Shown here: positions 1 to 64,000 of the stretch, piece after piece
Numbering within the stretch: the first letter of the stretch is position 1
Layout of the letters: every line of letters begins with the position of its first letter
Source of the DNA: a phage
DNA: 64,000 nucleotides
Direction: 5' to 3' (one strand)
Sequence record: OZ413489.1
Position numbers and translations under genes: made by a program
The notes under the pieces: generated by a model
Seen by the model: only the letters and a program-made list of their open reading frames with translations
What the model was told of the DNA's origin: nothing
Databases searched by the model: none

Positions 1-1
1 C

Positions 2-340
2 ACACTGTGGCGTAAACCTGATTACCGTTTTCATCCTTCTGACTATGGTGGGTATTTACCGGAGGATGATGTAAACCCTTGGTTTCCTGAATTTATAGCT
101 CCACGTGATGCCTATCCAAAAATAACTTGCGGCTGGATAGGTAATGGATTTATAATCCCGCCCACAAAACCTGTCCCGCAAATAGTTGACGCGGTTAGCG
201 GGTATTCCATGCAACACGCCAAGCTGGGTGGAAAGAGTGCAAGAACGAAGATGATTCGAAGCCTCACACCACGTGGCTGGGCAAAAGCCGTATTCTTAGC
301 AAACGAGCCTGTAGTAAGGAGCAGAATTAATGGGAAGTAA
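2..340 (+). CDS. 3' end of upstream gene (partial, start outside window); hypothetical protein
   Basis: Open frame from window edge to TAA at 338-340, overlapping the helicase start; same polarity as the block. Confidence 0.4.
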   Translation, partial: TLWRKPDYRFHPSDYGGYLPEDDVNPWFPEFIAPRDAYPKITCGWIGNGFIIPPTKPVPQIVDAVSGYSMQHAKLGGKSARTKMIRSLTPRGWAKAVFLANEPVVRSRINGK

Positions 341-2408
341 ATTTATGGCATCTGCATACAACCGTTTCGGTGAGCCAAACCCGAAAGCAACTAAGTATAA
401 AAGTGGGGGAAGTGTGAAACGAGACTATCGTGATGAAAAAGAGATTGAAACTGTAGAGACTGTTTTAGAAAATACTAAAATCGTCCCTGTCCCACAACAA
501 AATATCGGTCTGATGGCTGCACAATATTTTGGTGTGCGATCAGCATTGTCCCAAGAAGACGGTGTGACAGTTACTGCAACATATTTCCCATATTACGACC
601 GCTACGGGAATCTGTCCGGTTTCAAAAAGCGTGACTGGACGATTCCTAAAGAGCAAAGGGGCCATTTCTCCGTTGTTGGCATAGTAAAGGCCAACTCCCA
701 GATGTTTGGTCAAAAGCTGTGTGCATCTTCCAACAACCGTAAGCAGATTAACGTTTGTGAGGGGGAAGGTGATGTTATTGCAGCATGGCAGGCTGCATAT
801 CAGATACAAGTAAAAGGGATTCTCACCAACGCTAAAGCCCCGGCAAAGGTGAAGCAGTGGGCTAAAGAAGTCCAGGACGGGATCGATGCAGTTATCAACG
901 GTGGTGATCTGGCAGGAAAACCATGCCTGCCTTTTGTTGGAATTAACTGTGGATGTGCAAACGCAGTAGATACTTTTGCAAACAATGAGAAGTTTATCCG
1001 TAGCTATGGAACAGTTGTGCTGGCAATGGATAACGATGCAGCTAACGAGGTAGAGAAGCAAAAACACGTCATTAAAGGTGTTGAGGCCACGCACAATATC
1101 GCAGCATTTTTGATGGCTGATAACGTTTACCACGTAGAATACCCTGGTGAAGTAAACGACCCTGACGGTGTAAAAGATATCCGAGACATGCTGAAGGCTA
1201 AAAAGCTGGAAGATATTGTCAACATGTTCCGGCATCCTGTTAAATATGTGCCTGATGCGGTGTCGGATTTAGAAGACTTCTCTATCGAGTCTTTGCGGAA
1301 AAAGACTTCCAACGGGGTAGATATCAGCGCAGAGTTCCCAAAACTGCAAAAAATGCTAAAAGGCTTGCACAAAGGGACACTCGTAATGCTTACAGGTCCA
1401 TCAGGTGGCGGTAAAACAACCGTAGCTAAAAAACTGGAACACTGTATTGCAAGATACCTAATGGACCCGACATGCCCGAAGGCTGATGACTATGAAGAGG
1501 ATGATCGTCTATGTATGATCCATCTTGAGGAGGACCCAGAGGAAGCAATTAACTCCTTGTATGCAAACCAGTTAGGGTTTGATGTTAAAGAGTTTGTTGA
1601 AGATCCTAGCCAGTTTTTAACTGATCAAGAACACGCAGAGATTCACCAATCATGGGCAAAAGCTGGAAAAATCAAAGTGTTCAAACATTTCGGGTCTATT
1701 CCGGTGGATGAGTTGATTACCAAGCTTAAGCAAATGGTTTGCCTGTACCATTGCCGTTATATTGTGCTGGATCACCTGTCCATGGTAATTTCAGGGCTTA
1801 ATGTTAAGGATGAGCGAAAAGAACTGGACATGGCTATGACTCAGCTGGCTGCGTTTTGTAAGCAGTTTAACGTGTTTATCTTGGTGATCGCTCACCTCAA
1901 ACGTACAGAGATTGTGCCTCCTAAGGACAAGGATGGTAACCCGTTACCTTTCTGGTATCCTGTGCGAAAAGAGAATTTGCGAGGATCGGCGGGGCTTGAA
2001 CAGTTGAGTTGGGTAGTCATAGGTGTCGAGGCCGAAGAAATGGTGGATCGTTCTCGTGGACGTGTCCGTCTGGTAGGTCTTAAAAACCGTCCAGCAAAAA
2101 CTCTAGGTATTGCTGACACTTTGGTTATGGACCCGCACACAGGTAAGTTCCATGATGCCAGTAATTGGTACTGGGACAAAGAAATGCAGATGTTTACAGA
2201 CGGAGAAGGTGGGGAGGTTGTTTGGAGACCTCAGGCCATGTTTGAGGACCAAGAGCATGCAGTTGTAGAAACACCTATGGGCAAGGTTGTAGCCGATAAG
2301 GTTGTAACTCCTACTATTAAGCCTGTTGACACGCAGGAAGACCTCCAGTACGATGATCCATCCTCTGATCCGGTCCCCGGTTTTGAGGATGATGAAACAC
2401 CTTTTTAA
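330..2408 (+). CDS. T7 gp4-type primase-helicase (TOPRIM + DnaB-like helicase)
   Basis: 692 aa; TOPRIM-like CEGEGDV; Walker A LTGPSGGGKTT; Walker B-like IVLDHLS; RBS AGGAG upstream. Confidence 0.8.
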   Translation: MGSKFMASAYNRFGEPNPKATKYKSGGSVKRDYRDEKEIETVETVLENTKIVPVPQQNIGLMAAQYFGVRSALSQEDGVTVTATYFPYYDRYGNLSGFKKRDWTIPKEQRGHFSVVGIVKANSQMFGQKLCASSNNRKQINVCEGEGDVIAAWQAAYQIQVKGILTNAKAPAKVKQWAKEVQDGIDAVINGGDLAGKPCLPFVGINCGCANAVDTFANNEKFIRSYGTVVLAMDNDAANEVEKQKHVIKGVEATHNIAAFLMADNVYHVEYPGEVNDPDGVKDIRDMLKAKKLEDIVNMFRHPVKYVPDAVSDLEDFSIESLRKKTSNGVDISAEFPKLQKMLKGLHKGTLVMLTGPSGGGKTTVAKKLEHCIARYLMDPTCPKADDYEEDDRLCMIHLEEDPEEAINSLYANQLGFDVKEFVEDPSQFLTDQEHAEIHQSWAKAGKIKVFKHFGSIPVDELITKLKQMVCLYHCRYIVLDHLSMVISGLNVKDERKELDMAMTQLAAFCKQFNVFILVIAHLKRTEIVPPKDKDGNPLPFWYPVRKENLRGSAGLEQLSWVVIGVEAEEMVDRSRGRVRLVGLKNRPAKTLGIADTLVMDPHTGKFHDASNWYWDKEMQMFTDGEGGEVVWRPQAMFEDQEHAVVETPMGKVVADKVVTPTIKPVDTQEDLQYDDPSSDPVPGFEDDETPF

Positions 2409-2466
2409 TGTTTAACAAAGAGTGGGAGGGGTAGTACAACCGCCTCCCCTTTAAGGAGAACTGTAT

Positions 2467-4896
2467 ATGAGCATGTGGTCGTTCGACTTTGAGTCATCCG
2501 GTTTGCTGGAAGACCCAGATCTTTATTATCACTGCGGCCTGTTTAAAGAGCTGAATAAGAACCGTTTTATGCTGTTCCTTCCTCTAAATGACCGCACACA
2601 CTACTCCGAGGAGGATATAGAAAAGGCTAAGAACTTCATTCTGGCAAAGAAAACTCTTTATAAAGATTTTGAAGTTCGCATAGCAGATTTTTCAGAGTTG
2701 GAAGGTTGGCTTACAGGAAATTCTGACTGGTCACCAACAGCTTTGAACTGCCATAACTGCTACAGTTATGACTTTATGCTGATGGAAAGATTATCTGGTA
2801 TTCATTTTGATATGTTCCGTGATCCTAAATGTATGGGGACTATCAACGATCACCAGGTTAACCTGTTTGATACGTTGGCGATGAGCCGAATCTTGTGGCC
2901 TGATCGCCCTTTACCAAAAGGTTGTCCGGACTCTGTATTCAACCCGGTTACTAAGAAAATGCAGCCTGTTGGTCCTCACGGCCTTATGGCATGGGGCTAC
3001 GCCCTTGGTAACCAGAAAGTTCAAATTGATGACTGGCGCGATCTTCCGTTGTGGAAGTATGTGGATCGTGTATTCGAGGACGTTATCATCCAGGAGCTGC
3101 TCTGGAAAGAGCTGGTAGCGGAATCAAAAGGTGTATTCTACGGCAAATCTGACATGCAGAACTTTATGTACGATCCGGCCAAAGAGAAGCCGAAAGGGTT
3201 CAAGAAGATCACCTGGAAGAACGCATTACGTCGAGGCATGCTGCAGCACTTCCTGATGGAGCTGCAGGCCCGTCAGGGTGTATACTTCGACATAGATGGA
3301 GCTATTGCTTTACGTGACCGTTGCGATGCGTGGATGAAAGAAATCGCTGATCGTGTTGAACCACAACTACCTTTAAAAGAGCTGTCAATGTCTCAGCGGC
3401 CCAAGTTCCCTGAAAAGCCGTTTAACCAAGACGGGACAATCTCTAATAATGGTTGGAAATGGTTAAAAGATAAGCTTGGCTATCCTGTAGACATGAGTGC
3501 TTTAGAGTTCAAAGCCCTGCCTAAGCGAGCATTTACCTCTACAGGAGATGTCAGCAAGATGGGGATAAAATGGTGTGAAGAGATGGGCTGCAAAGACCCC
3601 GATAAGATGGCTGATTTCTTGAGAGGCTATATTAAGGGCACCTCCACACCACAACCCTTACCTAAAGAGCTGATGGATCAGGCAATAAGTGATCTGCAGC
3701 AGAAGCGAATGCCTGACTGCAAGATACCTATGAAAATCAGCAATCAGGACGACATCAAGCGATACCTAATCAGTGCTGGTTGGCTCCCAACAATGTGGAG
3801 AACTAAAGATGTAACTAAAGACAGCAAGAAGAAAGCTTTACCTGATGCAGATGTTGATGCACGAGTATATGCATATATGGACGAGCTTTTGGAGTCAGAG
3901 TATTGTGACCTAATTATCAACTTCTGGAACAAAACTGATGCTAAGTTCCAGACAACCGTGCACAAGTTCCGAAGCTTTCCTAACTCCGAAAGGATTAAAA
4001 AGGAAGTATTCGGGAAAATACGTAGAAAAGCCAGGGCACTTATTACTTCTCCGCAACTGAAAGATACGTTTGGACACCTATGCCCAAATCTTGAAAAATT
4101 GAACGGAGAGATGGCTAAAGATATCGTCTTGTGGTTATCATTGCGAAACCGCAGATCGGTCCTTGATCCAATCAAGGAGGATAAGGTTGATACTGGTCTT
4201 CTTAATCACCCACGTTTGAAGATTGACCATAAGCTTCCTGCTAAAAGCTCTGGATTAACAAACACTTCCAGACAGAAACACAGTATTTGTGCAAACATGC
4301 CTAAACCATCTCCTAAAGTAGTTATGGGTAAAGAGATGCGTAGTCTGTGGGGTGTTCCTCCAGGATACTTTGAGATCGGTATTGACGGGTCCAACTTAGA
4401 GCAGCTCATCGGGGCTTGGGGTGCCTTTGAGTTCGACAACGGCTTGTATTATGATGTTGTAAGTAACGGAGACGCACACCAAAACAATGCTGAGGCATAT
4501 ACAAAAGTGGCAGGCAGAGAGGTGTCCCGTAACGACGGTAAACCTATCACGTATGGGGTTATGTACGGGGCACAAAAAGATAAAGTTGCAGATATGCTGG
4601 ACATCTCCCCAGAGTTGGGACAAAGGGTAATCGATGCACTCTGGGATGCCAACCCAGGTCTTAAGGGGCGCAAAGAGGATCTGGAGAAATTCTGGGAAGC
4701 AACAGGTAAGAAGTTTATCTACTCTTTTGATGGTCATGCTATCTGGACCCGATCTAAACACTCTTTACTTAATGCATACCAACAAAATGGCGGTGCATCG
4801 TTGTGTGACTTAGTTGGAATACTCATGCACCACCAGATGGTGAAGCGTGGGTGGTACGATGAAGGTGTTCGTCGTATTATTTATTACCATAAATAA
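2467..4896 (+). CDS. DNA polymerase, family A (T7 / Pol I type)
   Basis: 809 aa; N-terminal exo motif FDFESSG; motif A-like IGIDGSNLEQL; motif B-like KPITYGVMYGAQ. Confidence 0.85.
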   Translation: MSMWSFDFESSGLLEDPDLYYHCGLFKELNKNRFMLFLPLNDRTHYSEEDIEKAKNFILAKKTLYKDFEVRIADFSELEGWLTGNSDWSPTALNCHNCYSYDFMLMERLSGIHFDMFRDPKCMGTINDHQVNLFDTLAMSRILWPDRPLPKGCPDSVFNPVTKKMQPVGPHGLMAWGYALGNQKVQIDDWRDLPLWKYVDRVFEDVIIQELLWKELVAESKGVFYGKSDMQNFMYDPAKEKPKGFKKITWKNALRRGMLQHFLMELQARQGVYFDIDGAIALRDRCDAWMKEIADRVEPQLPLKELSMSQRPKFPEKPFNQDGTISNNGWKWLKDKLGYPVDMSALEFKALPKRAFTSTGDVSKMGIKWCEEMGCKDPDKMADFLRGYIKGTSTPQPLPKELMDQAISDLQQKRMPDCKIPMKISNQDDIKRYLISAGWLPTMWRTKDVTKDSKKKALPDADVDARVYAYMDELLESEYCDLIINFWNKTDAKFQTTVHKFRSFPNSERIKKEVFGKIRRKARALITSPQLKDTFGHLCPNLEKLNGEMAKDIVLWLSLRNRRSVLDPIKEDKVDTGLLNHPRLKIDHKLPAKSSGLTNTSRQKHSICANMPKPSPKVVMGKEMRSLWGVPPGYFEIGIDGSNLEQLIGAWGAFEFDNGLYYDVVSNGDAHQNNAEAYTKVAGREVSRNDGKPITYGVMYGAQKDKVADMLDISPELGQRVIDALWDANPGLKGRKEDLEKFWEATGKKFIYSFDGHAIWTRSKHSLLNAYQQNGGASLCDLVGILMHHQMVKRGWYDEGVRRIIYYHK

Positions 4897-4920
4897 CATT
4901 GTGGCTTCATAGAGTAATCT

Positions 4921-5079
4921 ATGTCGAATAACCTCTTTAACTGCGGGAAGCCTAAACCTTATGGCAAGGTAATCCGCAACGAAGCGCTCAAAAGAGCGAA
5001 CGCTCAGAGGCCATTCCGAAAGGAAGTAGACCAGCAAGTGCGGTCGAAATGGGAGGATTCCTGTGGTTGCTTATCATAG
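4921..5079 (+). CDS. small hypothetical protein (52 aa)
   Basis: ATG ORF below the track size cutoff in the gap after the polymerase gene; weak RBS. Confidence 0.3.
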   Translation: MSNNLFNCGKPKPYGKVIRNEALKRANAQRPFRKEVDQQVRSKWEDSCGCLS

Positions 5080-5163
5080 GAATATGAGATGGTCCGATCC
5101 TACGTGAAAACGTATGGCTATGCACGTAATGGTGCGGGGTAGCTTAACGACCTACCTGAACTA

Positions 5164-5520
5164 TTGGATGAGTACCAACTTCAAGTGCCTGACACACCGA
5201 AGTATAAGACTGTGTACACCTTCGACACAATTGAAGAACTGGAAGCATTTAAGGCAGAGCAGGAAGCCAAACTTCATGTGTTCGACGGTCATAAGTACAA
5301 AAAGGCACGCAAGGATGAGGACGGAAACGAAGTGGTTGACAGAGACGGAAACACGGTGTACGATCCTATCCTGAACGATGACGGAAAGCTTGAACTTATC
5401 TGGAGCCCTGTGGGTGAAATGGTGGTACATTGCTTCTGGCAAGCTTCTAAAATGATGGGAGTCCCGTTCCAGATCACAGGTGAATACTTGTGTGGTCGTA
5501 ATTGGGGTGATTGTCACTAA
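5164..5520 (+). CDS. hypothetical protein
   Basis: 118 aa ORF; track start is TTG, true start uncertain. Confidence 0.45.
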   Translation: MDEYQLQVPDTPKYKTVYTFDTIEELEAFKAEQEAKLHVFDGHKYKKARKDEDGNEVVDRDGNTVYDPILNDDGKLELIWSPVGEMVVHCFWQASKMMGVPFQITGEYLCGRNWGDCH

Positions 5521-5569
5521 TGTAAACTATCAACACATGGAAGTGTTGTTGAGCAAAGAGGAGACTTTT

Positions 5570-5854
5570 ATGGTAGTAGAACCAACAAAAACATTTACAT
5601 CCATGACTATCCCTGTTATTATGCAGGTGGAGTGTGTTCAGGTATCTCAAGTGTGGCCTGGCACCAAAATCCCAACAGGGCCTGATTTCTTTCAGGTTGG
5701 GAAAGTGTACAATGTCTGGAAGGCACCAGATTGTTACCCTTTCATTAAAGATGACCGTGGGATGCTGTGGTACCTTGGAAATGACTTGACACTGCACCTT
5801 GGGAATACTATTATTGCAGTATTCAGACTTAACAAGAAGGAGACCGATCAATGA
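5570..5854 (+). CDS. hypothetical protein
   Basis: Track ORF 5480-5854 trimmed to internal ATG preceded by AGGAG. Confidence 0.45.
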   Translation: MVVEPTKTFTSMTIPVIMQVECVQVSQVWPGTKIPTGPDFFQVGKVYNVWKAPDCYPFIKDDRGMLWYLGNDLTLHLGNTIIAVFRLNKKETDQ

Positions 5855-6078
5855 CGACTTTGGTTAAAGCTACCTTTGTAGAAGAAAAGATGACAGACCT
5901 GTCATTCTTTAAAGAAGGAAAGACCTACGAGGTTTATTACGATAAAGCTCGTGCAAACAAAATGATTAAAGACGAGGAAGGGGTTGCCTGGTATATCTCT
6001 CACCTGGCAAACGGTGAGTATCATATCTACGGAACCACTTTGCTTGCCAAGTTTGTAGTTGTTGAAGAGGACCTATGA
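5851..6078 (+). CDS. hypothetical protein
   Basis: 75 aa ORF, start overlaps upstream stop (ATGA). Confidence 0.5.
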   Translation: MTTLVKATFVEEKMTDLSFFKEGKTYEVYYDKARANKMIKDEEGVAWYISHLANGEYHIYGTTLLAKFVVVEEDL

Positions 6079-6269
6079 AAGTAAAGTATCTTGCTGAAGG
6101 TATGAATAGGTATTTTACCCTTGGTGAAGAATATTGGCCCTTTACAAACAACGGCGATGTCTACGTGAAAGATAATTTCGGCACGCCGTGGTTTCTGCAC
6201 TCTAATGGGCTGGGATACTCCATTTACTGCGGTGCAGTGAACAACACAACTCTTGCAGAGTTCGTTTAG
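6075..6269 (+). CDS. hypothetical protein
   Basis: 64 aa ORF, overlapping start/stop with neighbour. Confidence 0.5.
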   Translation: MKVKYLAEGMNRYFTLGEEYWPFTNNGDVYVKDNFGTPWFLHSNGLGYSIYCGAVNNTTLAEFV

Positions 6270-6279
6270 AGGAGGTAGG

Positions 6280-6651
6280 ATGTTAGTAAAAGGTACCCAC
6301 ACAGTCAAACAACGTATTGAAGTTGAGATTGATGATTGTGAGCTGAAGCATATTTTACGGTCATGCTCCAACGTTTTGCTCCTTAGTATTCTTCAGGAGC
6401 GAGCGGAGAACGAGTTCTTAAATGCATTGGCAGGCCGTCCCGGTGACTTCTGTGTGCGTAAGCGTGGTGACAACAAGTCGTGGTTGTGGGAGATCGATGC
6501 CGACTGGGATTACCACAAAAATGAGGGTATAGATGAGCCTATTCGTGAACTGACGGACAAAGAGATTCAGATGTACAATGAAGTTTGTCATTGGGCAACA
6601 CGCCAACAAATTTACCTAGACCCTGTGTGGCTGATTGAAAATAGTCGTTGA
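6280..6651 (+). CDS. hypothetical protein
   Basis: Track ORF 6253-6651 trimmed to ATG after GAGGAGG RBS. Confidence 0.5.
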   Translation: MLVKGTHTVKQRIEVEIDDCELKHILRSCSNVLLLSILQERAENEFLNALAGRPGDFCVRKRGDNKSWLWEIDADWDYHKNEGIDEPIRELTDKEIQMYNEVCHWATRQQIYLDPVWLIENSR

Positions 6652-6676
6652 CAAGAAGTAAGGCTAGATGTAAGAT
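6648..6676 (+). promoter_or_regulatory. sigma70-type promoter (TTGACA-17-TAAGAT)
   Basis: Near-consensus -35/-10 hexamers upstream of the 6728 gene; preceded by AATAGTCG also seen at 15229. Confidence 0.55.
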
Positions 6677-6727
6677 ACTCCCCACAAACAGAGTATTGAT
6701 TGTTAAATAATTAAGGAGACCTCTAAG

Positions 6728-6982
6728 ATGAAAATCATGTTGAAACCAGAATGCGTTGCAAACGACCGAGCTTTTAAAGATTGCACACTTGGCGCTACTT
6801 ATGAAGCAGAGTTTTGTGAGAACCCTTTGGTAAAAGCCCTTTTGGAAGAAGGGGCCCCTCTATCACAAGAAGAGCTTGATGAGCTGGAAAACTCAGCACA
6901 GTGCCTTACCTTTAAAGATGATGAAGGAGACTCTGTCTGGTGCACTGTTAATGAAGTAGTTTTTGTAAAACCTGAACATTAA
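6728..6982 (+). CDS. hypothetical protein
   Basis: 84 aa ORF with AAGGAGA RBS. Confidence 0.55.
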   Translation: MKIMLKPECVANDRAFKDCTLGATYEAEFCENPLVKALLEEGAPLSQEELDELENSAQCLTFKDDEGDSVWCTVNEVVFVKPEH

Positions 6983-6985
6983 TAC

Positions 6986-7014
6986 TTGACAACAGTGATG
7001 GGGCCTAATATAAT
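6986..7014 (+). promoter_or_regulatory. sigma70-type promoter (TTGACA-17-TATAAT)
   Basis: Perfect consensus hexamers with 17 bp spacer. Confidence 0.6.
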
Positions 7015-7045
7015 GGCCCTATCAAAACGAAAGGGGACCACAGCA

Positions 7046-7306
7046 ATGACCAAACAATATCAACGAATTAAAGCCAAGGTTAAGCCAGACTATCTGGAGA
7101 AAGACTCTGCTTTTCGGGACTGCACAGCCGACAAAGTTTACACAGGGGCTGTCCTGTTGAACGATAAACTTGAAGTAGATGTGCTGGGTAAAGAGGCCGT
7201 TATCGAGGATGACAACGGTGACTGGGTTTTCTGCACCACACGAGAGCTAGAAGTCTTAGAATATTTCGGTGAAATCTTCAACTCCTTAGACGACGAGGAA
7301 GCGTGA
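7046..7306 (+). CDS. hypothetical protein
   Basis: Track ORF 6986-7306 trimmed to first ATG downstream of the promoter; RBS AAAGGGGA. Confidence 0.5.
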   Translation: MTKQYQRIKAKVKPDYLEKDSAFRDCTADKVYTGAVLLNDKLEVDVLGKEAVIEDDNGDWVFCTTRELEVLEYFGEIFNSLDDEEA

Positions 7307-7695
7307 TGAAAAATATTTGGGATATCGATATCTTTGAAGCCTCTAAGCTTGACGGTGCTGATGGAGTGATTATGGTGTCTGATGGCAAGGCAACACTAAC
7401 TTCCGGAGATATCATCTATGCCTTGGACGAGCTGGCGCTTCTGAAATCTACCGGTAACACTTTGGAGGAGCGTCTTCAAGGATTCGCTTTCAAAGAAGGT
7501 ACAAATACAGCCATGATGTGCACCACACGGACAGTTCAGGTTGGTAACGGTGTCTATATGATTATTGCTGTGTGTCCTAAATTCAGCAACGTCAACAAAG
7601 ATGATGCTGACGCGGTCAACGATGTGGTTGTTCTCTTCGTGGGTGACGCTATGGCAGATCTGATGAATGCAGGAGAAGCAGCAAATGAAGACTGA
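7303..7695 (+). CDS. hypothetical protein
   Basis: 130 aa ORF, ATGA overlap with upstream gene. Confidence 0.5.
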   Translation: MMKNIWDIDIFEASKLDGADGVIMVSDGKATLTSGDIIYALDELALLKSTGNTLEERLQGFAFKEGTNTAMMCTTRTVQVGNGVYMIIAVCPKFSNVNKDDADAVNDVVVLFVGDAMADLMNAGEAANED

Positions 7696-7987
7696 AAACA
7701 TCACCCCAGCAGGGTTCTTAAAAGTATACCGTGAACTGCTATATACTACAGAGGACAGTGTTCTAGAGTATCCAGAATATCTTTTGCTGTATAAGTATCT
7801 GCAGGAGGCTGGTGAAAATCTGCCAGTTAGTGCAGAAGGTGGTCCAAACTGGATATACAGCGCATGGAGAAAGGTTGACATTCTCCCAGACCCAGGTAAA
7901 GATATGGTAGTTTGGCAGCTTATCAACAACATCGGGATTCCAATCTTTGATGAAGCTGTTAAAATCTATTTTGAACTTGACGATTAA
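7685..7987 (+). CDS. hypothetical protein
   Basis: Track ORF 7667-7987; second ATG preferred because of AGGAGAAG RBS. Confidence 0.45.
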   Translation: MKTENITPAGFLKVYRELLYTTEDSVLEYPEYLLLYKYLQEAGENLPVSAEGGPNWIYSAWRKVDILPDPGKDMVVWQLINNIGIPIFDEAVKIYFELDD

Positions 7988-8004
7988 TATCAGGAGACCT
8001 TAAG

Positions 8005-8250
8005 ATGACTGAAGCAGTTGCTCGCGCAGGACAGAAAGTACGTTGTGTTGAAGTAGGTTTTGGTGGCAAAGGGTGTCAAAACTTGACTCAAGGTAAGGAA
8101 TACGCTGTTATCTCTGGGGGTGGAGACGAAAGTATTGTGTTCGAGGGCCACATCCTGGATGCTGAAAACTTTGAAATCTTTGACGACGATGGGGACCCGA
8201 TCACCTGCCTGCTGGACGGGAATTGGGGAACTTTCGAAGTGATTGGCTAA
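8005..8250 (+). CDS. hypothetical protein
   Basis: 81 aa ORF with CAGGAGACC RBS. Confidence 0.55.
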   Translation: MTEAVARAGQKVRCVEVGFGGKGCQNLTQGKEYAVISGGGDESIVFEGHILDAENFEIFDDDGDPITCLLDGNWGTFEVIG

Positions 8251-8333
8251 CAAATACCTATTGTAATTTACAGAAGGGGATGCTAAAATAGTGTCTCCTT
8301 CTATGTTGTTCAAATAAAATCGGAGATTCCATA

Positions 8334-8699
8334 ATGGAACAAATGAACGATCAAGCGTCGGTTGCGATGAACGAGCAAGAACAACCTCAAGAATTTTTCT
8401 TAGGGTTAAGTAAAGATCAAGTGTCTCTTCTGCTAGTGCTTTCTTCTTTCATGGGAAGACTTCAGGAGCTTACACAACAGCCAGAGGCTGAACAATTATT
8501 CCAGGCTCTGCGTGAAGAAGAAAAATATCGTCGTTTGGACTATGCCTTAGGTTGGGTAGCTCAACAACGAGATATGCTGATGGCCCTCTCTGGGACCACA
8601 AGTTTTGCAATGGGCCTGTTGGCTCAAGTTCAGGACAAATTAATTCAAGCAGGGTTTGCACACACGGCAAACACTAACGAAGAACAAGGAGATAAATAA
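8334..8699 (+). CDS. hypothetical protein
   Basis: 121 aa ORF. Confidence 0.5.
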   Translation: MEQMNDQASVAMNEQEQPQEFFLGLSKDQVSLLLVLSSFMGRLQELTQQPEAEQLFQALREEEKYRRLDYALGWVAQQRDMLMALSGTTSFAMGLLAQVQDKLIQAGFAHTANTNEEQGDK

Positions 8700-9925
8700 T
8701 GAGCGTTATTCAACAATTCGCTAACCCGATGAATCCGCGTGAAACTGTTTTACTAGCTCACGGCATGATTAAACGTGTCAGCATCAAGCCTATCAAAGGT
8801 GCTGATCCTACAACAGGTATTAAAACCACTGTGTGGCAAGGTAAGAAAATTGAATCCAGCCACACCATCTCTTTACTGATTTCTGAACTGGATTCCTCTG
8901 ATAACCTACTTCAAGGTGGTGAAGAAGTTTGGATCAGTATGGGCGATAAGCTGCTTAAACCAGGTCATCAAGACTCTGTCTCTGTTAAAATTGATGACAA
9001 GTGGGAAACCGTAACGCCAGGATGGATCGTAAATATCCCTTTGAAGGCAAACGAGCATAACGGTAAGACCTACTACAAAGGCTCACTGGCTAAGATGGTT
9101 AAGCTGGGTGCAGGAGAGGCTCCAGCAGCGACTCAGCAGCAAAAACAGCAACAAGGTGCACAATCACAAGGCCAGAAGCAGAAACCTCAGCAGAATGCCA
9201 ATCAGGACGTTTTACGCATCTATGGTGATGTGACTCAGATTGTTGGCAACGTGGTTACTGTTAATGACCACAAGATTGGCGAAGGTGCTATGGTTGTCAC
9301 TGATGAGCAGCTTAAAGACCTGGTGGTAGGTGGTCGTGTTGCAGCCATTGTTGACAAAGACACCGGAAACATTATCAGTGGCTTCAAGGCCTATCCTCCT
9401 AAGGCAGAGAACGGCACTCAAGGCTCTGGTGGCAAGCGTAAATCCTCTTACGACCCTATCGGTGTGGAGACGGGACATAGCATCAATGCGTTGCAGATCA
9501 TCCTGGATCGCGGGTTTAAGGTGGACGACCCACTAGGCGTGGCTAAAACACTGCACGTAGTCACCATTGAGCTTAAGAAAGAGTATGCTCAAGCCACCAA
9601 CCGAACTGAAGATGAAGTAGGTGCCAGTGTCGGCAATGCGGTGTTGAACGCTTGTCGCCGTATTGACAAGAAAACGAAAGTTGATGATTTTGCAGCGGCA
9701 ATTACTGCAGAAGCAAAAGATGTCTTGACTAATCTGGCTGAGCCGTTGTACGATTGGATCAAGAACGGTGCTGGGTCCACTGACCATCAAGAACCTCAAG
9801 CTGCCAAACAGGAAGCAGCTCCACAGCAAAACACTGTAGACGCTCCTCCTGTAAATGACGAGGAAGATGACCCGATGGATCAGAATCCAGCACAGTATGA
9901 GTTCGATGACTCGATCCCTTTCTGA
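8699..9925 (+). CDS. putative ssDNA-binding protein with SSB-like C-terminal acidic tip
   Basis: 408 aa; Gln-rich linker; C-terminus ...EFDDSIPF resembles the bacterial SSB tip DDDIPF. Confidence 0.45.
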   Translation: MSVIQQFANPMNPRETVLLAHGMIKRVSIKPIKGADPTTGIKTTVWQGKKIESSHTISLLISELDSSDNLLQGGEEVWISMGDKLLKPGHQDSVSVKIDDKWETVTPGWIVNIPLKANEHNGKTYYKGSLAKMVKLGAGEAPAATQQQKQQQGAQSQGQKQKPQQNANQDVLRIYGDVTQIVGNVVTVNDHKIGEGAMVVTDEQLKDLVVGGRVAAIVDKDTGNIISGFKAYPPKAENGTQGSGGKRKSSYDPIGVETGHSINALQIILDRGFKVDDPLGVAKTLHVVTIELKKEYAQATNRTEDEVGASVGNAVLNACRRIDKKTKVDDFAAAITAEAKDVLTNLAEPLYDWIKNGAGSTDHQEPQAAKQEAAPQQNTVDAPPVNDEEDDPMDQNPAQYEFDDSIPF

Positions 9926-9933
9926 GGTCAGTT

Positions 9934-10512
9934 ATGAAATGCAAACGTTGTGGAGAGGACAAGGAGGCCTCCGACTTCTACACCAGTAACAAATCAACGT
10001 GCAAAGAGTGTTGCAAGAAGGCCAGCAGGGAGGCTGACCAATTTGCTAAAGACTCTTCAGAAAAAGGTGTAATACGTGTGTTGTACAAGGCTCAAAAGTG
10101 CAACAGCAAGCAAAGAGGTCACCCTCCTCCGACTTACACCAAAAAAGAGTTTAAGGAGTGGCTATACCTTAACGGTTACAAAGAGTTGTATGATCAGTGG
10201 GTAGCCAGCGGATACGACAAAAGGAAAAAGCCTTCTTGTGACAGGATAGATGATTTCAAAGGGTACTCTTTTGATAATATCCGTTTAACGACTTGGGGAG
10301 AAAATAAAGACAAGCAGACAGAGGATATTCTGTTACATAGAAGCACCAGCGGTAGACGGTGCAAAAATGTAAGGAGGTTGGACATGAATGGTAACGTTCT
10401 TAAAGAATGGGTATCTCACAACTCTTGTAGCAGAGAAACCGGAATATATATTGGTTACTACATTCATGAAAAAATTCCAGCTCCAGATGGATACTTATAC
10501 GAATACTTTTAA
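9934..10512 (+). CDS. hypothetical Cys-rich protein (possible zinc-binding N-terminus)
   Basis: 192 aa; N-terminal CxxC...CxxC pattern. Confidence 0.45.
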   Translation: MKCKRCGEDKEASDFYTSNKSTCKECCKKASREADQFAKDSSEKGVIRVLYKAQKCNSKQRGHPPPTYTKKEFKEWLYLNGYKELYDQWVASGYDKRKKPSCDRIDDFKGYSFDNIRLTTWGENKDKQTEDILLHRSTSGRRCKNVRRLDMNGNVLKEWVSHNSCSRETGIYIGYYIHEKIPAPDGYLYEYF

Positions 10513-10528
10513 CACATAACTAACATAG

Positions 10529-10556
10529 CCCTGCCCGAAAGGGTGGGGCATTTTTG
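10529..10556 (+). terminator. putative rho-independent terminator
   Basis: GC hairpin CCCTGCCC-GAAA-GGGTGGGG followed by CATTTTTG. Confidence 0.45.
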
Positions 10557-10574
10557 TATAAGGAGATCTGAAAA

Positions 10575-10991
10575 ATGACATTAGAAGATATCATTGTTAA
10601 ACCTGAGAACTATGACCAATACAACCTGTCAACTCAATCTGTAGACCTTGGATGCGCCACAGTTAGTGCGTGGCTGGTTAATGGAAAAGAGCTGGACAAG
10701 TGCTTAGAAGCTCACATGTCTGTTAACAAGTTTCTGGATGAAAATACTCACTGGCTTGAGGGTGCTGGAGTATATGCTTCATGGTTGGAGAGCATGGGCT
10801 TTGACTATCAATCTGATGAAGGGTGGTGGAGCTATCTGGCTATCTGTCCAGAAACACTGCAATGCTTCATGAAATACTCTGAAGATCTTGAGTACCGAGC
10901 GGTGGTTGATAGTGCTATTGCCCGTTATAGCCGTAAACCTTTTTCCCATGACATTAAAACTGTGGAAGAATTTGTTGAAGTTTTCTGTTGA
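10575..10991 (+). CDS. hypothetical protein
   Basis: 138 aa ORF with AGGAGA RBS. Confidence 0.5.
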   Translation: MTLEDIIVKPENYDQYNLSTQSVDLGCATVSAWLVNGKELDKCLEAHMSVNKFLDENTHWLEGAGVYASWLESMGFDYQSDEGWWSYLAICPETLQCFMKYSEDLEYRAVVDSAIARYSRKPFSHDIKTVEEFVEVFC

Positions 10992-11016
10992 CACAGGTTG
11001 AAAGGTGTGCAATTAT
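10988..11016 (+). promoter_or_regulatory. sigma70-type promoter (TTGACA, extended -10 TGcAATTAT)
   Basis: -35 hexamer overlaps the stop of the upstream gene. Confidence 0.45.
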
Positions 11017-11087
11017 AACTTCATAAAACGGGAGGACGCGATGAACGAAGAAAACTGGGATGTATAACTAACAGGAGACCACTGCCC

Positions 11088-11285
11088 ATGATTTATCGAA
11101 TCCGTGTAAGAGAAGATGCACCAGGCTGTTACTTTGACTGGCGTGGGTGGTGGTTTCTCCACCCGATGGATGGACTCACAGATAGAATGCTGGATGCTGC
11201 CCTTTATACAGATACCGACATAGAATATAATCTTTATCTGAAGGACGGTATAGATAACGGCCTATTTGAAGCAATTCCTGTGTAA
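11088..11285 (+). CDS. hypothetical protein
   Basis: 65 aa ORF with AGGAGA RBS. Confidence 0.45.
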   Translation: MIYRIRVREDAPGCYFDWRGWWFLHPMDGLTDRMLDAALYTDTDIEYNLYLKDGIDNGLFEAIPV

Positions 11286-11353
11286 GAGACTGCGATAGCC
11301 ATGTTTTATGATCTTCCTGTAGCACCACCACCTATTGAACCCGGAGAACCAAG

Positions 11354-11773
11354 ATGATCTATGAAATGCCAAAATTGATCCGTGACGATGCCCAAAACCA
11401 CACCATTATTATGGGTAAACGCATGAATATCCTTTGCCGTAACGATTTCTGTGGTGGAGAATACGTTGCAGACTACTTCGGTGAGAATGGTAAACACCCT
11501 GTTCAGTTCTTCCTTGACCATGAGGATAACATTATCTGGGAGTTTGAAACTGAAGATATCCGCAACCTCTTCATCTTCCTCGGTGTCAAGGTTAAGGCCA
11601 ATTTCGCAGAAGGTGAGTGCGACGATTGTGGATTTTATGAGGTGACAGACTTTTATCTCCCGAGTGGCAAGAACCTTTACTATGAGAGTCACTTCGGAAA
11701 CACCAACATGCCTCAAAGCTGGGAAGAATTTTTCAGTATCGTAGAAGAGGAGCTGGCATACCGTGATTATTGA
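11354..11773 (+). CDS. hypothetical protein
   Basis: 139 aa ORF. Confidence 0.5.
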   Translation: MIYEMPKLIRDDAQNHTIIMGKRMNILCRNDFCGGEYVADYFGENGKHPVQFFLDHEDNIIWEFETEDIRNLFIFLGVKVKANFAEGECDDCGFYEVTDFYLPSGKNLYYESHFGNTNMPQSWEEFFSIVEEELAYRDY

Positions 11774-12221
11774 TACTGTAAAGGGAGATTTAATCTCCCT
11801 TTTTAAGAGCGGTGCTGGTCACCTGATCCACGGTTGTAACTGCTTCCACACAATGGGTAAAGGTATAGCAAAACAGATTGCCCGTGAGTTCCCTCAAGCA
11901 TTGGCAGCCGACAAAGAGACGAGACACGGTTGCCTAAGTAAACTGGGTGCGTTCTCCCGATGGGAGCACTTATCTCCGATAGGTATTGTCTACGGAATCA
12001 ATCTGTATACTCAGTTCTACCCAGGGCCTAATGCTGAATATTTCTCAATCCTGAAAGGCTTTGAGCTAGTCAATGAGGTATTCAAGGGATCGACTTTACC
12101 ATTCTACATCCCTAAGATCGGGTGCGGCATAGGCGGTTTGAAGTGGGAGCACGTAGAGGACGTTATTAACCTCGCCACTTTTGATATAGATATTATCGTG
12201 GTGGAGTACAAAGAGTGTTGA
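11763..12221 (+). CDS. putative macro-domain (ADP-ribose binding / processing) protein
   Basis: 152 aa; N-terminal GDLISLF...GAGHLIHGCNCFHTMGKGIAKQI resembles the macro-domain Gly-rich loop; from memory only. Confidence 0.4.
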   Translation: MIIDTVKGDLISLFKSGAGHLIHGCNCFHTMGKGIAKQIAREFPQALAADKETRHGCLSKLGAFSRWEHLSPIGIVYGINLYTQFYPGPNAEYFSILKGFELVNEVFKGSTLPFYIPKIGCGIGGLKWEHVEDVINLATFDIDIIVVEYKEC

Positions 12222-12246
12222 CAGCTGGCTTTTGAGATGGTATAGT
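12218..12246 (+). promoter_or_regulatory. sigma70-type promoter (TTGACA-17-TATAGT)
   Basis: Consensus hexamers, 17 bp spacer. Confidence 0.55.
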
Positions 12247-12274
12247 CACCACAACGATTGAGAGAGGGAGCACT

Positions 12275-12475
12275 ATGGAGACTAAAATCTTAATTCTGGC
12301 TGTGATAGATACGACCGAAGGGGCCGTGTTCGAATCTGCAGGAGGGTATTTCTACCTGCCCTACGGAAAAAGAACTTCCGAACCGAGTAAAGATTCAATC
12401 CTTAAAGTGTTCCCTTGTGCTTTCTGGCTGGAGATTCTGGTAGAAGATTGCAGAGGATTGGGGAGAGAATTATGA
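12275..12475 (+). CDS. hypothetical protein
   Basis: 66 aa ORF with GAGGGAG RBS. Confidence 0.45.
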   Translation: METKILILAVIDTTEGAVFESAGGYFYLPYGKRTSEPSKDSILKVFPCAFWLEILVEDCRGLGREL

Positions 12476-12666
12476 GAAACAAGAAAGAGCTTTACTCTGG
12501 CGAGTGGATCAACGATCAACAGGTCGGAGAGGTAACCTGCTTCCGATGTTTTACCAGGTACAATCTTAAAACTGCACCAAAAAGTGTTCCAAAGACTGAT
12601 GGTTATTATATAAAAGAACCTCATTGCCCAAAATGTAAATGCCGATTGTACTGGAGCAATCTGTAA
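12472..12666 (+). CDS. small zinc-ribbon protein
   Basis: Track ORF 12415-12666 trimmed to ATG overlapping upstream stop; CxxC...CxxC. Confidence 0.4.
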   Translation: MRNKKELYSGEWINDQQVGEVTCFRCFTRYNLKTAPKSVPKTDGYYIKEPHCPKCKCRLYWSNL

Positions 12667-12670
12667 GAGG

Positions 12671-12699
12671 TTGACATCTGAAAACTGCAGTGTATAATA
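12671..12699 (+). promoter_or_regulatory. sigma70-type promoter (TTGACA-TATAAT)
   Basis: Consensus hexamers. Confidence 0.55.
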
Positions 12700-12729
12700 T
12701 ACGCATAAACTAACAGAGAGCGATGTATT

Positions 12730-12921
12730 ATGGTAATTTTTAACCGGGATGGTATCATAGTTAGACAGCACCCGTTCCTTGAATACTATCAAATTGAGCA
12801 ATGGTGCTACGGGGATTGCAGTCACTCCTATGGGCAAAGTTGGGGATACCGTACAGTTTTTGAATCCACAGACCTTGACAAAGTAAGACAGAAAGTTTTA
12901 GAACTTATTAACAACAAGTGA
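12730..12921 (+). CDS. hypothetical protein
   Basis: 63 aa ORF. Confidence 0.4.
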   Translation: MVIFNRDGIIVRQHPFLEYYQIEQWCYGDCSHSYGQSWGYRTVFESTDLDKVRQKVLELINNK

Positions 12922-12928
12922 GTATGAT

Positions 12929-13261
12929 ATGGTAACATTAGAAAGACGTAAAGCTATTGCCGCCACACTGGCAGACATCTTTTGGGATTGTAATTTAAAA
13001 TCTACCCGAAATTGTGGCGCATCTGTAGATGTATTATTCCCACGGCCTACTATTGTTGCAATGGGCAACCTTCTTGATGTGGTATATGGAGCATGGGACA
13101 AGGAAGGTGGATTCTATATCTGGCAACCTGACTACGGGACTTGGAAAGAGGTTAGTGGTTCTACGGACTTCACTCCTGCAGTGGCTAAAATGGATGGCTG
13201 GAAAATCTATGTCGGTAACGACATGGAACTGAAAGGCGAAATTGTTTACTGGTTACCTTAA
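12929..13261 (+). CDS. hypothetical protein
   Basis: 110 aa ORF. Confidence 0.5.
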   Translation: MVTLERRKAIAATLADIFWDCNLKSTRNCGASVDVLFPRPTIVAMGNLLDVVYGAWDKEGGFYIWQPDYGTWKEVSGSTDFTPAVAKMDGWKIYVGNDMELKGEIVYWLP

Positions 13262-13282
13262 GAGAATGCAGGAGATAAAGTT

Positions 13283-13528
13283 ATGAACAAAGGGTGGACA
13301 TTTGTAGACGGCGTTAAAAACATGCCTCTAGGAAAGTATATTGTAGCCATGGCTGATGAGGATGGCAATGTGGATTTCGGAGCTTGCGAGGTTGTTCTTG
13401 CAGGATCTGGTAACTATGTGGACAAAACCGGGATAATTAACGGTCAGTTCTACTTTGATCACAACCCTGTTGTAGCGTATATGGCTATGCCAGAGTTTAA
13501 GTTCCCAAAGGATGGTGCTGATGTTTAA
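13283..13528 (+). CDS. hypothetical protein
   Basis: 81 aa ORF with AGGAGA RBS. Confidence 0.5.
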   Translation: MNKGWTFVDGVKNMPLGKYIVAMADEDGNVDFGACEVVLAGSGNYVDKTGIINGQFYFDHNPVVAYMAMPEFKFPKDGADV

Positions 13529-13718
13529 GCTTAAATCCGCATGGAGCATTGCTGTGGGTGATGAGATCCGTATCCCCGGTGGGAAGACCATTATGAAGAT
13601 ATCTCGTATTGAGTACGAAGGTGACCGTGTATTCCACATCTTCGCAGAAGATGGTCGAGAAATTTATATACAGGCAGGTTCTCACATTTATATCCGTAAG
13701 AAAGGGGACGACAAATGA
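13512..13718 (+). CDS. hypothetical protein
   Basis: 68 aa ORF overlapping neighbours. Confidence 0.45.
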   Translation: MVLMFKLKSAWSIAVGDEIRIPGGKTIMKISRIEYEGDRVFHIFAEDGREIYIQAGSHIYIRKKGDDK

Positions 13719-14044
13719 CAGAAATCATCATTTCAACTGCAGGGTATGTGTTCCTGACAATCATTGCACTGACTATTTTGGTGACAGTGTATGGGTTTGT
13801 TATCCTTCCTATCCTTGAGACATTTAGTTTGTGTCGGTGTTGGAGAAAAGCTTACGGTCCACAACCATGGAAGGACTGGCCCCACCTGGTGCGCTTAGCG
13901 TTCTCTTATGCTTACGATCACTCCAGTAGTGCATGCATAACCGGATACCACGCCCACAACTGGAGCTGGGAAGGGTTGAGGAAATGGAATGTTACAAAGA
14001 CCATACCTCTGCGCATGTACAAACCTAAAAACAAAGACAACTGA
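13715..14044 (+). CDS. hypothetical membrane protein
   Basis: 109 aa; N-terminal hydrophobic segment. Confidence 0.5.
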   Translation: MTEIIISTAGYVFLTIIALTILVTVYGFVILPILETFSLCRCWRKAYGPQPWKDWPHLVRLAFSYAYDHSSSACITGYHAHNWSWEGLRKWNVTKTIPLRMYKPKNKDN

Positions 14045-14079
14045 TACTTGAAAATTCTTGGCATATCAAGTATAAGGGG

Positions 14080-14540
14080 GATTTCTAAAATGGATTTCCT
14101 CCTTTTGATATTTCACCGGGCCGGATATTTTAAAATTCTTAGAAAATCAGAAAATGGATCGAAAACTAAAATGGATTTTTCAGAGTAGGCGCGACAAGCT
14201 GAATAACTCATCCTATCGTTTGCACCATATTCCAGGCCACCATTATAGATTTCCCACACATGCTAACCTCCCTCTACTAGAACTTCCTCCACTTACCCTT
14301 GACCTTCTATGGTAACAATCTAACCGCTATCTTGAAGTTGCTGTGCAGCTTTCCAGGTACTCGATCTACTTTTCATTTCAGGGCTTGGATTTTCTGAAAA
14401 TTTTTCTCGATAAATTTCTCAGTACTCGATCTGTTTTTCGTTTTCTGAATCGGATTTTCTGGAAATCGTTCCGGCTCTCGACCTGAAATTTTTGGGGACG
14501 AAATCGATTTTTCGTTTTCAGAAATGGATTTTTAAAATTT
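14080..14540. repeat. iteron-like direct repeats (AAAATGGAT x4; about 35 bp TCGATCT...GGATTTTCTG unit x3)
   Basis: AAAATGGAT at about 14087, 14151, 14168, 14522; longer units at about 14358, 14422, 14501; AT-rich, no ORF. Confidence 0.6.
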
Positions 14541-14646
14541 CTATATGGGAATATTTTATGGGATACTGTTTTATAGGAAATTGTTACGGAGGGTAATTAG
14601 CGTGCTAATTAAATTTATTAAATGCGAGGAGTTCTCATTTAGAATT

Positions 14647-14838
14647 TTGAATGATAATCATTCTCGTTTGCAGAATAACGGGCAGGCCCGGTGATTGTCT
14701 CCCGGCCCCTACTGCCCCGGCTTGTTATTATAGTATCACACAGGACAAAGAAAGCAAGGATTTTTTGCATAAATTTTTAAATGATAATGATAACCGTTCT
14801 CATTTTATGCAGCGCCCATCCCCGGTGGTTGTCTCCCC
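14647..14838. repeat. two tandem units: Fur-box-like AT core + TTCTCRTTT..GCAG + GC-rich tail
   Basis: Unit 1 14647-14703, unit 2 14779-14838; cores match the Fur consensus at about 15-16 of 19 positions by hand alignment. Confidence 0.5.
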
Positions 14839-15060
14839 CGTCACCGGTGCCTGCCGTCCTTTCGATAGGTATATCGTGCCACCTGGCGGGGCCGCTGTCA
14901 ACACTTTTCAAAAAATTTTTCTAACCTGATGCGCTAACCGCTGCAACCTGGCGGGGTCAGCCTGGCAGGACCTAACTGACCGGGTAGGAGAGAATGAAGG
15001 CTTGTAAACCTGGTGGGCCTATGCTACAGGATAGGTAACAATTGAAGAGGAGGTACAAAA

Positions 15061-15228
15061 ATGAAAGGTAATATGATCCCCCTAGAAAATGTAGCTATTA
15101 ATGACGCTGAGGCTATCGCCCTGGTTGAAAAGGCTATGGCGGGAGCGTTGGAACATAAAGAAGAGTACGAAAAATGGTGGTTAACCTGGCGGGGGCGGCA
15201 GGTGGATTCTATCATAAAAATAATTTAA
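15061..15228 (+). CDS. small hypothetical protein (55 aa)
   Basis: ATG ORF below track cutoff with strong RBS GAAGAGGAGG. Confidence 0.4.
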   Translation: MKGNMIPLENVAINDAEAIALVEKAMAGALEHKEEYEKWWLTWRGRQVDSIIKII

Positions 15229-15236
15229 AATAGTCG

Positions 15237-15266
15237 TTGACAACAAGGTTAATCATGGTATTATTA
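15237..15266 (+). promoter_or_regulatory. sigma70-type promoter (TTGACA, -10 TATTAT)
   Basis: Preceded by AATAGTCG as at 6641. Confidence 0.5.
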
Positions 15267-15314
15267 CCCTACAAGGTGAACAACACCGCACTAACCAGTA
15301 AAGAGGATAAATTT

Positions 15315-15512
15315 ATGAACGCATACGGGATCAAAGTACGTCGCAACACTCGCCAGGTGGTCACCAATCAAGTGATTTGCCGGGTGGATGTAACCATCAA
15401 CAACGGGCAAGGCCTTTATAAATTTCGTCGCGGTCATAGCTATACCCTGCAACAGCTTAATCGTTGCGCCCTGACAAAAGGTCAGATCAACCATTGGTTT
15501 AATAAAAAATAA
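15315..15512 (+). CDS. hypothetical protein
   Basis: Track ORF 15237-15512 (TTG = promoter -35) trimmed to ATG after AAGAGGA RBS. Confidence 0.45.
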   Translation: MNAYGIKVRRNTRQVVTNQVICRVDVTINNGQGLYKFRRGHSYTLQQLNRCALTKGQINHWFNKK

Positions 15513-15515
15513 GTA

Positions 15516-15544
15516 TTGACATACAGTCCGACACCAAATACACT
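15516..15544 (+). promoter_or_regulatory. sigma70-type promoter (TTGACA-17-TACACT)
   Basis: Upstream of the 15577 gene. Confidence 0.5.
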
Positions 15545-15576
15545 AAAAGCACAAAAGACACTAAGAGGATAAAATC

Positions 15577-15975
15577 ATGAAAACCACTACCTTTAATTTT
15601 GATAATGCAGACTTTTCTTTTTCTGATGTCAAGAACTGCCGCCGTGATCGTGGATTTTACAAGGCTTATAATCTGGTGGGCCTGGACGATGACAATAATT
15701 TGCACGAAGTAGCTGAGATCCGGTATTATGCCGCCGCCAGCGGTAACACTAACTACTGCGTTTTTTGGATACACGACAACAAGAACAATAAGTACGGTTA
15801 TACTGGTGGCAAGGCTAGCGGTCACGGTTATGATAAAGCCAACGCTGCACTTGAAAGCGCATTAAATGCCATGGGAATCACTGCCGACGGCTGGATCTAT
15901 GAAGAAGAGTTTTTGGCGGCACTTGCTGCCCACCTGGGCTATAAAAAGCACATTGTAACATGCGCCCACGAATAA
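15577..15975 (+). CDS. hypothetical protein
   Basis: 132 aa ORF with AAGAGGA RBS. Confidence 0.5.
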   Translation: MKTTTFNFDNADFSFSDVKNCRRDRGFYKAYNLVGLDDDNNLHEVAEIRYYAAASGNTNYCVFWIHDNKNNKYGYTGGKASGHGYDKANAALESALNAMGITADGWIYEEEFLAALAAHLGYKKHIVTCAHE

Positions 15976-15986
15976 AAAAAAAATTA

Positions 15987-16015
15987 TTGACACGCTGCAA
16001 AATTCAAGTAAACTA
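15987..16015 (+). promoter_or_regulatory. sigma70-type promoter (TTGACA, -10 TAAACT)
   Basis: Upstream of the 16063 gene. Confidence 0.5.
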
Positions 16016-16062
16016 GGCACAAAAGGCGGGAATGTTTCCCGCCAACACGAAGGAAAAAGATC

Positions 16063-16458
16063 ATGAATAAAAACGTACGCCGCATCATGAACGAACTGGC
16101 AAACGATGAAAAAATTATTGATATGCATTTGGTCAACATTTGCCGCCGTTGTGTAACATATAACAACCGCGCCGCAAAAGCGCGTGAGATGAACGCAAAA
16201 GGCACCTTAAAGCCCTTTCAGGTGGTTGTAAAATCTATGACCAGTGCAGCAGGCCAGGCGCATGACCACAACAACGGGAGCACTAATATTGATCCATCTT
16301 ACGTAATGAAACGGATCCGGACTTGCAAGAATAAAGAGCAGGTGTATAACGTCATAGATTGGCTGGACTCCCTGGGTGACGTGGTTTACAATAGGTTTTC
16401 TGCAGCTATTGAAATTCAGTTAGACAGGTTGGACGGGAAAGTACTGAAAACTTACTGA
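16063..16458 (+). CDS. hypothetical protein
   Basis: 131 aa ORF with AGGAAAAAGA RBS. Confidence 0.5.
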   Translation: MNKNVRRIMNELANDEKIIDMHLVNICRRCVTYNNRAAKAREMNAKGTLKPFQVVVKSMTSAAGQAHDHNNGSTNIDPSYVMKRIRTCKNKEQVYNVIDWLDSLGDVVYNRFSAAIEIQLDRLDGKVLKTY

Positions 16459-16460
16459 GT

Positions 16461-16506
16461 TTATTTTTAGATGGCCTTGACTCCAGGGCCATCAATAAAG
16501 TAAACT
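16461..16506 (+). repeat. conserved stem-loop element, copy A
   Basis: TTTTTAGATGGCCTTGACTCCAGGGCCATCAATAAAGTAAAC; 7 bp stem GATGGCC/GGCCATC; immediately 3' of stop codon. Confidence 0.6.
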
Positions 16507-16538
16507 AATCCCAGTTAAGCGAAAAAGGAGGCTTGAAG

Positions 16539-16658
16539 ATGAGCACTACACGCCAGCACACAAAGGTAACTATTATCGTTTGCATCATTGGTTATATCCT
16601 GGCGCAAATGTTGATGGGTAGCGCTAACGGTGTCGCAAAATTTTTCTTAAACTTTTAA
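16539..16658 (+). CDS. small hydrophobic peptide (39 aa)
   Basis: ATG ORF below cutoff with strong RBS AAAAAGGAGG; predicted single TM. Confidence 0.35.
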   Translation: MSTTRQHTKVTIIVCIIGYILAQMLMGSANGVAKFFLNF

Positions 16659-16687
16659 TTGACAAGCTAACTTAGATCAGTATACTA
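16659..16687 (+). promoter_or_regulatory. sigma70-type promoter (TTGACA, -10 TATACT)
   Basis: Upstream of the 16736 gene. Confidence 0.5.
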
Positions 16688-16735
16688 AACACATAAACGG
16701 GAAAACTTCCCAGAACACCAAAAGGAGAAAACATT

Positions 16736-17086
16736 ATGAATACTTCCATCACTATGACCGCCGAAGAAAAAGCCCTGCAGATCGCCGCTCTGAAAAAACA
16801 GATTGCAGAACTTGAAGACAAGATCGACAATTTTGAAATCGACGAAGACAAATACGACGATAAATATGATGAATGGTTGGACGAGATCTACGGCGAAATT
16901 ATGATCGGAAACATTTCTTTTCTTCCGTCGCGTATCCTCAAGGAGCTAGATCCTATCGCTTACCGCTGCGGATTTAGCGACTACATCGACAGCCTGGATA
17001 TTGAGGACGATGAAGAATACCAGGAATTGCAGACAGAGCTTGAAGAAGTGAAAGAAGAGCTTGCAGAACTGGAAGAAAACGAGTAA
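16736..17086 (+). CDS. hypothetical acidic coiled-coil protein
   Basis: 116 aa, Glu/Asp-rich, heptad-like; RBS AAAGGAGA. Confidence 0.5.
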   Translation: MNTSITMTAEEKALQIAALKKQIAELEDKIDNFEIDEDKYDDKYDEWLDEIYGEIMIGNISFLPSRILKELDPIAYRCGFSDYIDSLDIEDDEEYQELQTELEEVKEELAELEENE

Positions 17087-17097
17087 GATTATTTTTA

Positions 17098-17135
17098 GAT
17101 GGCCTTGACTCCAGGGCCATCAATAAAGTAAACTT
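17098..17135 (+). repeat. conserved stem-loop element, copy B
   Basis: Near-identical to copy A; immediately 3' of stop codon. Confidence 0.6.
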
Positions 17136-17175
17136 TATACTGTTAACACTGAACTAATGCATAGGAGTTAAAACC

Positions 17176-17421
17176 ATGGCAGCACTAATCACCAAATATT
17201 ATGCCCCTACCAACACCAAAAGCGCCCGTATCATGGTAAAAGGCTTCGGACGTAAAAAGGTTTACACTTGGGATTATTCCCTAGACATGGAAGACAACTA
17301 CACCAACGCGATGACCGATTTTATTAATGAACTAAATAAGCAGATCTTAACCAATTATAAGGTGACCGACATCGCCTATGTTGGGGAAGGTGGGATCTGT
17401 TTTGTCGGTATTGTCAAATAA
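17176..17421 (+). CDS. hypothetical protein
   Basis: 81 aa ORF with TAGGAG RBS. Confidence 0.5.
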   Translation: MAALITKYYAPTNTKSARIMVKGFGRKKVYTWDYSLDMEDNYTNAMTDFINELNKQILTNYKVTDIAYVGEGGICFVGIVK

Positions 17422-17431
17422 GCTGTTTTTT

Positions 17432-17470
17432 CGGTGGTCCTGGTGGCAGGGCCATCTATAAAGATAGTTT
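17432..17470 (+). repeat. conserved stem-loop element, degenerate copy D
   Basis: GGTGGTCCTGGTGGCAGGGCCATCTATAAAGATAG; shares the GGGCCATC...ATAAAG core. Confidence 0.4.
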
Positions 17471-17496
17471 ATTAACACCATGAAAGGAGAAAGTAC

Positions 17497-17850
17497 ATGA
17501 TCAGCGGGGCTAGTTTTATTATTGGCGCTATTGCTACAGCTTTAATTGTAAACAAGATCCAGGATAAAAAGGAAAGAGGAAGTACCGCCCTTGCAGAATA
17601 TCCATTTTGGACATTCAACGATAACGAAGATTATATTATAAAGTATAAAAATAAAGAAGGTGACCAAGTAACACCGCGACCGATCCCGGCTTACAAGATG
17701 CAGGAAACACTATACCGCTTGGAGGCAGGGGGCGCAAAAATTGTGGACTTTTGGGGATACGATCACACAGATCAGGAAGTTATAAAGCGCCGTATCCGGG
17801 CTATTCAGGCCAATATTGAAGTTAGCAAGGGGGGAATATATGAAGATTAA
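17497..17850 (+). CDS. hypothetical protein
   Basis: 117 aa ORF with AAAGGAGA RBS. Confidence 0.5.
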   Translation: MISGASFIIGAIATALIVNKIQDKKERGSTALAEYPFWTFNDNEDYIIKYKNKEGDQVTPRPIPAYKMQETLYRLEAGGAKIVDFWGYDHTDQEVIKRRIRAIQANIEVSKGGIYED

Positions 17851-18037
17851 TTTTGAGAAAATTGTAAAGCGATCTCATGATTCCGAAGAGCTGCCGGAAC
17901 GCCGCCAGCGTAACAATAAACTGAATAAGCCAAAAAGATTTGGGAAGATCTGGCGGAATCATTATGATCGTAAATTGCCGGGCCTCCTTTTGGAACGTGA
18001 ACGGCAGGCGGAACGATACCGCCACAAAGGCAACTAA
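17840..18037 (+). CDS. hypothetical basic protein
   Basis: Track ORF 17816-18037 trimmed to ATG after AAGGGGGGA RBS. Confidence 0.45.
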   Translation: MKINFEKIVKRSHDSEELPERRQRNNKLNKPKRFGKIWRNHYDRKLPGLLLERERQAERYRHKGN

Positions 18038-18045
18038 CAACCAAC

Positions 18046-18072
18046 GCCCCGCCATCGTGCGGGGCTTTTTAT
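18046..18072 (+). terminator. rho-independent terminator
   Basis: GCCCCGC-CATCGT-GCGGGGC followed by TTTTTATTT. Confidence 0.65.
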
Positions 18073-18195
18073 TTCTACCCTACGAATAGCGCCCCTGGTT
18101 GGCCCCACAACGCCCTAAAAGCCCCCTACCCATGCAATCCCATTTCTTAACCTGAAAACATCGTCAAAGGCTGTTTTAAAGCGTTAAAAATATTG

Positions 18196-18224
18196 TTGAC
18201 ATCTAAAATATTCTAGATATACTA
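18196..18224 (+). promoter_or_regulatory. sigma70-type promoter (TTGACA, -10 TATACT)
   Basis: Upstream of the 18259 gene. Confidence 0.55.
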
Positions 18225-18258
18225 ATCACATCAAAGCGAGAAGTAAGGAGTAAACGCC

Positions 18259-18519
18259 ATGCGTAAATTAAAAAATTTTGATAAAGTTGATATTGTCCTG
18301 AATAATTTTTACTACTGCAATAACAAGGCCGTTTGGTGGCGTGATAGTTCCACCGATAAAGTCAAGGCGCGCTTTCTCCAGGGGCACTGGCAAGGCCGCC
18401 CAGTGATTAAAATCATGGGGCAATTGGTAGCGTTTAAAAATTGCCGCCGTGTTGATGACGTTGAAGAGATTTTAAACATTTTGCGCCACAATAATTTAAA
18501 AAATAGTGTTGACAAGTAA
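18259..18519 (+). CDS. hypothetical protein
   Basis: 86 aa ORF with TAAGGAG RBS. Confidence 0.5.
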   Translation: MRKLKNFDKVDIVLNNFYYCNNKAVWWRDSSTDKVKARFLQGHWQGRPVIKIMGQLVAFKNCRRVDDVEEILNILRHNNLKNSVDK

Positions 18520-18537
18520 ATCTCAATAAGTATAATT
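18509..18537 (+). promoter_or_regulatory. sigma70-type promoter (TTGACA, -10 TATAAT)
   Basis: Consensus hexamers; -35 overlaps upstream stop. Confidence 0.55.
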
Positions 18538-18593
18538 AAAAACACAGGCGGGAAAACTTCCCGCCACTAACAAAGAAAACAGGAGAAAATATC

Positions 18594-19217
18594 ATGACCA
18601 CCGTTAACATTACCACAGGTTACAATTTATCTTTCGACGTGCTGACCGACGAACAAAAAGAAAAAGCCGTGGAAATGGTCCGCGAAAGAGAAGAACACAG
18701 CGGGGATAACTTTTTTGCAGAAAGTGTAATTGAGTACTATAAAGAATATGTTTTTCCAGAGTACGGCCTTGAAGATACCGATGTACATTGGTCAGGCTTT
18801 TGGTGCCAGGGTGACGGCGCGTCAATCAGTGCGGAAAACGTGGATTTAGAAAAATTCTTGCGTAAAGTCAAGTCTCTGACTAAATTCCGCTCAATTCGTC
18901 ACTTGTTCGGCACAATGCACGATGGCGAGTTATCCGCAAGTGTTGAGCGTGATCCATATAGCCGCTATAGTCACGAAAACACTGTAAACGGATACATCGA
19001 TACTACATGGCTAGACCTGACCACCAAACAAGAAAACAAAGTGGAAGATCTGGAAGAGCTGATCACCGAGACGGTACGGGAGTTATCCCGCAAGGTTTAC
19101 GTAGACCTGGAGGAGGCCTATCTTGAACAATTCACCGCCGAAAACTTGATCGGCCTTATCGAGGCCAATGATTGGCGGTTTGATGTCGATGAACACGGTA
19201 AGATGACTTTTTCATAA
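18594..19217 (+). CDS. hypothetical protein
   Basis: 207 aa ORF with CAGGAGAAA RBS. Confidence 0.5.
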   Translation: MTTVNITTGYNLSFDVLTDEQKEKAVEMVREREEHSGDNFFAESVIEYYKEYVFPEYGLEDTDVHWSGFWCQGDGASISAENVDLEKFLRKVKSLTKFRSIRHLFGTMHDGELSASVERDPYSRYSHENTVNGYIDTTWLDLTTKQENKVEDLEELITETVRELSRKVYVDLEEAYLEQFTAENLIGLIEANDWRFDVDEHGKMTFS

Positions 19218-19225
19218 ATAAAGTG

Positions 19226-19254
19226 TTGCAATAACCTAAAAACCTGCTATATTA
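19226..19254 (+). promoter_or_regulatory. sigma70-type promoter (TTGCAA, -10 TATATT)
   Basis: Upstream of the 19306 gene. Confidence 0.45.
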
Positions 19255-19305
19255 AAACTCAAGGGGCAAGACGTTTGCCCCACACAAAACAAAGAGGTAA
19301 ACATT

Positions 19306-19686
19306 ATGAAAAACACTACTAAAGCTATTGACACCGTTATGTTTAACCTGGTTACATTCCGTGAAGATATGAAAGATCTTCCACGTGAAACAGTGTGCGA
19401 TCACATTGAAAACTATCGCAAACTAATCAAAGAGTTGCCTTTAAAACGTGACCAGTATGCGGCTAACGCTATGCTTAACGCCATGATCAAAAAGATGATT
19501 CAGTGTGATTTAACTCTGGCCTATGATTATGCAGGTGGTCGTTTTGCAGTATACAATCAGCCCGTGCCTGGTATGAGCACCACCGAAGAATTGCACGCGT
19601 TAAATCTGAAACAAGATGTATGGGATAACATGCCCCGCGTGGTGGTGTGGGCAGAAAGCGGAAAGATTTACGGCGATAATTTTTAA
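19306..19686 (+). CDS. hypothetical protein
   Basis: 126 aa ORF with AAGAGG RBS. Confidence 0.5.
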   Translation: MKNTTKAIDTVMFNLVTFREDMKDLPRETVCDHIENYRKLIKELPLKRDQYAANAMLNAMIKKMIQCDLTLAYDYAGGRFAVYNQPVPGMSTTEELHALNLKQDVWDNMPRVVVWAESGKIYGDNF

Positions 19687-19696
19687 TCAGGTAACA

Positions 19697-19722
19697 GGCG
19701 GCATATTTGCCGCCTTATTGTT
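19697..19722 (+). terminator. rho-independent terminator
   Basis: GGCGGCA-TATT-TGCCGCC followed by TTATTGTT. Confidence 0.55.
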
Positions 19723-19750
19723 AAACAGAACTGCAAAAGAGGTACATAGA

Positions 19751-20122
19751 ATGGAATTTATTATTTTGGCTGTAGTAGTTGCCTTGTTCAACGCCTGGAT
19801 CGCTGGCAAGATAGGTAGATCCGCTTTTCTATGGTTTGTTATATCTATTTTCCTGGGAGTGGTTGCAACTATTGTATTGGTTATCCTTGCAATTGTTGAC
19901 AAGGGCGATAATAGAAAGGGTAAAGTGTTTTCCGACCTGTATGACGCACAAACGTTTGTCAACGCCTATTATAGTGATCTTCCAGTCTCCCTACGCTGCA
20001 GCCTGGCACAACAGGTTTTTGATGAGGCTAAAACCAGAGACCAAGCCCATGAGATATGTTTAACTGAAGCGGATCGCCTATTTGAGAGGAATAGAAAATA
20101 TGTGGACCAGCCGTTTAAATAA
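19751..20122 (+). CDS. hypothetical membrane protein
   Basis: Track ORF 19616-20122 trimmed to ATG after AAGAGG RBS; two hydrophobic segments. Confidence 0.5.
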   Translation: MEFIILAVVVALFNAWIAGKIGRSAFLWFVISIFLGVVATIVLVILAIVDKGDNRKGKVFSDLYDAQTFVNAYYSDLPVSLRCSLAQQVFDEAKTRDQAHEICLTEADRLFERNRKYVDQPFK

Positions 20123-20321
20123 CGCCACGTTAATTAATCCCTTTAGTGAAGATTTGAAGCCAGCCGCCTGGCGTGACGGATTCAATAACGAACGCTTTAT
20201 TTTCAGGCCTGATCTTGAGGAATTTTATAACAATGGATCGAACAACAGCGGAGATAATTTTTCTTGTGGTGTGCGTGGTGATAGGACTCCTGGGGGCCAT
20301 TGTAAACCACGTCACTACTAA
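20100..20321 (+). CDS. hypothetical protein (alternative to the overlapping 20173-20358 frame)
   Basis: Track ORF 20082-20321 trimmed to ATG; frame choice unresolved. Confidence 0.3.
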   Translation: MWTSRLNNATLINPFSEDLKPAAWRDGFNNERFIFRPDLEEFYNNGSNNSGDNFSCGVRGDRTPGGHCKPRHY

Positions 20322-20341
20322 CAGGAGGGAAGGGGGAGACG

Positions 20342-20461
20342 ATGACAACCAAAGATAAGCCATGCGCTGATAAGGTGCGCCGTGTTATGGTATGGCTTGA
20401 GATTATCGCCCTTGAAATATTGTTAGGCGTAGGGATGTACTTTATCGCTGTAAGTAACTAA
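20342..20461 (+). CDS. small hydrophobic peptide (39 aa)
   Basis: ATG ORF below cutoff with strong RBS AGGAGGGAAGGGGGAG; followed by terminator. Confidence 0.4.
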   Translation: MTTKDKPCADKVRRVMVWLEIIALEILLGVGMYFIAVSN

Positions 20462-20465
20462 GAGC

Positions 20466-20495
20466 GGCCCCCGATCATGGGGGCCTATCTTTTAA
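20466..20495 (+). terminator. rho-independent terminator
   Basis: GGCCCCC-GATCAT-GGGGGCC followed by T-rich run. Confidence 0.65.
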
Positions 20496-20599
20496 AAAAT
20501 TTTTCTTCCGGGGTGTTGCAATCCGGTCCGGAATGTGGATAATAACAATCAACGGGGAGCTAATCCCCACCACCACAAAAACCAGAAAGGAGAAACAAA

Positions 20600-20800
20600 A
20601 TGAGCAACAATATCCGCGTTATTAACTTCAAAAAAGAAGAAAAAATTGCCGTGCTGATTGACGGTCAAGAAATCTTCAAGGGCGACTATGAAGATCATCA
20701 AACGGCGATTAGTATCACTCGCGTGATTGGTTATCATAATTTCTACCCCCAAGGCGCTGAGGCAGCAGTTAAACGAATCAAAGAGATTGTAGGCCTGTAA
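20600..20800 (+). CDS. hypothetical protein
   Basis: 66 aa ORF with AAGGAGAAA RBS. Confidence 0.55.
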   Translation: MSNNIRVINFKKEEKIAVLIDGQEIFKGDYEDHQTAISITRVIGYHNFYPQGAEAAVKRIKEIVGL

Positions 20801-20812
20801 AATTTATTTTTA

Positions 20813-20850
20813 GATGGCCTTGACTTCAGGGCCATCGATAAAGTAAATTT
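20813..20850 (+). repeat. conserved stem-loop element, copy C
   Basis: TTTTTAGATGGCCTTGACTTCAGGGCCATCGATAAAGTAAA; immediately 3' of stop codon. Confidence 0.6.
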
Positions 20851-20893
20851 AAACCCTGTTAAAATACCACGCAGTTAACAAGGAGTGATAGAC

Positions 20894-21193
20894 ATGTTTA
20901 TCCAGGCTAATAATCTTTATTTCTTTGATGGTCAGATCGTAGATGGTGTGGAAGTGGAGATCACCGGGTGCCCTGGCGGTCAGGCTATGACTTTTCGGAA
21001 TAATGCCTTTGATGATTCTCATATCGTTATAAGAATGGAAGTTACGAAGCTGGACGACAAGAAAACACTTATTGACTATTCTGTGAAAGATCATCCAGAC
21101 TACCGCATGATCCATGGTGATTTGTGCATTGTTGACCGTGACAAGGTGGGCGGCATTGTGATCGCTATTGTGAACGATGTTTTCTCAAACTAA
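20894..21193 (+). CDS. hypothetical protein
   Basis: Track ORF 20885 (GTG) trimmed to ATG after AAGGAG RBS. Confidence 0.5.
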   Translation: MFIQANNLYFFDGQIVDGVEVEITGCPGGQAMTFRNNAFDDSHIVIRMEVTKLDDKKTLIDYSVKDHPDYRMIHGDLCIVDRDKVGGIVIAIVNDVFSN

Positions 21194-21210
21194 TTTCAGC
21201 AGGCGATTTT

Positions 21211-21561
21211 ATGAAAGTCAAACTATATTACCTTAATGAGCTTAACCCCCTTGCCCAGGTCCGCGCCCTAGCTAATACCTTGATTTGTGAGAAATCTGTA
21301 TATTGTGTTGAGCTTAACGCCATGCGTGAACGTCTCAAAGGTGGTTACTTTGACATCCATGCTGCAATCAACGGCCTGAATATGGAATTTATACGCTTAC
21401 GTAACAGCCGCCGGAATCTGGCAAGAATGGAACAAGATCCGGCCCACCTTCGTAAACTGGTTATTGAAAATCATCTGATGTTTAATGCCGAGGGGGATTA
21501 TTACCATTTTCACCGCAAACGCTGGTACCGTGGCGGCAATACAGGCAAGAATGCAAAATAA
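21211..21561 (+). CDS. hypothetical protein
   Basis: 116 aa ORF. Confidence 0.5.
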   Translation: MKVKLYYLNELNPLAQVRALANTLICEKSVYCVELNAMRERLKGGYFDIHAAINGLNMEFIRLRNSRRNLARMEQDPAHLRKLVIENHLMFNAEGDYYHFHRKRWYRGGNTGKNAK

Positions 21562-21599
21562 GGCCCCTAGCAGGGCCTGCAGCAATATAATCACATAAA

Positions 21600-21630
21600 G
21601 GCCATGCGGTTGCATGGCCTTTATTATTTT
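21600..21630 (+). terminator. rho-independent terminator
   Basis: GGCCATGC-GGTT-GCATGGCC followed by TTTATTATTTT. Confidence 0.7.
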
Positions 21631-21678
21631 GGCGTTACAACGGCATACGGGGCGCTTAAAAAATTTTTAAAGAAGTAC

Positions 21679-21707
21679 TTGCATCATTCCCGACAATATG
21701 GATAATA
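21679..21707 (+). promoter_or_regulatory. sigma70-type promoter (TTGCAT-17-ATAATA)
   Basis: Precedes the GC-rich island 21720-22140. Confidence 0.45.
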
Positions 21708-22100
21708 AGAGTTGTCGAGGGGGAGGCCCCCAATCGTTGACCAGATAGATAGGAGTTAAAATCATGGCTATTGTTACCGCTGGCTATCTTCAAAGATGCG
21801 GAAGCAAAACAACGCCGGATCTCAATACATGAGATCATCAACCTTAACGCTGGAGGCACACCATACCGCCCAGGACCTGGCCGTGAGATGGACAATACGC
21901 TAGCGATCCTGAAGATACGCCGTAAACGGTCCTCCCTTACTCTGGACTCATTACACACAATGCAGCCTCCGTTCCAGGTGACCGGGAAACGGATCGCCAG
22001 GTCCTGGACAAAGGCCAATGATCGGACCGTATAAATAAAAGTGTTTTGGTACTGATTTTGGGGTTGACTTGTTCGGCCCCTTTTGCTATTCTTATTAAAC

Positions 22101-22123
22101 GGGCGGCACTTGGGAACAGGGGG
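22101..22123 (-). repeat. third, inverted copy of the GC-rich tail GGCAGGCCCGGTGATTGTCTCCC
   Basis: 22 bp exact reverse-complement match to 14682-14703. Confidence 0.6.
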
Positions 22124-22168
22124 AGACAATCACCGGGCCTGCCTGTCATATAAGAACTATAAAAACCG

Positions 22169-22197
22169 TTGACATCTGCCATGGGGTGGGGTAACAT
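22169..22197 (+). promoter_or_regulatory. sigma70-type promoter (TTGACA-17-TAACAT)
   Basis: Upstream of the 22252 gene. Confidence 0.45.
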
Positions 22198-22251
22198 TTA
22201 TCTTGAAGGGGCAAAAGTGCCCACACAACAACCAAGAGAGAGGAAAACACT

Positions 22252-22524
22252 ATGTCAAACTGGATTAATCAAGAAGTCGAATCACGTTTTAATGCTATTT
22301 GGGATCTCATCGAAAAAGAAGACGGCACATCAAGCCCCTACCTCAACAATTTGGAATTCCATTTTGTGGAAGCGATGAACGCAGAACATGATCACGAAGG
22401 TGGCGCGGATGAGTTCGCTAAAGGTTATGGCTTTAACAATGCCAACGAAATGATCGAGGCGGTAGTACTCCAGGCTGAGGAAGATTATCAACTAAAAACG
22501 CTTGAATTCTGCCGCCGCAAGTAA
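22252..22524 (+). CDS. hypothetical protein
   Basis: 90 aa ORF with GAGAGAGGAAA RBS. Confidence 0.55.
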   Translation: MSNWINQEVESRFNAIWDLIEKEDGTSSPYLNNLEFHFVEAMNAEHDHEGGADEFAKGYGFNNANEMIEAVVLQAEEDYQLKTLEFCRRK

Positions 22525-22584
22525 TAAGATAATGACACGGGCCAAAAGGCCCACTAATCAGAACCGCACAAAGAGGTAAACATC

Positions 22585-22848
22585 ATGAAACGTCTTGATC
22601 AGCTCAAATTAGTTCAATATATGGCTTATCGTGTTCTTGAAGTCCAGAAAGGTAGCAAAAAAGAGGTTTGCGAGAAAGCTTATAAGATCTTCACTCGCAA
22701 AAAAGATGACTGGATGCTACGCCAGACTAAAAAGGCTGACATCTTGGGGTACCTGGAAGAAGAGATCCGCCTTGAAGAGCAAGAAGAGATCCGCCGTAGT
22801 GAGGCAGATTATCAGGCAGCTTGGGAAAACTGGATGAGCAACAAATAA
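22585..22848 (+). CDS. hypothetical protein
   Basis: 87 aa ORF with AAGAGG RBS; last gene of the rightward block. Confidence 0.55.
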   Translation: MKRLDQLKLVQYMAYRVLEVQKGSKKEVCEKAYKIFTRKKDDWMLRQTKKADILGYLEEEIRLEEQEEIRRSEADYQAAWENWMSNK

Positions 22849-22867
22849 TACAACAAGGTGCACGGTC

Positions 22868-22893
22868 AGGGGCTTAAAGCCCCTTTCTTTTTG
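22868..22893 (+). terminator. rho-independent terminator ending the rightward block
   Basis: AGGGGC-TTAAA-GCCCCT followed by TTCTTTTTG. Confidence 0.65.
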
Positions 22894-23772
22894 TCTCCTC
22901 TTTTCCTACCACAAATGGCCCCGCCTGGCAAATGGAATAATCAACAAGCCAGCAATTAACCCCACTGTACAAACATACATATAAAATAACTATTGCATAA
23001 TTTTTCATTGTGTGGTAGCAGTGCCATTTTTACACGTTTTTCCTTCCAAAATTGCACGTAATGCAGCATTTGCACAAAATTTAACCTGATGCATATCTTC
23101 AATAGCTTGTCAACAACTAAAAATCTTTATAAGTCATACACTTACATAACTACAAAAACGTTTTCTACGTGAAAAATCGAGTATAACTATAGCCGCCAGA
23201 TCTCAGAATTTACGTACGCTCGCCATTCTATAGCCTGCTAAGCATTTATTCCAACCATAGAATAACGGAATAGTCAATACCTGCATAAAATAATTATTCG
23301 TGTAAACTGCATAACATAAATCGGCCCAGGTGTCAACATTTTTCGTAAACAGTCTGGAATTGTCACGTTAGGTTACCATAAGCAGAGAAATCTTTAGTCG
23401 TCTAATGTTTACTGTACATTACTATACTGACTGGAATCATTAGATGACTAAGAGAAAGATAAGAAATAATTAATAATGTAATTATTTTACCTGTAACAAT
23501 AAGGCAACTATGCAAACGAATGGCATGGCGCGACGGAGTCGCGACATAATATAAAAGCAGTAACCATCACCCCCGTGATAGTTTGTCTGCAAACTATTAA
23601 TCAGATCATAGTTGCCTTGTATTTAGTTAATCATGACATGACAAGCAAGGCAACTATAGATCTGCTAATAGTTGCCCTGCTTTTATATTATGTCATGCTA
23701 ATTATAATCAGTGCGATTATTGTCATGTATAATTATTGTCATGCAAACGAATGGCATGGCTGATTATCGGTG

Positions 23773-23859
23773 TGTAAACAGTCAATCATGTAAATGGTTA
23801 GCATGTGAACAATCAGGAATGTAAACAATCCAGTGTGTAAACTAATAGGTGTGTAAAAG
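23773..23859. repeat. iteron array: six TGTRAAMW octamers at about 16 bp spacing
   Basis: Copies start near 23773, 23789, 23804, 23820, 23836, 23852. Confidence 0.65.
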
Positions 23860-24001
23860 TGTCATGTTGTGTCAGTTAGGTCACATTATGTCAGACAAGT
23901 TTTTCTCCTCTTTGTCAAGTGCTGCATGAAAAATTTACAAGCTTGTATGGTAGCATTTTTGCGGCCCTGTTTACATTCAGTAATGTATGTATAATCCTTG
24001 T

Positions 24002-24165
24002 TGTGTGGGCGTTTAGACGTCTAGACGGTTGGAAGTCCACAGGTCAATATCTAATCTATCGGCTGCTAACTATATCCCACACATGTGTGGGCGTTTAGAC
24101 GTCTAGACGGTTGGAAGTCCACAGGTCAATATCTAATCTATCGGCTGCTAACTATATCCCACACA
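24002..24165. repeat. perfect tandem duplication of an 82 bp unit with 8 bp terminal inverted repeats
   Basis: Unit TGTGTGGG...CCCACACA at 24002-24083 and 24084-24165; internal palindromes AGACGTCT / GTCTAGAC. Confidence 0.8.
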
Positions 24166-25461
24166 AATAGTAAGAAATATGATTGTTATATGCGTAAACT
24201 GTAACTCATGTTATCAATCCCTGTATGGATCGCCAGTGGTGCGCATAATAGGTATTATGTTAAATTGCCCGTAATGATAACAGTTCTCACAATGATAGGT
24301 ATTCTCATTCATCCACACAAAATAGGTTGCAAATGTTGTGCCACTGTGTGAACGGCCTGGCCTATTAATTTCTCTCACTGCCTCGATATTTGAGAATTGT
24401 TATAAGAATGAGAAGTATTCCCATTCCGTCCGCCTGGCAGCACTCCTGTAGGTCCTGCAAGGACTCTAGCTGAAAGCTAGACCCTTCGGGCCTCCCTGTA
24501 GGTCAGGTCAAAATCGTGGTAGAATTGGGCCTGTTCAGATATTTCTGGCTGACTCTTCAGGTCTGTGTGGGAAAAGCCAACCTCTCCGGCGGGGCAGGGG
24601 GTCATGACGGGAAAATTGCAGGTCAATTAAAAAATTTACGTGGTGTATGAAGCGCTCTTCAGGTAAGGCATGTATTATGGGATGAAACCCTCTTCAGGCA
24701 ATGATATTTGTGGGTGTGATATTTGCTGGAAAGCCAGATATGACGGGACTCCCGGCGGGGATGGGGTAGTACAGACAGGGAAAATATGAGAATGTAGTTG
24801 GGGAAATTGATCAGACAGGTAGAGTATGGAATATGTTACAAGTATGTTAAATATGGAGGTTGAATATCTGTAGGATTTGTGTGTAAAATCAAAGACTTAA
24901 GGGGTGTTGTGGTATTTTCTATAAATAATTCAAGTTTAATAGGCAATATTTGTCTCTATCCGCTTTGTGTGGTAAACAGATTCAGATTAGATTGGTTTAC
25001 AAGTGTATACATAATATACAAATTAAAGATACAAGAAACCCCCCTCCCCCTTCGGCTACCATTCACCTTTTCCTCTGACTGGTACTTAAACACTTATTCA
25101 GACTCTTCAGGTTATCACCCATATATCATATGGCAGTGACTGGTGTCCTCCGGCCCCTCTTTCGTCACCCGTCCGCTTCGCCATGCTAATGCCATAGCCA
25201 ATGGTTCGGTTGTTCACTCTGTTCACTCAGGTGTATCTCCATACCCCTTCAAACCGAAGAGAACAGAAAACCCGAATTACTCGGTAAAAGAAAAGAGAAG
25301 AACTTAATTTTATCAGGATAGGCAAGAATGTCAAGGCATGACTGCTCACTAAACAAGCAAACAGTCATGTGTGGAAGGTAAGTGATTGTGGTGGTGGGAA
25401 ATTTAGTTGAAAGATGTGTTATAGGTGCTCCCAGCACTTTAGCCGGGTAGCTAATTGTGTG

Positions 25462-25677
25462 TCAGTCCAGTGGTTCATCACCTACTTCACTGAAATCAAT
25501 GTTCATGGTCTCCTCCCAACCATCAATCTCAGCACCAGAGTAGAGATCTTTAGGACTTACTCCCAAAGCATCAGCAACAGAGTCCATATTTAACACCTCT
25601 GGCAGGTATGATTCATCGAATTCAAGGTAAATCAGGCCACGAGTGTTGTCAGCTCCACCAAATATTTCTATCTTCAT
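25462..25677 (-). CDS. small acidic protein, MKIEI family
   Basis: Track ORF 25462-25743 trimmed to internal Met MKIEIFGG. Confidence 0.4.
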   Translation of the reverse strand: MKIEIFGGADNTRGLIYLEFDESYLPEVLNMDSVADALGVSPKDLYSGAEIDGWEETMNIDFSEVGDEPLD

Positions 25678-25797
25678 GAAATCTCCTCTGGGAATGAGAG
25701 TGTGAACAGGGTTTATACGTTCCAATGCGCTGGAATTATGCACGTTTGCCTCTTCAGGCCATGCTTCAGCATGAGGAACCTGTGTGGGCTCGGTGCT

Positions 25798-26010
25798 TCA
25801 TAGTCTACCACCCCTGAACTCTTCGTGCTCAGGCATAATAGAGAACCAGATATCTACGATGTCTTCCCACGTCAGGTCATCAGCCTCAGGATCTACCTGG
25901 AGCGAAGATGAAGAATCTTCAGAATCGAAGTTTTCCTCTTGCACTGGCTCAGTCAAGGGACATATAGTCACTCCTTTGGATGTCTCTTCAGATGCATGTG
26001 TGTTTATCAT
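25798..26010 (-). CDS. hypothetical acidic protein
   Basis: 70 aa ORF. Confidence 0.4.
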   Translation of the reverse strand: MINTHASEETSKGVTICPLTEPVQEENFDSEDSSSSLQVDPEADDLTWEDIVDIWFSIMPEHEEFRGGRL

Positions 26011-26370
26011 GTTCCACCCGTGAGTATTCCGGCAACAGCTGCTATGGACGTAATGATCATCAGGATCACCACTAAAACTTCGGACAATGTTCTCATTGTG
26101 TACTCCATATTCTACAAACTATGTGTGGATACTATCACTGGATCGGTAATGTGTCAACAGAAACGCCGCGAGGGTTTGGTTAAAATCCGAGCGTATGGTG
26201 ATTTGGGTCAAAACGGACGTGCGTTCTCGCTACGCTCGAAATATGGAGTTGTTTGTAGGGAGCTCTTAAACGCTCTGTAATGAAATTAACTACCCAAGGT
26301 ATGCAATCGTGCACCAGACAAAGAAAAGGACGCCACAGAGCGTCCTAGGTGTCTTAAATTTGATATTTTG

Positions 26371-26682
26371 CTATACCCACGAGGGCTTATCAAGGTTGGA
26401 GTAGCTGAAAGGTGTCAAAAGGTGACTGTCAAAATCTCTCAAACTATCCAAATCTTTTTCCTCGTCCTGACACCATCTGTGCCTACATTTGTTGTTGTAG
26501 TGCATGGAATGCATAGCGTTCTGCAACTTAACAGGCACAAGTGATTCAGGAGTAGATAGTATTGTTGGGTATGCCAGAACCACCTCAAACAGTGGAAACA
26601 CATCGAAACTAAAGTCTACCTCTGCAGAGGTTGATGGCATATAGGAGTATTTAGCCGCCTTTGTAGACATAATCCACCTCAC
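26371..26682 (-). CDS. hypothetical protein
   Basis: 103 aa ORF. Confidence 0.45.
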   Translation of the reverse strand: MRWIMSTKAAKYSYMPSTSAEVDFSFDVFPLFEVVLAYPTILSTPESLVPVKLQNAMHSMHYNNKCRHRWCQDEEKDLDSLRDFDSHLLTPFSYSNLDKPSWV

Positions 26683-27011
26683 ACAGGTTTGATAATACCT
26701 TCACCGAATAGCTCTTCGTATCTAATCTTGTCCGGATCCCACTCCTGTATAATTTCGAAGACAATATCCAACCCAGGAACAATCACTTCTCCAGTGTCAA
26801 GCTTAGCAAGAACAAAACCGGAAGGTTGAATGGTTTCCCAGTTACGGCGATCAGAATAAAATACTTCGAAAATATCACCAACCTCAATCCGTTTCTGTTG
26901 CTCAAGATGCTGAAGGTTCTCTTTCATACGGATGCAGCGTATTTTTCGTGCAGGCCATAGACCACCTGCATCACGTTCATTCAATTCTTTTACAGTGATC
27001 GGTATACCCAT
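26679..27011 (-). CDS. hypothetical protein
   Basis: 110 aa ORF with AGGAGA RBS. Confidence 0.5.
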   Translation of the reverse strand: MGIPITVKELNERDAGGLWPARKIRCIRMKENLQHLEQQKRIEVGDIFEVFYSDRRNWETIQPSGFVLAKLDTGEVIVPGLDIVFEIIQEWDPDKIRYEELFGEGIIKPV

Positions 27012-27031
27012 CTCAAGTCTCCTTCATGGAT

Positions 27032-27060
27032 AGTAAAAAGAGGGGCCTAAGCCCCCCTCT
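27032..27060 (-). terminator. putative rho-independent terminator
   Basis: GC hairpin AGAGGGGCC..GCCCCCCTCT with T-run on minus transcript. Confidence 0.5.
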
Positions 27061-27066
27061 TTGTCA

Positions 27067-27372
27067 TTATTCTACAGAGCGTTTGAACAGAATGTCTGCC
27101 TCAGACATGTGCTCAACCTCTTCTTCGATTTTAGCTCGACGTTTTTCAGCCTCATATCGAATATCGAACTCGGTAGCCACCAGAGATTTGATGAATTTAG
27201 GAGAATACAGATGATCCTGCTTCTCAACAAGAATGATATCCTTGATGGCATCTTTCAAATCTTTAATCTGAAGCTGGAGTTCCACCAGTTCTTCAATTGT
27301 TTTGCGAAGGCGATCACGTTCTGCAGTGTCAGAAGGAAGAGAGGTGAACAGTTCAACTTTAGATTTAGCCAT
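27067..27372 (-). CDS. hypothetical coiled-coil protein
   Basis: 101 aa, charged heptad-like sequence. Confidence 0.5.
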   Translation of the reverse strand: MAKSKVELFTSLPSDTAERDRLRKTIEELVELQLQIKDLKDAIKDIILVEKQDHLYSPKFIKSLVATEFDIRYEAEKRRAKIEEEVEHMSEADILFKRSVE

Positions 27373-27400
27373 AGTAAGAGTCTCCTTATGTTGTTTTAAA

Positions 27401-27718
27401 TTAACGTTCTACAAAAATACCGTTCAGTTCAATAACCAGGAATTTCTGGTCTTCACTATCGTCTCGTGCCAGCACCTCACAGACGTATCGGTCATCCCCA
27501 TCATCATCGCAGTCAAATACAAGACTGAGGACTTTATCATGGTAAACCTTCGCCACTACCGCCTCGTAAGTATTGCCGATTGTGAATCCAAGATAATCTC
27601 CGATGCATTTGACAACAACATGGTCTCCAGCATTTAAGTCAATCTTCGTCATTACTGCGCTCCTTGGGTAATAATACTGTATGTAAAACTTTAACCAGAG
27701 ATGTGAATAACGCCCCAA
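27401..27718 (-). CDS. hypothetical protein
   Basis: 105 aa ORF. Confidence 0.5.
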   Translation of the reverse strand: MGRYSHLWLKFYIQYYYPRSAVMTKIDLNAGDHVVVKCIGDYLGFTIGNTYEAVVAKVYHDKVLSLVFDCDDDGDDRYVCEVLARDDSEDQKFLVIELNGIFVER

Positions 27719-27807
27719 AACACACCGATAGCGCTAAAACAGACAAGGCCATCATTAAAGCTTCAGTAAAATCCGTCATTCCTCACCTCTTGTTAGTCAC
27801 TATACTA

Positions 27808-28071
27808 TCATTTATCCTTGTCGTCAAGAACTTTTTTAAATCTTTCAGGGATATCTCCCGTTCTTAGATAGTTCATGACCTCGCAAGGTTCCCACTTGAA
27901 TTTCTTACAGAGCAGGGCGGCTGAGATTGTTTCATTGCGAAAAGAAAGGATATTAATATCCCACTCTGAGAACCCCAACTTCCGAAGGGTAGCTACAGAA
28001 ATCCTCACCGCAACCCAGCAGCAAAAACATGCAACAAACGCCACTGCTACAACCCACATCAGGATGTTCAT
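27808..28071 (-). CDS. hypothetical membrane protein
   Basis: 87 aa; N-terminal TM segment. Confidence 0.45.
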   Translation of the reverse strand: MNILMWVVAVAFVACFCCWVAVRISVATLRKLGFSEWDINILSFRNETISAALLCKKFKWEPCEVMNYLRTGDIPERFKKVLDDKDK

Positions 28072-28160
28072 ATAAGCACCTTACTGAAATACAAGACACA
28101 GTGTTAAGGTTACTGACCAGCAAATAATTAACAGTGCCGTTGCAACCTTGGCAAGATTTA

Positions 28161-28448
28161 TCATAGTGCCTCTAAGATTTCATATCCTTCGGGTCGGAAT
28201 ACAAGCCACTCCGTGGCTCCGTTTGGTCGATACGCTTTATACAGAACAACCTGATCTCGGCACATGCACATGGCTACATAGTTTTCATCCACACCTGCAG
28301 CCTGCATTGCATCTTCTTCTCCGGCAACCGCTTTGCTTACAACTTCCTTGGTAGGCAGGTGTGCGATCAGCTCGTCACCATCATTAATTCCAAAATGGCT
28401 GAGTTCTCCATTGGTATCTTTGATCTTAATCTTAACCAGATCTTTCAT
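28161..28448 (-). CDS. small acidic protein
   Basis: 95 aa ORF. Confidence 0.5.
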   Translation of the reverse strand: MKDLVKIKIKDTNGELSHFGINDGDELIAHLPTKEVVSKAVAGEEDAMQAAGVDENYVAMCMCRDQVVLYKAYRPNGATEWLVFRPEGYEILEAL

Positions 28449-28777
28449 TAGTCTTTCTCCAGGTTCAAAGGTCCTAAGATTTCATATGCCAGATTAGAAG
28501 TTACAAGAGGGTCTTCTGCGTCTTTAGTATTATACCACCCGTGAATAACCAGAGTCCCACTTTGTTTCATGTCCAACTGTAACTCTTCTGCCGTTTCCTC
28601 ATCCAGCTCCAAGATTTCCATAAGGTATTTGATGTTAGGGAGGTATGCAGCTGTTACAGTCCCCTCTACCAGACCTTCAGGCCAACCTACATCTGGATGA
28701 CAAGTAGGAACCAGGTTGGTCAGCTTAATGGTGTACGCTTTTTCTGCACGAGCCTTCAGTAACGGGTCAATCTTCAT
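28448..28777 (-). CDS. small acidic protein
   Basis: 109 aa ORF. Confidence 0.5.
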   Translation of the reverse strand: MKIDPLLKARAEKAYTIKLTNLVPTCHPDVGWPEGLVEGTVTAAYLPNIKYLMEILELDEETAEELQLDMKQSGTLVIHGWYNTKDAEDPLVTSNLAYEILGPLNLEKD

Positions 28778-29127
28778 TATTCGTCCTCCTCTTCGGTACC
28801 TGCTTCCAGTAATAAGTTAAGAATATCTTCTGCACAAGGCTCATAGAACTCTTGGCCTTCATTATCGATGATTTTATAGTCATCTCCACGAATAATCAGG
28901 GGATCACTCTCAAAATTATCGAGACCTTTAACAACGACAACACGATCGATTGCCATCATTGTAAGAACTTTATCGACATCTTCCTCTGCTACACCATACT
29001 GCAGCAGAATGTCTTTGGTAGGAGGAACAGCATCCACCACAACGCCGTTACCAAAACCTTCTGGAAGTTTAGCTAAAATATCTTCCGGAACCACATTCAC
29101 ATCAAAACCGGTAATTTCTACTTTCAT
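28777..29127 (-). CDS. small acidic protein, MK(V/I)(E/K)I family
   Basis: 116 aa; MKVEITG start, C-terminus EEEDE. Confidence 0.5.
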   Translation of the reverse strand: MKVEITGFDVNVVPEDILAKLPEGFGNGVVVDAVPPTKDILLQYGVAEEDVDKVLTMMAIDRVVVVKGLDNFESDPLIIRGDDYKIIDNEGQEFYEPCAEDILNLLLEAGTEEEDE

Positions 29128-29385
29128 TTACAGCACCTCTTCGTCAACTACTTCATAAAAATGGCCTGGGATTGCAATAGCGTTCTCACCTTCACCTACA
29201 AACACAGTTCCGTCAAGAATCAACATCATAAGAATTTCTGTAATATCCTCTTCCGGAACGTTGCCAAAACCTTTAATCAGCTCGTAGGTTGGAATATTTA
29301 CCTCTAAGATGTCACCATCTTTAGAACGGAAATCAACACCGTCCTGAATCTCTGCCGTTTCAAGGTTTTTCAATTTAATCTTCAT
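29128..29385 (-). CDS. small acidic protein, MK(V/I)(E/K)I family
   Basis: Track ORF to 29388 (TTG), ATG at 29385 after AGGAGA RBS; C-terminus VVDEEVL. Confidence 0.5.
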   Translation of the reverse strand: MKIKLKNLETAEIQDGVDFRSKDGDILEVNIPTYELIKGFGNVPEEDITEILMMLILDGTVFVGEGENAIAIPGHFYEVVDEEVL

Positions 29386-29417
29386 CAATCGGTCTCCTGT
29401 CTTGTTAAGATGAAGGT

Positions 29418-29446
29418 ATTATTTCACACAGGGTTGGCGTTGTCAA
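29418..29446 (-). promoter_or_regulatory. sigma70-type promoter on minus strand (TTGACA-17-AATAAT)
   Basis: Read as reverse complement of the plus strand. Confidence 0.45.
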
Positions 29447-29464
29447 CACCTGTGTGCAAGAAAA

Positions 29465-29860
29465 TTACTGAAACAGTGCGGATAAATTACCTTCTGGTGG
29501 GAACTTATCTGCCAAAAACGGTGTTAGCACAGTAGCCCTCTGAAGATCTGGGGTCCACTCGTTGTTCAGAACATCCCAGTAGTACGCAATGTTGCTGTGT
29601 GGGTGCCGCATTACGAACTTTTTCCCTTCGTAGTCATCTGAAACCTCTACAGAAGAAATAACAACAGAATCTTCAAGGGTTTCTTCATAGAAAGATCCAC
29701 CTTCAAATTTCCAACGAGATGCAAGAGCCCCTGCCTTGAACGCTGCAGATAACGGACTGTCGGCAAGAACATACATTTCTTGCACTCTGTCGCTGCGATC
29801 TTTGCTTCTTACGTTGTATACAGTATCTGAGCTATACTCAACACGGTATAGGCTTACCAT
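29465..29860 (-). CDS. hypothetical protein, paralog of 31667-32065
   Basis: 131 aa; shared block HP.S...YW(D/N)....WTP..........P.L. Confidence 0.55.
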   Translation of the reverse strand: MVSLYRVEYSSDTVYNVRSKDRSDRVQEMYVLADSPLSAAFKAGALASRWKFEGGSFYEETLEDSVVISSVEVSDDYEGKKFVMRHPHSNIAYYWDVLNNEWTPDLQRATVLTPFLADKFPPEGNLSALFQ

Positions 29861-30219
29861 TACCGAACCTCCTCAATAACTTCCACATCTGAACCTACCA
29901 CAAATGCAAAAGGACAGGTTTCATGAAAGATATCCGGATCGCCGCCAAGCTTGCTAACAATTTCTCCACCACTAATAAACACAAGCTCACCGATATTCAT
30001 CAGATTGCTGAAATAGTACCCATAATGATTAAAGAATGCAGCAGGGTCAGGTAGACTAGTAGCCTCAAGCACTACATCGGTTGAGGTTACTTTCTTATCA
30101 TAACCTCTCGCCTTTTGAGATGCAAGATCTGCAGAATCCTCAGGCGACCGGAGATGCACAGGAATTGTTTCACCAATAAAGCGTACTTTCATATTATCAC
30201 CCAACAACCATAGCTTCAA
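29860..30219 (-). CDS. small protein, distant member of the MKVK..D..AAGA family
   Basis: 119 aa; MKVRFIGE and VFISGGEIVSKLGG. Confidence 0.5.
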   Translation of the reverse strand: MKLWLLGDNMKVRFIGETIPVHLRSPEDSADLASQKARGYDKKVTSTDVVLEATSLPDPAAFFNHYGYYFSNLMNIGELVFISGGEIVSKLGGDPDIFHETCPFAFVVGSDVEVIEEVR

Positions 30220-30460
30220 AAGGAGTCATGAACGAATAAACGGCATCATCATCTGCTTCAGGGAATGCTCCCAAAGACTTCATATCTGAGCCCTTGACAA
30301 ATACAAGGTTTTGATCAAAGGCTTCTTGGGGGTCAATCCGATACATATTTCGTAAAATATCGCTTACCTCCTCATCAAGAGGTGAGTATGCTGTGCACGT
30401 TTTTCCGATCAAGCTTTGAGAATCAGGGTATCCACCTGAAGTTTTAAAATAAACAATCAT
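30197..30460 (-). CDS. small protein, distant member of the MKVK..D..AAGA family
   Basis: 87 aa; VFVKGSDMKSLGA. Confidence 0.5.
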   Translation of the reverse strand: MIVYFKTSGGYPDSQSLIGKTCTAYSPLDEEVSDILRNMYRIDPQEAFDQNLVFVKGSDMKSLGAFPEADDDAVYSFMTPFEAMVVG

Positions 30461-30551
30461 ATAGTATCACCTCTGGTAAGAGATTGGGACTCCTTTCCCA
30501 CAAATAATTACAAATCTTCCTTAGCGAGGAAGTATGCTAATCCAAGCAGGA

Positions 30552-30821
30552 TTATTCCTCTACAATCTCATACACATCAGGAGTTACAATCAACTCTTCT
30601 CCGTTACCCGGTGCAACAAACACCACCAAACCTTCAGGTGTGTGCTTTTTAGCCATCTCGATAACATCTTCTCGCAGAGCTGGCTCCATCAGATCAAAAC
30701 CTTCACCTAGGGCATCACGAACCACCTTCATATAGTCCACTGGTTGTGCTTCAACAATCATGCCTTCAACCAGTCCACAATTTTTGTCTGCCAGCTCAGT
30801 TTGGAATAATTTAATTTTCAT
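30552..30821 (-). CDS. small acidic protein, MK(V/I)(E/K)I family
   Basis: 89 aa; MKIKLF start, C-terminus YEIVEE. Confidence 0.5.
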   Translation of the reverse strand: MKIKLFQTELADKNCGLVEGMIVEAQPVDYMKVVRDALGEGFDLMEPALREDVIEMAKKHTPEGLVVFVAPGNGEELIVTPDVYEIVEE

Positions 30822-30958
30822 TTAGAGGTCTCCTCAATTATTTGATATTAATAGCCGTAACCTAACACATTAACTACAACTGCGATTGCAAACATAATTT
30901 CAAAGCATGCAATCTCTACATTTGGGACTAATTTCTTAATCACACCCATTGTAGCACC

Positions 30959-31276
30959 TCATTCTCCAAAGTCAATCTTTACTTTGCCTTTCCCCTTACC
31001 TTTCTTTCCACCGCATTTAGCCAGCTGACGTGCTGCAACATCTACCATACGGTCAGTTGCCTCGTAAGCATCACTGCCTTTAGCCTTGGCAATAACTTCT
31101 TTTCCAGAATTGTCAAAAATGAACGCCATAACTTCCTGGTGATCATTTTCAACTTTTACACTCACACGTGCATAGTTGGCAGAGGGATGCAAACGCTCCA
31201 ACTTAGACATTTTGTGGGAAATGAAAGACACCATACCTTCAGTGATTTCTACGTTGCCAGTGATTTCAATTTGCAT
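30959..31276 (-). CDS. ribosome hibernation promoting factor / RaiA-like protein
   Basis: 105 aa; MQIEITGNVEITEGM..F...KMSKLERL.....ARVSVKVEN resembles HPF/YfiA; Lys/Gly-rich tail. Confidence 0.65.
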   Translation of the reverse strand: MQIEITGNVEITEGMVSFISHKMSKLERLHPSANYARVSVKVENDHQEVMAFIFDNSGKEVIAKAKGSDAYEATDRMVDVAARQLAKCGGKKGKGKGKVKIDFGE

Positions 31277-31323
31277 AACGTGTTCCTTTTAAAGAAGAGG
31301 GAACCGAACCCTCTTTGAAAACA

Positions 31324-31352
31324 ATGATACTAAATCTGAAGCGTTGTGTCAA
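31324..31352 (-). promoter_or_regulatory. sigma70-type promoter on minus strand (TTGACA-17-TATCAT)
   Basis: Immediately upstream of the HPF-like gene. Confidence 0.5.
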
Positions 31353-31358
31353 CAGTTT

Positions 31359-31649
31359 TTACAGATTGTTGTCGATAGTTTTTAAAATATCCACAGCAAG
31401 ATCTGCCATTTTTCGAACATACTCTGCAAACTCAACAGGATCCTTGATCAAAGAATTCACAGGGTCGTACCCTAGAGCGTTCAAAATGGCTGCAGCATCT
31501 ACAACCTTCTCATCATTTGCGAAGATCTCTCCATCAAACTTGTAGGTCCATTTTGAGTCAATCTTGGCAGGGAATGATTGGTCAACGCTTGTTACACCAT
31601 CCTTTTTAAACGCTCCGGTGTTATCAGTGTCTAGAACTAAATCCATCAT
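31359..31649 (-). CDS. hypothetical protein
   Basis: 96 aa ORF. Confidence 0.5.
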   Translation of the reverse strand: MMDLVLDTDNTGAFKKDGVTSVDQSFPAKIDSKWTYKFDGEIFANDEKVVDAAAILNALGYDPVNSLIKDPVEFAEYVRKMADLAVDILKTIDNNL

Positions 31650-31666
31650 GTTAGTACCTCACCGTT

Positions 31667-32065
31667 TCAGTTTAGCTTTTCTTCAACAACCCCATAGCTC
31701 GGGACAGAGTCAAGAGCTTTCTGGTTTAAAAGTGGTGTAGCAGAATCTGCAAACGGTGTCCAAGTTTTTGTTCTGGCGTTCCAGTAATGCTTCACTCTGG
31801 AATCTGGATGCACTATAACAAAAACTTTTTCACTTGTCAACACATTAATTTCTTCCACACCCCTGCTGATAATTTCTCCGTCATATCCCCCGGTCTGGTA
31901 TCCTTCGTACCAGGTTCTTGCATAGGCATAGCCAGCCTGCCAGCATGCAGCCTCCTCCGAGGTGGAGACTACGTAGAAGTCTTTCTCAAATTCTGGGATA
32001 CGCCCTTGCTTTACGCTCCAAGCTCCGCGAATTTTCATTGTAACTTTGAATAGTTTATTTTTCAC
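31667..32065 (-). CDS. hypothetical protein, paralog of 29465-29860
   Basis: 132 aa; shares the HP.S...YW motif block. Confidence 0.55.
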   Translation of the reverse strand: MKNKLFKVTMKIRGAWSVKQGRIPEFEKDFYVVSTSEEAACWQAGYAYARTWYEGYQTGGYDGEIISRGVEEINVLTSEKVFVIVHPDSRVKHYWNARTKTWTPFADSATPLLNQKALDSVPSYGVVEEKLN

Positions 32066-32077
32066 AACGGTTACCCA

Positions 32078-32332
32078 TCACAGTTCTACAATATCTGCAT
32101 CTGACCCTGCCCCAAAGGCATAATAGGACTCTTCCCCGAAATAATATTCCGGTGCACCAGCAGCGATCAGGTCTGATCCCAAAATGAATACCACGTTGTG
32201 GCCTACATAGCTGTGATTTTGCCGCACAGGATCATCCCACGGCAACCCTTCGAAGTATACCGCAGGGACGACCTTTCCTTTCAGGAAGGATTGCCCCAAG
32301 TAGACGTTAGAATCAAGAATTTTAACCTTCAT
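32078..32332 (-). CDS. small protein, MKVK..D..AAGA family
   Basis: 84 aa; MKVKILDSNVYLGQ...DLIAAGA. Confidence 0.55.
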   Translation of the reverse strand: MKVKILDSNVYLGQSFLKGKVVPAVYFEGLPWDDPVRQNHSYVGHNVVFILGSDLIAAGAPEYYFGEESYYAFGAGSDADIVEL

Positions 32333-32549
32333 GATCGTCCTCCACTATCTCTACATCCTCACCTAGGGCAAAGTTGTAGGTCCACTGACTGTCAAAGCAT
32401 TCCTGAGATGCACCAGCGGCAATAAGATCTGCCCCTTTTATTTTTAAAAGGTCAGGGTAATCTTCGTTAGGGACAGCAGTAAACACTTTCCCTACTAAAG
32501 GCTCCTGACCAATATAGAAGCTTGAATCTAAAACTTTAACTTTCATCAA
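32322..32549 (-). CDS. small protein, MKVK..D..AAGA family
   Basis: 75 aa; MMKVKVLDSSFYIGQ...DLIAAGA. Confidence 0.55.
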   Translation of the reverse strand: MMKVKVLDSSFYIGQEPLVGKVFTAVPNEDYPDLLKIKGADLIAAGASQECFDSQWTYNFALGEDVEIVEDDHEG

Positions 32550-32833
32550 CGGTCTCCATCAGGTGGTTGTGGGACGTAAACACTGTTACGAATATCGTCC
32601 GCAGTATAGTAATAAGTGTCTCCAACCCTATCTCTGGCTGCAATGTACTCTGCTATACCAATAAGTGCCATTGATTTGGTGGCGTATCTTCCCCACTCGT
32701 TAGCTCCCCAGTAGAATTTAGACCAGTAGGGAATAATACCGAACAAATATACCTTTTGACGAACTTCCCAGTAAGTGCCTTTTCCGACAAGTTTAAACTC
32801 TACTTCACTACTGTTAATCTTTTTCATTATCAA
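32546..32833 (-). CDS. hypothetical protein
   Basis: 95 aa ORF. Confidence 0.5.
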   Translation of the reverse strand: MIMKKINSSEVEFKLVGKGTYWEVRQKVYLFGIIPYWSKFYWGANEWGRYATKSMALIGIAEYIAARDRVGDTYYYTADDIRNSVYVPQPPDGDR

Positions 32834-33126
32834 TCTCCCTCTACCGTGGTCGGATTGTCAGTAAGAAATTGAGCATTGGCTGGAGGCACGCCTGACATTT
32901 TCCACACAACCATAAGTTTGTAACCAGGAACTCTATTAAGTGCAGATCGAGTAGAGTTTGTGCACGTATACTTTCGCTTTCCAAACCCGTTCTCCATCAT
33001 AATCCAGTACCCAGTATCTTTGTCACCAGGTATCGGTAGACCACCTTCATCAACCCACTGAATGGACCACGGCACGATGGCTACAGCTTTATATTTAAAC
33101 TTTTTAAACCACTCAAAAAGTTTCAT
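32830..33126 (-). CDS. hypothetical protein
   Basis: 98 aa ORF. Confidence 0.5.
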   Translation of the reverse strand: MKLFEWFKKFKYKAVAIVPWSIQWVDEGGLPIPGDKDTGYWIMMENGFGKRKYTCTNSTRSALNRVPGYKLMVVWKMSGVPPANAQFLTDNPTTVEGD

Positions 33127-33221
33127 AATTCAGCCTCGCATAGACATAATCACTATAAACAGGCAAACAATGAATCCGAATGCCACGCCACCCATAAACG
33201 TTAATATTGATGCAATCATAG

Positions 33222-33407
33222 TCAATCAGCCTCGCTTGGCAACTCTTCTACCTTAACATGCCGAAAAGTGTTACCGTAATGGTTGATCCATGACATCAGC
33301 TCGCTTTCTTGCTCTTCCTCTGGGATGAACTCTCGAATGCTGACAAGTTTTAAGAAAACCCAATCACAATCTGCACCCATTCTACCAGACAGGCAATAGT
33401 GCTTCAT
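33222..33407 (-). CDS. hypothetical protein
   Basis: 61 aa ORF. Confidence 0.4.
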   Translation of the reverse strand: MKHYCLSGRMGADCDWVFLKLVSIREFIPEEEQESELMSWINHYGNTFRHVKVEELPSEAD

Positions 33408-33425
33408 AAAAACCCCCCGCCTGGT

Positions 33426-33620
33426 TTAGAATATTGCTTCTTCCATTGCACCTGAGAGCAACAAAGAGGTGATCTGGCTAACATTCATCTCAGACTCTAC
33501 TTCCTCCCCTTTGAAAGGTTCGCGGCAGAATAGGACTGTTTCAGGACTTTTACTTCGAACAATATAATACAAATCATTCAATGTGTTGTAGTAATAAGTG
33601 TTAAAACGTAAGTTTTTCAT
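33426..33620 (-). CDS. hypothetical protein
   Basis: 64 aa ORF. Confidence 0.4.
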   Translation of the reverse strand: MKNLRFNTYYYNTLNDLYYIVRSKSPETVLFCREPFKGEEVESEMNVSQITSLLLSGAMEEAIF

Positions 33621-33904
33621 TTTCTAGTCCCCTTCTTAGATTTTTGTGTAGAAACGCTTTCTGCAATACGAGACAAACGTTCTTCTGAAGCCTTGCCTAT
33701 TCCAGGTTTTTTGAGTGGGTTATCTTTATGACCACAATCCAATTGGATATTGGATACCTCTCCAACCTTGTAAGTCAATTCTAGCAAAAGGTTGTCGTCC
33801 TTGTCAAATGTTCTTACGATAAATTTTTTATCGTTCTCCTGAACTTCGTATCGGGTACCCGCAGTATACAGCATGGTGCCATCCGCATAGGATATCCAGA
33901 TCAT
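33617..33904 (-). CDS. hypothetical protein
   Basis: 95 aa ORF. Confidence 0.45.
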   Translation of the reverse strand: MIWISYADGTMLYTAGTRYEVQENDKKFIVRTFDKDDNLLLELTYKVGEVSNIQLDCGHKDNPLKKPGIGKASEERLSRIAESVSTQKSKKGTRK

Positions 33905-34248
33905 TGAACCTCCTTCTGCTGCAACAGCATTAACTCTTTGTTGGAGATTTTTACTGCTGTTTTTATTGTTCCATCTTCACGAAACCACGACCAGAACTCT
34001 ACAGTGTCCCCACTGTCAAGCAAAGCATACCCGTGGTAGAAGTCTTTGTCCTTAGACAGTTTCTCATCTATGTCTGCATCGACACATTCGTGATCCATAG
34101 CATTTTGCCTGAATGCATCGGTTATACCAATGCACGCCTTGCTCTCAAGACTGGTATATCCGATATCTTTTAATTCAGTTTCCCAAGTCCAGTACCCTAT
34201 AAAAGCTAAAACAGCTACCCACATTAATAACGTTTTAATCTTTGGCAT
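33901..34248 (-). CDS. hypothetical membrane-anchored protein
   Basis: 115 aa; N-terminal hydrophobic segment. Confidence 0.5.
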   Translation of the reverse strand: MPKIKTLLMWVAVLAFIGYWTWETELKDIGYTSLESKACIGITDAFRQNAMDHECVDADIDEKLSKDKDFYHGYALLDSGDTVEFWSWFREDGTIKTAVKISNKELMLLQQKEVQ

Positions 34249-34310
34249 TCTCTCTACCTCTTTCTTAGTTTATTTCACTATGGCACATCCTTTGTGCCAT
34301 ATCTCAACCA

Positions 34311-34772
34311 CTACTTAAATAGTAGTCCAAAATAGTGCAAAATTAACAGAAGTTGAACTACACCTAGTGCAACGGCGAGTATGTTAATCTTAGAATCGAA
34401 AAACTTCTTAACTTTTACTCTAAAAGGTTCCTTAATGTCCTTTACGATCCTATTTATAGATGATTTCATATCCCTGATTACCATCCTAAACATTAGAGAC
34501 GGATCTTCCTTCTCTGTAATAGAATCGAAAACATACTCTCTTCGGTCATAAGGACCTCCAGATCTGCGTATTAACCTCTCCACAGAGACCTCGTACGACA
34601 CACCTGTAACGTAATCATCTATGATAAGTAGTGACGGGTCTTTATCGTCCAAGGGTATTAAAGTTATCTTTCCAGATTTTGTTAAAATTTCTCCTTTTTC
34701 AAGCAAGGTGTACCAATGCTCTCTACCAAGATTGTTGAGGCACGTTTTTACATATTTAACAAACATCGTCAC
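34311..34772 (-). CDS. hypothetical protein with C-terminal TM
   Basis: 153 aa; C-terminal hydrophobic segment. Confidence 0.5.
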   Translation of the reverse strand: MTMFVKYVKTCLNNLGREHWYTLLEKGEILTKSGKITLIPLDDKDPSLLIIDDYVTGVSYEVSVERLIRRSGGPYDRREYVFDSITEKEDPSLMFRMVIRDMKSSINRIVKDIKEPFRVKVKKFFDSKINILAVALGVVQLLLILHYFGLLFK

Positions 34773-34972
34773 CCCTCATCGCACGTCTGATATAACCACT
34801 CTATGAAATCTTGATACCATTCGCCCTCTGAGCGCTCCGTAGGCCAATAATCTTCACCCTCTCGTGCATTAAAATCTGAGTATTCAACTTTCCACTCCTT
34901 TACCAGCTCGTGGAGAAGGTTTTCAGCCTGCTCTAAAGATTTATTTTTTGCCATTGCTGTCTCCTTTTTCAA
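34769..34972 (-). CDS. hypothetical acidic protein
   Basis: 67 aa ORF. Confidence 0.45.
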   Translation of the reverse strand: MKKETAMAKNKSLEQAENLLHELVKEWKVEYSDFNAREGEDYWPTERSEGEWYQDFIEWLYQTCDEG

Positions 34973-35173
34973 GATAGTTATACATCAGAACTGCACCACC
35001 TAAGATGGCTACCAGTAACAATATCCCAGATAGCATCTCAATAAACATGGCTTGAAACACTGGAAGGTCTCCCTAAATTAACGCACCATTTTAAATACAT
35101 GCTCTTTTCCCATAAAGGTGCCTGGCTAAGATCTGCGTAGAACGCAATCTCTTTAAGAACAGTATAGATAGTT

Positions 35174-35401
35174 TTAGGTGCGGTCTCCATCCCTACTCTC
35201 CTTCCTGATATTCTTGTAGTAATCAACTAGGCACATTGTTACGATGAAGATAACAACAGGCCAAAAAGGTGCAGCAGTGATGATGGTGATAAAATCATCA
35301 AACTTCACCCTTCGTCTGGACACGATGCATACACCTGTCAAGAATGCCGCTGTTATAACGGACATTACCAGGTAACCTATTAGCACAACATTTATACTCA
35401 T
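35174..35401 (-). CDS. hypothetical membrane protein
   Basis: 75 aa; two hydrophobic segments; RBS GGAGGA. Confidence 0.45.
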   Translation of the reverse strand: MSINVVLIGYLVMSVITAAFLTGVCIVSRRRVKFDDFITIITAAPFWPVVIFIVTMCLVDYYKNIRKESRDGDRT

Positions 35402-35428
35402 TGGTCCTCCCTTTGTAGGTTAAATTGT

Positions 35429-35457
35429 ATACTACAAATGGTCGCTGAGGGTGTCAA
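35429..35457 (-). promoter_or_regulatory. sigma70-type promoter on minus strand (TTGACA-17-TAGTAT)
   Basis: Overlaps the 3' end of the upstream gene. Confidence 0.45.
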
Positions 35458-35965
35458 GAAAATTATCCCGTTCTTTCTCAGAGTTTTCATGTGTGTAGCT
35501 GAAAAACATATCGAGAATAACCTTATTGATATATTCCAGCTCCTCTGTGTTCAGATGCTTAGCAGGATCTACAATGACATCCCAAATATCATACAGACCA
35601 CACTCATGATACCCATAACGCCACTCAATTGTCAAGCTGAGCGGCAAATCTTTACCTTCACAAACAACCTTCCATCTACATATGTTGGTATCTGGTCGTA
35701 CCTGTGCACGGTACACCTGCACAAAATCCAATTTGAATTTGAGGTACTCGTCATACAATTTAAGCACAAAGCTCTCGATTTGTGGAGACACTTTTGCAGC
35801 AAACTGTGCGTATTTGTACTTGCACTGGATGATCTTTCTACGTTTTGCAGTTAAATTTTTTGCCGCCAGTTGTTCTTCAGTGTATCTCCACCTACGATCA
35901 ACAAACGCAACAGGGTCTTTGTCCCCATAGAGGTCTTCCCAGTTAATCAGAAGCATACCTGTCAC
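35432..35965 (-). CDS. hypothetical protein
   Basis: 177 aa ORF. Confidence 0.5.
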   Translation of the reverse strand: MTGMLLINWEDLYGDKDPVAFVDRRWRYTEEQLAAKNLTAKRRKIIQCKYKYAQFAAKVSPQIESFVLKLYDEYLKFKLDFVQVYRAQVRPDTNICRWKVVCEGKDLPLSLTIEWRYGYHECGLYDIWDVIVDPAKHLNTEELEYINKVILDMFFSYTHENSEKERDNFLDTLSDHL

Positions 35966-36195
35966 TCCTCCACAACTTCAAGGCCTTTACCGCCTCGCTC
36001 TGGCAGATTACTTAAAGATAGGTAATACATATAATCAGGAGAGATCCTGCCAGACTCTGCACCTGCAGCTAGTAAATCCTTCCCTTTAACCAGGACAACA
36101 TTCTCGTTTGCAGATAGCCGTTTTGCTTCCACAATTTTACCAACACAGTCAACCAAGGAAGGGTACCCTAAATCTGTAAGAAATTTAACTTTCAT
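35962..36195 (-). CDS. small protein, MKVK..D..AAGA family
   Basis: 77 aa; MKVKFLTDLGYP...DLLAAGAESG. Confidence 0.55.
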   Translation of the reverse strand: MKVKFLTDLGYPSLVDCVGKIVEAKRLSANENVVLVKGKDLLAAGAESGRISPDYMYYLSLSNLPERGGKGLEVVEE

Positions 36196-36232
36196 GCTAC
36201 CTCCTACCTACCGTCCCTGGTAAGATAAATTA

Positions 36233-36631
36233 TTACTGAACAGAGCGCGGTGCTGGGAAGGATAACTCCTCTAAAGAGAAGATTTCATTTCCTACCACCC
36301 AAGTTGCTGGGTCATCTGGATCAACAGGTTGGATAATCATTACCTCATCCGCCTCGCACACACGTTTCCCACCCATAGTAGCGTCAGCCACTAACATACG
36401 CGGCTCTTCAGAAATGCACAGGTAGCCACCTCGGCCCACTGTTCCTTCCACGGGATCCTGCCCTTTGACCACAATGAATACCTTCTCTCCTGTGGAGATA
36501 TTACTTTTCACACTAACAGTTTGACCAACTTTAGATGTACCGATCTTGGTGGCTTCAAACATTAAATCCCGAATTACTGTTGCATAGTTGCCGGACACTT
36601 TCTTACCTTCTTTAGTAATCTCAATCTTCAT
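36233..36631 (-). CDS. hypothetical protein (MKIEIT start)
   Basis: 132 aa ORF. Confidence 0.5.
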   Translation of the reverse strand: MKIEITKEGKKVSGNYATVIRDLMFEATKIGTSKVGQTVSVKSNISTGEKVFIVVKGQDPVEGTVGRGGYLCISEEPRMLVADATMGGKRVCEADEVMIIQPVDPDDPATWVVGNEIFSLEELSFPAPRSVQ

Positions 36632-36903
36632 AATCTAGGCTCCTTAAATGAATCTATGTAATCAATTAAATCCCAAGCATCGCGATGGGCTGTCAGAGGG
36701 TATACTTCTCCGAGAGGGATCATAGCAATAAGTCTATCAAAAACCCAGTCTGGACGCAACATTTTATGGTGATATTCCCACTCACCTTCCACAGATTTTT
36801 TCTGAGTTATCAGGATCTCTGTGTAGTGTTTCTCCTGTCTTGAGTAGATTGAAAATGACTTGTACATAAATGACCCCCTCTTGTTGAAAACAACAATACA
36901 CAA
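36628..36903 (-). CDS. hypothetical protein
   Basis: 91 aa ORF. Confidence 0.45.
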   Translation of the reverse strand: MCIVVFNKRGSFMYKSFSIYSRQEKHYTEILITQKKSVEGEWEYHHKMLRPDWVFDRLIAMIPLGEVYPLTAHRDAWDLIDYIDSFKEPRL

Positions 36904-37218
36904 CTACCAGGTTACTGTCAAGTAGGCAACCGTATTATTTTTCTCTGGGGAGATGCCAACAACATCTACCTGCAGACCTCCTGCCCTTAAATCTCCAACA
37001 ATGTGAGGGAAGTAATCTGAGAGATGCGAGGGTAGATTTATCGAAAATCCGCACCCCAGAAAGCCTGCTAACGCTTTATTTTGTATCTCCCCCACAATCG
37101 CATCATAAATGGAGTTAAGCTCGTCAGGGAGCGTTACAGGACGTTTTAGCGCTAACTGGTGTAATTTGTCCTTAGCACTCATTTTCATTTCAGGTCTACC
37201 TCTGGAGGTGCCAACCAC
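36904..37218 (-). CDS. hypothetical protein
   Basis: 104 aa ORF. Confidence 0.45.
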   Translation of the reverse strand: MVGTSRGRPEMKMSAKDKLHQLALKRPVTLPDELNSIYDAIVGEIQNKALAGFLGCGFSINLPSHLSDYFPHIVGDLRAGGLQVDVVGISPEKNNTVAYLTVTW

Positions 37219-37718
37219 ATAAACGGCGGCAAGTCTAAACGGTTTTTCTTATCCCACACAAAATATGCATATGCTTGCCCGTCAGTTCTGCCGTTTGATT
37301 GAAATGATGGACGCTTAGATATTGTGATCACAGTAGTAGGTGCATTATCAAGCCACCATTCAAATCTGGCTTTGCTTTCCAGAAAATTAAGACGCAAAAG
37401 CATAATAACTACGTCAGCATCTTTCAACGCCTTGTCTACAAACTCACGAGCCAGGCTGTATGGTGGGTTGGTGATAATACAGTCAACATGGTTGTATTCT
37501 GTATTCAGATAGTCAACACCTTCTTGTATTTCTCCCCATGCAGATCCTAACGGCATACGGGAGTAGAACACACCTGAGGCACTATTCCTGCAAGGCTCTA
37601 AGTAGGTCCAGTCTTCTGGGAACGGAATAAGGTCATACAGCCCTTCTGCACACCACTCCGGTGTCACATACTCATCGTAGGCGTTACGTTGTTCATCAGG
37701 TTTTCGAGCACAAGTCAT
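37185..37718 (-). CDS. DNA N6-adenine methyltransferase (small phage Dam-like)
   Basis: 177 aa; catalytic motif CIITNPPY. Confidence 0.7.
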   Translation of the reverse strand: MTCARKPDEQRNAYDEYVTPEWCAEGLYDLIPFPEDWTYLEPCRNSASGVFYSRMPLGSAWGEIQEGVDYLNTEYNHVDCIITNPPYSLAREFVDKALKDADVVIMLLRLNFLESKARFEWWLDNAPTTVITISKRPSFQSNGRTDGQAYAYFVWDKKNRLDLPPFMWLAPPEVDLK

Positions 37719-37736
37719 GCAAATCTCCAGATCATA

Positions 37737-37758
37737 AAAGCCCTCCGAAGAGGGCTTT
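37737..37758 (-). terminator. bidirectional-looking rho-independent terminator
   Basis: AAAGCCCTC-CGAA-GAGGGCTTT flanked by A/T runs. Confidence 0.6.
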
Positions 37759-37769
37759 AGAATTAATGT

Positions 37770-38819
37770 TTAAGCTTCTTCGACAATTCCTGCACCCAGG
37801 ATTTTTTCATTGAGCTCTTTTGCTGTTTTAATAATATTGTCCACCAGACGCTTGCGAGTCTTATCTTTTACCTTAACCTCTTCACCGCCGTTTAGGGTTG
37901 TCTTCAATTGGGACAAAATGTCTTGAAGTTCAACGACAGAGAATCGCTGCAGATCTTCTGAGGTAATCTCACCTAAGGCAATCTTAACGGTCTCACCACT
38001 TTCCATCTGCAGGTTCAGGAACACAGTGTGAACATCCCCTTTCGAACCACCCGCTTTTGCAGATTCAACAGCATGAACTAACTCATCTAAAGATGTGCAC
38101 TGGTGAATCTCCGGAAGACCTGCTTCACCTAACACGCCTTCTTCATCACCTTTTGCCAGAAGCTTTTTCGGTTTTTGTCCGTTCTGGATGCGTTGTATGT
38201 TGCCTTCATCCAGAATAATAGCTCCAGTGCGTGCTGCCAGCTCTTCTCCGTCCAACCACACTTCGCCACCAGCTGTGATGGATGCGATCTCATCTTCTGT
38301 CAGCACCCCACCGTAGTATTTTTCGATCAGGCGTTCAAAACGTTTTTTCCAGTAGCTGACCTGAGTATTCATGTTCACACCGTTACCATAAGTGCCACCT
38401 TGATAGTAGTGGAACATAAACTCTGTGTCCGGAGCCACAGTACGTTCTTTGCAACCCAGCCATAAGATTGTTCCCGCAGAGCAGCACATCCCTTCCGCAT
38501 GTGCAACAACGCTTGCCTGAGACTCGCGGAATGCCTGCAGATAAGCCATCGCAATGTGCACGCAACCACCAGGGCTGTTAATGATCACTCGAATGCTTTC
38601 TTCAGGCTGAGCCATACGGATCGTCTGCAGGCGAGACATATGATCCTGCAGGTCTTCCAAATCGTCGATATAAAGAACGTGGTCAACAACAGGTGTTGGG
38701 TAGCTGTATGTTTCCATGATACCGCCCGGCATACCAAACATTTTATTACTCATAGGTTCGAAACCGTTCTGTTTCTCTTTCATGCCGTGTACCATGGTGC
38801 TGCGAGGTGTTAAATTCAT
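37770..38819 (-). CDS. ClpP-like serine protease (S14 family)
   Basis: 349 aa; VIINSPGGCVHIAMAYLQAF and GMCCSAGT resemble the ClpP core. Confidence 0.6.
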   Translation of the reverse strand: MNLTPRSTMVHGMKEKQNGFEPMSNKMFGMPGGIMETYSYPTPVVDHVLYIDDLEDLQDHMSRLQTIRMAQPEESIRVIINSPGGCVHIAMAYLQAFRESQASVVAHAEGMCCSAGTILWLGCKERTVAPDTEFMFHYYQGGTYGNGVNMNTQVSYWKKRFERLIEKYYGGVLTEDEIASITAGGEVWLDGEELAARTGAIILDEGNIQRIQNGQKPKKLLAKGDEEGVLGEAGLPEIHQCTSLDELVHAVESAKAGGSKGDVHTVFLNLQMESGETVKIALGEITSEDLQRFSVVELQDILSQLKTTLNGGEEVKVKDKTRKRLVDNIIKTAKELNEKILGAGIVEEA

Positions 38820-38879
38820 GAGAAATCCTTAATATTGGAAGTTGAAAGCTATTTATTTAAACCTGATTCACATTTACCT

Positions 38880-39191
38880 TTATTTAGCAATCACTATGGA
38901 ATACTTACGATTGTCAGAAGCATCACAGCTCAATGATTGCCAGTCTACCACATACCACGTATCATTGTCAACAATTACTTTATCGCCTGTTCTGTAGCAA
39001 GTGCTGCTTTCAATAATTCGAGACTCGATAAAGAATCTGTGTCGGCGCTCACGTAGCAACGCTAAGTTAATTATATTACCACCGCTGTCCTTGGTCCACA
39101 CATTCTTGGATCCCTTATTTGCCAAAATTGTCTCGCCGTTATAGACAAACAGGCAGTATATTTTATTCAGTTTCTCTTGTATTGTAGCCAT
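38880..39191 (-). CDS. hypothetical protein
   Basis: 103 aa ORF. Confidence 0.5.
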   Translation of the reverse strand: MATIQEKLNKIYCLFVYNGETILANKGSKNVWTKDSGGNIINLALLRERRHRFFIESRIIESSTCYRTGDKVIVDNDTWYVVDWQSLSCDASDNRKYSIVIAK

Positions 39192-39219
39192 ACTGTCCTT
39201 CTCTCTGTTTTGTCCGATA

Positions 39220-39248
39220 ATAATATCTAAAGCTTACCTATTTGTCAA
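39220..39248 (-). promoter_or_regulatory. sigma70-type promoter on minus strand (TTGACA-17-TATTAT)
   Basis: Upstream of the 38880-39191 gene. Confidence 0.5.
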
Positions 39249-39292
39249 CAACTGTTTTAGATATTTAAGGGTGGAATAACCACCCTTCTGTA

Positions 39293-40081
39293 TTACTCGG
39301 AAACAGGGGTCCAAATATGATTTGCACGATCCTCAATAAGATTGAGTGCGATCTGACGACCCAACCCAGAACGAACGACATCGTCTGGACTATCAAAGCT
39401 GATCATTCCAACCTCAGGATCTGGATGACGAGTAAAGAAATCCGTCACCCATGCAAGGCCAGATTTACCAGGGATGTCACGTTGGCTATTATCACCCATA
39501 ATTACAAGGGTGGCTTGATCAGAGATCCTTGTGATAATTGACAACATTTCTTCAGGGTTAGTTTGCTGTGCCTCGTCAATCAGGACAAAGCATCGCTCAT
39601 CGAAACTACGACCACGAATGCTTTCAACTTCACAAATCTCGATACGACTGTTCTGACCGTCTCCCAGCATTGCGGCAAAAGCACCTTTGCCAACACGACG
39701 ACAAATCGTGTCCATCATGCTTCGAAGATAGGGCCACAGTTTCTGCATTGCATTTCCGGGTTTAAATCCTGAAGTCTTTCCTGTCTGGACGTAAGGACGT
39801 GCAACAATGATCTTATCAATCTCATTCTTACGCAGAAGATCACCTGCATATGCAGATGCCATGAATGTCTTACCGGATCCAAACACACCGTTTACAATAA
39901 TAATCTTACGTGACCCTAGATAATCAAGATACTTTTGCTGCTTTTTATTCATTGGTCGGAGAGCTGGAGCGGTGTGCTCTCGTTCGTCAGCAAATTTCTC
40001 AGCAGCCTTACGCAGGCGATCAGATTTGCGAGCCTCTCTAGCTTCATCACGCATGCGTTTTGTTTCTTTAGCTCGACCCAT
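39293..40081 (-). CDS. phoH: PhoH-like ATPase
   Basis: 262 aa; Walker A GVFGSGKTF and PhoH-like architecture. Confidence 0.75.
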   Translation of the reverse strand: MGRAKETKRMRDEAREARKSDRLRKAAEKFADEREHTAPALRPMNKKQQKYLDYLGSRKIIIVNGVFGSGKTFMASAYAGDLLRKNEIDKIIVARPYVQTGKTSGFKPGNAMQKLWPYLRSMMDTICRRVGKGAFAAMLGDGQNSRIEICEVESIRGRSFDERCFVLIDEAQQTNPEEMLSIITRISDQATLVIMGDNSQRDIPGKSGLAWVTDFFTRHPDPEVGMISFDSPDDVVRSGLGRQIALNLIEDRANHIWTPVSE

Positions 40082-40119
40082 GTTGGGACTCCTTTCAGAT
40101 TGAGATGTGCCAAGTACTT

Positions 40120-40470
40120 TTACTGCAACAGTTTTTCAATAGCCGCTTCCATGCTGCTTGCAACAGCCTGAACTCGGATATTCATCTCTTCTTGGTGGAT
40201 CAGCTCCTTAAGCTCTTTAATGGTAAATTCTTTAGAGAAACCTTCCACCATAATCTTGTGCAAGGCTTCTTGCGTGTCTACTTGCAAGAACTTTTCCAGT
40301 TTGTTGGCAGAGGCTTCTAAATCAGCCCGAATACGAGGGTCATCTGTGCGATTCAGCATTAGGCGTAAGCCATCAAGATTAGTAGAAATAGCGTCTGCAT
40401 GTTGAGTAACTAACCGTGGCAAAATGAGATCTACAAACTTATTAGCCAAATCGATACGTTCTTGTGTCAC
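40120..40470 (-). CDS. hypothetical protein
   Basis: 116 aa ORF (GTG start in track). Confidence 0.45.
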   Translation of the reverse strand: MTQERIDLANKFVDLILPRLVTQHADAISTNLDGLRLMLNRTDDPRIRADLEASANKLEKFLQVDTQEALHKIMVEGFSKEFTIKELKELIHQEEMNIRVQAVASSMEAAIEKLLQ

Positions 40471-40610
40471 TGTTGCACCCCCTCTTCATCCTCATGATAT
40501 TTCTTTTCACGCTTGTGTTTTTTCTTAAGCTCAAGCGCAATCTCTTTTTTGTACGCCTTCTTCAAGGCTTTTTTAGCCATTTGGCACCTCCTCTGCTCTC
40601 ATTACGCTAA

Positions 40611-40640
40611 TTATAACCAACTTAACAAAGCTTTGTCAAC
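40611..40640 (-). promoter_or_regulatory. sigma70-type promoter on minus strand (TTGACA-18-TATAAT)
   Basis: Just downstream of the nrdG stop. Confidence 0.45.
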
Positions 40641-40642
40641 GA

Positions 40643-41116
40643 TTAGTCAACCTGAACCCAACCATCTGCTACCTTTTTAAACATTCTTTGGTTATCACTA
40701 CCTCTGAATGGTTTTTTGGTGGGGTTATCTTTTTCGTACTTACCATCCATAATGTAATCGACACTATCTTTAATATAATCTGGGACTTCTTCAAACAAAT
40801 ACCCTGTGTACACCCAGATAGTTTTTGTGTTGCCGAAGCGTTCACGGATAGCGAGAATGATCGAGTACATACCATCGATATTGTAAGGCGCTAAAGGTTC
40901 GCCACCACACAATGTAACTCCGGTAATATGTTTCGGCTCTATAGAGTGAAGTATACTCTCAATTGTGTCATTTGTTAACGGTTCCCCTTTAGCGGGTGAC
41001 CAAACACTTTTGTTTTGGCAACCAACACAGTGATGTGGACAACCAGAACAGAACACCGTTGTCCTAATGCCTGGGCCGTCAACCATGCTACACTCTATAA
41101 TATTAACAACATTCAT
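40643..41116 (-). CDS. nrdG: anaerobic ribonucleotide reductase activating protein (radical SAM)
   Basis: 157 aa; Cys cluster CSGCPHHCVGC; upstream of nrdD. Confidence 0.8.
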   Translation of the reverse strand: MNVVNIIECSMVDGPGIRTTVFCSGCPHHCVGCQNKSVWSPAKGEPLTNDTIESILHSIEPKHITGVTLCGGEPLAPYNIDGMYSIILAIRERFGNTKTIWVYTGYLFEEVPDYIKDSVDYIMDGKYEKDNPTKKPFRGSDNQRMFKKVADGWVQVD

Positions 41117-41349
41117 TCCTTACCCTCTTTGAGGTAGGGATATTCAGGCCCACAATAAGCTCTATCTAAGAAAACAGCTTCTTCCCCTCTGGAATCAGTA
41201 GATCTATAATACCCATCACCCTGGTAACTAACGAACCAGTAGCACCCATCATCGCTTTCTACTGTTGTGGCTCTGTCCGAATGAAAGATAATTTCGTAAT
41301 CCTTGCCGAATGTAAACCATCTGTTAGCTTTTACACAGACACCTACCAT
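41113..41349 (-). CDS. hypothetical protein
   Basis: 78 aa ORF between nrdG and nrdD. Confidence 0.45.
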   Translation of the reverse strand: MVGVCVKANRWFTFGKDYEIIFHSDRATTVESDDGCYWFVSYQGDGYYRSTDSRGEEAVFLDRAYCGPEYPYLKEGKE

Positions 41350-41500
41350 AAGGAACCTCTCTTCTGTGGTGTGCTTCTATTCAAGATAAACTTATAAAAG
41401 TCCATTTGATGAAGCCGTATAACTTTTTATACTTACGCTTCAGTGCTAACAATTTTATCTTGAGTTTCTTGATAGATTTCCGCATTTCGACCCCTTATGC

Positions 41501-41617
41501 TTATAAGTACTCTGCATCGCATTCAGGACAATGCCAAATAAAATCGTCCAGTGCCTTGCACCAACGAAGATTGCAACGACAACCACACTTGCAAATTTTA
41601 TAAATACCTTTAGACAT
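41501..41617 (-). CDS. small Cys-rich zinc-binding-like peptide (38 aa)
   Basis: ATG ORF below cutoff with strong RBS GGAGGTACAGT; CxCGCxC...CPEC. Confidence 0.35.
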   Translation of the reverse strand: MSKGIYKICKCGCRCNLRWCKALDDFIWHCPECDAEYL

Positions 41618-41680
41618 ACTGTACCTCCTAGCTCACTGTGTGTCAATAATATGCCACATCCTTGTGGCTTTTGTCAAGTA

Positions 41681-43804
41681 TCAGCAAATACAACTTCCAT
41701 AGTGCTTAACTCGCTCGATAACTTCCGCTTGCTTACCTTTATTGTAAGGACGGGAGTTAGGACTGGAAAGGTATCCAGACACACGTCGAATTACACTGAT
41801 CGTTCCCTCTTCATGGTTTCCACACTCTGGGCATACAAAGCCTTTAGCTGTTGCACTGAACTCACCAGAGAAACCACACTTGAGACATTTATCCACAGGT
41901 TGGTTAATACCAAAATACATAATATGTTTATATCCGAAATCAACAAGAGTTTCCAAAGCATCTAAGTTGTTTTTCAGATTTGGTGTCTCTACGTATCCGA
42001 TGTTGCCACCAGAGGAGATCATAGCAAAACCTTCCTCATACTCCCACTTATCAAAAGGAGAGCTACTGATCCATACTGGCTGATGGAAACTGTTGGTGAG
42101 ATATTCATGCTCGTGCTTCAACACTTCCGGATATTCACGATCCAGACAGGTTGCAGCTTTATAGCATAGACTTTCAGAAGGGGTGCCGTACAAGCTAAAT
42201 GCTAGTCTACTTTCCTTCTTGTATCTCTCACAAGCATCTCTCATGTGCTGAAGGATTCCAAGAGCTAAAGCCTTGTCACCCTCTCTGCCCAAAATCTTAC
42301 AGGTTTCATACACACCAATATACCCAATACTGATGGAAGCGTACCCGTCATAGAAGAGTTTATCAATACTCTCTTCAGGATCCAGGCGAGCAAGAGCGCC
42401 TTCACACCACATGATAGGGTTCTGCCCTGCCTTGGTGCCTTTCAGACGGTTAACCCTTACAAGGTGAGCTTCATATGCCAAATCCAGATACTCGTCAAGA
42501 ACGGCAAAGAAATCAACACCTTCCGTCTTAGCTTTTGCCGCAATCATTGGTAGGTTAAGGCTAACAACACCCAAGTTGAATCTGCCGAGGTATTTCTCCT
42601 CACCTGTTTCCAAGTCATTGTATTTGCTAAGAAAACTCCGGCAACCCATACTCGTTACTTTGCCATCTGTCGAGCCTGTCACTTTACGATTTAGTGGAAC
42701 AGAAACAAAGTCAGGATAAATCCGCTCTGCAGAGCATTCCAGAGCTAATCGTTTCAAATCATAGTTGGGATCTCCAGGGTTCATGTTGACACCCTCTTCT
42801 AGGAAGAACAGCACTTTAGGGAACACAGGTGTGATACGTTCTTCACCAAGACCCATTTTGTGGACTTTCAAGTAGTTTTTGGTAATCATTCTACCAAAGA
42901 CTGAGGTGTCCAAACCTAAACTCAATGTGATGAATGGAGTTTGCCCGTTGACAGAAGTTAACGTATTGATTTGATAGAGCAAAGTCTGCATGCTGTCAAA
43001 TACGTCTTTATCTGTCATTTGCATTGCAACAGTCTCAGCATCTGGCAACCAATGTTCCTGGCAAAATTTAAGGTTCTTCTCATAAGTCGCCTCAACATAC
43101 TGTGCCAAATAATGGTCAATATGGCTCATAGTCTGACCCCCATATTGAGCACTAGCTACTGCACTAGAGATTTGGCTAAGGATTGTTGTTGCAACCCCTA
43201 TTGACTTCGGCTTACTGACATGGGCGTTACCAATGTTGAATCCGTTTTCCAACATATCTGGATAATTTACCAAACAACAGTTTGTTAACGGACTGATCAA
43301 GTAGTCAAGATCATGCACATGGATGAAGCCTTTATTGTGCTCTTCTGAGACACGGTCTGGCAGGATCTGTGTTGATGCAAGGTGTTTGCTAAGGATGCCT
43401 GCAAGCAGGTCACGATGAGTGTGTACATGATTGGTAGGCTTATTTGCGTTTTCTTTTGTAAATTCATCACAAGTTCGATCCAAGAAGCCACTAATATCTG
43501 CAAGCAGTTTTCCACCTGCCTCTCTGTTATTATCTCTTGTCTGTCTATACTGGATGTATTCTCTGGCTGCACATTTTAAACCCATATCCATAAGAGCATC
43601 TTCAACAAGGATATGGATATTTTTTACAGAGATCGTGCACTGGTCGGTTGGTAGATTGTTAGCAACAACTTCATTAACCGCACAAGCGATCCGGTAAGCT
43701 TCTTCTTCAGTATGTCCAGACTCAAGTAAGGCGGACTCTGCCGCCTTGATCACCTTAATTCCGTTATAGACCTCTTCTCTACCGTCCCGTTTTACAACTT
43801 TCAC
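41681..43804 (-). CDS. nrdD: anaerobic ribonucleoside-triphosphate reductase
   Basis: 707 aa; N-terminal ATP cone; C-terminal glycyl-radical motif RRVSGYL; CxxC zinc site. Confidence 0.85.
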   Translation of the reverse strand: MKVVKRDGREEVYNGIKVIKAAESALLESGHTEEEAYRIACAVNEVVANNLPTDQCTISVKNIHILVEDALMDMGLKCAAREYIQYRQTRDNNREAGGKLLADISGFLDRTCDEFTKENANKPTNHVHTHRDLLAGILSKHLASTQILPDRVSEEHNKGFIHVHDLDYLISPLTNCCLVNYPDMLENGFNIGNAHVSKPKSIGVATTILSQISSAVASAQYGGQTMSHIDHYLAQYVEATYEKNLKFCQEHWLPDAETVAMQMTDKDVFDSMQTLLYQINTLTSVNGQTPFITLSLGLDTSVFGRMITKNYLKVHKMGLGEERITPVFPKVLFFLEEGVNMNPGDPNYDLKRLALECSAERIYPDFVSVPLNRKVTGSTDGKVTSMGCRSFLSKYNDLETGEEKYLGRFNLGVVSLNLPMIAAKAKTEGVDFFAVLDEYLDLAYEAHLVRVNRLKGTKAGQNPIMWCEGALARLDPEESIDKLFYDGYASISIGYIGVYETCKILGREGDKALALGILQHMRDACERYKKESRLAFSLYGTPSESLCYKAATCLDREYPEVLKHEHEYLTNSFHQPVWISSSPFDKWEYEEGFAMISSGGNIGYVETPNLKNNLDALETLVDFGYKHIMYFGINQPVDKCLKCGFSGEFSATAKGFVCPECGNHEEGTISVIRRVSGYLSSPNSRPYNKGKQAEVIERVKHYGSCIC

Positions 43805-44079
43805 TTTTTCTCTCCAAAACCATTCTTAACAAAAGAGATGAAATCGTCGGCACCGCCTATATGGACACTTTCAAGATTGCTTTCTAAGAAGATCTGCGGC
43901 AACGTTCTGGGTACGATTGGACTGCACTTCTCAATAAGCTCTTCTTTTGTGTAACCCTCGCCAAGTGTCTTATATACAAAAGGCAGACCTTTACTGACTG
44001 CAAATTCTTTTGCTCTTACACAATGTGGGCAGTTATCTTTACCGTAAATAATAAAGAAAAAAGATTTTTCACAGCTCAT
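43801..44079 (-). CDS. glutaredoxin / NrdH-like redoxin
   Basis: 92 aa; active site CPHC; between nrdB and nrdD. Confidence 0.7.
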   Translation of the reverse strand: MSCEKSFFFIIYGKDNCPHCVRAKEFAVSKGLPFVYKTLGEGYTKEELIEKCSPIVPRTLPQIFLESNLESVHIGGADDFISFVKNGFGEKK

Positions 44080-44082
44080 GTA

Positions 44083-45171
44083 TTAAAACTCCCAAATTTC
44101 TTCTTCAGCGTCATTAACAGTTGTGTTGACGCGGTAGTCAGTGTTCGACATTTCTTGGTTCGCCGTCTGTTGCAATGAAGGTTTCATCCACACCTGCATA
44201 AACGGTAGAGGGTCCTTTGTTGGCGGCACAAAGTCTTTGTCGATGCCGTAGTAATCATAAATCGGTGAGCAGTTATAGTCAACCCATTCTTTAAGCAACG
44301 GTGAGTTAAGACCTATAATCGCTCTTCCTTCGCTGAAAATATAGTCACTCCAACCGTACTCTTTGGTTCGTACTTCATCAAGAATCTCTTTTAACTCCCC
44401 TTTTATCTCAAGGAAGCTTTTCTCCCATGCCGGATCATTAAGCAGGATATCAATGATGGCAAAATCACCTTTCGAGTGTAGCATTTCGTCAAGCATGATT
44501 TTTTGAACAAGCTGCGCCACCTGAACAAAAATACCCTGTTCAGCTACTGCGAAAGTGCATGCAAAACTTGCAATAAACTCAATACTTTCCAGGGCTAAAA
44601 GTGCAAAAAGCGCTCTAAGAATGCATTTCCGCACAATATCTTCTTCAACACTAGAAGGATCCAGTCGGTATTTTGCACCAATAACCTCAAGCTCTTGCAT
44701 GTATTTGACAATAACGCCAGATCTGCTCAGAACGTTTTGGTTTTCCTGAATCTCTTCTATAATCTCACGGGCATTGGGGAGGCATTGTCTAACAATCTCT
44801 GAGTAAGTTAGTGCGTGAAGAACTTCAATCTCTGACTGTTTCATCAATAGAGTGAAAAGCTCACTATTAGTGATGAATGGTGAAAAGAGGCAGATGATCG
44901 ATCTTGCCGCAACGCTATCAGCCTCCCATTGCCACATCAAGGTCTGCACCATCACGTCATAAGTTGACTTGGAGCATGTTACAAAATCTGAAATAGATTG
45001 CGACAAATCCACTTCATCCTCTGCCCAATCTTGCTCTTTTTGTTTTTTGTATAGTTCAAACAGTTGTGGATATTTTTTGTTGATAGAGTCATACATACCC
45101 ATTTGCTGTCCTAGAAACAGCGGATAGTCACCAGTTTTATGAGCGGTGTTCTCAGCATTAAATACAGCCAT
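44083..45171 (-). CDS. nrdB: ribonucleotide reductase class I small subunit
   Basis: 362 aa; ferritin-like helices with E..H pairs; downstream of nrdA. Confidence 0.75.
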   Translation of the reverse strand: MAVFNAENTAHKTGDYPLFLGQQMGMYDSINKKYPQLFELYKKQKEQDWAEDEVDLSQSISDFVTCSKSTYDVMVQTLMWQWEADSVAARSIICLFSPFITNSELFTLLMKQSEIEVLHALTYSEIVRQCLPNAREIIEEIQENQNVLSRSGVIVKYMQELEVIGAKYRLDPSSVEEDIVRKCILRALFALLALESIEFIASFACTFAVAEQGIFVQVAQLVQKIMLDEMLHSKGDFAIIDILLNDPAWEKSFLEIKGELKEILDEVRTKEYGWSDYIFSEGRAIIGLNSPLLKEWVDYNCSPIYDYYGIDKDFVPPTKDPLPFMQVWMKPSLQQTANQEMSNTDYRVNTTVNDAEEEIWEF

Positions 45172-45184
45172 TATTCTAACCTCT

Positions 45185-45208
45185 AAAATGGGGCCGAAGC
45201 CCCTTTAA
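45185..45208 (-). terminator. hairpin between nrdA and nrdB (possible attenuator)
   Basis: GGGGC-CGAA-GCCCC flanked by AAAAT and TTTAAAA. Confidence 0.45.
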
Positions 45209-45210
45209 AA

Positions 45211-47526
45211 TTATAGTGCACAACTTTCGCAATACGGATCTTCAACCGAACTATCTGCAATCAAAGGGTAGTTCTTTCTGGTTTCATCTTCAGCCTGTTT
45301 CTTGGCATGAAGTTCCTCTGCCAATGAGTCACCAGCACCAACCCTGGAGTTTAAATAATACCATGTCTTCATCCCGAATTTAGTGGCACGGATAAGGTAC
45401 CCTAGCTGCTCCTTCATTGAAATTTTACCATCTTTCAACTTGGTGTAGTCTATGTATAAATCCGCGCTGATTGCCTGACCTGTAAATTTTTGAATCACAG
45501 CATACATATCGATCATGTCGTTAGTATCAACGTCCCAAGCCGAGGTGTAATACTCTTTCAACTCATCATAGTCAGGAACGATAAACAGCACCTGCCCTTG
45601 TGGCGACTTTTTAAAGATAATGTGCTCACGGACAGGATAAACCCCGTTAGTGGTGTTTGTTGCCAGCGAAGAGCTTTCATTAGGCATATATGCTTCAAGA
45701 ACGCTATTACGTAGCCCACCATTTTCAATGATTTCTTTACGTAACCCTTCCCAATCCTGTTTAAGAGAAGGATCTTTCACCACGCTATCGACCTCTTTGT
45801 TATAGGTGTCGATTGGTAACCAACCTTCTGGATATTTTGTTTTATGCATCCACTCGCAGACACCACGCTCTTTTGCCAACCGTAAACTTGCCTTATGCAA
45901 GCTGTAGCTGTGAAGTTCTGCAAGATCGTGAACAAGCTGTTTACTTTCAGGAGATCCGTAAGTAACCTTGTGGCTGGCAATAAAATGTGCAACATTGGTA
46001 AGGCCAACCCCGATGGATCTGCGTTTTTTAACTGTGCTTTCCATATTTTCATACGGATATGTCATGATTTCCATAACATTGTCAATCATAAGCACCGTGT
46101 AGTATGCAACATCCTCATACTCCTCTGGAGTAACCCTTCCAGCTACAAGAGATGACAGGAAGCACAATGCAACCTCTCCATCATCAGCATCGTACTTGAA
46201 GATATTACGCATATCTGAATAGCCTTTTGTAGGGAGGGCTATTTCTGCACACAGGTTACTTGAATAGATCACATCTTTAAAAGGTGTATGTCTATTCATC
46301 TCATCTGTCCAGTATACATACAGCCTTCCCACCTCAGTACGCTGCGTGATCAGTTCAACAGCAAGATCTCTGGCTCGGATCCATGTTTTAGGAATACTGT
46401 CATCTTTAGCAATACGATCAACCTCTGCATCAAACTCCTCCATAGACATGGTGAAGATACCCTCATGCAGTTGAGGAGCGTGCTTATAAGAAACAAGCAT
46501 CCAATCTAAATTCTTAGCCACACGGTTGATAAACGACCTATTAATACCGATGGAGTAGTCCATGGTGTTGATTCTTTTTGAAGCAACAGTCATAGGGTTT
46601 CTCAAGCGGATTAGCTCATCAATCTGCGGGTCTAGTGCAAGGAATGATACTGTTGCAGAACCGCCACGTGATTGTTGTCTGTTCTCCTTAACACCAGCAT
46701 CAATACCTCGATAATATGGAATCTTACCCATGTGTTTAATAGTGTTACCGCGAACACCATCACCTGCAGATCTTGATGATAAATAGTAGCCGATACCTGC
46801 TTGGTTAACCGTCATTGTGTACGCAACTTCACGTGCCACACCAATAGATTTTGCTGTATCGTCAGCTTTTATTACACAACAAGATGCATACCCTGTCTTA
46901 CCTGTGCGCAGCCCGTTTAAGTACGGTGTCGGGGCATTGATCTTTAAGTCGGACAGATAAGTGTATAATTTTACAACATCGTTGATACGACGTTCTTTTG
47001 GCATATTCTTCATGACAGCCATTGCTATCCCCATAAACATCATCTGGGGAGATTCAAACAAGGTGTCTTTAAGAGTATCCTTGATCCCGTATTTGTCGCG
47101 AAACTGTTTAAGGACTGCATAGCCATAACCGAGATCTTTACTGTGGTCAATAACAGCGTCTAAAGTGTTTAGCTCGGTAAAGCTATATCCCATATCCTCC
47201 CAATACCCTTTCTCAACCATGTCGTTGTAAAATGATGGTAAGGAAGGGATCTTTGTAAACCCTCCAAAAGCCTCTTTATAAATCTGACCAATAAGAACAC
47301 GACCAGCCATACGGGAATGTGCTTCGTCTTTACGGCTAACACAGGAGTCTATGATAGCTTGGTTAACTTCTTTGGTTGTACATCCATCATACAGTCGTTT
47401 GTATGCATCCAGTGCAATATGTGACCAATTGCCGTTACCGTCGTCACCGAAAATAGCTGCCTTATTTAAACGTTCTGGATCGAATGCCACTTCACATCCG
47501 TTGCTTTTAATTACCTTGGTGATCAA
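45211..47526 (-). CDS. nrdA: ribonucleotide reductase class I large subunit
   Basis: 771 aa; N-terminal ATP cone; active-site region NLCAEIALPT. Confidence 0.85.
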   Translation of the reverse strand: MITKVIKSNGCEVAFDPERLNKAAIFGDDGNGNWSHIALDAYKRLYDGCTTKEVNQAIIDSCVSRKDEAHSRMAGRVLIGQIYKEAFGGFTKIPSLPSFYNDMVEKGYWEDMGYSFTELNTLDAVIDHSKDLGYGYAVLKQFRDKYGIKDTLKDTLFESPQMMFMGIAMAVMKNMPKERRINDVVKLYTYLSDLKINAPTPYLNGLRTGKTGYASCCVIKADDTAKSIGVAREVAYTMTVNQAGIGYYLSSRSAGDGVRGNTIKHMGKIPYYRGIDAGVKENRQQSRGGSATVSFLALDPQIDELIRLRNPMTVASKRINTMDYSIGINRSFINRVAKNLDWMLVSYKHAPQLHEGIFTMSMEEFDAEVDRIAKDDSIPKTWIRARDLAVELITQRTEVGRLYVYWTDEMNRHTPFKDVIYSSNLCAEIALPTKGYSDMRNIFKYDADDGEVALCFLSSLVAGRVTPEEYEDVAYYTVLMIDNVMEIMTYPYENMESTVKKRRSIGVGLTNVAHFIASHKVTYGSPESKQLVHDLAELHSYSLHKASLRLAKERGVCEWMHKTKYPEGWLPIDTYNKEVDSVVKDPSLKQDWEGLRKEIIENGGLRNSVLEAYMPNESSSLATNTTNGVYPVREHIIFKKSPQGQVLFIVPDYDELKEYYTSAWDVDTNDMIDMYAVIQKFTGQAISADLYIDYTKLKDGKISMKEQLGYLIRATKFGMKTWYYLNSRVGAGDSLAEELHAKKQAEDETRKNYPLIADSSVEDPYCESCAL

Positions 47527-47831
47527 TTTGCTTCCTCCACTTCATCAACGTATTTATCAAGGCAGGTATCAGTATCTTGCTGGATAAAGGTATCCTCTTC
47601 TACAGAGATATTTATAATTTTGCCTGTATACTCGTCATAATAAACATCATCATACATTTTAATATCGTTTGTCAGGCCGTTGAACCAAAGCCAACCAACA
47701 TACTCTGACCGACTTGCAAAACCAAGATCCTTCCACTTGGAGTTATGACTCATCTTCACCACCTTAGCTTTCAATACCGAATAATTTTTCCAGGCGATGC
47801 AGATCTTCAAAATTGAAAGGTTCATCAACAA
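47523..47831 (-). CDS. hypothetical protein
   Basis: 102 aa ORF. Confidence 0.45.
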   Translation of the reverse strand: MLMNLSILKICIAWKNYSVLKAKVVKMSHNSKWKDLGFASRSEYVGWLWFNGLTNDIKMYDDVYYDEYTGKIINISVEEDTFIQQDTDTCLDKYVDEVEEAN

Positions 47832-48264
47832 TATGAATATCTTCAGCCTTTTCAGATTGTTTTGTATACTTTCTTACATTAACACGATCCTCTACAGGAA
47901 TATCATACGGAAGATCTTGAACAAGCATTGCCTCACCAGGTGCTTTATCCACATCTAAAATATCTACACCGTTATACATTTGCGGGTATCTAAAGTCTGC
48001 ACGCATGACACCAGCAAATACATCTGCCTTTCGATAATGTGTTGGCTTATTTTTGCATCGAACGTTTTTTCCACGAAGAACATCAATACTTTTTAAATCA
48101 AACCCTACGGCAAAGAGTGCAGCTCGGAGACCGTTTCGTGTGCGAACGTTAAACCCGGGAACGGTAGATAGGAAATCCAAAGTAACTGAAATAAATGTCT
48201 TTTTAGGAATCATAACATTACTCATATCTGTCTCCATTTCTGGCTCACCAACAAAGTGAGCCAT
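47764..48264 (-). CDS. hypothetical protein
   Basis: 166 aa ORF; start may be an internal Met. Confidence 0.45.
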   Translation of the reverse strand: MAHFVGEPEMETDMSNVMIPKKTFISVTLDFLSTVPGFNVRTRNGLRAALFAVGFDLKSIDVLRGKNVRCKNKPTHYRKADVFAGVMRADFRYPQMYNGVDILDVDKAPGEAMLVQDLPYDIPVEDRVNVRKYTKQSEKAEDIHIVDEPFNFEDLHRLEKLFGIES

Positions 48265-48323
48265 TATTATAGATTATCTAATACTATTAGTCAACACAAA
48301 AGTTACCTATCGCTGTGATAGGA

Positions 48324-49307
48324 TTAACCTTTCACGAAGTGGTTATTAAGCAGTTGTCTGTGCTGAACCCACCCACAAAAGTTGGCAGACCAGAATTTAC
48401 CATCACGGTCTTGATGGGTTACACCTTCCTGCCAAGTACTGATGTCTTGTGTGATTTCACATGAAGACAGGTAGTAGTTTAAACGTTCCATTGCGTTATC
48501 GTGATCCATAGGTGTTGCCTGGTGCTCGTAAGGGCTTGCATGAATACGATCCCCACCAATCAATTTTTTAGCAACACTATCTGCCTTTTCAAACGTGCTG
48601 TCAATATTTCGATAAGATACTTGTGCACAGCAACTAGCACTGATAGACAGAGCTTCTTTAGTATCGAGAATGCAAAGCTTTCCTTCTGTGTCACGTACAG
48701 CGTAGTTAAACTCTCCGTCCAAATAAACGTGCTCTACATATGGGGTGTGCCATTGACCCGGTTTAAGGATTTCAGGAGTGCTATTCTCAAGAGCCTCCCA
48801 CATACAATTAGCTAACATCTGAATCGTAGGATCCGCATCGTGCCAGCAACGGAGGTGGAAAAAATTATTCCACTCGGTGCTTGTTACAACTGTTTTCATG
48901 CGCTGGAACGGCTCCACTAAGCGGTTACATACTTGCTTATGGTAACCAGCAAGGGCGAACTTCTCTGCATGCCAAGCGGCGTTTTTTGCAGCTTCTTTCC
49001 AAAACTCTTCAGGAGTTAGCTCCATGTCAGTGTACTCTACACGGATCTTTTGATCGTGTTCCCCACCATCTTCCATTCCTCGCTTATTTACACCGAAGCG
49101 AACTGGCATTGCCGGATTCTCCACAATCTGTTGCAGCATCTTTCCGACAGGCACTGCACGGGAAGACATGGCGTTTCGGCTGAACACTCGGTGCGTCATA
49201 AGCTCTGAGTGAATAATTCGAGGATACTCTAGCTCAAAAGTGGTGATGCGCTTACCTTTCTCGGAAATGCTGTCAGCAATGATCTTTGCAGTGCACAGTT
49301 TTAGCAT
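48324..49307 (-). CDS. thyX: flavin-dependent thymidylate synthase (ThyX-like)
   Basis: 327 aa; THRVFSRNAMSSR resembles the ThyX RHR..S motif; nucleotide-metabolism context. Confidence 0.55.
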   Translation of the reverse strand: MLKLCTAKIIADSISEKGKRITTFELEYPRIIHSELMTHRVFSRNAMSSRAVPVGKMLQQIVENPAMPVRFGVNKRGMEDGGEHDQKIRVEYTDMELTPEEFWKEAAKNAAWHAEKFALAGYHKQVCNRLVEPFQRMKTVVTSTEWNNFFHLRCWHDADPTIQMLANCMWEALENSTPEILKPGQWHTPYVEHVYLDGEFNYAVRDTEGKLCILDTKEALSISASCCAQVSYRNIDSTFEKADSVAKKLIGGDRIHASPYEHQATPMDHDNAMERLNYYLSSCEITQDISTWQEGVTHQDRDGKFWSANFCGWVQHRQLLNNHFVKG

Positions 49308-49507
49308 TATTTAGCTCTCCTTGTTTTAATTTTGGAAATTTCGTCTGGGTTTATGTTGGCCTTAAATGCAAGGTATCTGTTGAACATATCGGAGCACATG
49401 TCTTGGGTGATCCTAGAGGCATACACTAGCTTACCTCCTAGATCATACACCTCTAGCCAGTCACCGTATCTGACTACAGGATCGCCACCTTTAGAACATC
49501 TGCCCAT
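49307..49507 (-). CDS. hypothetical protein
   Basis: 66 aa ORF. Confidence 0.4.
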   Translation of the reverse strand: MGRCSKGGDPVVRYGDWLEVYDLGGKLVYASRITQDMCSDMFNRYLAFKANINPDEISKIKTRRAK

Positions 49508-49508
49508 T

Positions 49509-50102
49509 TCAAATACCTTCTAAAAATTTTCCTATTTTATACCAGCTATTAGCGGTATAGTCAACACTGACCTTTAACTCCTCGAATTGCTCATAAGGCG
49601 TATCTTTTAGGATTTTAATAACTTCAGGTCGTGAAGCGAATTGGTTCAGGTATTCATGCCTGTCATCAATTATAACATCTACAGCCACATTTCCTTTGAA
49701 ATGTGTGGCGTAGAATCCGTGGCCCTGGGTGTGATCGTCCAGATCCATAAAATCACTGGTCCAACGCTTTAAGAACCTTGATTTAGATGCAAGGTGACCT
49801 TTCTTGCATACCGAGATAAATGCAAGCTTGTGACCACGAGCCACCAAATCTTTCATAACCTCAATAGCCCCCTCTTCAGGCTTAAGGAAGTCGTAGAGGG
49901 ACGGATCACTCCAGAAATCAAAAGGTCCTATGATGTTTTCTTTGGGACGATCAGGCCAATACTTTGACAGATCGTAATACATTAGCCCATTAGAAGGTTT
50001 AGCTACTGTCTTACTGGCTGGACCATACAAACGCTCCAACCACTCCCACCATGCTGTTCCTGAATCTACCAGTGTCAGATCTACATCAATTCCGATTAAC
50101 AT
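49509..50102 (-). CDS. HAD-family phosphatase, possible 5'-deoxynucleotidase
   Basis: 197 aa; N-terminal GIDVDLT (DxD motif). Confidence 0.5.
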   Translation of the reverse strand: MLIGIDVDLTLVDSGTAWWEWLERLYGPASKTVAKPSNGLMYYDLSKYWPDRPKENIIGPFDFWSDPSLYDFLKPEEGAIEVMKDLVARGHKLAFISVCKKGHLASKSRFLKRWTSDFMDLDDHTQGHGFYATHFKGNVAVDVIIDDRHEYLNQFASRPEVIKILKDTPYEQFEELKVSVDYTANSWYKIGKFLEGI

Positions 50103-50710
50103 TCTTCTTGGGCCTCTTTAGCATCAATATACTTGCACACAATCTCCGATGCACACTCCCAAGGTGCACCTTCAGGGTTTACAACATCAAACTCAACCCC
50201 TTTTATTCCGTTCTTTTCCAGACTTAGATAGGTTCTGGAATCATTTCCCCAGTCATATCCTACACGGTGAATACGGAACAACAACAGATCTCCACCTGTG
50301 CTGTATGCGTACTCGCTAAGGCATGCCAGCTCCTCTTTGAATCCCCCATCGGAGTAAACAATAACCCCTTTACCTTCAGGGAAATCTTTCTTCAAAGATG
50401 CGACTGCGGCTTTACCGAAAGCATCTTCACCAAAGATAGGTTTAATCAGATTTTCACTACAATGGATCATCCATTCTCGCGGAGAAACATGCTTGCCGTC
50501 TATCATTAAGAAAGGGCAAGGCTCTTCTTTGTAGTGACGGTCATAAAGTGCATTCCAGAGTTGAGGAGTTACACCAGCTGCCTTAATTGCCACACTGAAG
50601 AGCATTTCCTTAACCTCGCGGTGGTGTGAGTTAGGAATAGCTTCCAACAAGAGATCTGCAATGTGATCCTTACCACTGCTGGGTGGGGCGTTAAGAACAA
50701 TAATATCCAT
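50096..50710 (-). CDS. deoxynucleoside monophosphate kinase
   Basis: 204 aa; MDIIVLNAPPSSGKDHIADLL resembles the T4 dNMP kinase N-terminus. Confidence 0.6.
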   Translation of the reverse strand: MDIIVLNAPPSSGKDHIADLLLEAIPNSHHREVKEMLFSVAIKAAGVTPQLWNALYDRHYKEEPCPFLMIDGKHVSPREWMIHCSENLIKPIFGEDAFGKAAVASLKKDFPEGKGVIVYSDGGFKEELACLSEYAYSTGGDLLLFRIHRVGYDWGNDSRTYLSLEKNGIKGVEFDVVNPEGAPWECASEIVCKYIDAKEAQEEC

Positions 50711-50913
50711 TAAAAACCTCCGTGGTATTCTTCAACTGCATCAATAATACTTTTACACTTATCTACCAGCTCGTTAGCCACTACAGAATCGTCTTCCCAA
50801 ACAGCCTCCTCAATCTGATCAAGCAATGATCGCATCTTACTCATCATTTCTGGGATAAAGTTTTCTGAAAAGTTGTCTGGAATTGTTAACTCTAGTGTCA
50901 TTTCGGTCTCCAA
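50710..50913 (-). CDS. hypothetical acidic protein
   Basis: 67 aa ORF. Confidence 0.4.
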   Translation of the reverse strand: METEMTLELTIPDNFSENFIPEMMSKMRSLLDQIEEAVWEDDSVVANELVDKCKSIIDAVEEYHGGF

Positions 50914-50928
50914 TCATACTATGCGTTA

Positions 50929-51387
50929 TTAGAAGTTTGTTTTTACACGTCCCTTCTCATCAACCTCGTTGTTAGCTAAAAGCGTTACAAAGTCTGTGAA
51001 ACGAACATGAAGAACCCTTTTCTTATCAAGGTATCCTAAAGCCACCCCTGAGAAATTTAGCATCAAAGGGGCTAAAGAAGCTCTGGCACTGAAATGCTGT
51101 TGTTCTACCCTTCCAACACCCTTAGTGTAGGATGGGTTAAGATTGTAAGTTCTGAATCCCAGTTTTGTTGGAGCTTTAGAATTAAAAACGACTTTATAGC
51201 GTTTCTTACTCAACTTATGCTCCAGGATAAGCATTCCCTTATCACCTTTGATAAGTTGAAAATCTGTAAAGTGCTCTTTTAAGACGAAAGGTAGTGCCAG
51301 TCCCATCGCCTGTCCTCTTTGTACCGCTGTCTCACCAAAAGCTTTTGCATCAGTAAGTTCTTTGGTCAAGTCTATGCTTTTGATCAT
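50929..51387 (-). CDS. hypothetical protein
   Basis: 152 aa ORF. Confidence 0.45.
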   Translation of the reverse strand: MIKSIDLTKELTDAKAFGETAVQRGQAMGLALPFVLKEHFTDFQLIKGDKGMLILEHKLSKKRYKVVFNSKAPTKLGFRTYNLNPSYTKGVGRVEQQHFSARASLAPLMLNFSGVALGYLDKKRVLHVRFTDFVTLLANNEVDEKGRVKTNF

Positions 51388-52168
51388 ACCTGGTCTCCAA
51401 AATGTATTGTAGTTCTTTCTTACCTATACTCTTCATTCCAGCAGTCTTACCTGCTTCTTCTTGAAAAGAAGAATAGCATTCAGCAAACACTCTGTCAACA
51501 CCGTTAACTAAAGATTTTATGAAATATGTTGATTCTTCAGATTTTGGGTCATCATCCCCCAATACTTTTCCAGCATTATACCCAACACGTCTTACACAGA
51601 AGTCGTAGTCATCTGGTGTGCTAAAAGAAAATAACTTATTCTCTCCAATCTCTACAGGATCCCTATTGCACGCCTTTTTCTCCCAAATTTGGAAAACACA
51701 TGGCACGTCATAAGGTTTGCCATTAAGTAAAAACGAATTCTTAGGGCACCTTTCGCTGTAGACAAGGTGCATCGACATGTCCAGTTTGTTTGCAAAAAAT
51801 ATTTTTTCAAATGTCCGTGGCAAGATGAAGGCTATAGCCCCTCCAAGCTCTAGCAATGATGCACAATGGTTAAAGAATTTGCAAGCTAAGGATGAATTCT
51901 TGCCAAATGGTGGGTTACCTATGAAGACATCTGCCTTGGGATGCACCTCCAAGAAGTTTGCCTGAATGCACGGTGTTGGTCCTTCAAATTCAGGATCTGG
52001 TACTAAATCGTACGACAGTATCTCTGAAAATAGTTTTGAAAAAGAACCCCTTCCAGCAGAAGGCTCAACGTATGCACAATTCCCATACTTATCTTTTACT
52101 TTACCAACAAGATATTCTGCATACTCAGGGTTTGTGTAGTATTTGTCGTTGGACTCTTTCTTGCTCAA
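51350..52168 (-). CDS. DNA N6-adenine methyltransferase (second, NPPF motif)
   Basis: Track ORF to 52198 (TTG inside a hairpin); trimmed to TTG at 52168 preceded by GGAGG; motif FIGNPPFGKN. Confidence 0.6.
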   Translation of the reverse strand: MSKKESNDKYYTNPEYAEYLVGKVKDKYGNCAYVEPSAGRGSFSKLFSEILSYDLVPDPEFEGPTPCIQANFLEVHPKADVFIGNPPFGKNSSLACKFFNHCASLLELGGAIAFILPRTFEKIFFANKLDMSMHLVYSERCPKNSFLLNGKPYDVPCVFQIWEKKACNRDPVEIGENKLFSFSTPDDYDFCVRRVGYNAGKVLGDDDPKSEESTYFIKSLVNGVDRVFAECYSSFQEEAGKTAGMKSIGKKELQYILETRYDQKHRLDQRTY

Positions 52169-52187
52169 AGTGCCTCCAAAAGGAAAA

Positions 52188-52205
52188 GGGAGGCGCAAGC
52201 CTCCC
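52188..52205 (-). terminator. rho-independent terminator
   Basis: GGGAGGC-GCAA-GCCTCCC with T-run on minus transcript. Confidence 0.55.
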
Positions 52206-52213
52206 TATAATTG

Positions 52214-53197
52214 TTAGATTATCTGAATCAGGGTATTTTTCATTTCTTCTCTGGTTCGGATGTTGTTACGGTCACGAACAACAGATCCACAACCTTCGCA
52301 GCGGTATGTTTTAAATGCACTCAGTTGAGTATACGCCAAAGCTTCTTCCTCGTGAAGGTGTTCTCCACCACAGCGTGGGCAACGAACTTTTGGCTCCTCA
52401 TCCTGGTAGTACAATGACATGTTGGGGTGCTGCTTAGCAAACGGGCGAGCCAGCAAATACAGGCCTTCCAGAGATAGGATATCGCCAACATTGTACTCCC
52501 GCATCTGTTTAAACGCCTCAAGATCACCGTGAACACACTTGATCCACATTTCAAATGTGTGGTCAATCAGTTTCTGTCGGGCAAGTTGGAAGTATTTGCA
52601 TGCATACTCCAAAGTGTTTGCATTCAAACGGAATGCCTTCTTGATCATTTTAAGGGTGTCAACCTCTTTGTAGGGGCTTGTTGGAGGCAATCCGTGAAAT
52701 GCAAATCGTTGGTTGGCCCACCCACAGTCAAAACCTGAATTGTGGGCTACTGCGACATCACATTTATCCAGATAATACCACAAATCCTGAATCAATTCGA
52801 GATCATTGTGAATATCCTCATCCCACATTTTGTAATCAGGAAGAGCGCAGTCAACCACACTAGGACTGTCTAACCACTTACCTGCGAAAGTTAGCATGTA
52901 GGGCATAATTTCAATACCACAGGTTTGAATGTTGGTCTTATAGTGCCCAAAGAACCAGCCGTTTGTTGGGGATGTCTCTGTATCATACACCCAAACTTTA
53001 GCACCTTTGTGCTCCTCAAGGAAGCGCTCCGTTGCCTCTCCTACAATCTCTGACATATTCTCTTGTGCACGTTTAAGCTGTAGTCGGATCCAGCTCTCAC
53101 GTGACTCACGGCCTAAAAATTCACGAGCAATTTGTCTATTAGTGTATCCCTGTTGCTTTAGTGTTAAAATTTGCTCAAGAGTTAACTTTGTCATCAT
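52214..53197 (-). CDS. DEDDh-type 3'-5' exonuclease with N-terminal HTH and C-terminal zinc ribbon
   Basis: 327 aa; Exo I YDTETS, Exo II AHNSGFDCGW, Exo III H..D; CPRCGG...CEGCG. Confidence 0.55.
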   Translation of the reverse strand: MMTKLTLEQILTLKQQGYTNRQIAREFLGRESRESWIRLQLKRAQENMSEIVGEATERFLEEHKGAKVWVYDTETSPTNGWFFGHYKTNIQTCGIEIMPYMLTFAGKWLDSPSVVDCALPDYKMWDEDIHNDLELIQDLWYYLDKCDVAVAHNSGFDCGWANQRFAFHGLPPTSPYKEVDTLKMIKKAFRLNANTLEYACKYFQLARQKLIDHTFEMWIKCVHGDLEAFKQMREYNVGDILSLEGLYLLARPFAKQHPNMSLYYQDEEPKVRCPRCGGEHLHEEEALAYTQLSAFKTYRCEGCGSVVRDRNNIRTREEMKNTLIQII

Positions 53198-53209
53198 CGT
53201 TAAGATTCC

Positions 53210-53431
53210 TTAGTAAAACTGAAGAATGTCTTTTAAAGCGAAGTCACGATATTCGCCCTTGTCTACATCGAAGGCACGCATCAACCACTGCTCTTCTTTA
53301 TGATACTCTGTAGAGCCAAACCATAAATTAGGCTCAGTAACGCAGCGATCTGCAACAACACCTTTCCAGTTACGGTATTTCATCCTGATCAGGACTGAGT
53401 CGCAAGGATTGAATACCTTTTTCATCCCCAT
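53210..53431 (-). CDS. hypothetical protein
   Basis: 73 aa ORF. Confidence 0.4.
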   Translation of the reverse strand: MGMKKVFNPCDSVLIRMKYRNWKGVVADRCVTEPNLWFGSTEYHKEEQWLMRAFDVDKGEYRDFALKDILQFY

Positions 53432-53975
53432 AGAAATCTCTCTCCTCAGTTTTCTTTATAAACTCTTGCATGTAGGACTCAATAGCCTCATGCTTGGTGC
53501 ACTCCGGATCAATGACAAGATTGAGATCTGATTCTGCTCGTGCAATAATCGTAGCTTTAGAGCATCTCCTCAAGAACTTTGTCATATCATCTCTGTAGTT
53601 TTTGTGGAGCGGGAAGTCGCTGTAGTCTTTCTCCAAATAGTCAGCCATCCGGCGCAACGCCTCTGATAAACTGCAATCTGTATACTCGTTACAGTATTTC
53701 ATCCAGTATTTAAGCACATACCCCTCAAAGGTATTAGTGCATTGAGACAAAACACCCCTGCAACGACCAGTCAGATGATCATGATCTAAACAAGGCTTAC
53801 GAAGTGGCTCGCACAAGATCGGATCAAGACCATCCTGCTCCTCTGACAATTCTTTTCGAAAGTTGGCTATGTCCTTAGAATCTTTTAACCACCCGTTATG
53901 AACTGGGGCTTTGACAGCTTTCTTTCTTATTTTACGCTTTGCGATAATCCCTCCAGATGAGCCCTGCCTATCCAA
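53370..53975 (-). CDS. recombination endonuclease VII-like junction resolvase
   Basis: 201 aa; CEPLRKPCLDHDH..GRCRGVLSQCTN matches the T4 endo VII zinc/His core. Confidence 0.65.
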   Translation of the reverse strand: MDRQGSSGGIIAKRKIRKKAVKAPVHNGWLKDSKDIANFRKELSEEQDGLDPILCEPLRKPCLDHDHLTGRCRGVLSQCTNTFEGYVLKYWMKYCNEYTDCSLSEALRRMADYLEKDYSDFPLHKNYRDDMTKFLRRCSKATIIARAESDLNLVIDPECTKHEAIESYMQEFIKKTEERDFYGDEKGIQSLRLSPDQDEIP

Positions 53976-54556
53976 TAAGCATCTGCGAGATCGGCCTTAC
54001 CTTGTACCAAATTGATCCCGTCTAGGAACCCAGGTTCAGATACTTCGCAGGCCTTAACCATCAACTTTTTATCCATTGTAACAGGTTTCTTCACAGTATG
54101 CTCTTTACCTGTCTTTTTGTCAAGCTTTTTCTTCTCCTCAAAAGCAAGTTCTTCAGGAAGATGACTACGAGCAAACTTTTTGGCAGTTGTTGGTGTCACT
54201 GTGTGGACCTTAAACAGGCCGTCATTTTCACAATCAGCTAAGGCATCCCAAAGCATAATTTCAAGACCGTAAAACAACCCAGCCAGTTCACGTGTGGCAT
54301 CCCCGCGTGATCCAAAGGAAAGCCCTTCCATAACCACGGTGTCAACGTGATGCGTGTGGATATAATATCTGACCTGTTTGCAGATCCAGTCAATACGCTC
54401 AGCAGCTGTTGCAAAAGAAACCGTCCCTGGTTTCTTCTCTTTTGCAGATGAGCTTTGAGTTCGTAACACAACCTTATGAACAGGCTTTCCATCGTCCCAT
54501 ACAACGCAAGCTGTGTGTGTCAACGACTGGTCTATGGATAATAGACGCTCTCTCAT
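53927..54556 (-). CDS. RuvC-like Holliday junction resolvase
   Basis: 209 aa; N-terminal LSIDQS, central MEGLSFG, C-terminal DLADAYWIGRAH. Confidence 0.55.
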   Translation of the reverse strand: MRERLLSIDQSLTHTACVVWDDGKPVHKVVLRTQSSSAKEKKPGTVSFATAAERIDWICKQVRYYIHTHHVDTVVMEGLSFGSRGDATRELAGLFYGLEIMLWDALADCENDGLFKVHTVTPTTAKKFARSHLPEELAFEEKKKLDKKTGKEHTVKKPVTMDKKLMVKACEVSEPGFLDGINLVQGKADLADAYWIGRAHLEGLSQSVK

Positions 54557-54888
54557 ACTTCCTCATCCTCCTCTCCTTCATCAGGAGCATAAGCCTTATC
54601 TTTGAACAAGACGAGAGAGCAAAGCTTAACATCTGTTTCCACACTGGTGAACATGCATAACCGCTCGCCCTCAATCAGTTCACAATCCTCTTTTAAAACA
54701 GCAGACCATACACGGTCATCTGCGTAATCATCAGTGTACAGGATGTATGAAATGGTGTCATCTTCATACAACCGCCACATACCTGTGGCAACAACGAATG
54801 TATTTTTTGTTTTAAGTGTCCCTGTTGTATGATCATCCTCAAAAACAGCTTCCATAATTGCACTATCTACAGAATTTTTAGTCATCAA
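54553..54888 (-). CDS. hypothetical acidic protein
   Basis: 111 aa ORF. Confidence 0.45.
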   Translation of the reverse strand: MMTKNSVDSAIMEAVFEDDHTTGTLKTKNTFVVATGMWRLYEDDTISYILYTDDYADDRVWSAVLKEDCELIEGERLCMFTSVETDVKLCSLVLFKDKAYAPDEGEEDEEV

Positions 54889-56024
54889 ATTGCTCCAACA
54901 TTTCTAAGAACGTTAACAAGTTTTGTTTGATCATTGAATGTTCGCTTCATATACAAACAGTCAAAAATTATACTCATCCATTGACCTACGGAAATTCTAC
55001 GATCAACACCATTGAAGTCAGTATACTTAACAACACCTTTCGGGAACCACTTCTTGTACTGATCAATAATAGCCACCCACATCTCCTTTGGAGTGCTGCA
55101 CTGAGACAGTAGGTAGAATGCTGAGGCATCTCCGAACTTACCCTTACCGATAAGTCCCTGATACGGCTTGATGTTGTCAGCAGAGTCACCACACAGCATT
55201 TGGTATCCGAAGAACAGCATTCCGTAACCACCAACCTCTCCATTAGGCTTCATGAAGATGTTCCCCATACCGTTATCGATCAGCATAGGGGTTTCTCTTA
55301 CAAAATCTCCCTTATCGTTTCGCATGGGATCGAACACAAGCCCCGGTAGTGTTCTTTGGTCCTTATCAATAGAGATAATAAACTTGTTGAACTTACCTGT
55401 TTTTTGGTAGTGGTTCCAACCTTCAAATTGCTGGATAGCTAACCAGTCGTCAGCCTCGATACCGTTGATCACTTGAGCATTATACTGCTTTTGGAGATAC
55501 TGTCTTGCATCTCCAAGCAGCAGTGGTCGAAGAGTATTGTTACGGTTGGCTTTATATCTTTCCGGCATGGGAAGATCTAGTCTGAAATTACCTGTGCCTC
55601 CAAGTACCCCCACGCACCGATCTTCCGGAATACCGAGATAATTAAGGACTGCATTAGCTTTACACTTAATTGTGTGCAAGCAGTTCTCTACAGGATCAGG
55701 GGTTTGGATATCCAAGACATCGAAATCTTCTCGTGTCCACGGAATAAACTCCTTGCCAGCCTTTTTACATGCAGCTTCACGGTTGGTATTCTCAGCTTTT
55801 AACCAACCACCAACGGTGTTCTTCTGCCGCCCCCAGAACTCTGTTCGTGTTTTAAACATCTTCTTACGTCCGGAGGCTTTGTGTGTTACCTCAATTGTCC
55901 TTTTTTCACAACTTGCTGCAGCTTGATATGCAACCTGATCGAAGTCATAATAAACTATAGCGTCAGGTTCAAGAAGATCAGCCAGACAATCTATGGACTC
56001 AATAAGTGGATATTCTCTACTCAA
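54885..56024 (-). CDS. flap endonuclease / RNase H-like 5'-3' exonuclease
   Basis: 379 aa; YKANRNN, GIEADDWLA and IISIDKDQ resemble T4 RNase H / T5 D15 motifs. Confidence 0.6.
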   Translation of the reverse strand: MSREYPLIESIDCLADLLEPDAIVYYDFDQVAYQAAASCEKRTIEVTHKASGRKKMFKTRTEFWGRQKNTVGGWLKAENTNREAACKKAGKEFIPWTREDFDVLDIQTPDPVENCLHTIKCKANAVLNYLGIPEDRCVGVLGGTGNFRLDLPMPERYKANRNNTLRPLLLGDARQYLQKQYNAQVINGIEADDWLAIQQFEGWNHYQKTGKFNKFIISIDKDQRTLPGLVFDPMRNDKGDFVRETPMLIDNGMGNIFMKPNGEVGGYGMLFFGYQMLCGDSADNIKPYQGLIGKGKFGDASAFYLLSQCSTPKEMWVAIIDQYKKWFPKGVVKYTDFNGVDRRISVGQWMSIIFDCLYMKRTFNDQTKLVNVLRNVGAI

Positions 56025-56325
56025 AGACCCTCCTGTTAGTTATTCTGCAAGATGGTTGGATGCTGTAATGGAAGGCATCATCACTCTCTGCAATAAGTGA
56101 CTCAACATCCCAATACTTTTCAAAAAGGAACGGATTAGACCCCCAGTGGTGGGTTATTTTCATCAAGGAGTCTGGTATCATATAACCACAGATCTTAATT
56201 ACATCGCCAGGTTGAATTGTGTTTTCATGAAGGTTGCTTGCCTTCTTCAGAATCATACCTTTATGATTCTCGTTTGCATACAACTGGACAATATCTTTAT
56301 CTTCAACAATAAAAATTTTAAGCAT
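56017..56325 (-). CDS. hypothetical protein
   Basis: 102 aa ORF. Confidence 0.45.
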   Translation of the reverse strand: MLKIFIVEDKDIVQLYANENHKGMILKKASNLHENTIQPGDVIKICGYMIPDSLMKITHHWGSNPFLFEKYWDVESLIAESDDAFHYSIQPSCRITNRRVFE

Positions 56326-56384
56326 ATCTAGTTCTCCTAGTTTATAGATATCTTACCGATAATATCAGATTAATAACACTTTTG

Positions 56385-56678
56385 TCAAGACTTTTTAGTC
56401 TTTCTTGGAGAGCTTTTTGTTGATCTTTTCCTTTTGTGGTAGATTCCAAGTGCAGCGTTTTCTTGGGCGCACGTTTTAACAGTTCTCAGACAAGAACTTT
56501 CAGCTTTAGGCAGGTTTAACTCCCACCAACCAAGCCAGTAAAGTTCTGATTCAGACAACTGCTCAGATTCAGCCTTCCGATACAAGGCTTGCATACCTCT
56601 GATGATATCGTCCAGAGGTGTATCGAATACAAAAGCTGTCTTATCGAATTTCTCTTTTACAGGTTTCTTAGCCATCAA
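56385..56678 (-). CDS. hypothetical basic protein
   Basis: 97 aa ORF. Confidence 0.45.
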   Translation of the reverse strand: MMAKKPVKEKFDKTAFVFDTPLDDIIRGMQALYRKAESEQLSESELYWLGWWELNLPKAESSCLRTVKTCAQENAALGIYHKRKRSTKSSPRKTKKS

Positions 56679-57132
56679 GGTAACCCTCTATCCACGAAAA
56701 GTCAGTCTTCCACTCTGGAACTTTACTAAGCTCACGCCACTCTGCAAAGCAGTCTCGGTAATACTCCTCTGCCATACCTTTGGTGATCTTATTCACCTTA
56801 GCCAACTGATTAACTGCCTGAGCATACTTTCCACGGATATTTGCTAACCCAGGGTGCACCGATGTGTGACAATCCGGGCACAACGCTATCAGTCCGACAA
56901 GCCGGATCACTCCCTCTTCGAAAGTGTAAAGTTCATGACACTCCACTGGGTGTTTGCTGCCTTTACCGCCGCACACCTCACAGGTGTAGTTGGCTTCTCT
57001 ATAGCACTTCTTGCGGATCTTATCCCACTCACTCTTCTTTACAGCGTTTCGGAGGTTATTATACCAAGCTGTTTCTGGGATCAGTTGCACAATAAGCCTG
57101 CGTTCAGACTTCATTAAACGTCCGTCTTCCAC
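56668..57132 (-). CDS. HNH endonuclease
   Basis: 154 aa; CEVCGG...HPVECHE...CPDCH. Confidence 0.6.
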   Translation of the reverse strand: MEDGRLMKSERRLIVQLIPETAWYNNLRNAVKKSEWDKIRKKCYREANYTCEVCGGKGSKHPVECHELYTFEEGVIRLVGLIALCPDCHTSVHPGLANIRGKYAQAVNQLAKVNKITKGMAEEYYRDCFAEWRELSKVPEWKTDFSWIEGYLDG

Positions 57133-57141
57133 GTATCCTCC

Positions 57142-57348
57142 TCATTCAAAGAAATGGGTACGAGGGCAGGAACCTGCCTCTCCTTGTTTCACAAGTTCGT
57201 AGAGCTCACCTTGGCTTGTCTCATAAAGGCAAATACGTTTACCATTGTCCCGATATACATCGACAAGATACGCTGTTTCACCTGCAAACACTACACCACA
57301 GGCCAGACATGCCGCCATGAACAAAATTGCCAACAGAAAATCTTTCAT
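57142..57348 (-). CDS. small secreted / lipoprotein-like protein
   Basis: 68 aa; N-terminal hydrophobic segment with Cys (FMAACLACG). Confidence 0.4.
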   Translation of the reverse strand: MKDFLLAILFMAACLACGVVFAGETAYLVDVYRDNGKRICLYETSQGELYELVKQGEAGSCPRTHFFE

Positions 57349-57416
57349 GGTTAAACCCTCTCAAACATTTTATGAGGTGACAATACCACGTCCGTGTGGT
57401 TATGTCAATGATACTG

Positions 57417-58115
57417 TTACAAGCTTTCAGTAAGAGCCTTTGCGTAACACGCTTCAGCAGACTCTTTGGTGTCAAACCTGCCTAACGTTTTTCCTCTGAA
57501 AGTTACTTTCCATTTGCCCCTGTCTGCTTCAAATCTGACACCTCTAGATTTATCCCTCCCTAAAGGCTGTCCACGATATTCCCTGACAAACGTGCCACTT
57601 TCAAAAGACTTTTGAGCAGCAATGGCCTCTTCTAAGGTATCGTATTCTCCTAAATCTTTCTTATAGTAATGACCTACCTTACCAAAAGCAGCATACCTTC
57701 CAGATCTAGCATGAAAATATACACCCAAATGTCCAGTATTGGATTTAGGTATCTTGCGTGCCAGGCATCCGTCATCTGCCGCCTTTTTTGCATTTTCTTC
57801 TGGTGTTAACAGTTGTAGGTTTTCTACCCTATCATCCGCAACACCATCGGAATAGAAAAGTGGCTTTATGTGATCAACTTCGTACCCTTCTGGGATTGGT
57901 CCATAGTGCATCTCCCACACCAATCTATGCCTGTAGTAATGCACGCCACAATAGACTATATCCCTGTACCCGTCCATGTTAGTACATCCAGCCTCCTTTC
58001 CCAGTAGTTGAGGTTTGTTTTTTGGCGGGGACTTCCAAAACAACCTTCCAGTTCCTGTATCGTATCTAAAGACACTCCACCAGTTAATCCCGTTACTCAT
58101 CTGTAACAACTCCAC
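57417..58115 (-). CDS. HNH homing endonuclease with AP2-like DNA-binding domain
   Basis: 232 aa; YRHRLVWEMHYGPIPEGYEVDHI; start overlaps the 3' end of the endolysin gene. Confidence 0.6.
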   Translation of the reverse strand: MELLQMSNGINWWSVFRYDTGTGRLFWKSPPKNKPQLLGKEAGCTNMDGYRDIVYCGVHYYRHRLVWEMHYGPIPEGYEVDHIKPLFYSDGVADDRVENLQLLTPEENAKKAADDGCLARKIPKSNTGHLGVYFHARSGRYAAFGKVGHYYKKDLGEYDTLEEAIAAQKSFESGTFVREYRGQPLGRDKSRGVRFEADRGKWKVTFRGKTLGRFDTKESAEACYAKALTESL

Positions 58116-58581
58116 CTGCCTTCTTAAAGATATCCAGCATCTTGTCTATACTTTCTGCTCGCTGATTGTACAGCTTTCCAGCTCCTGGCGGTGGTGGGAA
58201 GCTTGCCCAGCGGCTGCGGCATTTATAAATGGCCTGATGAATACGCCCTTCGTCAATGTCAGCGAGAGCCTTGCACTCACGGATCAGTTGCAACGCAATC
58301 TTGTCCTGACTGGCAGGGCCAAAATCTGGTAATCCTAACTGTTTCATGTAGTGTTTAGCAAACTTCTCCAAAACCTGGTAACGACCAGCAGCGGAGGAGG
58401 TAAGTTTAGCATTTAGCTTAACGTAAACACCTGGATGCTTGCTGTAATCGCTGAACAGCTTGCCGCCGACTATGACATCGTACCCCCGATCCTTGGTAGG
58501 TTGTCTACCATTATCTGTTCCTTCCGAATATGCGATCATATCCAAGAAAGCTTTTCGTTGAACATTTTTATCAAGTTTCAT
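58093..58581 (-). CDS. endolysin, lambda R-type lytic transglycosylase
   Basis: 162 aa; near-colinear with lambda R (QRKAFLDMIAYSEGTDNGRQ...GYDVIVGG...AAGRYQ). Confidence 0.85.
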   Translation of the reverse strand: MKLDKNVQRKAFLDMIAYSEGTDNGRQPTKDRGYDVIVGGKLFSDYSKHPGVYVKLNAKLTSSAAGRYQVLEKFAKHYMKQLGLPDFGPASQDKIALQLIRECKALADIDEGRIHQAIYKCRSRWASFPPPPGAGKLYNQRAESIDKMLDIFKKAGGVVTDE

Positions 58582-58705
58582 TTTTCATACTCTCCAGTTT
58601 GCTCATAACTAACCCGATCAACAACACTGCATAGTGTGGTTATGTAGGTGCCAATTGAAAAACCATCATTCAATTGGCTACCGTTACCTACTAAACCATC
58701 CTACA

Positions 58706-59989
58706 TCATTCCAGAACCTCCCAAGTGTCTGGGTCAACATTTCGGACGCAGATACCGACAGGGAATTGGTAGTTGTTGTCTTCTGTCCTTGATTGATATT
58801 TGAAGGTGACAAACTTGCCGATCATTTCCTGCATCCTGTCATAGCTACGCTCCTCGTGCGTGCCTTTCATCTTCATTTTAACAATAACACCTTCCTTGTC
58901 AACACAGATAAGAACACCTTCATCATTCTTATCTTTCTCAACGTCAATAACTTTCACCTCTGCGTCGTTGAACTTTTTCCATTTCAATGCTTCAGATGTT
59001 CGCTGACCGTACTCGTATTTACCGCAGAAATTACGCATGATAGTACCTTCATATCCTTCGGACATGAATATACCAACAGATTCTTCGCAATGATCAACTG
59101 TGTACGCAAGCTCTGCGTCAACAACCTTGATATGGTCAAGCATCAGAGTGGTAACGGTATCCTCTGCATCCATAAGATCCTTGCAGCGTCCAGACTCTGT
59201 TTCTGGATCCCACCACACCTTGTCGCTAGGAATATCAAAAATGTGATACTCCAGATCGTAGCTACAGTACCCACCGTAACGCAAATCATCACGAACAGGC
59301 TCAACATCGACAGGAATATCTACCTTGTTGAAGTTTTTGTATGTTGATAAGCCTGCCTTAATTGCTGCATGACGGCGTTTTTTATCTGCCTCATAGTCTT
59401 TATCGATCTCGGCCTGAATTTCTTCCTGTGTGCGCCACCGTTTAGCAAGAGACACTATTTTCTGCAGAGGAAGACCATGAATATAGAGCTCTCCGTCGAG
59501 CTGTTTAATCCCGGTGGTTAGGTGGAAAGAGCGAAGTTGCTCCAGAAGCTTTCCTTGAATAGGGTAGGACTTATTACCACGGGAAATAAATTTAGGCTCA
59601 CCATTTTGGAAAACAACAAGCAGACGAAGGCCATCTAACTTACGCAAGATCCAGCAAGGTAATTTAAGTGCCTTGCCACGCTTCAGGTAGTCATGCACCA
59701 GCATGGGTAAAAGATCAACACCCTGCTCGCAATCTTCCATGTTTTCAACATACCCCAGACGGACTTGTTTTTCCCACTTGCTGATAGCCTCAAGCTCGGC
59801 CTGTTGCTCAGCTGTAGTCTCGTTGGCACGACCTACGTTCTTAGGTGTGCATACCGTCTCTTTGTACTGCAGTTTACCATCAAGCTTGCCAAACTCTACG
59901 ATAACCTTATCACCATCCGTGAATACTTTCCACTGTTGGTAGCTGCCATCTTTATTCAGTGCGTACAGTGTTGTTTTGATCTGATGCAT
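58706..59989 (-). CDS. ATP-dependent DNA ligase
   Basis: 427 aa; motif I KLDGLRLL, motif IV EGTIMRN, motif V KWKKF. Confidence 0.8.
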   Translation of the reverse strand: MHQIKTTLYALNKDGSYQQWKVFTDGDKVIVEFGKLDGKLQYKETVCTPKNVGRANETTAEQQAELEAISKWEKQVRLGYVENMEDCEQGVDLLPMLVHDYLKRGKALKLPCWILRKLDGLRLLVVFQNGEPKFISRGNKSYPIQGKLLEQLRSFHLTTGIKQLDGELYIHGLPLQKIVSLAKRWRTQEEIQAEIDKDYEADKKRRHAAIKAGLSTYKNFNKVDIPVDVEPVRDDLRYGGYCSYDLEYHIFDIPSDKVWWDPETESGRCKDLMDAEDTVTTLMLDHIKVVDAELAYTVDHCEESVGIFMSEGYEGTIMRNFCGKYEYGQRTSEALKWKKFNDAEVKVIDVEKDKNDEGVLICVDKEGVIVKMKMKGTHEERSYDRMQEMIGKFVTFKYQSRTEDNNYQFPVGICVRNVDPDTWEVLE

Positions 59990-60258
59990 TACTCGGCCTC
60001 TTCCTTAAAAATTTTAAACATCTCTTCTTTACTCATTACCAACCAGTCTCCCATAAAGTCAACTAGCCAATCTCCCTGGTACAAGACAAGGTTACCAAAA
60101 GGCTCGACAAGCTCACACATGCGACGAAGATCTCTGGTCCGAACAGGTGACGATGTAAACACACCTGTATCAATCCACCGTTGCAGATCAGATACTGATG
60201 AAGAGCTTCCGTCAAACTGATGTGCTTCTACAGGTTTAGCAAGATTAAATAACGGCAT
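59989..60258 (-). CDS. hypothetical protein
   Basis: 89 aa ORF. Confidence 0.45.
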   Translation of the reverse strand: MPLFNLAKPVEAHQFDGSSSSVSDLQRWIDTGVFTSSPVRTRDLRRMCELVEPFGNLVLYQGDWLVDFMGDWLVMSKEEMFKIFKEEAE

Positions 60259-60583
60259 TGCAGTCCTCCTTCTGTAGTAGGTCTTTTATAGGATAAACAA
60301 GTAAGTGTGGGTCGTAATAACGTATAGTCCTATTCTGCCACACTATGAACTTTATTACAACCAAATTTACAATATCTTTATCACCATGTAGCCCAACACA
60401 CACATTTGTCCATATTTTGTGGTTGAAGACCTTGCTATCGATGTAGATTTTAGTGTCAAACTTATCCTCCATTCTACCAATAAGTTTAACCAACTCTTTC
60501 ATCTGATCCCCAAACACAGCATCGTTTTCAAGATCTCTAGAGTGCTTGTACATAACTATCTGCCTCACTTGCATACTTTCCAC
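60245..60583 (-). CDS. hypothetical protein
   Basis: 112 aa ORF. Confidence 0.45.
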   Translation of the reverse strand: MESMQVRQIVMYKHSRDLENDAVFGDQMKELVKLIGRMEDKFDTKIYIDSKVFNHKIWTNVCVGLHGDKDIVNLVVIKFIVWQNRTIRYYDPHLLVYPIKDLLQKEDCNAVI

Positions 60584-60616
60584 AACAAGTAAAGCCGGGT
60601 AATCCCGGCTATGTTG

Positions 60617-61330
60617 TTAAATATACTCTGTTACATCCTTGAAGCTCGAAGGCTTCATGATCTTACCTTTACTGTCAAGGAATATGATAACTTTATTACC
60701 GTTGTAGAATTCTTCCTTAGCAACAAAACCTTCATATCGACCATCAAAGCGTCGTTCAAGATCTTTAATCTCCAACTCGATGAGTTGTTCAGCAGGCATA
60801 TCTGCACTGGCACCGTGTGAATACCGTAGATGGTTGACCCGTGCAAACTTGCTGTCATTCGATTTGAGAACCTTACGCATCATCCCGCACACATCGCCGC
60901 GAAGCTGGAACAGCAAAGCTGTTGACAACTCTGCTAAGCGGTAAGCGGATGCTCTTTGCTTAGAGGTGTTTTTCGCAGCGATCAGTGTATCATAGAACTC
61001 ACCGATCTTGAACTTAAGACCTCGTGGATTATCAAACAGGTTTGACCACTTTTCGTGATTGTCATTAACAAGATAAGCGGCATAACTTGTGACAACGTGA
61101 AGATCGCAGGCCTCTTTTAGCAGGTGATCTCCACCATCCCCTTTCTCCAGCTCTTCCAAAACTTCATTGAACTCTTCCTCAATGAAGCTAAGCTGTAATT
61201 CGAACGGTATGTATGATTTTTTCACTTTAGCTGCCACACGGTTCCAGTTTTCCACCCAGTTGGCAGACCAAAGGTAGTTTTCAGGTTGGGACAGTTTTTC
61301 CAGGTTGTCAATTAATTTGGTATTCAGCAT
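60617..61330 (-). CDS. MazG-like nucleotide pyrophosphohydrolase (putative)
   Basis: 237 aa; acidic helix IEEEFNEVLEELEK...KEACDLHV. Confidence 0.45.
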   Translation of the reverse strand: MLNTKLIDNLEKLSQPENYLWSANWVENWNRVAAKVKKSYIPFELQLSFIEEEFNEVLEELEKGDGGDHLLKEACDLHVVTSYAAYLVNDNHEKWSNLFDNPRGLKFKIGEFYDTLIAAKNTSKQRASAYRLAELSTALLFQLRGDVCGMMRKVLKSNDSKFARVNHLRYSHGASADMPAEQLIELEIKDLERRFDGRYEGFVAKEEFYNGNKVIIFLDSKGKIMKPSSFKDVTEYI

Positions 61331-61343
61331 TAAAGGTCTCCTT

Positions 61344-62105
61344 TTAAAGTTCCATAAAGTTTTCTACGGTCTCAATGAATGTTTTATCAGAGAAGGCATC
61401 AACCGCACCGTTAAACCAAACTGGGATGCCGCGATCCTCATACTGGTAAATATCACTACGTGAAATGCCATTCTCCTCTAGATGCTGTGAGTCGTATTTA
61501 TTAACGATCAGTAGTTTGGTTCCCTTATTGCAGGCAGGGAATAGCTCCCAGTTAAAATTGATAACTGTGTTGGAACACCCTACAAGGATAACCATATCAT
61601 TGCTTGTAAGAGAAGTCAACAGGTCATACATGTCTGTATACTTCGGAGCTACTTCTCCGAAGAACACCACATTAGGTTTAACCCAGGTATACTTTCCTGC
61701 ATCTACCTCAGAGTATCCAATGTCCTTAATGACGTCACTTCCTTCATCGTCCTCATAGACTATTTCTGGCAAATACCCGTGAACATGTAAAATATCTTCA
61801 TGTTTTACACCAGCACGCTCCAGCAAATCATCTACATTGGTGGTAAGGTTGATCACACGACCAGACCAGCGGGAATACCACTCAGCGATCCGAAGATGTG
61901 CAAGGTTAGGCTCAACACCGCCTAGAGCTACACGACGTGCATTGTAAAAGTCATGCACCTTGTAGTAGTTCTTGGCAAAGGTGTGGATGTTGCACACCTC
62001 ATCGATGCTGAAATTCTCCCACATTGCAGTGCTACCAGATCGGAAAGTGGGAATACCAGATTCAGCGCTCAAACCAGCACCGGAGATAATAATCAGTCGT
62101 CGCAT
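61344..62105 (-). CDS. Sir2-family NAD-dependent deacylase / ADP-ribosyltransferase-like protein
   Basis: 253 aa; GAGLSAESGIPTFRS, TTNVDDL, VHGY, VVFFGE, ILVGCS; no obvious zinc ribbon. Confidence 0.7.
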   Translation of the reverse strand: MRRLIIISGAGLSAESGIPTFRSGSTAMWENFSIDEVCNIHTFAKNYYKVHDFYNARRVALGGVEPNLAHLRIAEWYSRWSGRVINLTTNVDDLLERAGVKHEDILHVHGYLPEIVYEDDEGSDVIKDIGYSEVDAGKYTWVKPNVVFFGEVAPKYTDMYDLLTSLTSNDMVILVGCSNTVINFNWELFPACNKGTKLLIVNKYDSQHLEENGISRSDIYQYEDRGIPVWFNGAVDAFSDKTFIETVENFMEL

Positions 62106-62113
62106 AAGTGTCC

Positions 62114-62464
62114 TCAGTAGATGTTTTGTTTAATCTCTATTCCAAACTTTTTAAACGAGTCAGCTGCAAGCATGAATTTACGAGCCGCTGATGGGTTAGA
62201 AGTATGCACGAAAATCTTCACGTTGTCAACTACAGGGGGCTTACCAAATACAAATTTTTCCTCCAACATAGATAGGCAATCGTACCCTTCGAACACCTCT
62301 CCAAGGTCGTTGTCCATGTGCCACTCAGAAACGCGTCTGTAGAGCTTTCCCCTATCGTTAATAAAATCTATAAACTCGGAGGAATTCTTTAGCCAAATAG
62401 CGTCTGGGAGCCCATAATTTGACGGATCTCTCAAGTCATCCAGCCACACAATCAACTTCTTCAT
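62114..62464 (-). CDS. hypothetical protein
   Basis: 116 aa ORF adjacent to the Sir2-like gene. Confidence 0.45.
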   Translation of the reverse strand: MKKLIVWLDDLRDPSNYGLPDAIWLKNSSEFIDFINDRGKLYRRVSEWHMDNDLGEVFEGYDCLSMLEEKFVFGKPPVVDNVKIFVHTSNPSAARKFMLAADSFKKFGIEIKQNIY

Positions 62465-63396
62465 TGCATATAGTTCTCGTTGTGGAAATAGTAATCAAGT
62501 ATCTCACGGCGTTCCTGCTCCAGGAGGCAGTTCCACACATCTTCTGTGTAATTGTTACGAATGAAGTTTACCATGCCGTAAAACTCTTCGTCAACACGTT
62601 TAAAGATATCATCATCCCAAATCCTCCAAGCTTTACCCCTCATTACGGCCTTCCGTGCCAGGTAGTATGGAGACTTGATCTTCAGCTGCAGGTCATAAGG
62701 GTAGTAAGGCTTACGGATCATATACCCTTCGCCCCTTGTTTCTGCGGCTAATTCTTTTGCATAGCTGAACGGGATTTCACGCACAGTGTGAGGACGTTTT
62801 GCACCAAGGTATTTGGCAATCCCATCTAAAGCTGCTTCTGGTAGCATTATTCCAGAATCATTATATCTGCAACCTATCAAATATGCGCCATGGTCTTCTT
62901 GAACAATATGCGGATCTGAAGGGTGACAAATTTCAAACATGAATGTCATGTTTTCATTGCCCATAACCTTCTTGATAAGATCTAAATTACCACATTGCTC
63001 TTGGATGGTTTCCTTTGCAAGGTTACAATATGGAGAATCAAGAGACCCGGTTGTTGAGAACAATAGGTCACCTTTATGAGATGATACCACACCAAGGAAT
63101 CCGTTCTTTTTCTCTACCGCAGTCACAAGCTTATTGTCAGGCAGGTTGGTGGAGTTTTCTCCCAAGTTAAACACTTTTGTGAAGGGCCATGCCACAACAT
63201 TTCCTTCATTACCTACAACAATGCCTCGACACTCCAGTAAACGAGGGGACAAATGCCATAAATTGTTGTAAAATACTTTTCTAGCATATTTATAGATCTT
63301 TAACCCAAGATCCGGGTAATATCTACTGGTTACAAGACCTTTGTCAACTAGGTCGTCTGCATTAAAATACTTCATCATACGTTCCTCATTTGTCAT
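62461..63396 (-). CDS. RNA ligase-like nucleotidyltransferase (putative)
   Basis: 311 aa; candidate motif I EKKNGF plus EGYMIRKP and LKIKSP; from memory only. Confidence 0.45.
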   Translation of the reverse strand: MTNEERMMKYFNADDLVDKGLVTSRYYPDLGLKIYKYARKVFYNNLWHLSPRLLECRGIVVGNEGNVVAWPFTKVFNLGENSTNLPDNKLVTAVEKKNGFLGVVSSHKGDLLFSTTGSLDSPYCNLAKETIQEQCGNLDLIKKVMGNENMTFMFEICHPSDPHIVQEDHGAYLIGCRYNDSGIMLPEAALDGIAKYLGAKRPHTVREIPFSYAKELAAETRGEGYMIRKPYYPYDLQLKIKSPYYLARKAVMRGKAWRIWDDDIFKRVDEEFYGMVNFIRNNYTEDVWNCLLEQERREILDYYFHNENYMQ

Positions 63397-63439
63397 TTTG
63401 TCAGTCTATCCTGCCACACAAATAACCTAGTGTCAACAC

Positions 63440-63468
63440 TTGAAATTAACAAAACAGTTAGGTATACT
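63440..63468 (+). promoter_or_regulatory. sigma70-type promoter (TTGAAA-17-TATACT) in divergent region
   Basis: Between the leftward ligase-like gene and the rightward kinase gene. Confidence 0.5.
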
Positions 63469-63496
63469 ATCGTTGAAATTAAAACGGAGTATTACT

Positions 63497-63907
63497 ATGT
63501 CTAAAATGCTATATATCGTGCGTGGTCTACCAGGGTCTGGCAAATCAACACTGGCAAATGCGCTATCTTTAGAAGGTCTGTATCCACATTTTGAGAACGA
63601 CATGTTCTGGTACGACGATGATGGAAATTACAACTGGGATGCAAGTAAAGTAACACTTGCAGCAAAATGGTGCAAAGATAACGTAGAAGATATGATGCGT
63701 ATGGGATACGACCGTATCGTGGTAAGTAATACGTTTACAAAAGAAAAATATGTGCAAGAATATATTGACATGGCGATCAGTCATGGGTATAGTTATACCG
63801 TGATCGTGGTTGAAAACCGCCATGGTAATAAAAGCATTCATGATGTTCCAGACAGGGTTGTGGATCGTATGGAACGCCAGCTTAAAAACTGCATTAAACT
63901 TAAATGA
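63497..63907 (+). CDS. P-loop kinase, polynucleotide-kinase-like
   Basis: Track ORF 63440 (TTG) trimmed to ATG after GGAG RBS; Walker A GLPGSGKST. Confidence 0.55.
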   Translation: MSKMLYIVRGLPGSGKSTLANALSLEGLYPHFENDMFWYDDDGNYNWDASKVTLAAKWCKDNVEDMMRMGYDRIVVSNTFTKEKYVQEYIDMAISHGYSYTVIVVENRHGNKSIHDVPDRVVDRMERQLKNCIKLK

Positions 63908-63915
63908 GGAATGTA

Positions 63916-64000
63916 TGAAATACTTTGTAACAAGCGACACACACTTTCTCCACCAGCGGGTCATGGAGTTCGATTCATGTCAAAAACACAGATCTCAGTA
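63916..64000 (+). CDS. calcineurin-like metallophosphoesterase (partial, runs off window)
   Basis: N-terminus MKYFVTSDTHFLHQ resembles phosphoesterase motif I. Confidence 0.4.

Follow-up and report, generated by a model that had tools for sequence, protein, structure and literature searches.

A conserved gene-free repeat module in the early block of rV5-like phages is a candidate replication origin or control hub

What is the role of a repeat-filled gap of about 1 kb that lies among the early genes of an rV5-like phage? Phages of the rV5 type, like their relatives, are often considered for use in phage therapy and biocontrol. Skew analysis could not locate an origin in the rV5 genome paper, and the map in that paper shows an unexplained ‘non-coding’ box, with small ORFs annotated over the locus. 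We found no paper that describes the module analyzed here. The window, i.e., the whole stretch of 64,000 nt from record OZ413489.1, belongs to a Vequintavirus, an rV5-like E. coli myophage with a genome of ~136 kb, and its best match is phage EdH4 (98.5% identity over 13700-15300). Its + strand block, from 1 to ~24 kb, opens with a DnaB-type primase-helicase gene (330-2408) and continues with a family A DNA polymerase gene split by a group I intron and then many small early genes. The array sits in this early block, 3' of the primase-helicase and DNA polymerase A genes, within a gap (14045-15060, 1,016 bp) that separates two + strand ORFs at 13715-14044 and 15061-15228. The product of the former is a 109-aa member of phrog_2531 with hydrophobic stretches.

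The gap had been described as about 1 kb without a convincing ORF, and this description holds. Each frame contains 9-13 stops across the region, and the annotators disagree: ten Vequintavirus GenBank records place zero to three tiny ORFs here, on either strand. The ORF at 14154-14315 (52-53 codons) is open in most genomes, but it is read in two frames in different clades to give unrelated peptides, is cut short in JEP1 and has no ATG in BP9; its openness results from a C-rich, G-poor composition. A protein-coding reading was rejected, as no frame or peptide is conserved. The region was also called AT-rich, which is correct only in a moderate sense (GC 0.36 at 14045-14650 against ~0.43 for the window). 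The gap is a gene-free module of ~1 kb of cis-acting DNA, and the repeats at 14045-14540 form its left two-thirds.

The module begins with region A (14043-14185, + strand), which contains GATAYTT three times (14043, 14107 and 14124; missed by the sequence-only reading), then AAAATGGAT(TT) three times, and an inverted copy of the right motif of the units, in which 14132-14148 is 88% complementary to 14388-14404. AAAATGGAT had been counted four times. Three of these copies are exact (14087, 14151 and 14168), while the fourth, GAAATGGAT at 14521, carries one mismatch; exact copies number five in 64 kb against 1.31 expected. Overlapping the TGA stop of the upstream ORF is an inverted repeat (14041-14051/14066-14076) with 11-nt arms that are complementary at 10 of 11 positions. 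The 8-bp hairpin proposed at this gene end is therefore a real inverted repeat, but it is neither conserved nor terminator-like: its stem is A+T-rich and followed by AAGGGGGATTTCT, it has no G+C-rich stem and no T-run, the terminator scan omits it, and in slur12 and other genera it is missing, with direct GATATTT repeats in its place. Region A is followed by a variable spacer (14190-14355, + strand) that is C-rich and G-poor (C 0.32, G 0.13) and contains frameshifting indels within the genus. Its C/G ratio of 2.55 is the highest in the early block. Within the genus this ratio stays at 1.9-2.5; it is 2.1 in ABPH49, and 0.6-1.1 in Ro1, Hena1, the PVP-SE1-like phage and F5M2A. The composition of the + strand of this spacer would suit a Rho-loading (rut) site, and a Rho-dependent terminator calls for at least 80 nt of C-rich, G-poor RNA that is neither translated nor structured.

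Three units follow on the + strand. The repeat of about 35 bp reported from the letters alone is indeed present in three copies, but these are imperfect and share a 47-nt core (14347, 14412 and 14486) with 70-74% identity and start-to-start distances of 65 and 74 nt. Unit 1 (14354-14418) contains GTACTCGATCT (14357), TTTTCATTTC, GGATTTTCTG (14387), GAAAATTTTTC and an extra CTCGAT half-site (14406). Unit 2 (14419-14485) contains GTACTCGATCT (14422), TTTTTCGTTTTC (14434), GGATTTTCTG (14452) and CTCGAC (14477), and unit 3 (14486-14545) contains the degenerate left motif GAAATTTTTGGGG, GACGAAATCGAT, TTTTTCGTTTTC (14508) and GAAATGGATTTTT (14521). Units 2 and 3 have the 25-nt pattern TTTTTCGTTTTCNGAAWYGGATTTT in common (two copies against 0.00 expected), and TCGATCT, TTTTCGTTTTC and GGATTTTCTG are each exact in two of the three units and degenerate in the remaining one.

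An AT-rich stretch of low stability (14500-14640), which includes a 15-nt tandem repeat at 14554-14585, comes next and is a candidate unwinding region. The GC content is 0.22 at 14500-14559, and by stability calculation the 60-bp window at 14527, just after unit 3, ranks fourth among the least stable in 64 kb (dG -65.1 against a mean of -79.7). On the + strand, Fur-box-like palindromes (14618-14676) then appear as a degenerate copy at 14621-14639 and a strong one at 14650-14668, followed by the CCCGGTGATTGTCTCCC element (14687-14703), which is present in all genera just 3' of the operator/promoter. A second + strand copy of CCCGGTGATTGTCTCCC (14821-14837) lies 3' of a second palindrome (14786-14804). 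This operator/promoter part is outside 14045-14540 yet belongs to the same conserved module.

The unit motifs are absent from the rest of the 64 kb window and from the remaining 72.8 kb of EdH4, and a search of 5,426 E. coli genomes gave no match to the array sequence. The sole plasmid match to the array turned out to be a mislabelled phage genome. The claim that the region is distinct from the array near 23.8 kb is right for the unit motifs, which are private to this locus, but not for the whole module, since its Fur-box-like palindromes and GATATTT clusters also occur in the divergent control region at 24.3-24.7 kb.

Alignment of ten Vequintavirus genomes demonstrates that the repeat array is under purifying selection. 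The units (14400-14520) are 0.95-0.99 identical and the segment 14640-14880 is 0.95-1.00 identical, while the coding flanks reach 0.90-0.96; the repeats are thus more constrained than the neighbouring genes. In the same genomes, the spacer (14200-14360) is only 0.70-0.77 identical and has frameshifting indels. This near-neutral spacer lies directly beside the units and serves as an internal control for constraint.

In other genera, sequence-level similarity is detectable only for the operator/core part (14605-14766). The architecture of the whole gap is kept in six further Vequintavirinae lineages, represented by phiTE and F5M2A (Certrevirus), Ro1 (Mydovirus), a PVP-SE1-identical Seunavirus, Hena1 (Henunavirus) and ABPH49, and in several IMG/VR contigs. 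The layout starts from, or overlaps, the upstream stop codon with GATATTT in three to six copies, then AAATGGWTTT-type motifs in one to four copies in most lineages (in a motif scan, the Certrevirus loci and ABPH49 gave none; related GATTT repeats take their place). It continues with a spacer that keeps a length of ~160-185 nt and varies in sequence, three units with the consensus gGGtaCTCGATCGatTTTTCaatTTC.aaAtcGtATTtTct, 10-15 nt and GAAAAAATTTTT, the AT-rich stretch, one to four palindromes of the form AAATGA(G/T)AATCATTCTCATTT, the last of which lies within TTGAAT-18 nt-nAGAAT, and finally GGTG(A/T)TTGTCTC.

Loss of the repeat spacing in relatives had been named as the observation that would speak against a functional element, and the spacing is kept. 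We compiled unit spacing for 16 non-Vequintavirus loci and three Vequintavirus rows. Three units are found in 15 of the 16 non-Vequintavirus loci, and 14 of these 15 have them 74-78 and then 63-68 bp apart (sum 141-143); ABPH49 has 68 and then 65 bp (sum 133). The remaining locus (L072) showed only two left motifs, and phiTE has an extra unit copy 107 bp upstream. The Vequintavirus spacing is 65 and then 74 (sum 139), with the exact left motif present twice and the third unit placed by the repeat family. Unit periods differ by 1 nt between genera and are not multiples of 3. A pattern scan of IMG/VR returned mostly chance single matches, plus more Vequintavirinae-like contigs with the same layout. 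Outside the subfamily, Phapecoctavirus anhysbys (Stephanstirmvirinae) shares the layout and retains GATATTT, TATCTCAAA and the palindromes, but the units at this position are 72 nt long, lie 138 bp apart and are unrelated in sequence. The repeats are more than chance, as the set of motifs and its spacing are kept across genera.

The way in which the units vary bears on what recognizes them. The left motif is GTACTCGATCT in Vequintavirus, G(T/A)(T/A)CTCGATCG in Mydovirus, Seunavirus and ABPH49, and GGTCTCGATCG in Certrevirus, while Hena1 has ACTCGAAAGG in unit 1 and GACTTGAG(A/G)GG in units 2 and 3. The motif varies by lineage, and the copies within one genome change together. Phage anhysbys was isolated on E. 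coli K-12, the same host as several Vequintaviruses, yet its unit sequences are unrelated. Since the units track the phage lineage and not the host, the pattern points to a phage-encoded, lineage-specific protein that would bind the units, and it is what one would see if an iteron co-evolved with its cognate protein instead of serving a factor of the host. The palindromes, by contrast, are invariant, which points to a factor supplied by the host or else to one of phage origin that is deeply conserved. The unit motifs are partly palindromic (CTCGATCGAG) and found in both orientations, which fits recognition of double-stranded DNA; in unit 2 of Ro1 and unit 1 of ABPH49, CTCGAT-GGTTTTTCAAA-ATCGAG combines a T5 tract with inverted sub-repeats.

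Together, these comparisons establish a unique, strongly constrained DNA-level multi-site array that would serve a lineage-specific factor. The likeliest role of the module is that of a replication origin or a control hub. Our preferred reading, to which we assign a probability of roughly 40%, is that the array is an iteron-type nucleoprotein site that would mark a replication origin. What the analysis shows directly is the anatomy of the array, its purifying selection, the conserved number and spacing of its units, its occurrence at a single place in the genome and its lack of coding and RNA-structure signals. For the binding protein, the melting, the helicase loading and the origin activity itself, we infer the following order of events. 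A phage-encoded DNA-binding protein would recognize the three two-part units, each with a left site (GTACTCGATCT, of the partly palindromic CTCGATCG type) and a right site (CGGATTTTCTG) ~25 nt downstream. Related GGATTT and GATATTT sites 200-300 bp upstream might join in, and a higher-order nucleoprotein complex would form over the ~140 bp of units, perhaps with the spacer of fixed length as a loop. This complex would mark the origin, and the AT-rich stretch at 14500-14640 would be melted to load the DnaB-like primase-helicase encoded 12 kb upstream. The neighbouring early-type promoter with its Fur-box-like operator could provide transcriptional activation.

How well does the locus agree with known features of origins? 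It has direct repeats whose number and spacing are kept among relatives, and, by stability calculation, an adjacent AT-rich stretch that should unwind easily. An adjacent or overlapping initiator gene was not found: the flanking genes are unrelated between genera (membrane protein, HNH-AP2, NADAR, phrog_12463), no initiator was recognized when selected window proteins and the genes flanking the module were scanned against Pfam and PHROGs, and the small helix-turn-helix-like protein that adjoins the module in phiTE and anhysbys has no Vequintavirus homologue. The DnaA boxes or IHF sites of a host-assisted origin were not found either, as no DnaA box of at least 8/9 occurs in the window’s gap, with scattered single matches in other genera, and the IHF consensus matches once among ten modules. 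The original proposal of an origin-like or regulator-binding element is partly supported: it gains from the constraint, the uniqueness and the lack of an RNA or coding signal, but lacks consistent DnaA boxes, IHF sites and an adjacent initiator.

Further observations count against an origin. The units, at 65-78 bp, are far longer than classical iterons of 17-22 bp, and the rightward promoter has the AT-rich stretch on its upstream side. Besides the lack of an initiator candidate and of consistent DnaA and IHF sites, there are no helically phased A-tracts (no periodicity near 10.5 bp), and the Hena1 units are free of GATC. Moreover, large lytic phages may depend mainly on recombination-dependent replication.

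We rank the origin reading first; its main rival draws on the right end of the module. Here, TTGAAT (14647), 18 nt and CAGAAT (14671) form a promoter-like element with the strong palindrome (14650-14668) inside it. Its early type consists of an A/T-rich tract, TGTTGAAT, 18 nt and nAGAAT, and it matches the early promoter consensus AAAA(N3)TGTTGAC(N19)TATAAT reported for Certrevirus. This rival, on which we remain doubtful, is that the array is an upstream control array at a transcription-unit boundary: a phage early protein, possibly with host factors, would switch the Fur-box promoter(s) on or off, the C-rich spacer would act as a Rho-dependent stop to read-through out of the preceding early genes, and the module would time the next gene block or make its expression conditional, and would not serve replication. 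This reading accounts for the early-type promoter at the end of the module, the palindromic operator within the promoter spacer, the limited distance between the last unit and the operator (115-157 bp across loci), the recurrence of the palindromes and GATATTT clusters at 24.3-24.7 kb, the spacer C/G ratio at the top of the early block, and an upstream operon without an intrinsic terminator. It does not explain why the unit motifs occur here and at no other promoter, and three 70-bp units plus region A are elaborate for one promoter. The -10 element is weak and loses its key A in some genera, and the spacers of Ro1 and Hena1 are not C-rich. A sigma-70 promoter scan found no site on either strand between 13369 and 15236, and promoter and terminator scans of 14045-14540 returned nothing but one weak hairpin in unit 3.

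The operator itself resembles a host site. As the Fur consensus, we used the 19-bp palindrome GATAATGATAATCATTATC or the 7-1-7 form TGATAATnATTATCA. The palindrome at 14650-14668 (AATGATAATCATTCTCGTT) matches it at 15 of 19 positions and the second one (14783-14801) at 16 of 19; only three matches of at least 15/19 occur in the 64 kb window, two of them in this module. The operator element is found in at least 356 phage records, and the IMG/VR relative L028 has a perfect 7-1-7 box (TGATAATCATTATCA). Compared with E. coli Fur boxes, the predicted phage operator shares the 19-bp consensus match and has 16 consecutive bases (ATAATCATTCTCGTTT) identical to the promoter of fhuA, a Fur-regulated gene in E. 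coli K-12; it differs in its lytic phage context and in that most phage copies have TGAGAAT half-sites. It is tempting to speculate that Fur on the phage operator, beside the iteron array, gates an origin or early switch by host iron, although we regard this as unlikely. If true, a strictly lytic family with more than 350 sequenced genomes would couple origin firing or its next early genes to host iron. We found no paper on Fur boxes in rV5-like phages or their relatives.

A third reading, which we hold to be quite improbable, is that the module is the pac site, at which the first headful cut would be directed by small terminase bound to the units and to region A. P1 pac consists of repeated short GATC motifs in clusters. 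The resemblance to it lies in the unique site and the repeated, partly GATC-containing sequences, as most genera have 18-29 GATC per kb in their units, compared with 5.4 per kb over the genome; the P1 site, however, lies within the terminase region. Known pac sites are located within or beside the small terminase gene. In EdH4, the large terminase gene occupies 90.4-92.0 kb, and the module is found at 11.1-12.3 kb, inside the early block and ~56 kb away on the circular 136 kb map, and this distance weakens the reading. GATC is absent from the Hena1 units, and the starts of GenBank records are not obviously clustered at the module. A pac site must exist all the same, because rV5-like phages are terminally redundant and circularly permuted, and in phiTE a sub-molar ‘pac fragment’ has been observed. 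A universal GATC/Dam role was also considered and rejected, since GATC is not avoided genome-wide and the Hena1 units lack it.

Equally improbable in our view is that the region works as one or more non-coding RNAs, e.g., as a repeat decoy against host defence like the phiTE pseudo-ToxI. It is probably transcribed by read-through, as the upstream genes have no terminator, one local hairpin is predicted in unit 3, and repeat-based antitoxin mimics are known in this phage group. The folding scores, however, are not significant for the units (z -1.59 and +0.43 on the two strands), region A (z -1.14) or the right half of the gap (z -0.01 and -1.47), and RNAalifold gave no consensus structure for 24 aligned units from eight genomes. 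At the gathering threshold, Rfam matches only the group I intron elsewhere in the window, and a permissive search of 13900-15300 gave one chance-level match and none that reached a gathering score. The partly palindromic motifs are found in either orientation, and the units are spaced 63-78 nt apart, unlike head-to-tail repeats at ~36 nt or, for the ToxI type in general, ~34-45 nt. A direct link to the phiTE pseudo-ToxI was dropped because that locus lies elsewhere, at 106.7 kb. Finally, that the module consists of small coding genes or decayed gene remnants with functionless repeats is hardly credible: several annotators call ORFs of 30-60 codons here and the one at 14154-14315 is open in most genomes, but every frame is full of stops, that ORF shifts frame or breaks between clades, the unit periods are not multiples of 3 and change by 1 nt between genera, and the units exceed real genes in conservation, whereas no part is less conserved than the spacer with the ‘ORF’.

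No other unique cis-acting site in the genome is as clear as this module, which offers a precise target of ~600 bp. If it is an origin, it would open the way to origin-based interference plasmids, show which segment to keep in rebuilt or shortened genomes and provide a handle for finding its initiator protein, and its long two-part units with their fixed span of ~141 bp would broaden the picture of iterons.

The candidate origin can be compared with several known systems. Like lambda ori, pSC101, R6K and P1 oriR, it has spaced direct repeats with partial dyad symmetry, and, as in lambda ori and the plasmid iteron origins, an AT-rich meltable stretch is adjacent, a promoter is nearby and the repeats vary by lineage. 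The phage units differ from those of iteron origins in being 65-78 bp long, two-part and only three in number, and in having neither an adjoining initiator gene nor consistent DnaA or IHF sites. The non-coding origins of lactococcal phages (c2, sk1, phi31 ‘Per’ elements) are likewise AT-rich and repeat-rich, lie in the early block beside an early promoter, and interfere with the phage when cloned. Their repeat units are shorter (10-14 bp), and their sequences and hosts are unrelated. The T7 primary origin and T4 oriF and oriG are alike in having a promoter beside an AT-rich unwinding stretch, in phages with their own polymerase and helicase-primase, but they have no iteron array and their AT-rich stretch is downstream of the promoter, whereas here it is upstream. 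The origin of the Vibrio satellite PLE is a non-coding region with semi-palindromic iterons of the RepA_N type, whose sub-repeats converge on an A/T tract (PMC7145576). It resembles the phage module in the gene-free region, the several repeat classes and the units of the CTCGAT-GGTTTTTCAAA-ATCGAG type, while most phage units have no perfect inverted pair and the host and type of element differ. As a repeat-based cis-acting DNA site, the module thus belongs to a known kind of element; what is new is the length of its units, their two-part form, the fixed span of three units and the Fur-box neighbour.

Right of the two-part repeat units in the gene-free module, Fur-box-like palindromes occupy 14618-14676 and 14777-14805, and the strongest of them, within 14618-14676, is part of an early-type promoter (TTGAAT-18 nt-CAGAAT), where it falls in the spacer. 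This palindrome has 16 nt of identity in common with the promoter of E. coli fhuA. The Fur-box-like element is kept across genera, in at least 356 phage records, and the IMG/VR relative L028 carries a perfect TGATAATCATTATCA. These features suggest that a lytic-phage promoter may be under the control of host iron status.

Two copies of CCCGGTG(A/G)TTGTCTCCC are present in Vequintavirus (14687-14703 and 14821-14837), and a GGTG(A/T)TTGTCTC form lies directly downstream of the operator and promoter in most genera examined, with diverged versions in Ro1 and ABPH49. A search for conserved RNA structure around the element found none. Further right, AACCTGGCGGGG repeats surround the start of the next gene in three to four copies (14880-14896, 14945-14961 and 15183-15199, with a variant at 15008-15018), and as far as 14960 the repeat does not vary among members of the genus.

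Near 24 kb, the divergent control region (24273-24425 and 24385-24724) contains palindromes of the same Fur-box-like class at 24273, 24291 and 24407, as well as four clustered GATATTT motifs. Thus, two motif classes are common to both non-coding regions. GATATTT is over-represented in the window as a whole, with 27 occurrences against 12.2 expected.

GATATTT also marks the start of the module. In most lineages the motif overlaps the stop codon (TGA) that ends the gene before it (TGATATTT; 14042-14049 in the window), as seen in the loci L009, L010, L012, L014, L028 and L037 from relatives. The upstream genes are nevertheless unrelated among lineages, encoding a membrane protein, an HNH-AP2 endonuclease, NADAR or phrog_12463, and in several genera HNH endonuclease genes flank the module. 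The module thus appears to have a recombination junction at its left edge.

No other 160 nt of the early block on the + strand are as C-rich and G-poor as the spacer at 14190-14355, which lies between the GATATTT repeats and the units and has a C/G ratio of 2.55 against a median of 0.82. Within the genus its sequence drifts while its composition and length stay, and it is possibly a Rho-loading site. An ORF of 52-53 codons at 14154-14315 is open in most Vequintavirus genomes; it uses two different frames that encode unrelated peptides, and is a composition effect that misleads gene callers.

Several observations concern the rest of the window and the public records. At 4881-5116 the family A DNA polymerase gene is split by a group I intron (RF00028 in Rfam, 64.7 bits). 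CP057073.1, listed as a 137.6 kb 'plasmid' from an E. coli isolate, is in fact the genome of a Vequintavirus. Some 16-21 'Campylobacter phage' records (MG0656xx; host entry C. jejuni) match this E. coli phage across the gap, at 93-98% identity among the matches listed.

Unlike the palindromes and GATATTT, the motifs of the units are confined to the 14 kb locus. Where unit 1 meets unit 2, TCGATAAATT (14407-14416) is invariant in the genus and absent from other genera; presumably it equals the reported high-affinity H-NS nucleation motif. In Phapecoctavirus (phage anhysbys, L010), two 72-nt units with 29-nt sub-repeats, 138 bp apart (2227-2436 of that locus), occupy the position of the three CTCGATC units of Vequintavirinae, and the total unit span is nearly equal in the two groups.

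Follow-up and report, generated by a model that had tools for sequence, protein, structure and literature searches.

Candidate host-Fur-controlled convergent-promoter modules at the borders of an early-gene block in an rV5-like phage

Two tandem units in a 64,000-nt stretch of phage DNA (record OZ413489.1, hereafter the window) each appear to be a composite regulatory module and not a gene, in which an AT-rich core would serve as an operator for the Fur protein of the host. The reading that we prefer, and to which we give a probability of roughly 0.45, is that the units are host-Fur-controlled convergent-promoter modules, where a Fur-repressed rightward promoter would converge on a leftward one. 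The identity of the boxes, their conservation, their fixed spacing and a recurrent promoter match on the opposite strand are read directly from the DNA. The presence of two near-perfect Fur sites in a virulent E. coli phage suggests that such a phage may sense the iron status of its host, and iron-responsive control of phage genes through these boxes is plausible.

The window belongs to an rV5-like myovirus (Vequintavirus), and its positions 14300-15100 are 97-98% identical to phages EdH4, ECML-10 and FFH2. Among the rV5-like phages are typing phages for O157:H7 and phages isolated on avian pathogenic E. coli, and such phages are used in therapeutic and biocontrol mixtures. Between 16 and 22 GenBank records of the MG0656xx series, labeled "Campylobacter phage" with C. 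jejuni given as host, also match these regions; the records listed are 94-99% identical to E. coli rV5-like phages, and their host labels look doubtful. Up to ~23 kb the genes of the window are plus-strand genes, and from ~26.7 kb onward they are minus-strand genes. The segment at ~23976-24434 is the counterpart of the 459-bp direct terminal repeat annotated in phage Gotham, which would place the two units ~9.5 kb, and a third copy described below ~2 kb, from the physical end of the genome. Two direct repeats of ~82 nt were also seen inside this counterpart, at 24003-24166.

Units 1 and 2 on one side and the third copy on the other flank a block of small early genes whose function is not assigned. 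Searches of the flanking genes against Pfam and PHROGs returned families of unknown function only, DUF7170 among them, and a tRNA/tmRNA scan of the window found none. A group I intron (Rfam RF00028, 64.7 bits) is located elsewhere, at 4881-5116, at the end of an 809-aa ORF (2467-4896).

Fur-like boxes in the window and the mntH operator of the host

Both tandem units proposed earlier from the sequence alone, at 14647-14703 and 14779-14838, are present as described. Two pairs of segments emerge from a repeat finder, 14637-14669/14773-14805 (73% identity) and 14687-14703/14821-14837 (94% identity), at a spacing of 134-136 nt between the units. The string CCGGTGRTTGTCTCCC occurs exactly three times in the 64-kb window, at 14688, at 14822 and, on the minus strand, at 22121, with 0.43 occurrences expected. 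The GC content of the tails stands out as the sequence-only reading had it, with 75% against 20-37% in the flanks. The same reading had placed an exact inverted copy of the tail, 22 bp long, at 22101-22123. The exact copy exists, and it is the position that needs correction by ~20 nt: the 23-nt string GGCAGGCCCGGTGATTGTCTCCC is found at 14681-14703 on the plus strand and at 22121-22143 on the minus strand, with 0 matches in 100 shuffles.

The whole window was scanned with the classical 19-mer Fur consensus GATAATGATAATCATTATC and with its palindromic form AATGATAATCATTATCATT, a 9-1-9 inverted repeat. Against the classical consensus, TTGAATGATAATCATTCTC at 14647 matches at 15 of 19 positions and GATAATGATAACCGTTCTC at 14783 at 16 of 19; against the palindromic form, the matches are 17/19 at 14650 and 16/19 at 14780 and 14786. 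The boxes of units 1 and 2 are thereby the two best Fur matches in the whole 64 kb, and dinucleotide shuffles of the window yield only 0.05-0.1 sites with three or fewer mismatches. The sites overlap one another, starting at 14644, 14647, 14650 and 14653 in unit 1 and at 14780, 14783 and 14786 in unit 2. This 3- and 6-bp phasing is typical of overlapping sites in E. coli Fur clusters (PMC2189734). A further, eroded box upstream of unit 1 (Table 1) aligns with the intact distal box of phage GAP31 and relatives, in which the 29-nt step is kept.

Up to four more Fur-like boxes were observed at 24272-24312 and 24389-24427. Two of them were scored by the scan, AATGATAGGTATTCTCATT with four mismatches and AATGAGAAGTATTCCCATT with five, and two overlapping others were recognized by eye. 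As they lie inside the equivalent of the 459-bp repeat of Gotham, virion DNA would have boxes at both ends.

Table 1. Positions of predicted features of units 1 and 2 and of the third module (module T) in the window.
Feature	Positions	Strand	Remarks
Eroded distal Fur-like box AATGCGAGGAGTTCTCATT	14621-14639		12/19 by eye; 29 nt upstream of unit 1 box
Unit 1 Fur box	14647-14668		Overlapping 19-mers at 14647 and 14650; palindrome GAATGAT-A-ATCATTC
Candidate promoter P_fur1	14647-14676	+	-35 TTGAAT at 14647-14652, 18-nt spacer, -10 CAGAAT at 14671-14676
Unit 1 tail	14674-14729		Hairpin potential AATAAC/GTTATT, GGGCAG/CTGCCC, CCGG/CCGG; core CCGGTGATTGTCTCC at 14688-14702
Putative promoter P_rev1	14727-14757	-	-35 TTGCTT at 14757-14752; -10 TACTAT at 14735-14730, overlapping TATAAT at 14732-14727
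Unit 2 Fur boxes	14780-14804		Overlapping sites at 14780, 14783 and 14786; 16/19 to both consensus forms
Unit 2 tail	14809-14854		Core CCGGTGGTTGTCTCC at 14822-14836; inner stem CCGGTG/CACCGG, outer GCAG/CTGC
Putative promoter P_rev2	14873-14901	-	-35 TTGACA at 14901-14896, 17-nt spacer, -10 CACGAT at 14878-14873
Module T terminator-like hairpin overlapping P_rev(T)	22060-22092	+	TTGACT-N17-TATTCT at 22064-22092
Module T leader hairpin	22099-22150	+	Complement of tail core GGGAGACAATCACCGGGCCTGCC at 22121-22143; fold z -2.98 on plus strand
Module T eroded Fur-box position ATAAGAACTATAAAAACCG	22150-22168		Homologous boxes in relatives
Second plus-strand promoter	22169-22197	+	TTGACA-N17-TAACAT, ahead of gene 22252-22524

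The unit 1 box was compared with 5,426 E. coli genomes, where it matches a single locus, present in 3,923 chromosomes as the exact 19-nt string TGATAATCATTCTCGTTTG. This locus is the gap between nupC and mntH, and the palindrome center lies at -56 from the mntH start. A 24-site information model lists a 19.9-bit Fur site for mntH at the same -56 position (PMC2189734), and mntH is repressed by iron-loaded Fur (PMC4361602). When unit 1 is set against the 19-bp mntH site, 17 of 19 bases are equal and the two outermost bases differ, both of them towards the consensus. In E. coli DH1 (locus L170, 1199-1219), the unit 1 box together with its 3' flank CGTTTG is identical to the mntH operator over 19 nt. 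Such an identity could reflect either capture from the host or convergence. In the E. coli genomes the unit 2 box gave 85% matches, adjoining non-iron genes or an HlyD-family exporter, and is not informative in this respect.

Conservation of the modules in relatives and uncultured viruses

Outside the genus, the 14.3-15.1 kb gap can be aligned only from the box to the tail core, with relatives such as Seunavirus, Certrevirus, Mydovirus, Phapecoctavirus and an Aeromonas Plateaulakevirus. Across 13 phages (Vequintavirus, Seunavirus, Certrevirus, Mydovirus, Phapecoctavirus and others) the proximal box is found 38-41 nt from the core in most unit-type copies. Additional boxes often occur at 29-nt steps, and relatives carry from one to six boxes, with six in phiWec190. 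The boxes are kept in position across at least seven phage genera while their flanks diverge; together with their rank in the window and their near-identity to the mntH site, this speaks for the earlier proposal that the AT-rich cores resemble Fur boxes. The tail core is invariant among the rV5-like phages examined. Its flank alternates between CAGGCC, CACCCC and CACACC among very close relatives (14683-14688 and 22136-22141 in the window; loci L065, L162, L173, L174 and L175), and it does so independently in the two copies of one genome, without compensating change.

A metagenome search keyed on the core alone, and therefore blind to the boxes, returned mostly chance coding matches and about seven relevant loci. 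Three divergent non-coding matches (L276, L216 and L194) have Fur-like boxes at the same place. Scanning IMG/VR with AACGGGCGGCACYTGGG gave almost exclusively chance or coding matches. The exact Fur 19-mer AATGATAATCATTCTCRTT was found in at least 111 distinct IMG/VR viral contexts, most of them unrelated to the rV5 lineage (loci L005-L124). Among these listed contexts, 45% have the box in arrays, 50 contain two or more Fur-like sites within 250 nt (one contains eight), and 42% adjoin a sigma-70-like promoter, compared to 21% at random control positions in the same loci. Several of the boxes follow closely after perfect TTGACA-N17-TATAAT promoters. Contig L094 has an explicit TTGACA promoter ahead of its box and, on the far side of the tail, a TTGACA-N18-TATAAT promoter that points towards it. 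A 19-mer common to such different phages and to a host operator is most simply explained if it is read by a host protein.

The third copy at 22.1 kb had been taken for an inverted tail only. The inverted tail is there, but it does not stand by itself. An nhmmer profile of the units matches the 22.1-kb element on the minus strand, and in GAP31, F5M2A and CR3 the match spans the Fur box, which argues that the third copy (module T) is an inverted paralogue of the whole module. At the corresponding position the box is Fur-like in GAP31 (5 mismatches), F5M2A (2) and CR3 (3), and absent in the E. coli phages; module T retains a Fur box in Cronobacter and Pantoea phages. The predicted promoter P_rev(T) and the hairpin are kept in Vequintavirinae and Stephanstirmvirinae, with the -35 element inside the terminator-like hairpin. 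The idea that the units are relics of a mobile element finds no support in the form in which it was put forward, as the copies are paralogous promoter modules conserved in position.

The unit core and its inverted copy are perfectly complementary in the window, and this complementarity is degraded in ESCO5, GAP31 and L082. In a co-evolution test of the duplex between unit and module T, the own partner ranked from first to fourth of eight in energy, with no signal beyond relatedness. Because the own partner is not systematically the best and the complementarity degrades, it appears that a shared reader of the core, and not obligatory pairing, has kept these paralogous copies similar. A separate observation comes from a 214-kb metagenome contig (L201, ~1090-1165), which carries an extended -10 promoter, GGGGAGACAATCACCG and, 40 nt further, GGGCAGG plus CGGTGATTGTCTCCCC. 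There, core and anti-core fall in one predicted transcript and would form a 16-bp stem. As a single case, this stem may keep the idea of pairing between unit and module T alive.

Tails, promoters and possible modes of action

The arms of the tail hairpins vary between lineages, and the 15-nt core is nearly constant and located in the loop in most single-sequence folds. Such folds of the unit 1 and unit 2 tails are no better than those of shuffled sequences (z of -0.01 and -0.88, respectively). In a hand-drawn structure 73% of the cells pair, compared to 34-50% when partners are slid, and covariation on this structure is not significant (70 of 500 shuffles reach the observed score). RNAalifold on 17 unit-type copies gave no consensus structure. 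A wobble test counted 162 G.U against 163 A.C cells, a balance that favors neither strand as the transcribed one. At the gathering threshold, Rfam recognized in the window only the group I intron mentioned above; at E<=5 around the units it returned one chance-level thermometer match, and nothing in three related loci. A single terminator-like site came out of a scan of 14000-15300; it lies ahead of the units, at 14488-14525, and no such site was found after either unit. The U-tracts that follow the tail hairpins are interrupted.

Several identities were considered for the tail and found no support. A Fur-regulated small RNA of the RyhB or PrrF type would be one without terminator, known family, consensus structure or significant covariation, and the suggestion in the sequence-only reading that the units might be small RNA genes found no backing in Rfam, in canonical terminators, in fold z-scores or in covariation. 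By that reading, a tail that proved to be a piece of a conserved coding gene would have spoken against it, and this is not what was found. Phage FFH2 has ORF179/ORF180 annotated over unit 1, many records annotate no gene there, nomine is without an ORF at this place, and the same tail is kept in the opposite orientation in an intergenic gap at 22.1 kb. The intrinsic terminator annotated at the homologous spot of phiTE spans only 11 nt of the stem, and none was detected at the tails on either strand. The pseudo-ToxI locus of phiTE is unrelated. Sites for IscR, IHF, DnaA and CRP were aligned with the core by eye, and none fitted.

The candidate rightward promoter of unit 1, P_fur1, has an alternative register (ATGATA-N17-AATAAC). 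It matches the sigma-70 consensus at 8 of 12 positions and was not called by a consensus scan of 14000-15300; with a match of only this quality, we treat the rightward promoter as predicted. On this strand the proximal box opens with TTG, and TTGAAT and nnGAAT are kept in most unit-type copies at fixed spacing. Unit 2 has no clear equivalent of P_fur1 and no equivalent -10. The aerobactin promoter iucA P1 resembles P_fur1 in having the same hexamer layout with a Fur box that begins at base 3 of the -35 (TTGATA-N17-CATAAT, confirmed upstream of iucA).

On the opposite strand, P_rev1 (TTGCTT-N16-TACTAT) is a weak match of 7 to 7.5 of 12 that points leftward into the tail. The -10 of P_rev2 reads CACAAT in FFH2 and CATAAT in L124. 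In an alignment of 28 module copies, 27 have an opposite-strand sigma-70 match at a near-constant offset (26-33 nt). Most copies have a -35 of TTGCAA, TTGACT or TTGATC, a spacer of 16-18 nt and a -10 of TATATT, TATTCT or TATTAT. Given this position, the tail would correspond to the first 40-55 nt downstream of the opposite-strand promoter.

Other repeats surround the promoters. The motif ACCTGGCGGGG occurs four times (14880-14896, 14945-14961, 15008-15020 and 15183-15199) and lies within the spacers of sigma-70-type promoters in the window, P_rev2 among them, as well as in phiTE and ESCO5; it may be the operator of an unknown regulator. Three direct repeats of ~65 nt with GGTACTCGATCT and T-rich runs occupy 14347-14532, and in other Vequintavirinae three to six GGTTCTCGATCG (GATC) repeats fill the corresponding stretch, immediately past the Fur boxes. 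The repeats at 14347-14532 could be origin iterons or a regulator array. In non-rV5 relatives (L166, 1650-1670; L158, L159, L160 and L163), CTTTACAA-N2-CTTTACAA is found just upstream of the opposite-strand promoter. The other strand reads GTAAA-N5-GTAAA, which we take to resemble the direct repeats of response regulators such as CpxR or OmpR. Beyond it come a ~75-nt block conserved between genera (CTACCGGCGATCCACCTTCC...GCCGTGGGGTGGCG) and the DUF7170 gene, which is small and lies on the minus strand. The direct repeat, the block and the DUF7170 gene are all absent from the window, where unit 2 occupies their place.

In the convergent-promoter reading, a weak sigma-70 promoter in unit 1 would point rightward to the early genes, with the operator lying over its -35 and spacer, and transcription from this promoter would start at the GC-rich tail. 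A sigma-70 promoter on the opposite strand, presumably constitutive, would face it across ~40 nt. With promoters facing each other at this distance, both convergent transcripts would have the tail as their 5' end and would be complementary to each other there. In cells with ample iron, Fe-Fur would sit on the box, keeping the rightward promoter silent and the leftward one unhindered. Under iron shortage the box would be vacated and the rightward promoter would fire, hindering the leftward one by collision or by antisense pairing. The direction of transcription across the module would in this way depend on iron. In the 22.1-kb paralogue, the sigma-70 promoter would run with the genes and the Fur box would have decayed in the E. 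coli phages. What we infer from the sequence features described above is that Fur binds, that the rightward promoter exists, where both transcripts start and that the two promoters interfere. As a tentative extension, which we hold to be possible though rather doubtful, the rV5/PVP-SE1/phAPEC8 lineages and many uncultured phages might read host iron directly through arrays of host-Fur operators, and in the rV5/PVP-SE1/phAPEC8 lineage the convergent switch might gate early genes or a transcription-activated origin in response to the iron supply.

The strongest rival, unlikely as we judge it, is that Fur would act as an iron-dependent roadblock or boundary for leftward transcripts starting at ~14722 and ~14866. 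Only in iron-poor cells would these transcripts then enter the GATC-rich 14347-14532 segment, a possible transcription-activated or transcription-primed origin whose activation could be likened to that of T4 oriF or ColE1. The opposite-strand promoter is the only one matched in nearly all copies, and every unit-type copy, like the module T copies of GAP31, CR3 and F5M2A, has a Fur box downstream of it. At ~+60 from that promoter, a box would be better placed for a roadblock than for an operator. In the T copies of CR3 and F5M2A, moreover, the Fur box is kept though a 30-nt insertion parts it from the GAAT hexamer, from which it follows that the box has a use with no need of the rightward promoter. 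A roadblock explains this retention in copies where the rightward promoter is disrupted. Arrays of up to six boxes at 29-nt steps also suit a block better than an operator, GATC repeats lie directly beyond the boxes in all genera, and the leftward RNA would be G-rich at its 5' end. Against this, the fixed coupling of 38-41 nt is that of box to core, whereas the distance from the opposite-strand promoter to the core varies. No initiator-like gene was recognized beside the repeats with Pfam and PHROGs, and to our knowledge these phages have no mapped origin and Fur roadblocks at +60 are not an established mechanism.

It seems improbable that the boxes serve as a decoy, whereby replicating phage DNA would titrate host Fur and de-repress iron uptake, as in the multicopy Fur titration assay, with the iron supplying enzymes such as ribonucleotide reductase. 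Tandem arrays do grow and shrink between relatives (one to six boxes) and are common in unrelated viral contigs, and the extra, weaker Fur-like boxes at 24272-24427 in the terminal-repeat counterpart would add to the number. The constant distance of the boxes from a promoter-like hexamer and from the core would be superfluous in a decoy, and rV5-like phages retain only two good boxes. E. coli Fur is abundant, with thousands of copies per cell, which makes the stoichiometry of a decoy doubtful.

We give equally little credit to the view that units 1 and 2 encode Fur-repressed small RNAs, the loop of which, UGAUUGUCUCC, would act in trans on the genes past 22.2 kb by pairing with the complementary leader at 22121-22143. 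In its favor are the perfect complementarity over 23 nt, with both partners on one strand of the window, and the location of the core in the loop of most single-sequence folds, and in L201 core and anti-core are only 40 nt apart and can form the 16-bp stem. The complementarity is not kept in ESCO5, GAP31 and L082, however, and the own partner ranks anywhere from first to fourth of eight. The GG/CC variants of the flank differ between unit 1 and T copies within genomes, and the lack of a terminator after the units, of fold scores beyond -0.01 and -0.88 and of an Rfam family weighs against this view as well.

Least probable of all is that the palindromes are not read by Fur and are sites of a phage regulator, AT-rich upstream elements or decaying, functionless cassette remnants: AT-rich palindromes arise easily in promoter regions, and E. 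coli phages show no obvious harm from the loss of the box in the T copy, but one exact 19-mer recurs in at least 111 unrelated viral contexts and in the mntH Fur operator of the host, phages so different are unlikely to have one regulator of their own in common, and the boxes outlast their flanks across genera.

Comparison with known systems

Operators for Fur are well known from bacterial iron genes and from a small number of prophage cargo genes. A literature search that covered few subscription-journal papers found no Fur boxes in the control regions of virulent phages. If Fur binds the boxes described here, these phages would change their programme in iron-starved hosts. Iron starvation is the normal state of bacteria in infected tissue, and the modules would then provide a simple link between host nutritional immunity and phage performance. 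The occurrence of the exact box in at least 111 unrelated viral contexts suggests that the phenomenon may be broad.

The closest parallels are the enterobacterial Fur-repressed sigma-70 promoters of iucA P1 and mntH, which share with the units a 19-bp inverted-repeat operator, lying in unit 1 over the -35 and spacer of a candidate promoter, and the 3- and 6-bp phasing. The phage modules differ from them in belonging to a virulent phage, in their location at the edge of the early genes, in the fixed distance to a GC-rich core, in the convergent promoter and in weaker hexamers, and their operator is a predicted one. In RyhB and PrrF, too, a short non-coding segment that is GC-rich and structured follows immediately on a Fur box, and prrF1 and prrF2 are duplicated in tandem like units 1 and 2. 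Unlike these RNAs, the units have neither sequence or Rfam similarity to them nor a Rho-independent terminator.

Among phage elements, the PeSL cassettes of T4-type phages combine an early sigma-70 promoter with a stem-loop, are repeated, and flank small variable early genes. The modules resemble them in the repetition of promoter and stem-loop in the genome and in the -35 of module T inside a terminator-like hairpin. They depart from PeSL cassettes in that the copies are mutually inverted, number two or three per genome, and carry a conserved 15-nt core and the operator of a host repressor. The ColE1 RNA I/RNA II pair, pR/pL of coliphage 186 and P22 sar likewise have facing promoters with overlapping, complementary 5' regions capable of forming hairpins. 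In contrast to those switches, the predicted overlap in the modules is only ~40 nt and one arm is apparently under a host metal sensor.

The use of a host global-regulator operator in a phage control region has precedents in the Fur site of the Stx1 promoter in lambdoid prophages, in the Pho boxes of cyanophages and in LexA boxes. Strong Fur sites are also found in prophage genes such as nohA and ynaE/ydfK (PMC2189734). Unlike those prophage cases, which concern cargo genes of temperate phages, the boxes described here belong to a strictly virulent 137-kb myovirus and lie at an early-region boundary and in the terminal repeat. The parts, a Fur operator and sigma-70 promoters, are of known kinds; what appears to be new is that they are combined with a 15-nt core, in a conserved arrangement, at the edges of the early region of a virulent phage.

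Follow-up and report, generated by a model that had tools for sequence, protein, structure and literature searches.

The RNase III signals of phage T7 early RNA (R0.3, R0.5, R1 and R1.1) lie between the cistrons of a polycistronic transcript made by the host RNA polymerase, and their cleavage has been demonstrated; the cuts were reportedly placed at 890, 1468, 3138 and 5887 by Dunn & Studier in 1983. An RNase III substrate is, in general terms, a double-helical hairpin of about two turns, that is, about 20 bp (PMC1540722), and RNase III sites of E. coli are enriched in intergenic regions inside transcripts (PMC6212723). The rationale offered for an asymmetric internal loop is that the enzyme then cuts one strand only and a hairpin remains at the 3' end. 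In the distal box, U.G at the second position (db2) is "stringently" required, and any distal-box substitution lowers reactivity in vitro at least 5-fold; the sequence of the tetraloop, in contrast, is not critical.

REP elements are host-encoded, intercistronic imperfect palindromes, present in E. coli in hundreds of copies, that protect upstream mRNA from 3' exonucleases. The PeSL cassettes of the T4-type phages RB49 and phi1 combine promoters that are identical to the σ70 consensus, and very strong, with short G-tract/C-tract hairpins that have been shown to lower downstream expression (PMC2839356, PMC4122927). The element described here, from a Vequintavirus (rV5-like) phage of E. coli, is most likely a previously unannotated example of a known signal type, and the T7 signals are the ones that it resembles most specifically.

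A repeated hairpin behind the stop codons of early genes

A repeat search of the window (the whole 64-kb stretch of phage DNA that was analysed) returns four copies (c1 to c4) of a 49-base repeat, all of them within one 4.4-kb early gene block (Table 1). The repeat family is real: its 24-nt core, GATGGCCTTGACTCCAGGGCCATC, recurs exactly in c1 and c2 and with one mismatch in c4 (0 matches are expected in shuffled sequence), and the repeat search lists the other 49-nt copies at 98% (c2), 92% (c4) and 67% (c3, 17421-17469). Neither fuzzy searches nor an unfiltered covariance-model search turn up an additional copy in the 64 kb; the complete genome of the closest relative also has the four, and no other in its 135 kb. 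The model scores its own copies at 77-84 bits (c1, 82.7; c2, 81.5; c3, 77.2; c4, 77.9). No Rfam 15 family reaches its gathering score on the element, the only overlap being with rhtB (23 bits against the 55 needed, E 2.9).

Each copy starts at, or 1 nt past, the stop codon of the upstream gene, and all seven flanking genes belong to PHROG families without known function. Every copy is intercistronic, with a promoter upstream and no terminator in between, and, judged from this arrangement, would sit inside a transcript. Only four junctions of the genome carry a copy, so the element is not a general feature of this phage's operons.

Table 1. Coordinates of the repeat copies, their substructures and the neighbouring transcription signals
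Feature	Position	Strand	Remarks
Copy c1, full hairpin	16458-16506	+	between gene A (16063-16458) and 39-aa ORF (16539-16658); stop TGA 16456-16458; -25.1 kcal/mol, z -6.4
Copy c2, full hairpin	17086-17134	+	between gene B (16736-17086) and gene C (17176-17421); stop TAA 17084-17086; -21.1 kcal/mol, z -5.5
Copy c3, hairpin	17417-17473	+	between gene C and gene D (17497-17850); stop TAA 17419-17421; 14-bp lower helix, lacks TTGAC; -29.4 kcal/mol, z -8.6
Copy c4, full hairpin	20801-20849	+	between gene E (20600-20800) and gene F (20894-21193); stop TAA 20798-20800; -24.7 kcal/mol, z -6.4
Lower helix, c1	16458-16467/16497-16506	+	predicted fold
Upper helix (10 bp) and tetraloop	16470-16493 (c1), 17098-17121 (c2), 17433-17456 (c3), 20813-20836 (c4)	+	
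Internal loop, 5' side	U-A 16468-16469 (c1); U-C 17431-17432 (c3)	+	
Internal loop, 3' side, N-A-U	16494-16496 (c1), 17122-17124 (c2), 17457-17459 (c3), 20837-20839 (c4)	+	predicted region of RNase III single-strand cut
σ70-like TTGACT-N18-TAAACT	16477-16506 (c1), 17105-17134 (c2), 20820-20849 (c4, TAAATT)	+	9/12 matches
Consensus early promoter TTGACA-N16-TAAACT	15987-16014	+	starts operon with c1
Second promoter	16659-16686	+	upstream of c2 and c3
Promoter TTGCAA-N16-GATAAT	20516-20543	+	starts operon with c4
First intrinsic terminator downstream of c1-c3	18046-18065	+	GC hairpin and T-run
Next terminator after the c4 operon promoter	21595-21624		
628-bp cassette	16507-17134	+	39-aa ORF, promoter, gene B, one repeat copy

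Folded as RNA of the + (mRNA) strand, all four copies form one and the same two-helix hairpin of 49-57 nt: an AU-rich lower helix of 10-14 bp, a 2x3 internal loop, a GC-rich upper helix of 10 bp and a tetraloop, with 24 base pairs in c3 and 20 in each of the other three. The T-run 5' of the stem pairs with the A-rich 3' flank, which is how the second helix arises. The internal loop reads U-A or U-C on its 5' side and N-A-U on its 3' side, where A46 and T47 (U47 in RNA) are invariant. Folding energies run from -21 to -29 kcal/mol (z -5.5 to -8.6), and none of 200 shuffled sequences is as stable. The - strand folds more weakly (-9 to -17 kcal/mol, z about -2; for c3, -29.4 on the + strand versus -9.2 on the -), and the G.U pairs of the hairpin pair on the sense strand only, being C.A mismatches on the opposite one. 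The initial annotation had recognized the four repeats and their location directly after stop codons, and both hold up (its coordinates were a few bases off, inconsistently between copies); the 7-bp stem that it described, however, is part of a two-helix hairpin of 20-24 bp, and the copy that it called degenerate, c3, is as RNA the most stable hairpin, every pair being kept through compensatory and wobble changes.

Conservation points to the same structure. Fifteen genomes supply 37 distinct sequences. In this set 98.6% of the cells at paired positions are indeed paired, as against at most 57% with slid partners; both partners of four lower-helix pairs change in a compensatory way, and three pairs of the upper helix alternate between Watson-Crick and G.U, which supports the predicted hairpin. 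RNAalifold independently gives the same structure, and the c3 orthologs display C-G to U-A and G.U to A-U switches. The element is conserved across the genus: variation between genomes is limited to tetraloop positions 3-4, the first base of the 3' side of the internal loop and the base of the helix, while the spacer and synonymous sites flanking the hairpins vary freely. A conserved motif, (C/T)(A/T)GTTAA, also lies 6-8 nt downstream of the hairpin.

Likeness to the T7 early signals

Folded in the identical manner, the T7 early intergenic hairpins have about two helical turns, with a GC-rich upper stem of 9-10 bp, a tetraloop and a 2x3 internal loop, as does the element; the loop bases follow the same rule (5' U-A/C, 3' N-A-U), and a non-Watson-Crick pair lies beside the cut region (the predicted one, in the element) in both. 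The correspondence extends to individual copies: the hairpin of the T7 0.7/1 gap has the loop 5'UA/3'AAU of c1 and c2, and those upstream of 0.3 and between 1 and 1.1 have the 5'UC/3'UAU of c3. (A GCAA loop, U12:G27, C13:G26 and U.C at pb4 identify the 1/1.1 hairpin as R1.1 in the published numbering.) T7 and this phage are also alike in having near-identical paralogous copies per genome, and minor σ70 promoters (here possible ones) in the same gaps. On the other hand, this phage, a myovirus, is not related to T7, its element has other stem sequences, and the element's lower helix is longer and perfectly paired where that of T7 is interrupted.

The match is specific. A covariance model built from the element alone makes exactly four matches in 13.2 kb of T7 early sequence, and all four are RNase III signals, matched on the sense strand, full-length and in register, though each match is weak individually (E 0.34-7.9; 8-14 bits, compared with 77-84 for the element's own copies). 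A descriptor without stem sequence matches only the four copies and three T7 signals, with 0 matches in the rest of the phage genome, 50 kb of PVP-SE1, 940 kb of unrelated viral loci and 20 shuffled sets; it was written after both the element and the T7 sets had been seen, so that its specificity alone is informative, and not its matches to those sets.

Several structural features expected of an RNase III substrate are present. The helices amount to about two turns in every copy, and the 2x3 loop is asymmetric in all four. Counted from the loop pair to the tetraloop there are 11 positions (the 10-bp upper helix plus a non-Watson-Crick loop pair), as in R1.1, a count that is valid only if the cut falls in the loop; the pair adjoining the predicted cut is non-Watson-Crick. 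U28.G37 is invariant in c1, c2 and c4 at the position and in the orientation of db2, the U.G wobble of the T7 signals; c3 has C-G there. Proximal-box position pb2 is A-U (G.U in c3) and pb4 is A.A, A.G or A-U (C.U in c3, as in R1.1), so that the antideterminants G-C and C-G are absent from proximal-box positions 2 and 4. The departures from T7 R1.1 are G-C at pb3 and, in all four copies, C-G instead of A-U at db1; in c3 there are also the C-G at db2 and the G.U at pb2.

The best reading of the element, to which we assign a probability of roughly 0.58, is as an intercistronic RNase III-type processing and stability signal of early polycistronic mRNA, acting in the sense strand. Host RNA polymerase would read through from the upstream σ70 promoters, each copy folding just past the upstream stop codon; host RNase III would bind the roughly two-turn helix and, limited by the internal loop, cut only once, on the 3' side and at or beside N-A-U. 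By analogy with T7, cuts are predicted at about 16496|16497 (±1 nt), 17124|17125, 17459|17460 and 20839|20840. A protective hairpin would then form the 3' end of the upstream cistron, and the downstream one would become a separate RNA, uncoupling the stabilities of neighbouring early genes. The initial annotation had proposed an RNA processing or a protein-binding site: the fold and the T7 match favour processing, and the strong strand asymmetry disfavours a protein site on duplex DNA. Counting against an RNase III signal, the lower helix would melt transiently under a ribosome terminating at the stop codon. The invariant "AC" of the tetraloop is also left unaccounted for by RNase III, since loop sequence is not critical for the enzyme.

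Overlapping promoter-like matches, rival readings and recombination

Copies c1, c2 and c4 carry TTGACN-N18-TAAAYT, and possibly a weak σ70 promoter is overlaid on each; c3 has CTGGTG in place of the -35. (The initial annotation saw no properly spaced -10; a -10-like hexamer is in fact present, and its N18 spacing falls within the usual 16-18-nt rule.) A PeSL-type cassette could be made of these parts: a σ70 early promoter (UP-like T-tract, TTGACN, 18-nt spacer, TAAAYT) would drive the downstream gene, and the overlapping stem-loop would attenuate or insulate read-through, as in RB49 and phi1. The layout is indeed that of PeSLs, with which the initial annotation had compared the element by position: a stop codon in an AT-rich tract, -35 and -10 overlapped by a stem-loop with G.T pairs, then a Shine-Dalgarno sequence and ATG, in an early region with many genes of unknown function, where recombination between copies generates cassette indels and chimeric copies; the PeSL definition includes stem-loops over the -35. 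Further observations speak for a promoter. The loop A-C that completes TTGAC is invariant in c1, c2 and c4, and the next two positions vary at all three loci, the variable base being the least-constrained sixth -35 position; the c2 orthologs keep TAAACT unchanged while their 5' arm varies and loses pairs; the consensus promoter at 15987 likewise has TAAACT for its -10; and the minor E. coli promoters B and C of T7 share intergenic gaps with RNase III signals.

Nevertheless, a PeSL-type role is unlikely as an account of the element. The function common to the four copies is not promoter activity, because c3 lacks the -35 and yet its hairpin is the most stable, the best conserved and one that has evolved by compensatory changes. 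Where PeSL promoters are consensus, the match here is 9/12 with the least favourable spacer, and comparable matches are common by chance (46 found versus 29 expected); the hairpin, at 20-24 bp in two helices, covers all of the promoter-like stretch. This phage does have true PeSL-like cassettes, but they form a class of their own in the neighbouring gaps, with a short GC hairpin after TTGACA-N16-TAnnnT, and the strong promoters near the copies are all TTGACA-N16 followed by a 5' hairpin that c1-c4 do not have. A promoter role also fails to explain why the spacer and the upstream arm are conserved, and it leaves the G.U pairs and the strand asymmetry unaccounted for; the termination part lacks a U-tract. 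Intrinsic termination as such is rejected: the element resembles a terminator in being a GC-rich hairpin right after a stop codon, but has its T-run 5' of the stem, no U-tract follows on either strand (as noted initially) and the 3' flank is AAUAAAG, UAUAAAG or GAUAAAG. A terminator scan of both strands did not report the hairpin sites, and the true terminators of the region (18046, 19696, 20466, 21595) look different.

A stable, conserved sense-strand hairpin right after stop codons within operons might also work without RNase III, either as a REP-like barrier to 3' exonucleases for the upstream cistron after cleavage elsewhere, or as the site of a phage or host RNA-binding protein controlling the neighbouring genes. 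Conservation that reaches the unpaired A46, U47, loop A-C and downstream motif speaks for this reading, and REP hairpins too are repeated imperfect palindromes transcribed between cistrons. This is nonetheless quite improbable, in that the specific T7-like architecture and the internal-loop bases are left unexplained and no candidate binding protein has been identified. Direct translational occlusion is unlikely because 25-45 nt lie between the end of the hairpin and the next Shine-Dalgarno sequence; and unlike REP, the element is limited to four copies and to this phage genus, has another consensus and is without a match in 5,426 E. coli genomes. That it should act as DNA, whether as a palindromic operator bound by a dimeric regulator, as a cruciform or as a site dedicated to recombination or mobility, is very improbable indeed. 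The element is an inverted repeat with a -35-like hexamer at its centre, but the strand asymmetry of c3 and the turning of G.U into C.A argue against a cruciform or a symmetric double-stranded site, and two-sided compensatory changes are not expected of protein half-sites. Nor is it a dispersed mobile element, since neither E. coli nor other phage genera have it.

The copies are demonstrably points of recombination (hybrid copies; at least two or three independent cassette indels), for which sequence identity suffices and no dedicated function is required. The deletions between copies for which the initial annotation advised looking do exist: phages magaca and ECP32 and one IMG/VR contig lack the 628-bp cassette, and each of these three genomes has a hybrid copy, with the left flank of c1 and the right flank of c2, on a different background. 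Loss or gain of the cassette has repeatedly been mediated by the repeats; as DNA, the near-identical copies act as homologous-recombination substrates by which gene cassettes are added or removed. A dual role that combines these aspects with the preferred RNase III reading is conceivable but rather unlikely. As DNA, c1, c2 and c4 would be weak σ70 promoters; as RNA, the element would be the RNase III signal. Transcripts from a copy's own promoter would start past the hairpin and escape processing, read-through transcripts would be cut, and the repeats would serve as portable cassette junctions, the T7-like architecture having arisen independently in, or been transferred to, an unrelated myovirus lineage. 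The mRNA of a downstream gene would then exist in primary and processed forms of different stabilities.

A hairpin repeated between early genes

A repeat search of the window returns a single family of four 49-nt copies (c1 to c4; see the table), whose 24-nt core is present three times, with no more than one mismatch, where shuffled sequences predict zero occurrences. Fuzzy searches of the window find no fifth copy; nor does an unfiltered covariance model, which scores the four copies at 77-83 bits and its next match in the window at 16 bits, and in the complete 135-kb genome of phage MaxTheCat the same model recovers the four copies only. A family of four, a core unexpected in shuffles and searches that add nothing to it together confirm the repeated element proposed in the initial annotation.

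All copies begin at the stop codon of the upstream gene or one base past it, and end 25-45 nt ahead of the next Shine-Dalgarno sequence. The small early genes around them form a + strand array and all lack a known function; three classes of gap can be distinguished in this array: promoter plus hairpin, intrinsic terminator, and the element, which occupies four gaps. Promoters at 15987 and 16659 and a terminator at 18046 bound c1-c3, and a promoter at 20516 and a terminator at 21595 bound c4; all four copies are therefore intercistronic inside predicted operons.

Features of the window, with the internal-loop bases of the element and of T7 hairpins
Feature	Coordinates	Strand	Description	5' loop	3' loop	Predicted cut (about)
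c1	16458-16506	+	repeat family	UA	AAU	16496|16497
c2	17086-17134	+	repeat family, 98%	UA	AAU	17124|17125
c3	17421-17469	+	repeat family, 67%	UC	UAU	17459|17460
c4	20801-20849	+	repeat family, 92%	UA	GAU	20839|20840
T7 0.7/1 gap			T7 hairpin	UA	AAU	
T7 upstream of 0.3 and 1/1.1 gap			T7 hairpins	UC	UAU	
Motif after c1	16512-16518		CAGTTAA			
Motif after c2	17140-17147		CTGTTAAC			
Motif after c3	17471-17476		ATTAAC (counterpart)			
Motif after c4	20856-20862		CTGTTAA			
Promoter + short GC hairpin cassettes	15987-16043, 16659-16713, 18509-18565, 19226-19281, 20516-20572, 22169-22230					
Intrinsic terminators in some gaps	18046, 19696, 20466, 21595					
Terminator-like hairpin	22060-22092		GGGGTTGACTTGTTCGGCCCC + TTTT			
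Direct repeats	14347-14532		three, about 47-57 nt			
Gene-free gap	14189-14601		413 nt			
Stretch without convincing ORF	22849-24178		1.3 kb			
Long hairpin	23601-23664	+	26 pairs, -28.3 kcal/mol			
Partner structure of long hairpin	23637-23700	-				
Tandem duplication	24002-24165		82-nt unit, perfect			

The + strand RNAs of the four copies fold on an identical plan: a 10-bp lower helix (14 bp in c3), then an asymmetric internal loop (2 nt 5', 3 nt 3'), a 10-bp upper helix and a tetraloop. Their free energies are -21.1 to -29.4 kcal/mol (z -5.5 to -8.6, with no shuffle as low), which places them among the most stable local folds of the 64 kb despite a G+C content of about 37%; the reverse-strand folds are weaker (-9.2 to -16.9 kcal/mol, z about -2). 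The single 7-bp stem originally described was thus too small: the T-run upstream of it forms one side of the lower helix (the 5' arm), and the A-rich ATAAAGTAAAC downstream forms the other. Copy c3, which had been called degenerate, has lost TTGAC, yet it keeps all of its pairs and forms the most stable hairpin of the four. The judgment that this is not a canonical terminator stands: neither strand has a U-tract, and the T-run belongs to the second helix.

Comparison of 52 copies (37 distinct sequences, from 15 genomes) bears on the fold itself. Among the 37 distinct sequences, standard pairs fill 98.6% of the cells, as against 35-57% with slid partners; four lower-helix pairs vary on both sides (G-C/A-U/G.U, U-A/C-G, U-A/G.U/A-U and A-U/U-A), three upper-helix pairs are Watson-Crick in some sequences and G.U in others, and RNAalifold, given no structure as input, predicts the same structure. 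Most of the compensatory differences separate paralogous copies and therefore represent few independent events; among genomes, c3 orthologs too change C-G to U-A and G.U to A-U. Every G.U pair, including one invariant U.G in each helix, is valid on the sense strand only. Within the element, ortholog variation is confined to tetraloop positions 3-4, the first 3' internal-loop base and, in c2, the foot of the 5' arm; upstream synonymous sites and the downstream spacer vary freely. The pairing, the sense-only G.U pairs and the confinement of variation indicate, on comparative grounds, that selection maintains an RNA structure on the mRNA strand, and they count against a duplex-DNA palindrome or cruciform; these, and a DNA operator, were rejected for the strand asymmetry and the G.U pairs.

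A short motif lies 6-8 nt 3' of the hairpins, with a counterpart after c3. It is invariant across c2 and c4 orthologs, and could be the start region of a possible promoter or a second RNA signal.

Resemblance to the RNase III signals of T7

What might such a hairpin do? We consider it probable, at roughly 0.58, that the element is an RNase III processing signal of T7 type in early mRNA, predicted here by analogy for an unrelated phage group and with side properties like those of the promoter-early stem-loop (PeSL) cassettes of T4-type phages. Read-through early transcripts would fold into the hairpin directly past the stop codon, and host RNase III would cut once, in the 3' strand of the internal loop, leaving the upstream cistron with a hairpin that protects its 3' end and freeing the downstream cistron as a separate RNA. 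What the analysis demonstrates is the fold, its strand, its conservation and context, and the resemblance to T7; passage of transcription through the element and the cut are inferred from these. E. coli RNase III substrates have a helix of about two turns, with at least 11 bp separating the cut from the tetraloop, and internal loops confine cleavage to one strand, so that a protective 3' hairpin remains (PMC1540722; PMC3867540). In E. coli, sites of the enzyme are over-represented in the intergenic parts of transcripts (PMC6212723).

When the early intergenic gaps of T7 are folded by the procedure used for c1-c4, the hairpins upstream of gene 0.3 and in the 0.4/0.5, 0.7/1 and 1/1.1 gaps each have a 2x3 internal loop, as does the element, and above it an upper stem of 9-10 bp and a tetraloop or pentaloop. 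The bases of the internal loops coincide: those of c1 and c2 with the T7 0.7/1 loop, those of c3 with the loops upstream of 0.3 and in the 1/1.1 gap. U19, A46 and U47 are invariant in the element. The T7 cuts, reportedly at 890, 1468, 3138 and 5887 (Dunn & Studier, 1983), would fall at the last U of N-A-U in all four hairpins; RNase III sites are not annotated as features in the T7 records NC_001604 and V01146. Only the 1/1.1 hairpin is tied to the literature by published numbering, which identifies it as R1.1 (GCAA loop, U12:G27, C13:G26). R1.1 has U.C at the proximal-box position adjoining the scissile bond; the element likewise has a non-Watson-Crick pair beside its predicted cut, in c3 a C.U as in R1.1. 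The element's second proximal-box pair is A-U, at a position where G-C or C-G prevents binding, and in c1, c2 and c4 the invariant U.G falls precisely at the second distal-box pair, where U.G is "stringently" required. Unlike the T7 boxes, the element has G-C at the third proximal-box pair and C-G at the first distal-box pair, and c3 has C-G at the second.

Applied without filters to the 6.6-kb early region of T7, on both strands, a covariance model made from the element alone gave exactly four matches. These are the four T7 signals, each recovered from the sense strand, in register and over its whole length. Because the scores reach only 8-14 bits (E 0.34-7.9), the weight rests on the coincidence of location. 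A descriptor free of stem sequence (5' loop U[A/C]; 3' loop N-A-U; apical loop of 3-5 nt; upper stem of 9-11 bp, fully paired, with at least four G-C pairs; at least five of six lower pairs) matched the four copies and three T7 signals, and nothing else: there were no matches in the remaining MaxTheCat genome, 50 kb of PVP-SE1, 940 kb of unrelated viral loci and 20 shuffled sets. It was written with both sets already seen, and only its specificity is evidence.

If the prediction holds, T7-style RNase III processing of early mRNA would reach a large unrelated group of myoviruses, and the common loop bases (5' U-A/C, 3' N-A-U) would be a recurrent recognition feature that RNase III site predictors could usefully include. 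It offers a specific, testable function for a non-coding element conserved in over 120 sequenced rV5-like phages, including many that are in use or proposed for biocontrol and therapy; the hairpin could be used as a small module for RNA processing or insulation.

Promoter-like sequences and the PeSL comparison

Is the element also a promoter? The initial annotation saw no properly spaced -10, wrongly: a promoter scan gives TTGACT-N18-TAAACT (TAAATT in c4), with 9 of 12 matches, and the consensus promoter at 15987 likewise has TAAACT as its -10. It is possible, at somewhat short of even odds, that a weak promoter is overlaid on c1, c2 and c4 as an added role. The loop A-C that completes TTGAC is constant in these copies while the two positions that follow vary at all three loci, and in c2 the 5' arm changes and loses pairs with TAAACT unchanged; a promoter accounts for these two features better than RNase III does. 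As a function shared by the family, a promoter is opposed by the absence of a -35 in c3, by the weakness of a match of a type common here by chance (46 found, 29 expected), and by a spacer of the least favorable length, the strong nearby promoters all having 16 nt. T7 provides a precedent for a gap that holds both a minor E. coli promoter and an RNase III signal: in NC_001604 the annotated start of minor promoter C (3113) lies inside the 5' arm of the 0.7/1 hairpin and that of promoter B (1514) just past the 0.4/0.5 hairpin, so there, too, promoters and RNase III signals share gaps.

An analogy with PeSLs had also been drawn. By definition a PeSL has a stop codon upstream, set in AT-rich sequence, then consensus σ70 boxes, a stem-loop in one of five possible positions (one of them over the -35), a Shine-Dalgarno sequence and an ATG; PeSLs are found among genes of unknown function, and their copies have been shown to recombine (PMC2839356). 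The element shares the layout and the recombination behavior; it lacks the consensus promoter, and its hairpin is of another kind. The closest counterparts of PeSLs in this phage are instead the neighboring gaps of promoter plus short hairpin. In most gaps of 60-90 nt, a short GC hairpin lies about 10 nt past a consensus promoter, TTGACA-N16-TAnnnT. In the listed cassettes the -35 is TTGACA or TTGCAA and several have GGGAAAACTTCCC in common; their hairpins would lie at transcript 5' ends, and on the - strand T-runs come after them. Within the terminator-like hairpin at 22060-22092 is a TTGACT whose partner, a TG-extended -10 (TATTCT), lies 17 nt downstream; terminator and promoter overlap here.

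Distribution, recombination and other repeats

The region is shared, at 93-99% identity, with over 110 complete genomes of E. coli phages of the rV5-like group (Vequintavirus), MaxTheCat being nearest (98.6%). BLAST finds the element in 121 records, all of Vequintavirus type, at about three detectable places per record. Seventeen of these records (MG0656xx; stated host Campylobacter jejuni), 92-100% identical to the region of the E. coli Vequintavirus, are labelled Campylobacter phage, probably through mislabelling or because the assemblies are contaminants. A host-derived or dispersed mobile element was rejected on this distribution and on zero matches in E. coli genomes. A wider family with a different stem was rejected as well: of 106 IMG/VR loci that have the T-run, TTGAC and ATAAAG at fixed spacing, only Vequintavirus contigs fold, and an exact-motif scan gave chance matches for the most part. 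In the sister genus Seunavirus, the first 50 kb of PVP-SE1 has no copy in the syntenic early operon, which is without the block of unknown-function genes; homologs of gene C (between c2 and c3) beyond the genus are in unrelated phages and uninformative for orthologous context.

The rV5 genome paper, which lists 33 promoters and 20 terminators, does not include the element, nor is it annotated in rV5-like genomes; the repeat_region of phage isim is a distinct, intragenic repeat. An Rfam search gave nothing significant, and no Rfam family exists for the element. Literature searches found neither a transcriptomic study of rV5-like phages nor a paper connecting them with RNase III. The rV5 record NC_011041 has a 285-nt "Rho-independent terminator" (4264-4548) that is the entire CDS gp191 and looks like an annotation error.

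The suggestion that deletions between copies be sought in variants proved fruitful. The 628 bp between c1 and c2 are missing from phages magaca and ECP32 and from one IMG/VR contig, each of which has one hybrid copy with the left flank of c1 and the right flank of c2. The magaca flanks show no differences in 442 nt from full-length naswa, and the contig is nearest to the window; the three cassette-less genomes are not mutual nearest relatives, so that the event happened at least two or three times. Within a genome, c1 and c2 often have the same loop variant, which hints at possible gene conversion. The repeats are thus points of gene cassette loss and gain, of relevance to engineering and genome stability.

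The window holds other repeats. Three direct repeats, 70-74% identical and spaced by 65-74 nt, sit in a gene-free gap in an arrangement that looks iteron-like. The stretch without a convincing ORF, probably the "non-coding" box on the rV5 genome map, contains the long hairpin and the tandem duplication; the duplicated unit starts with TGTGTGGG and finishes with CCCACACA, and therefore has terminal inverted repeats.
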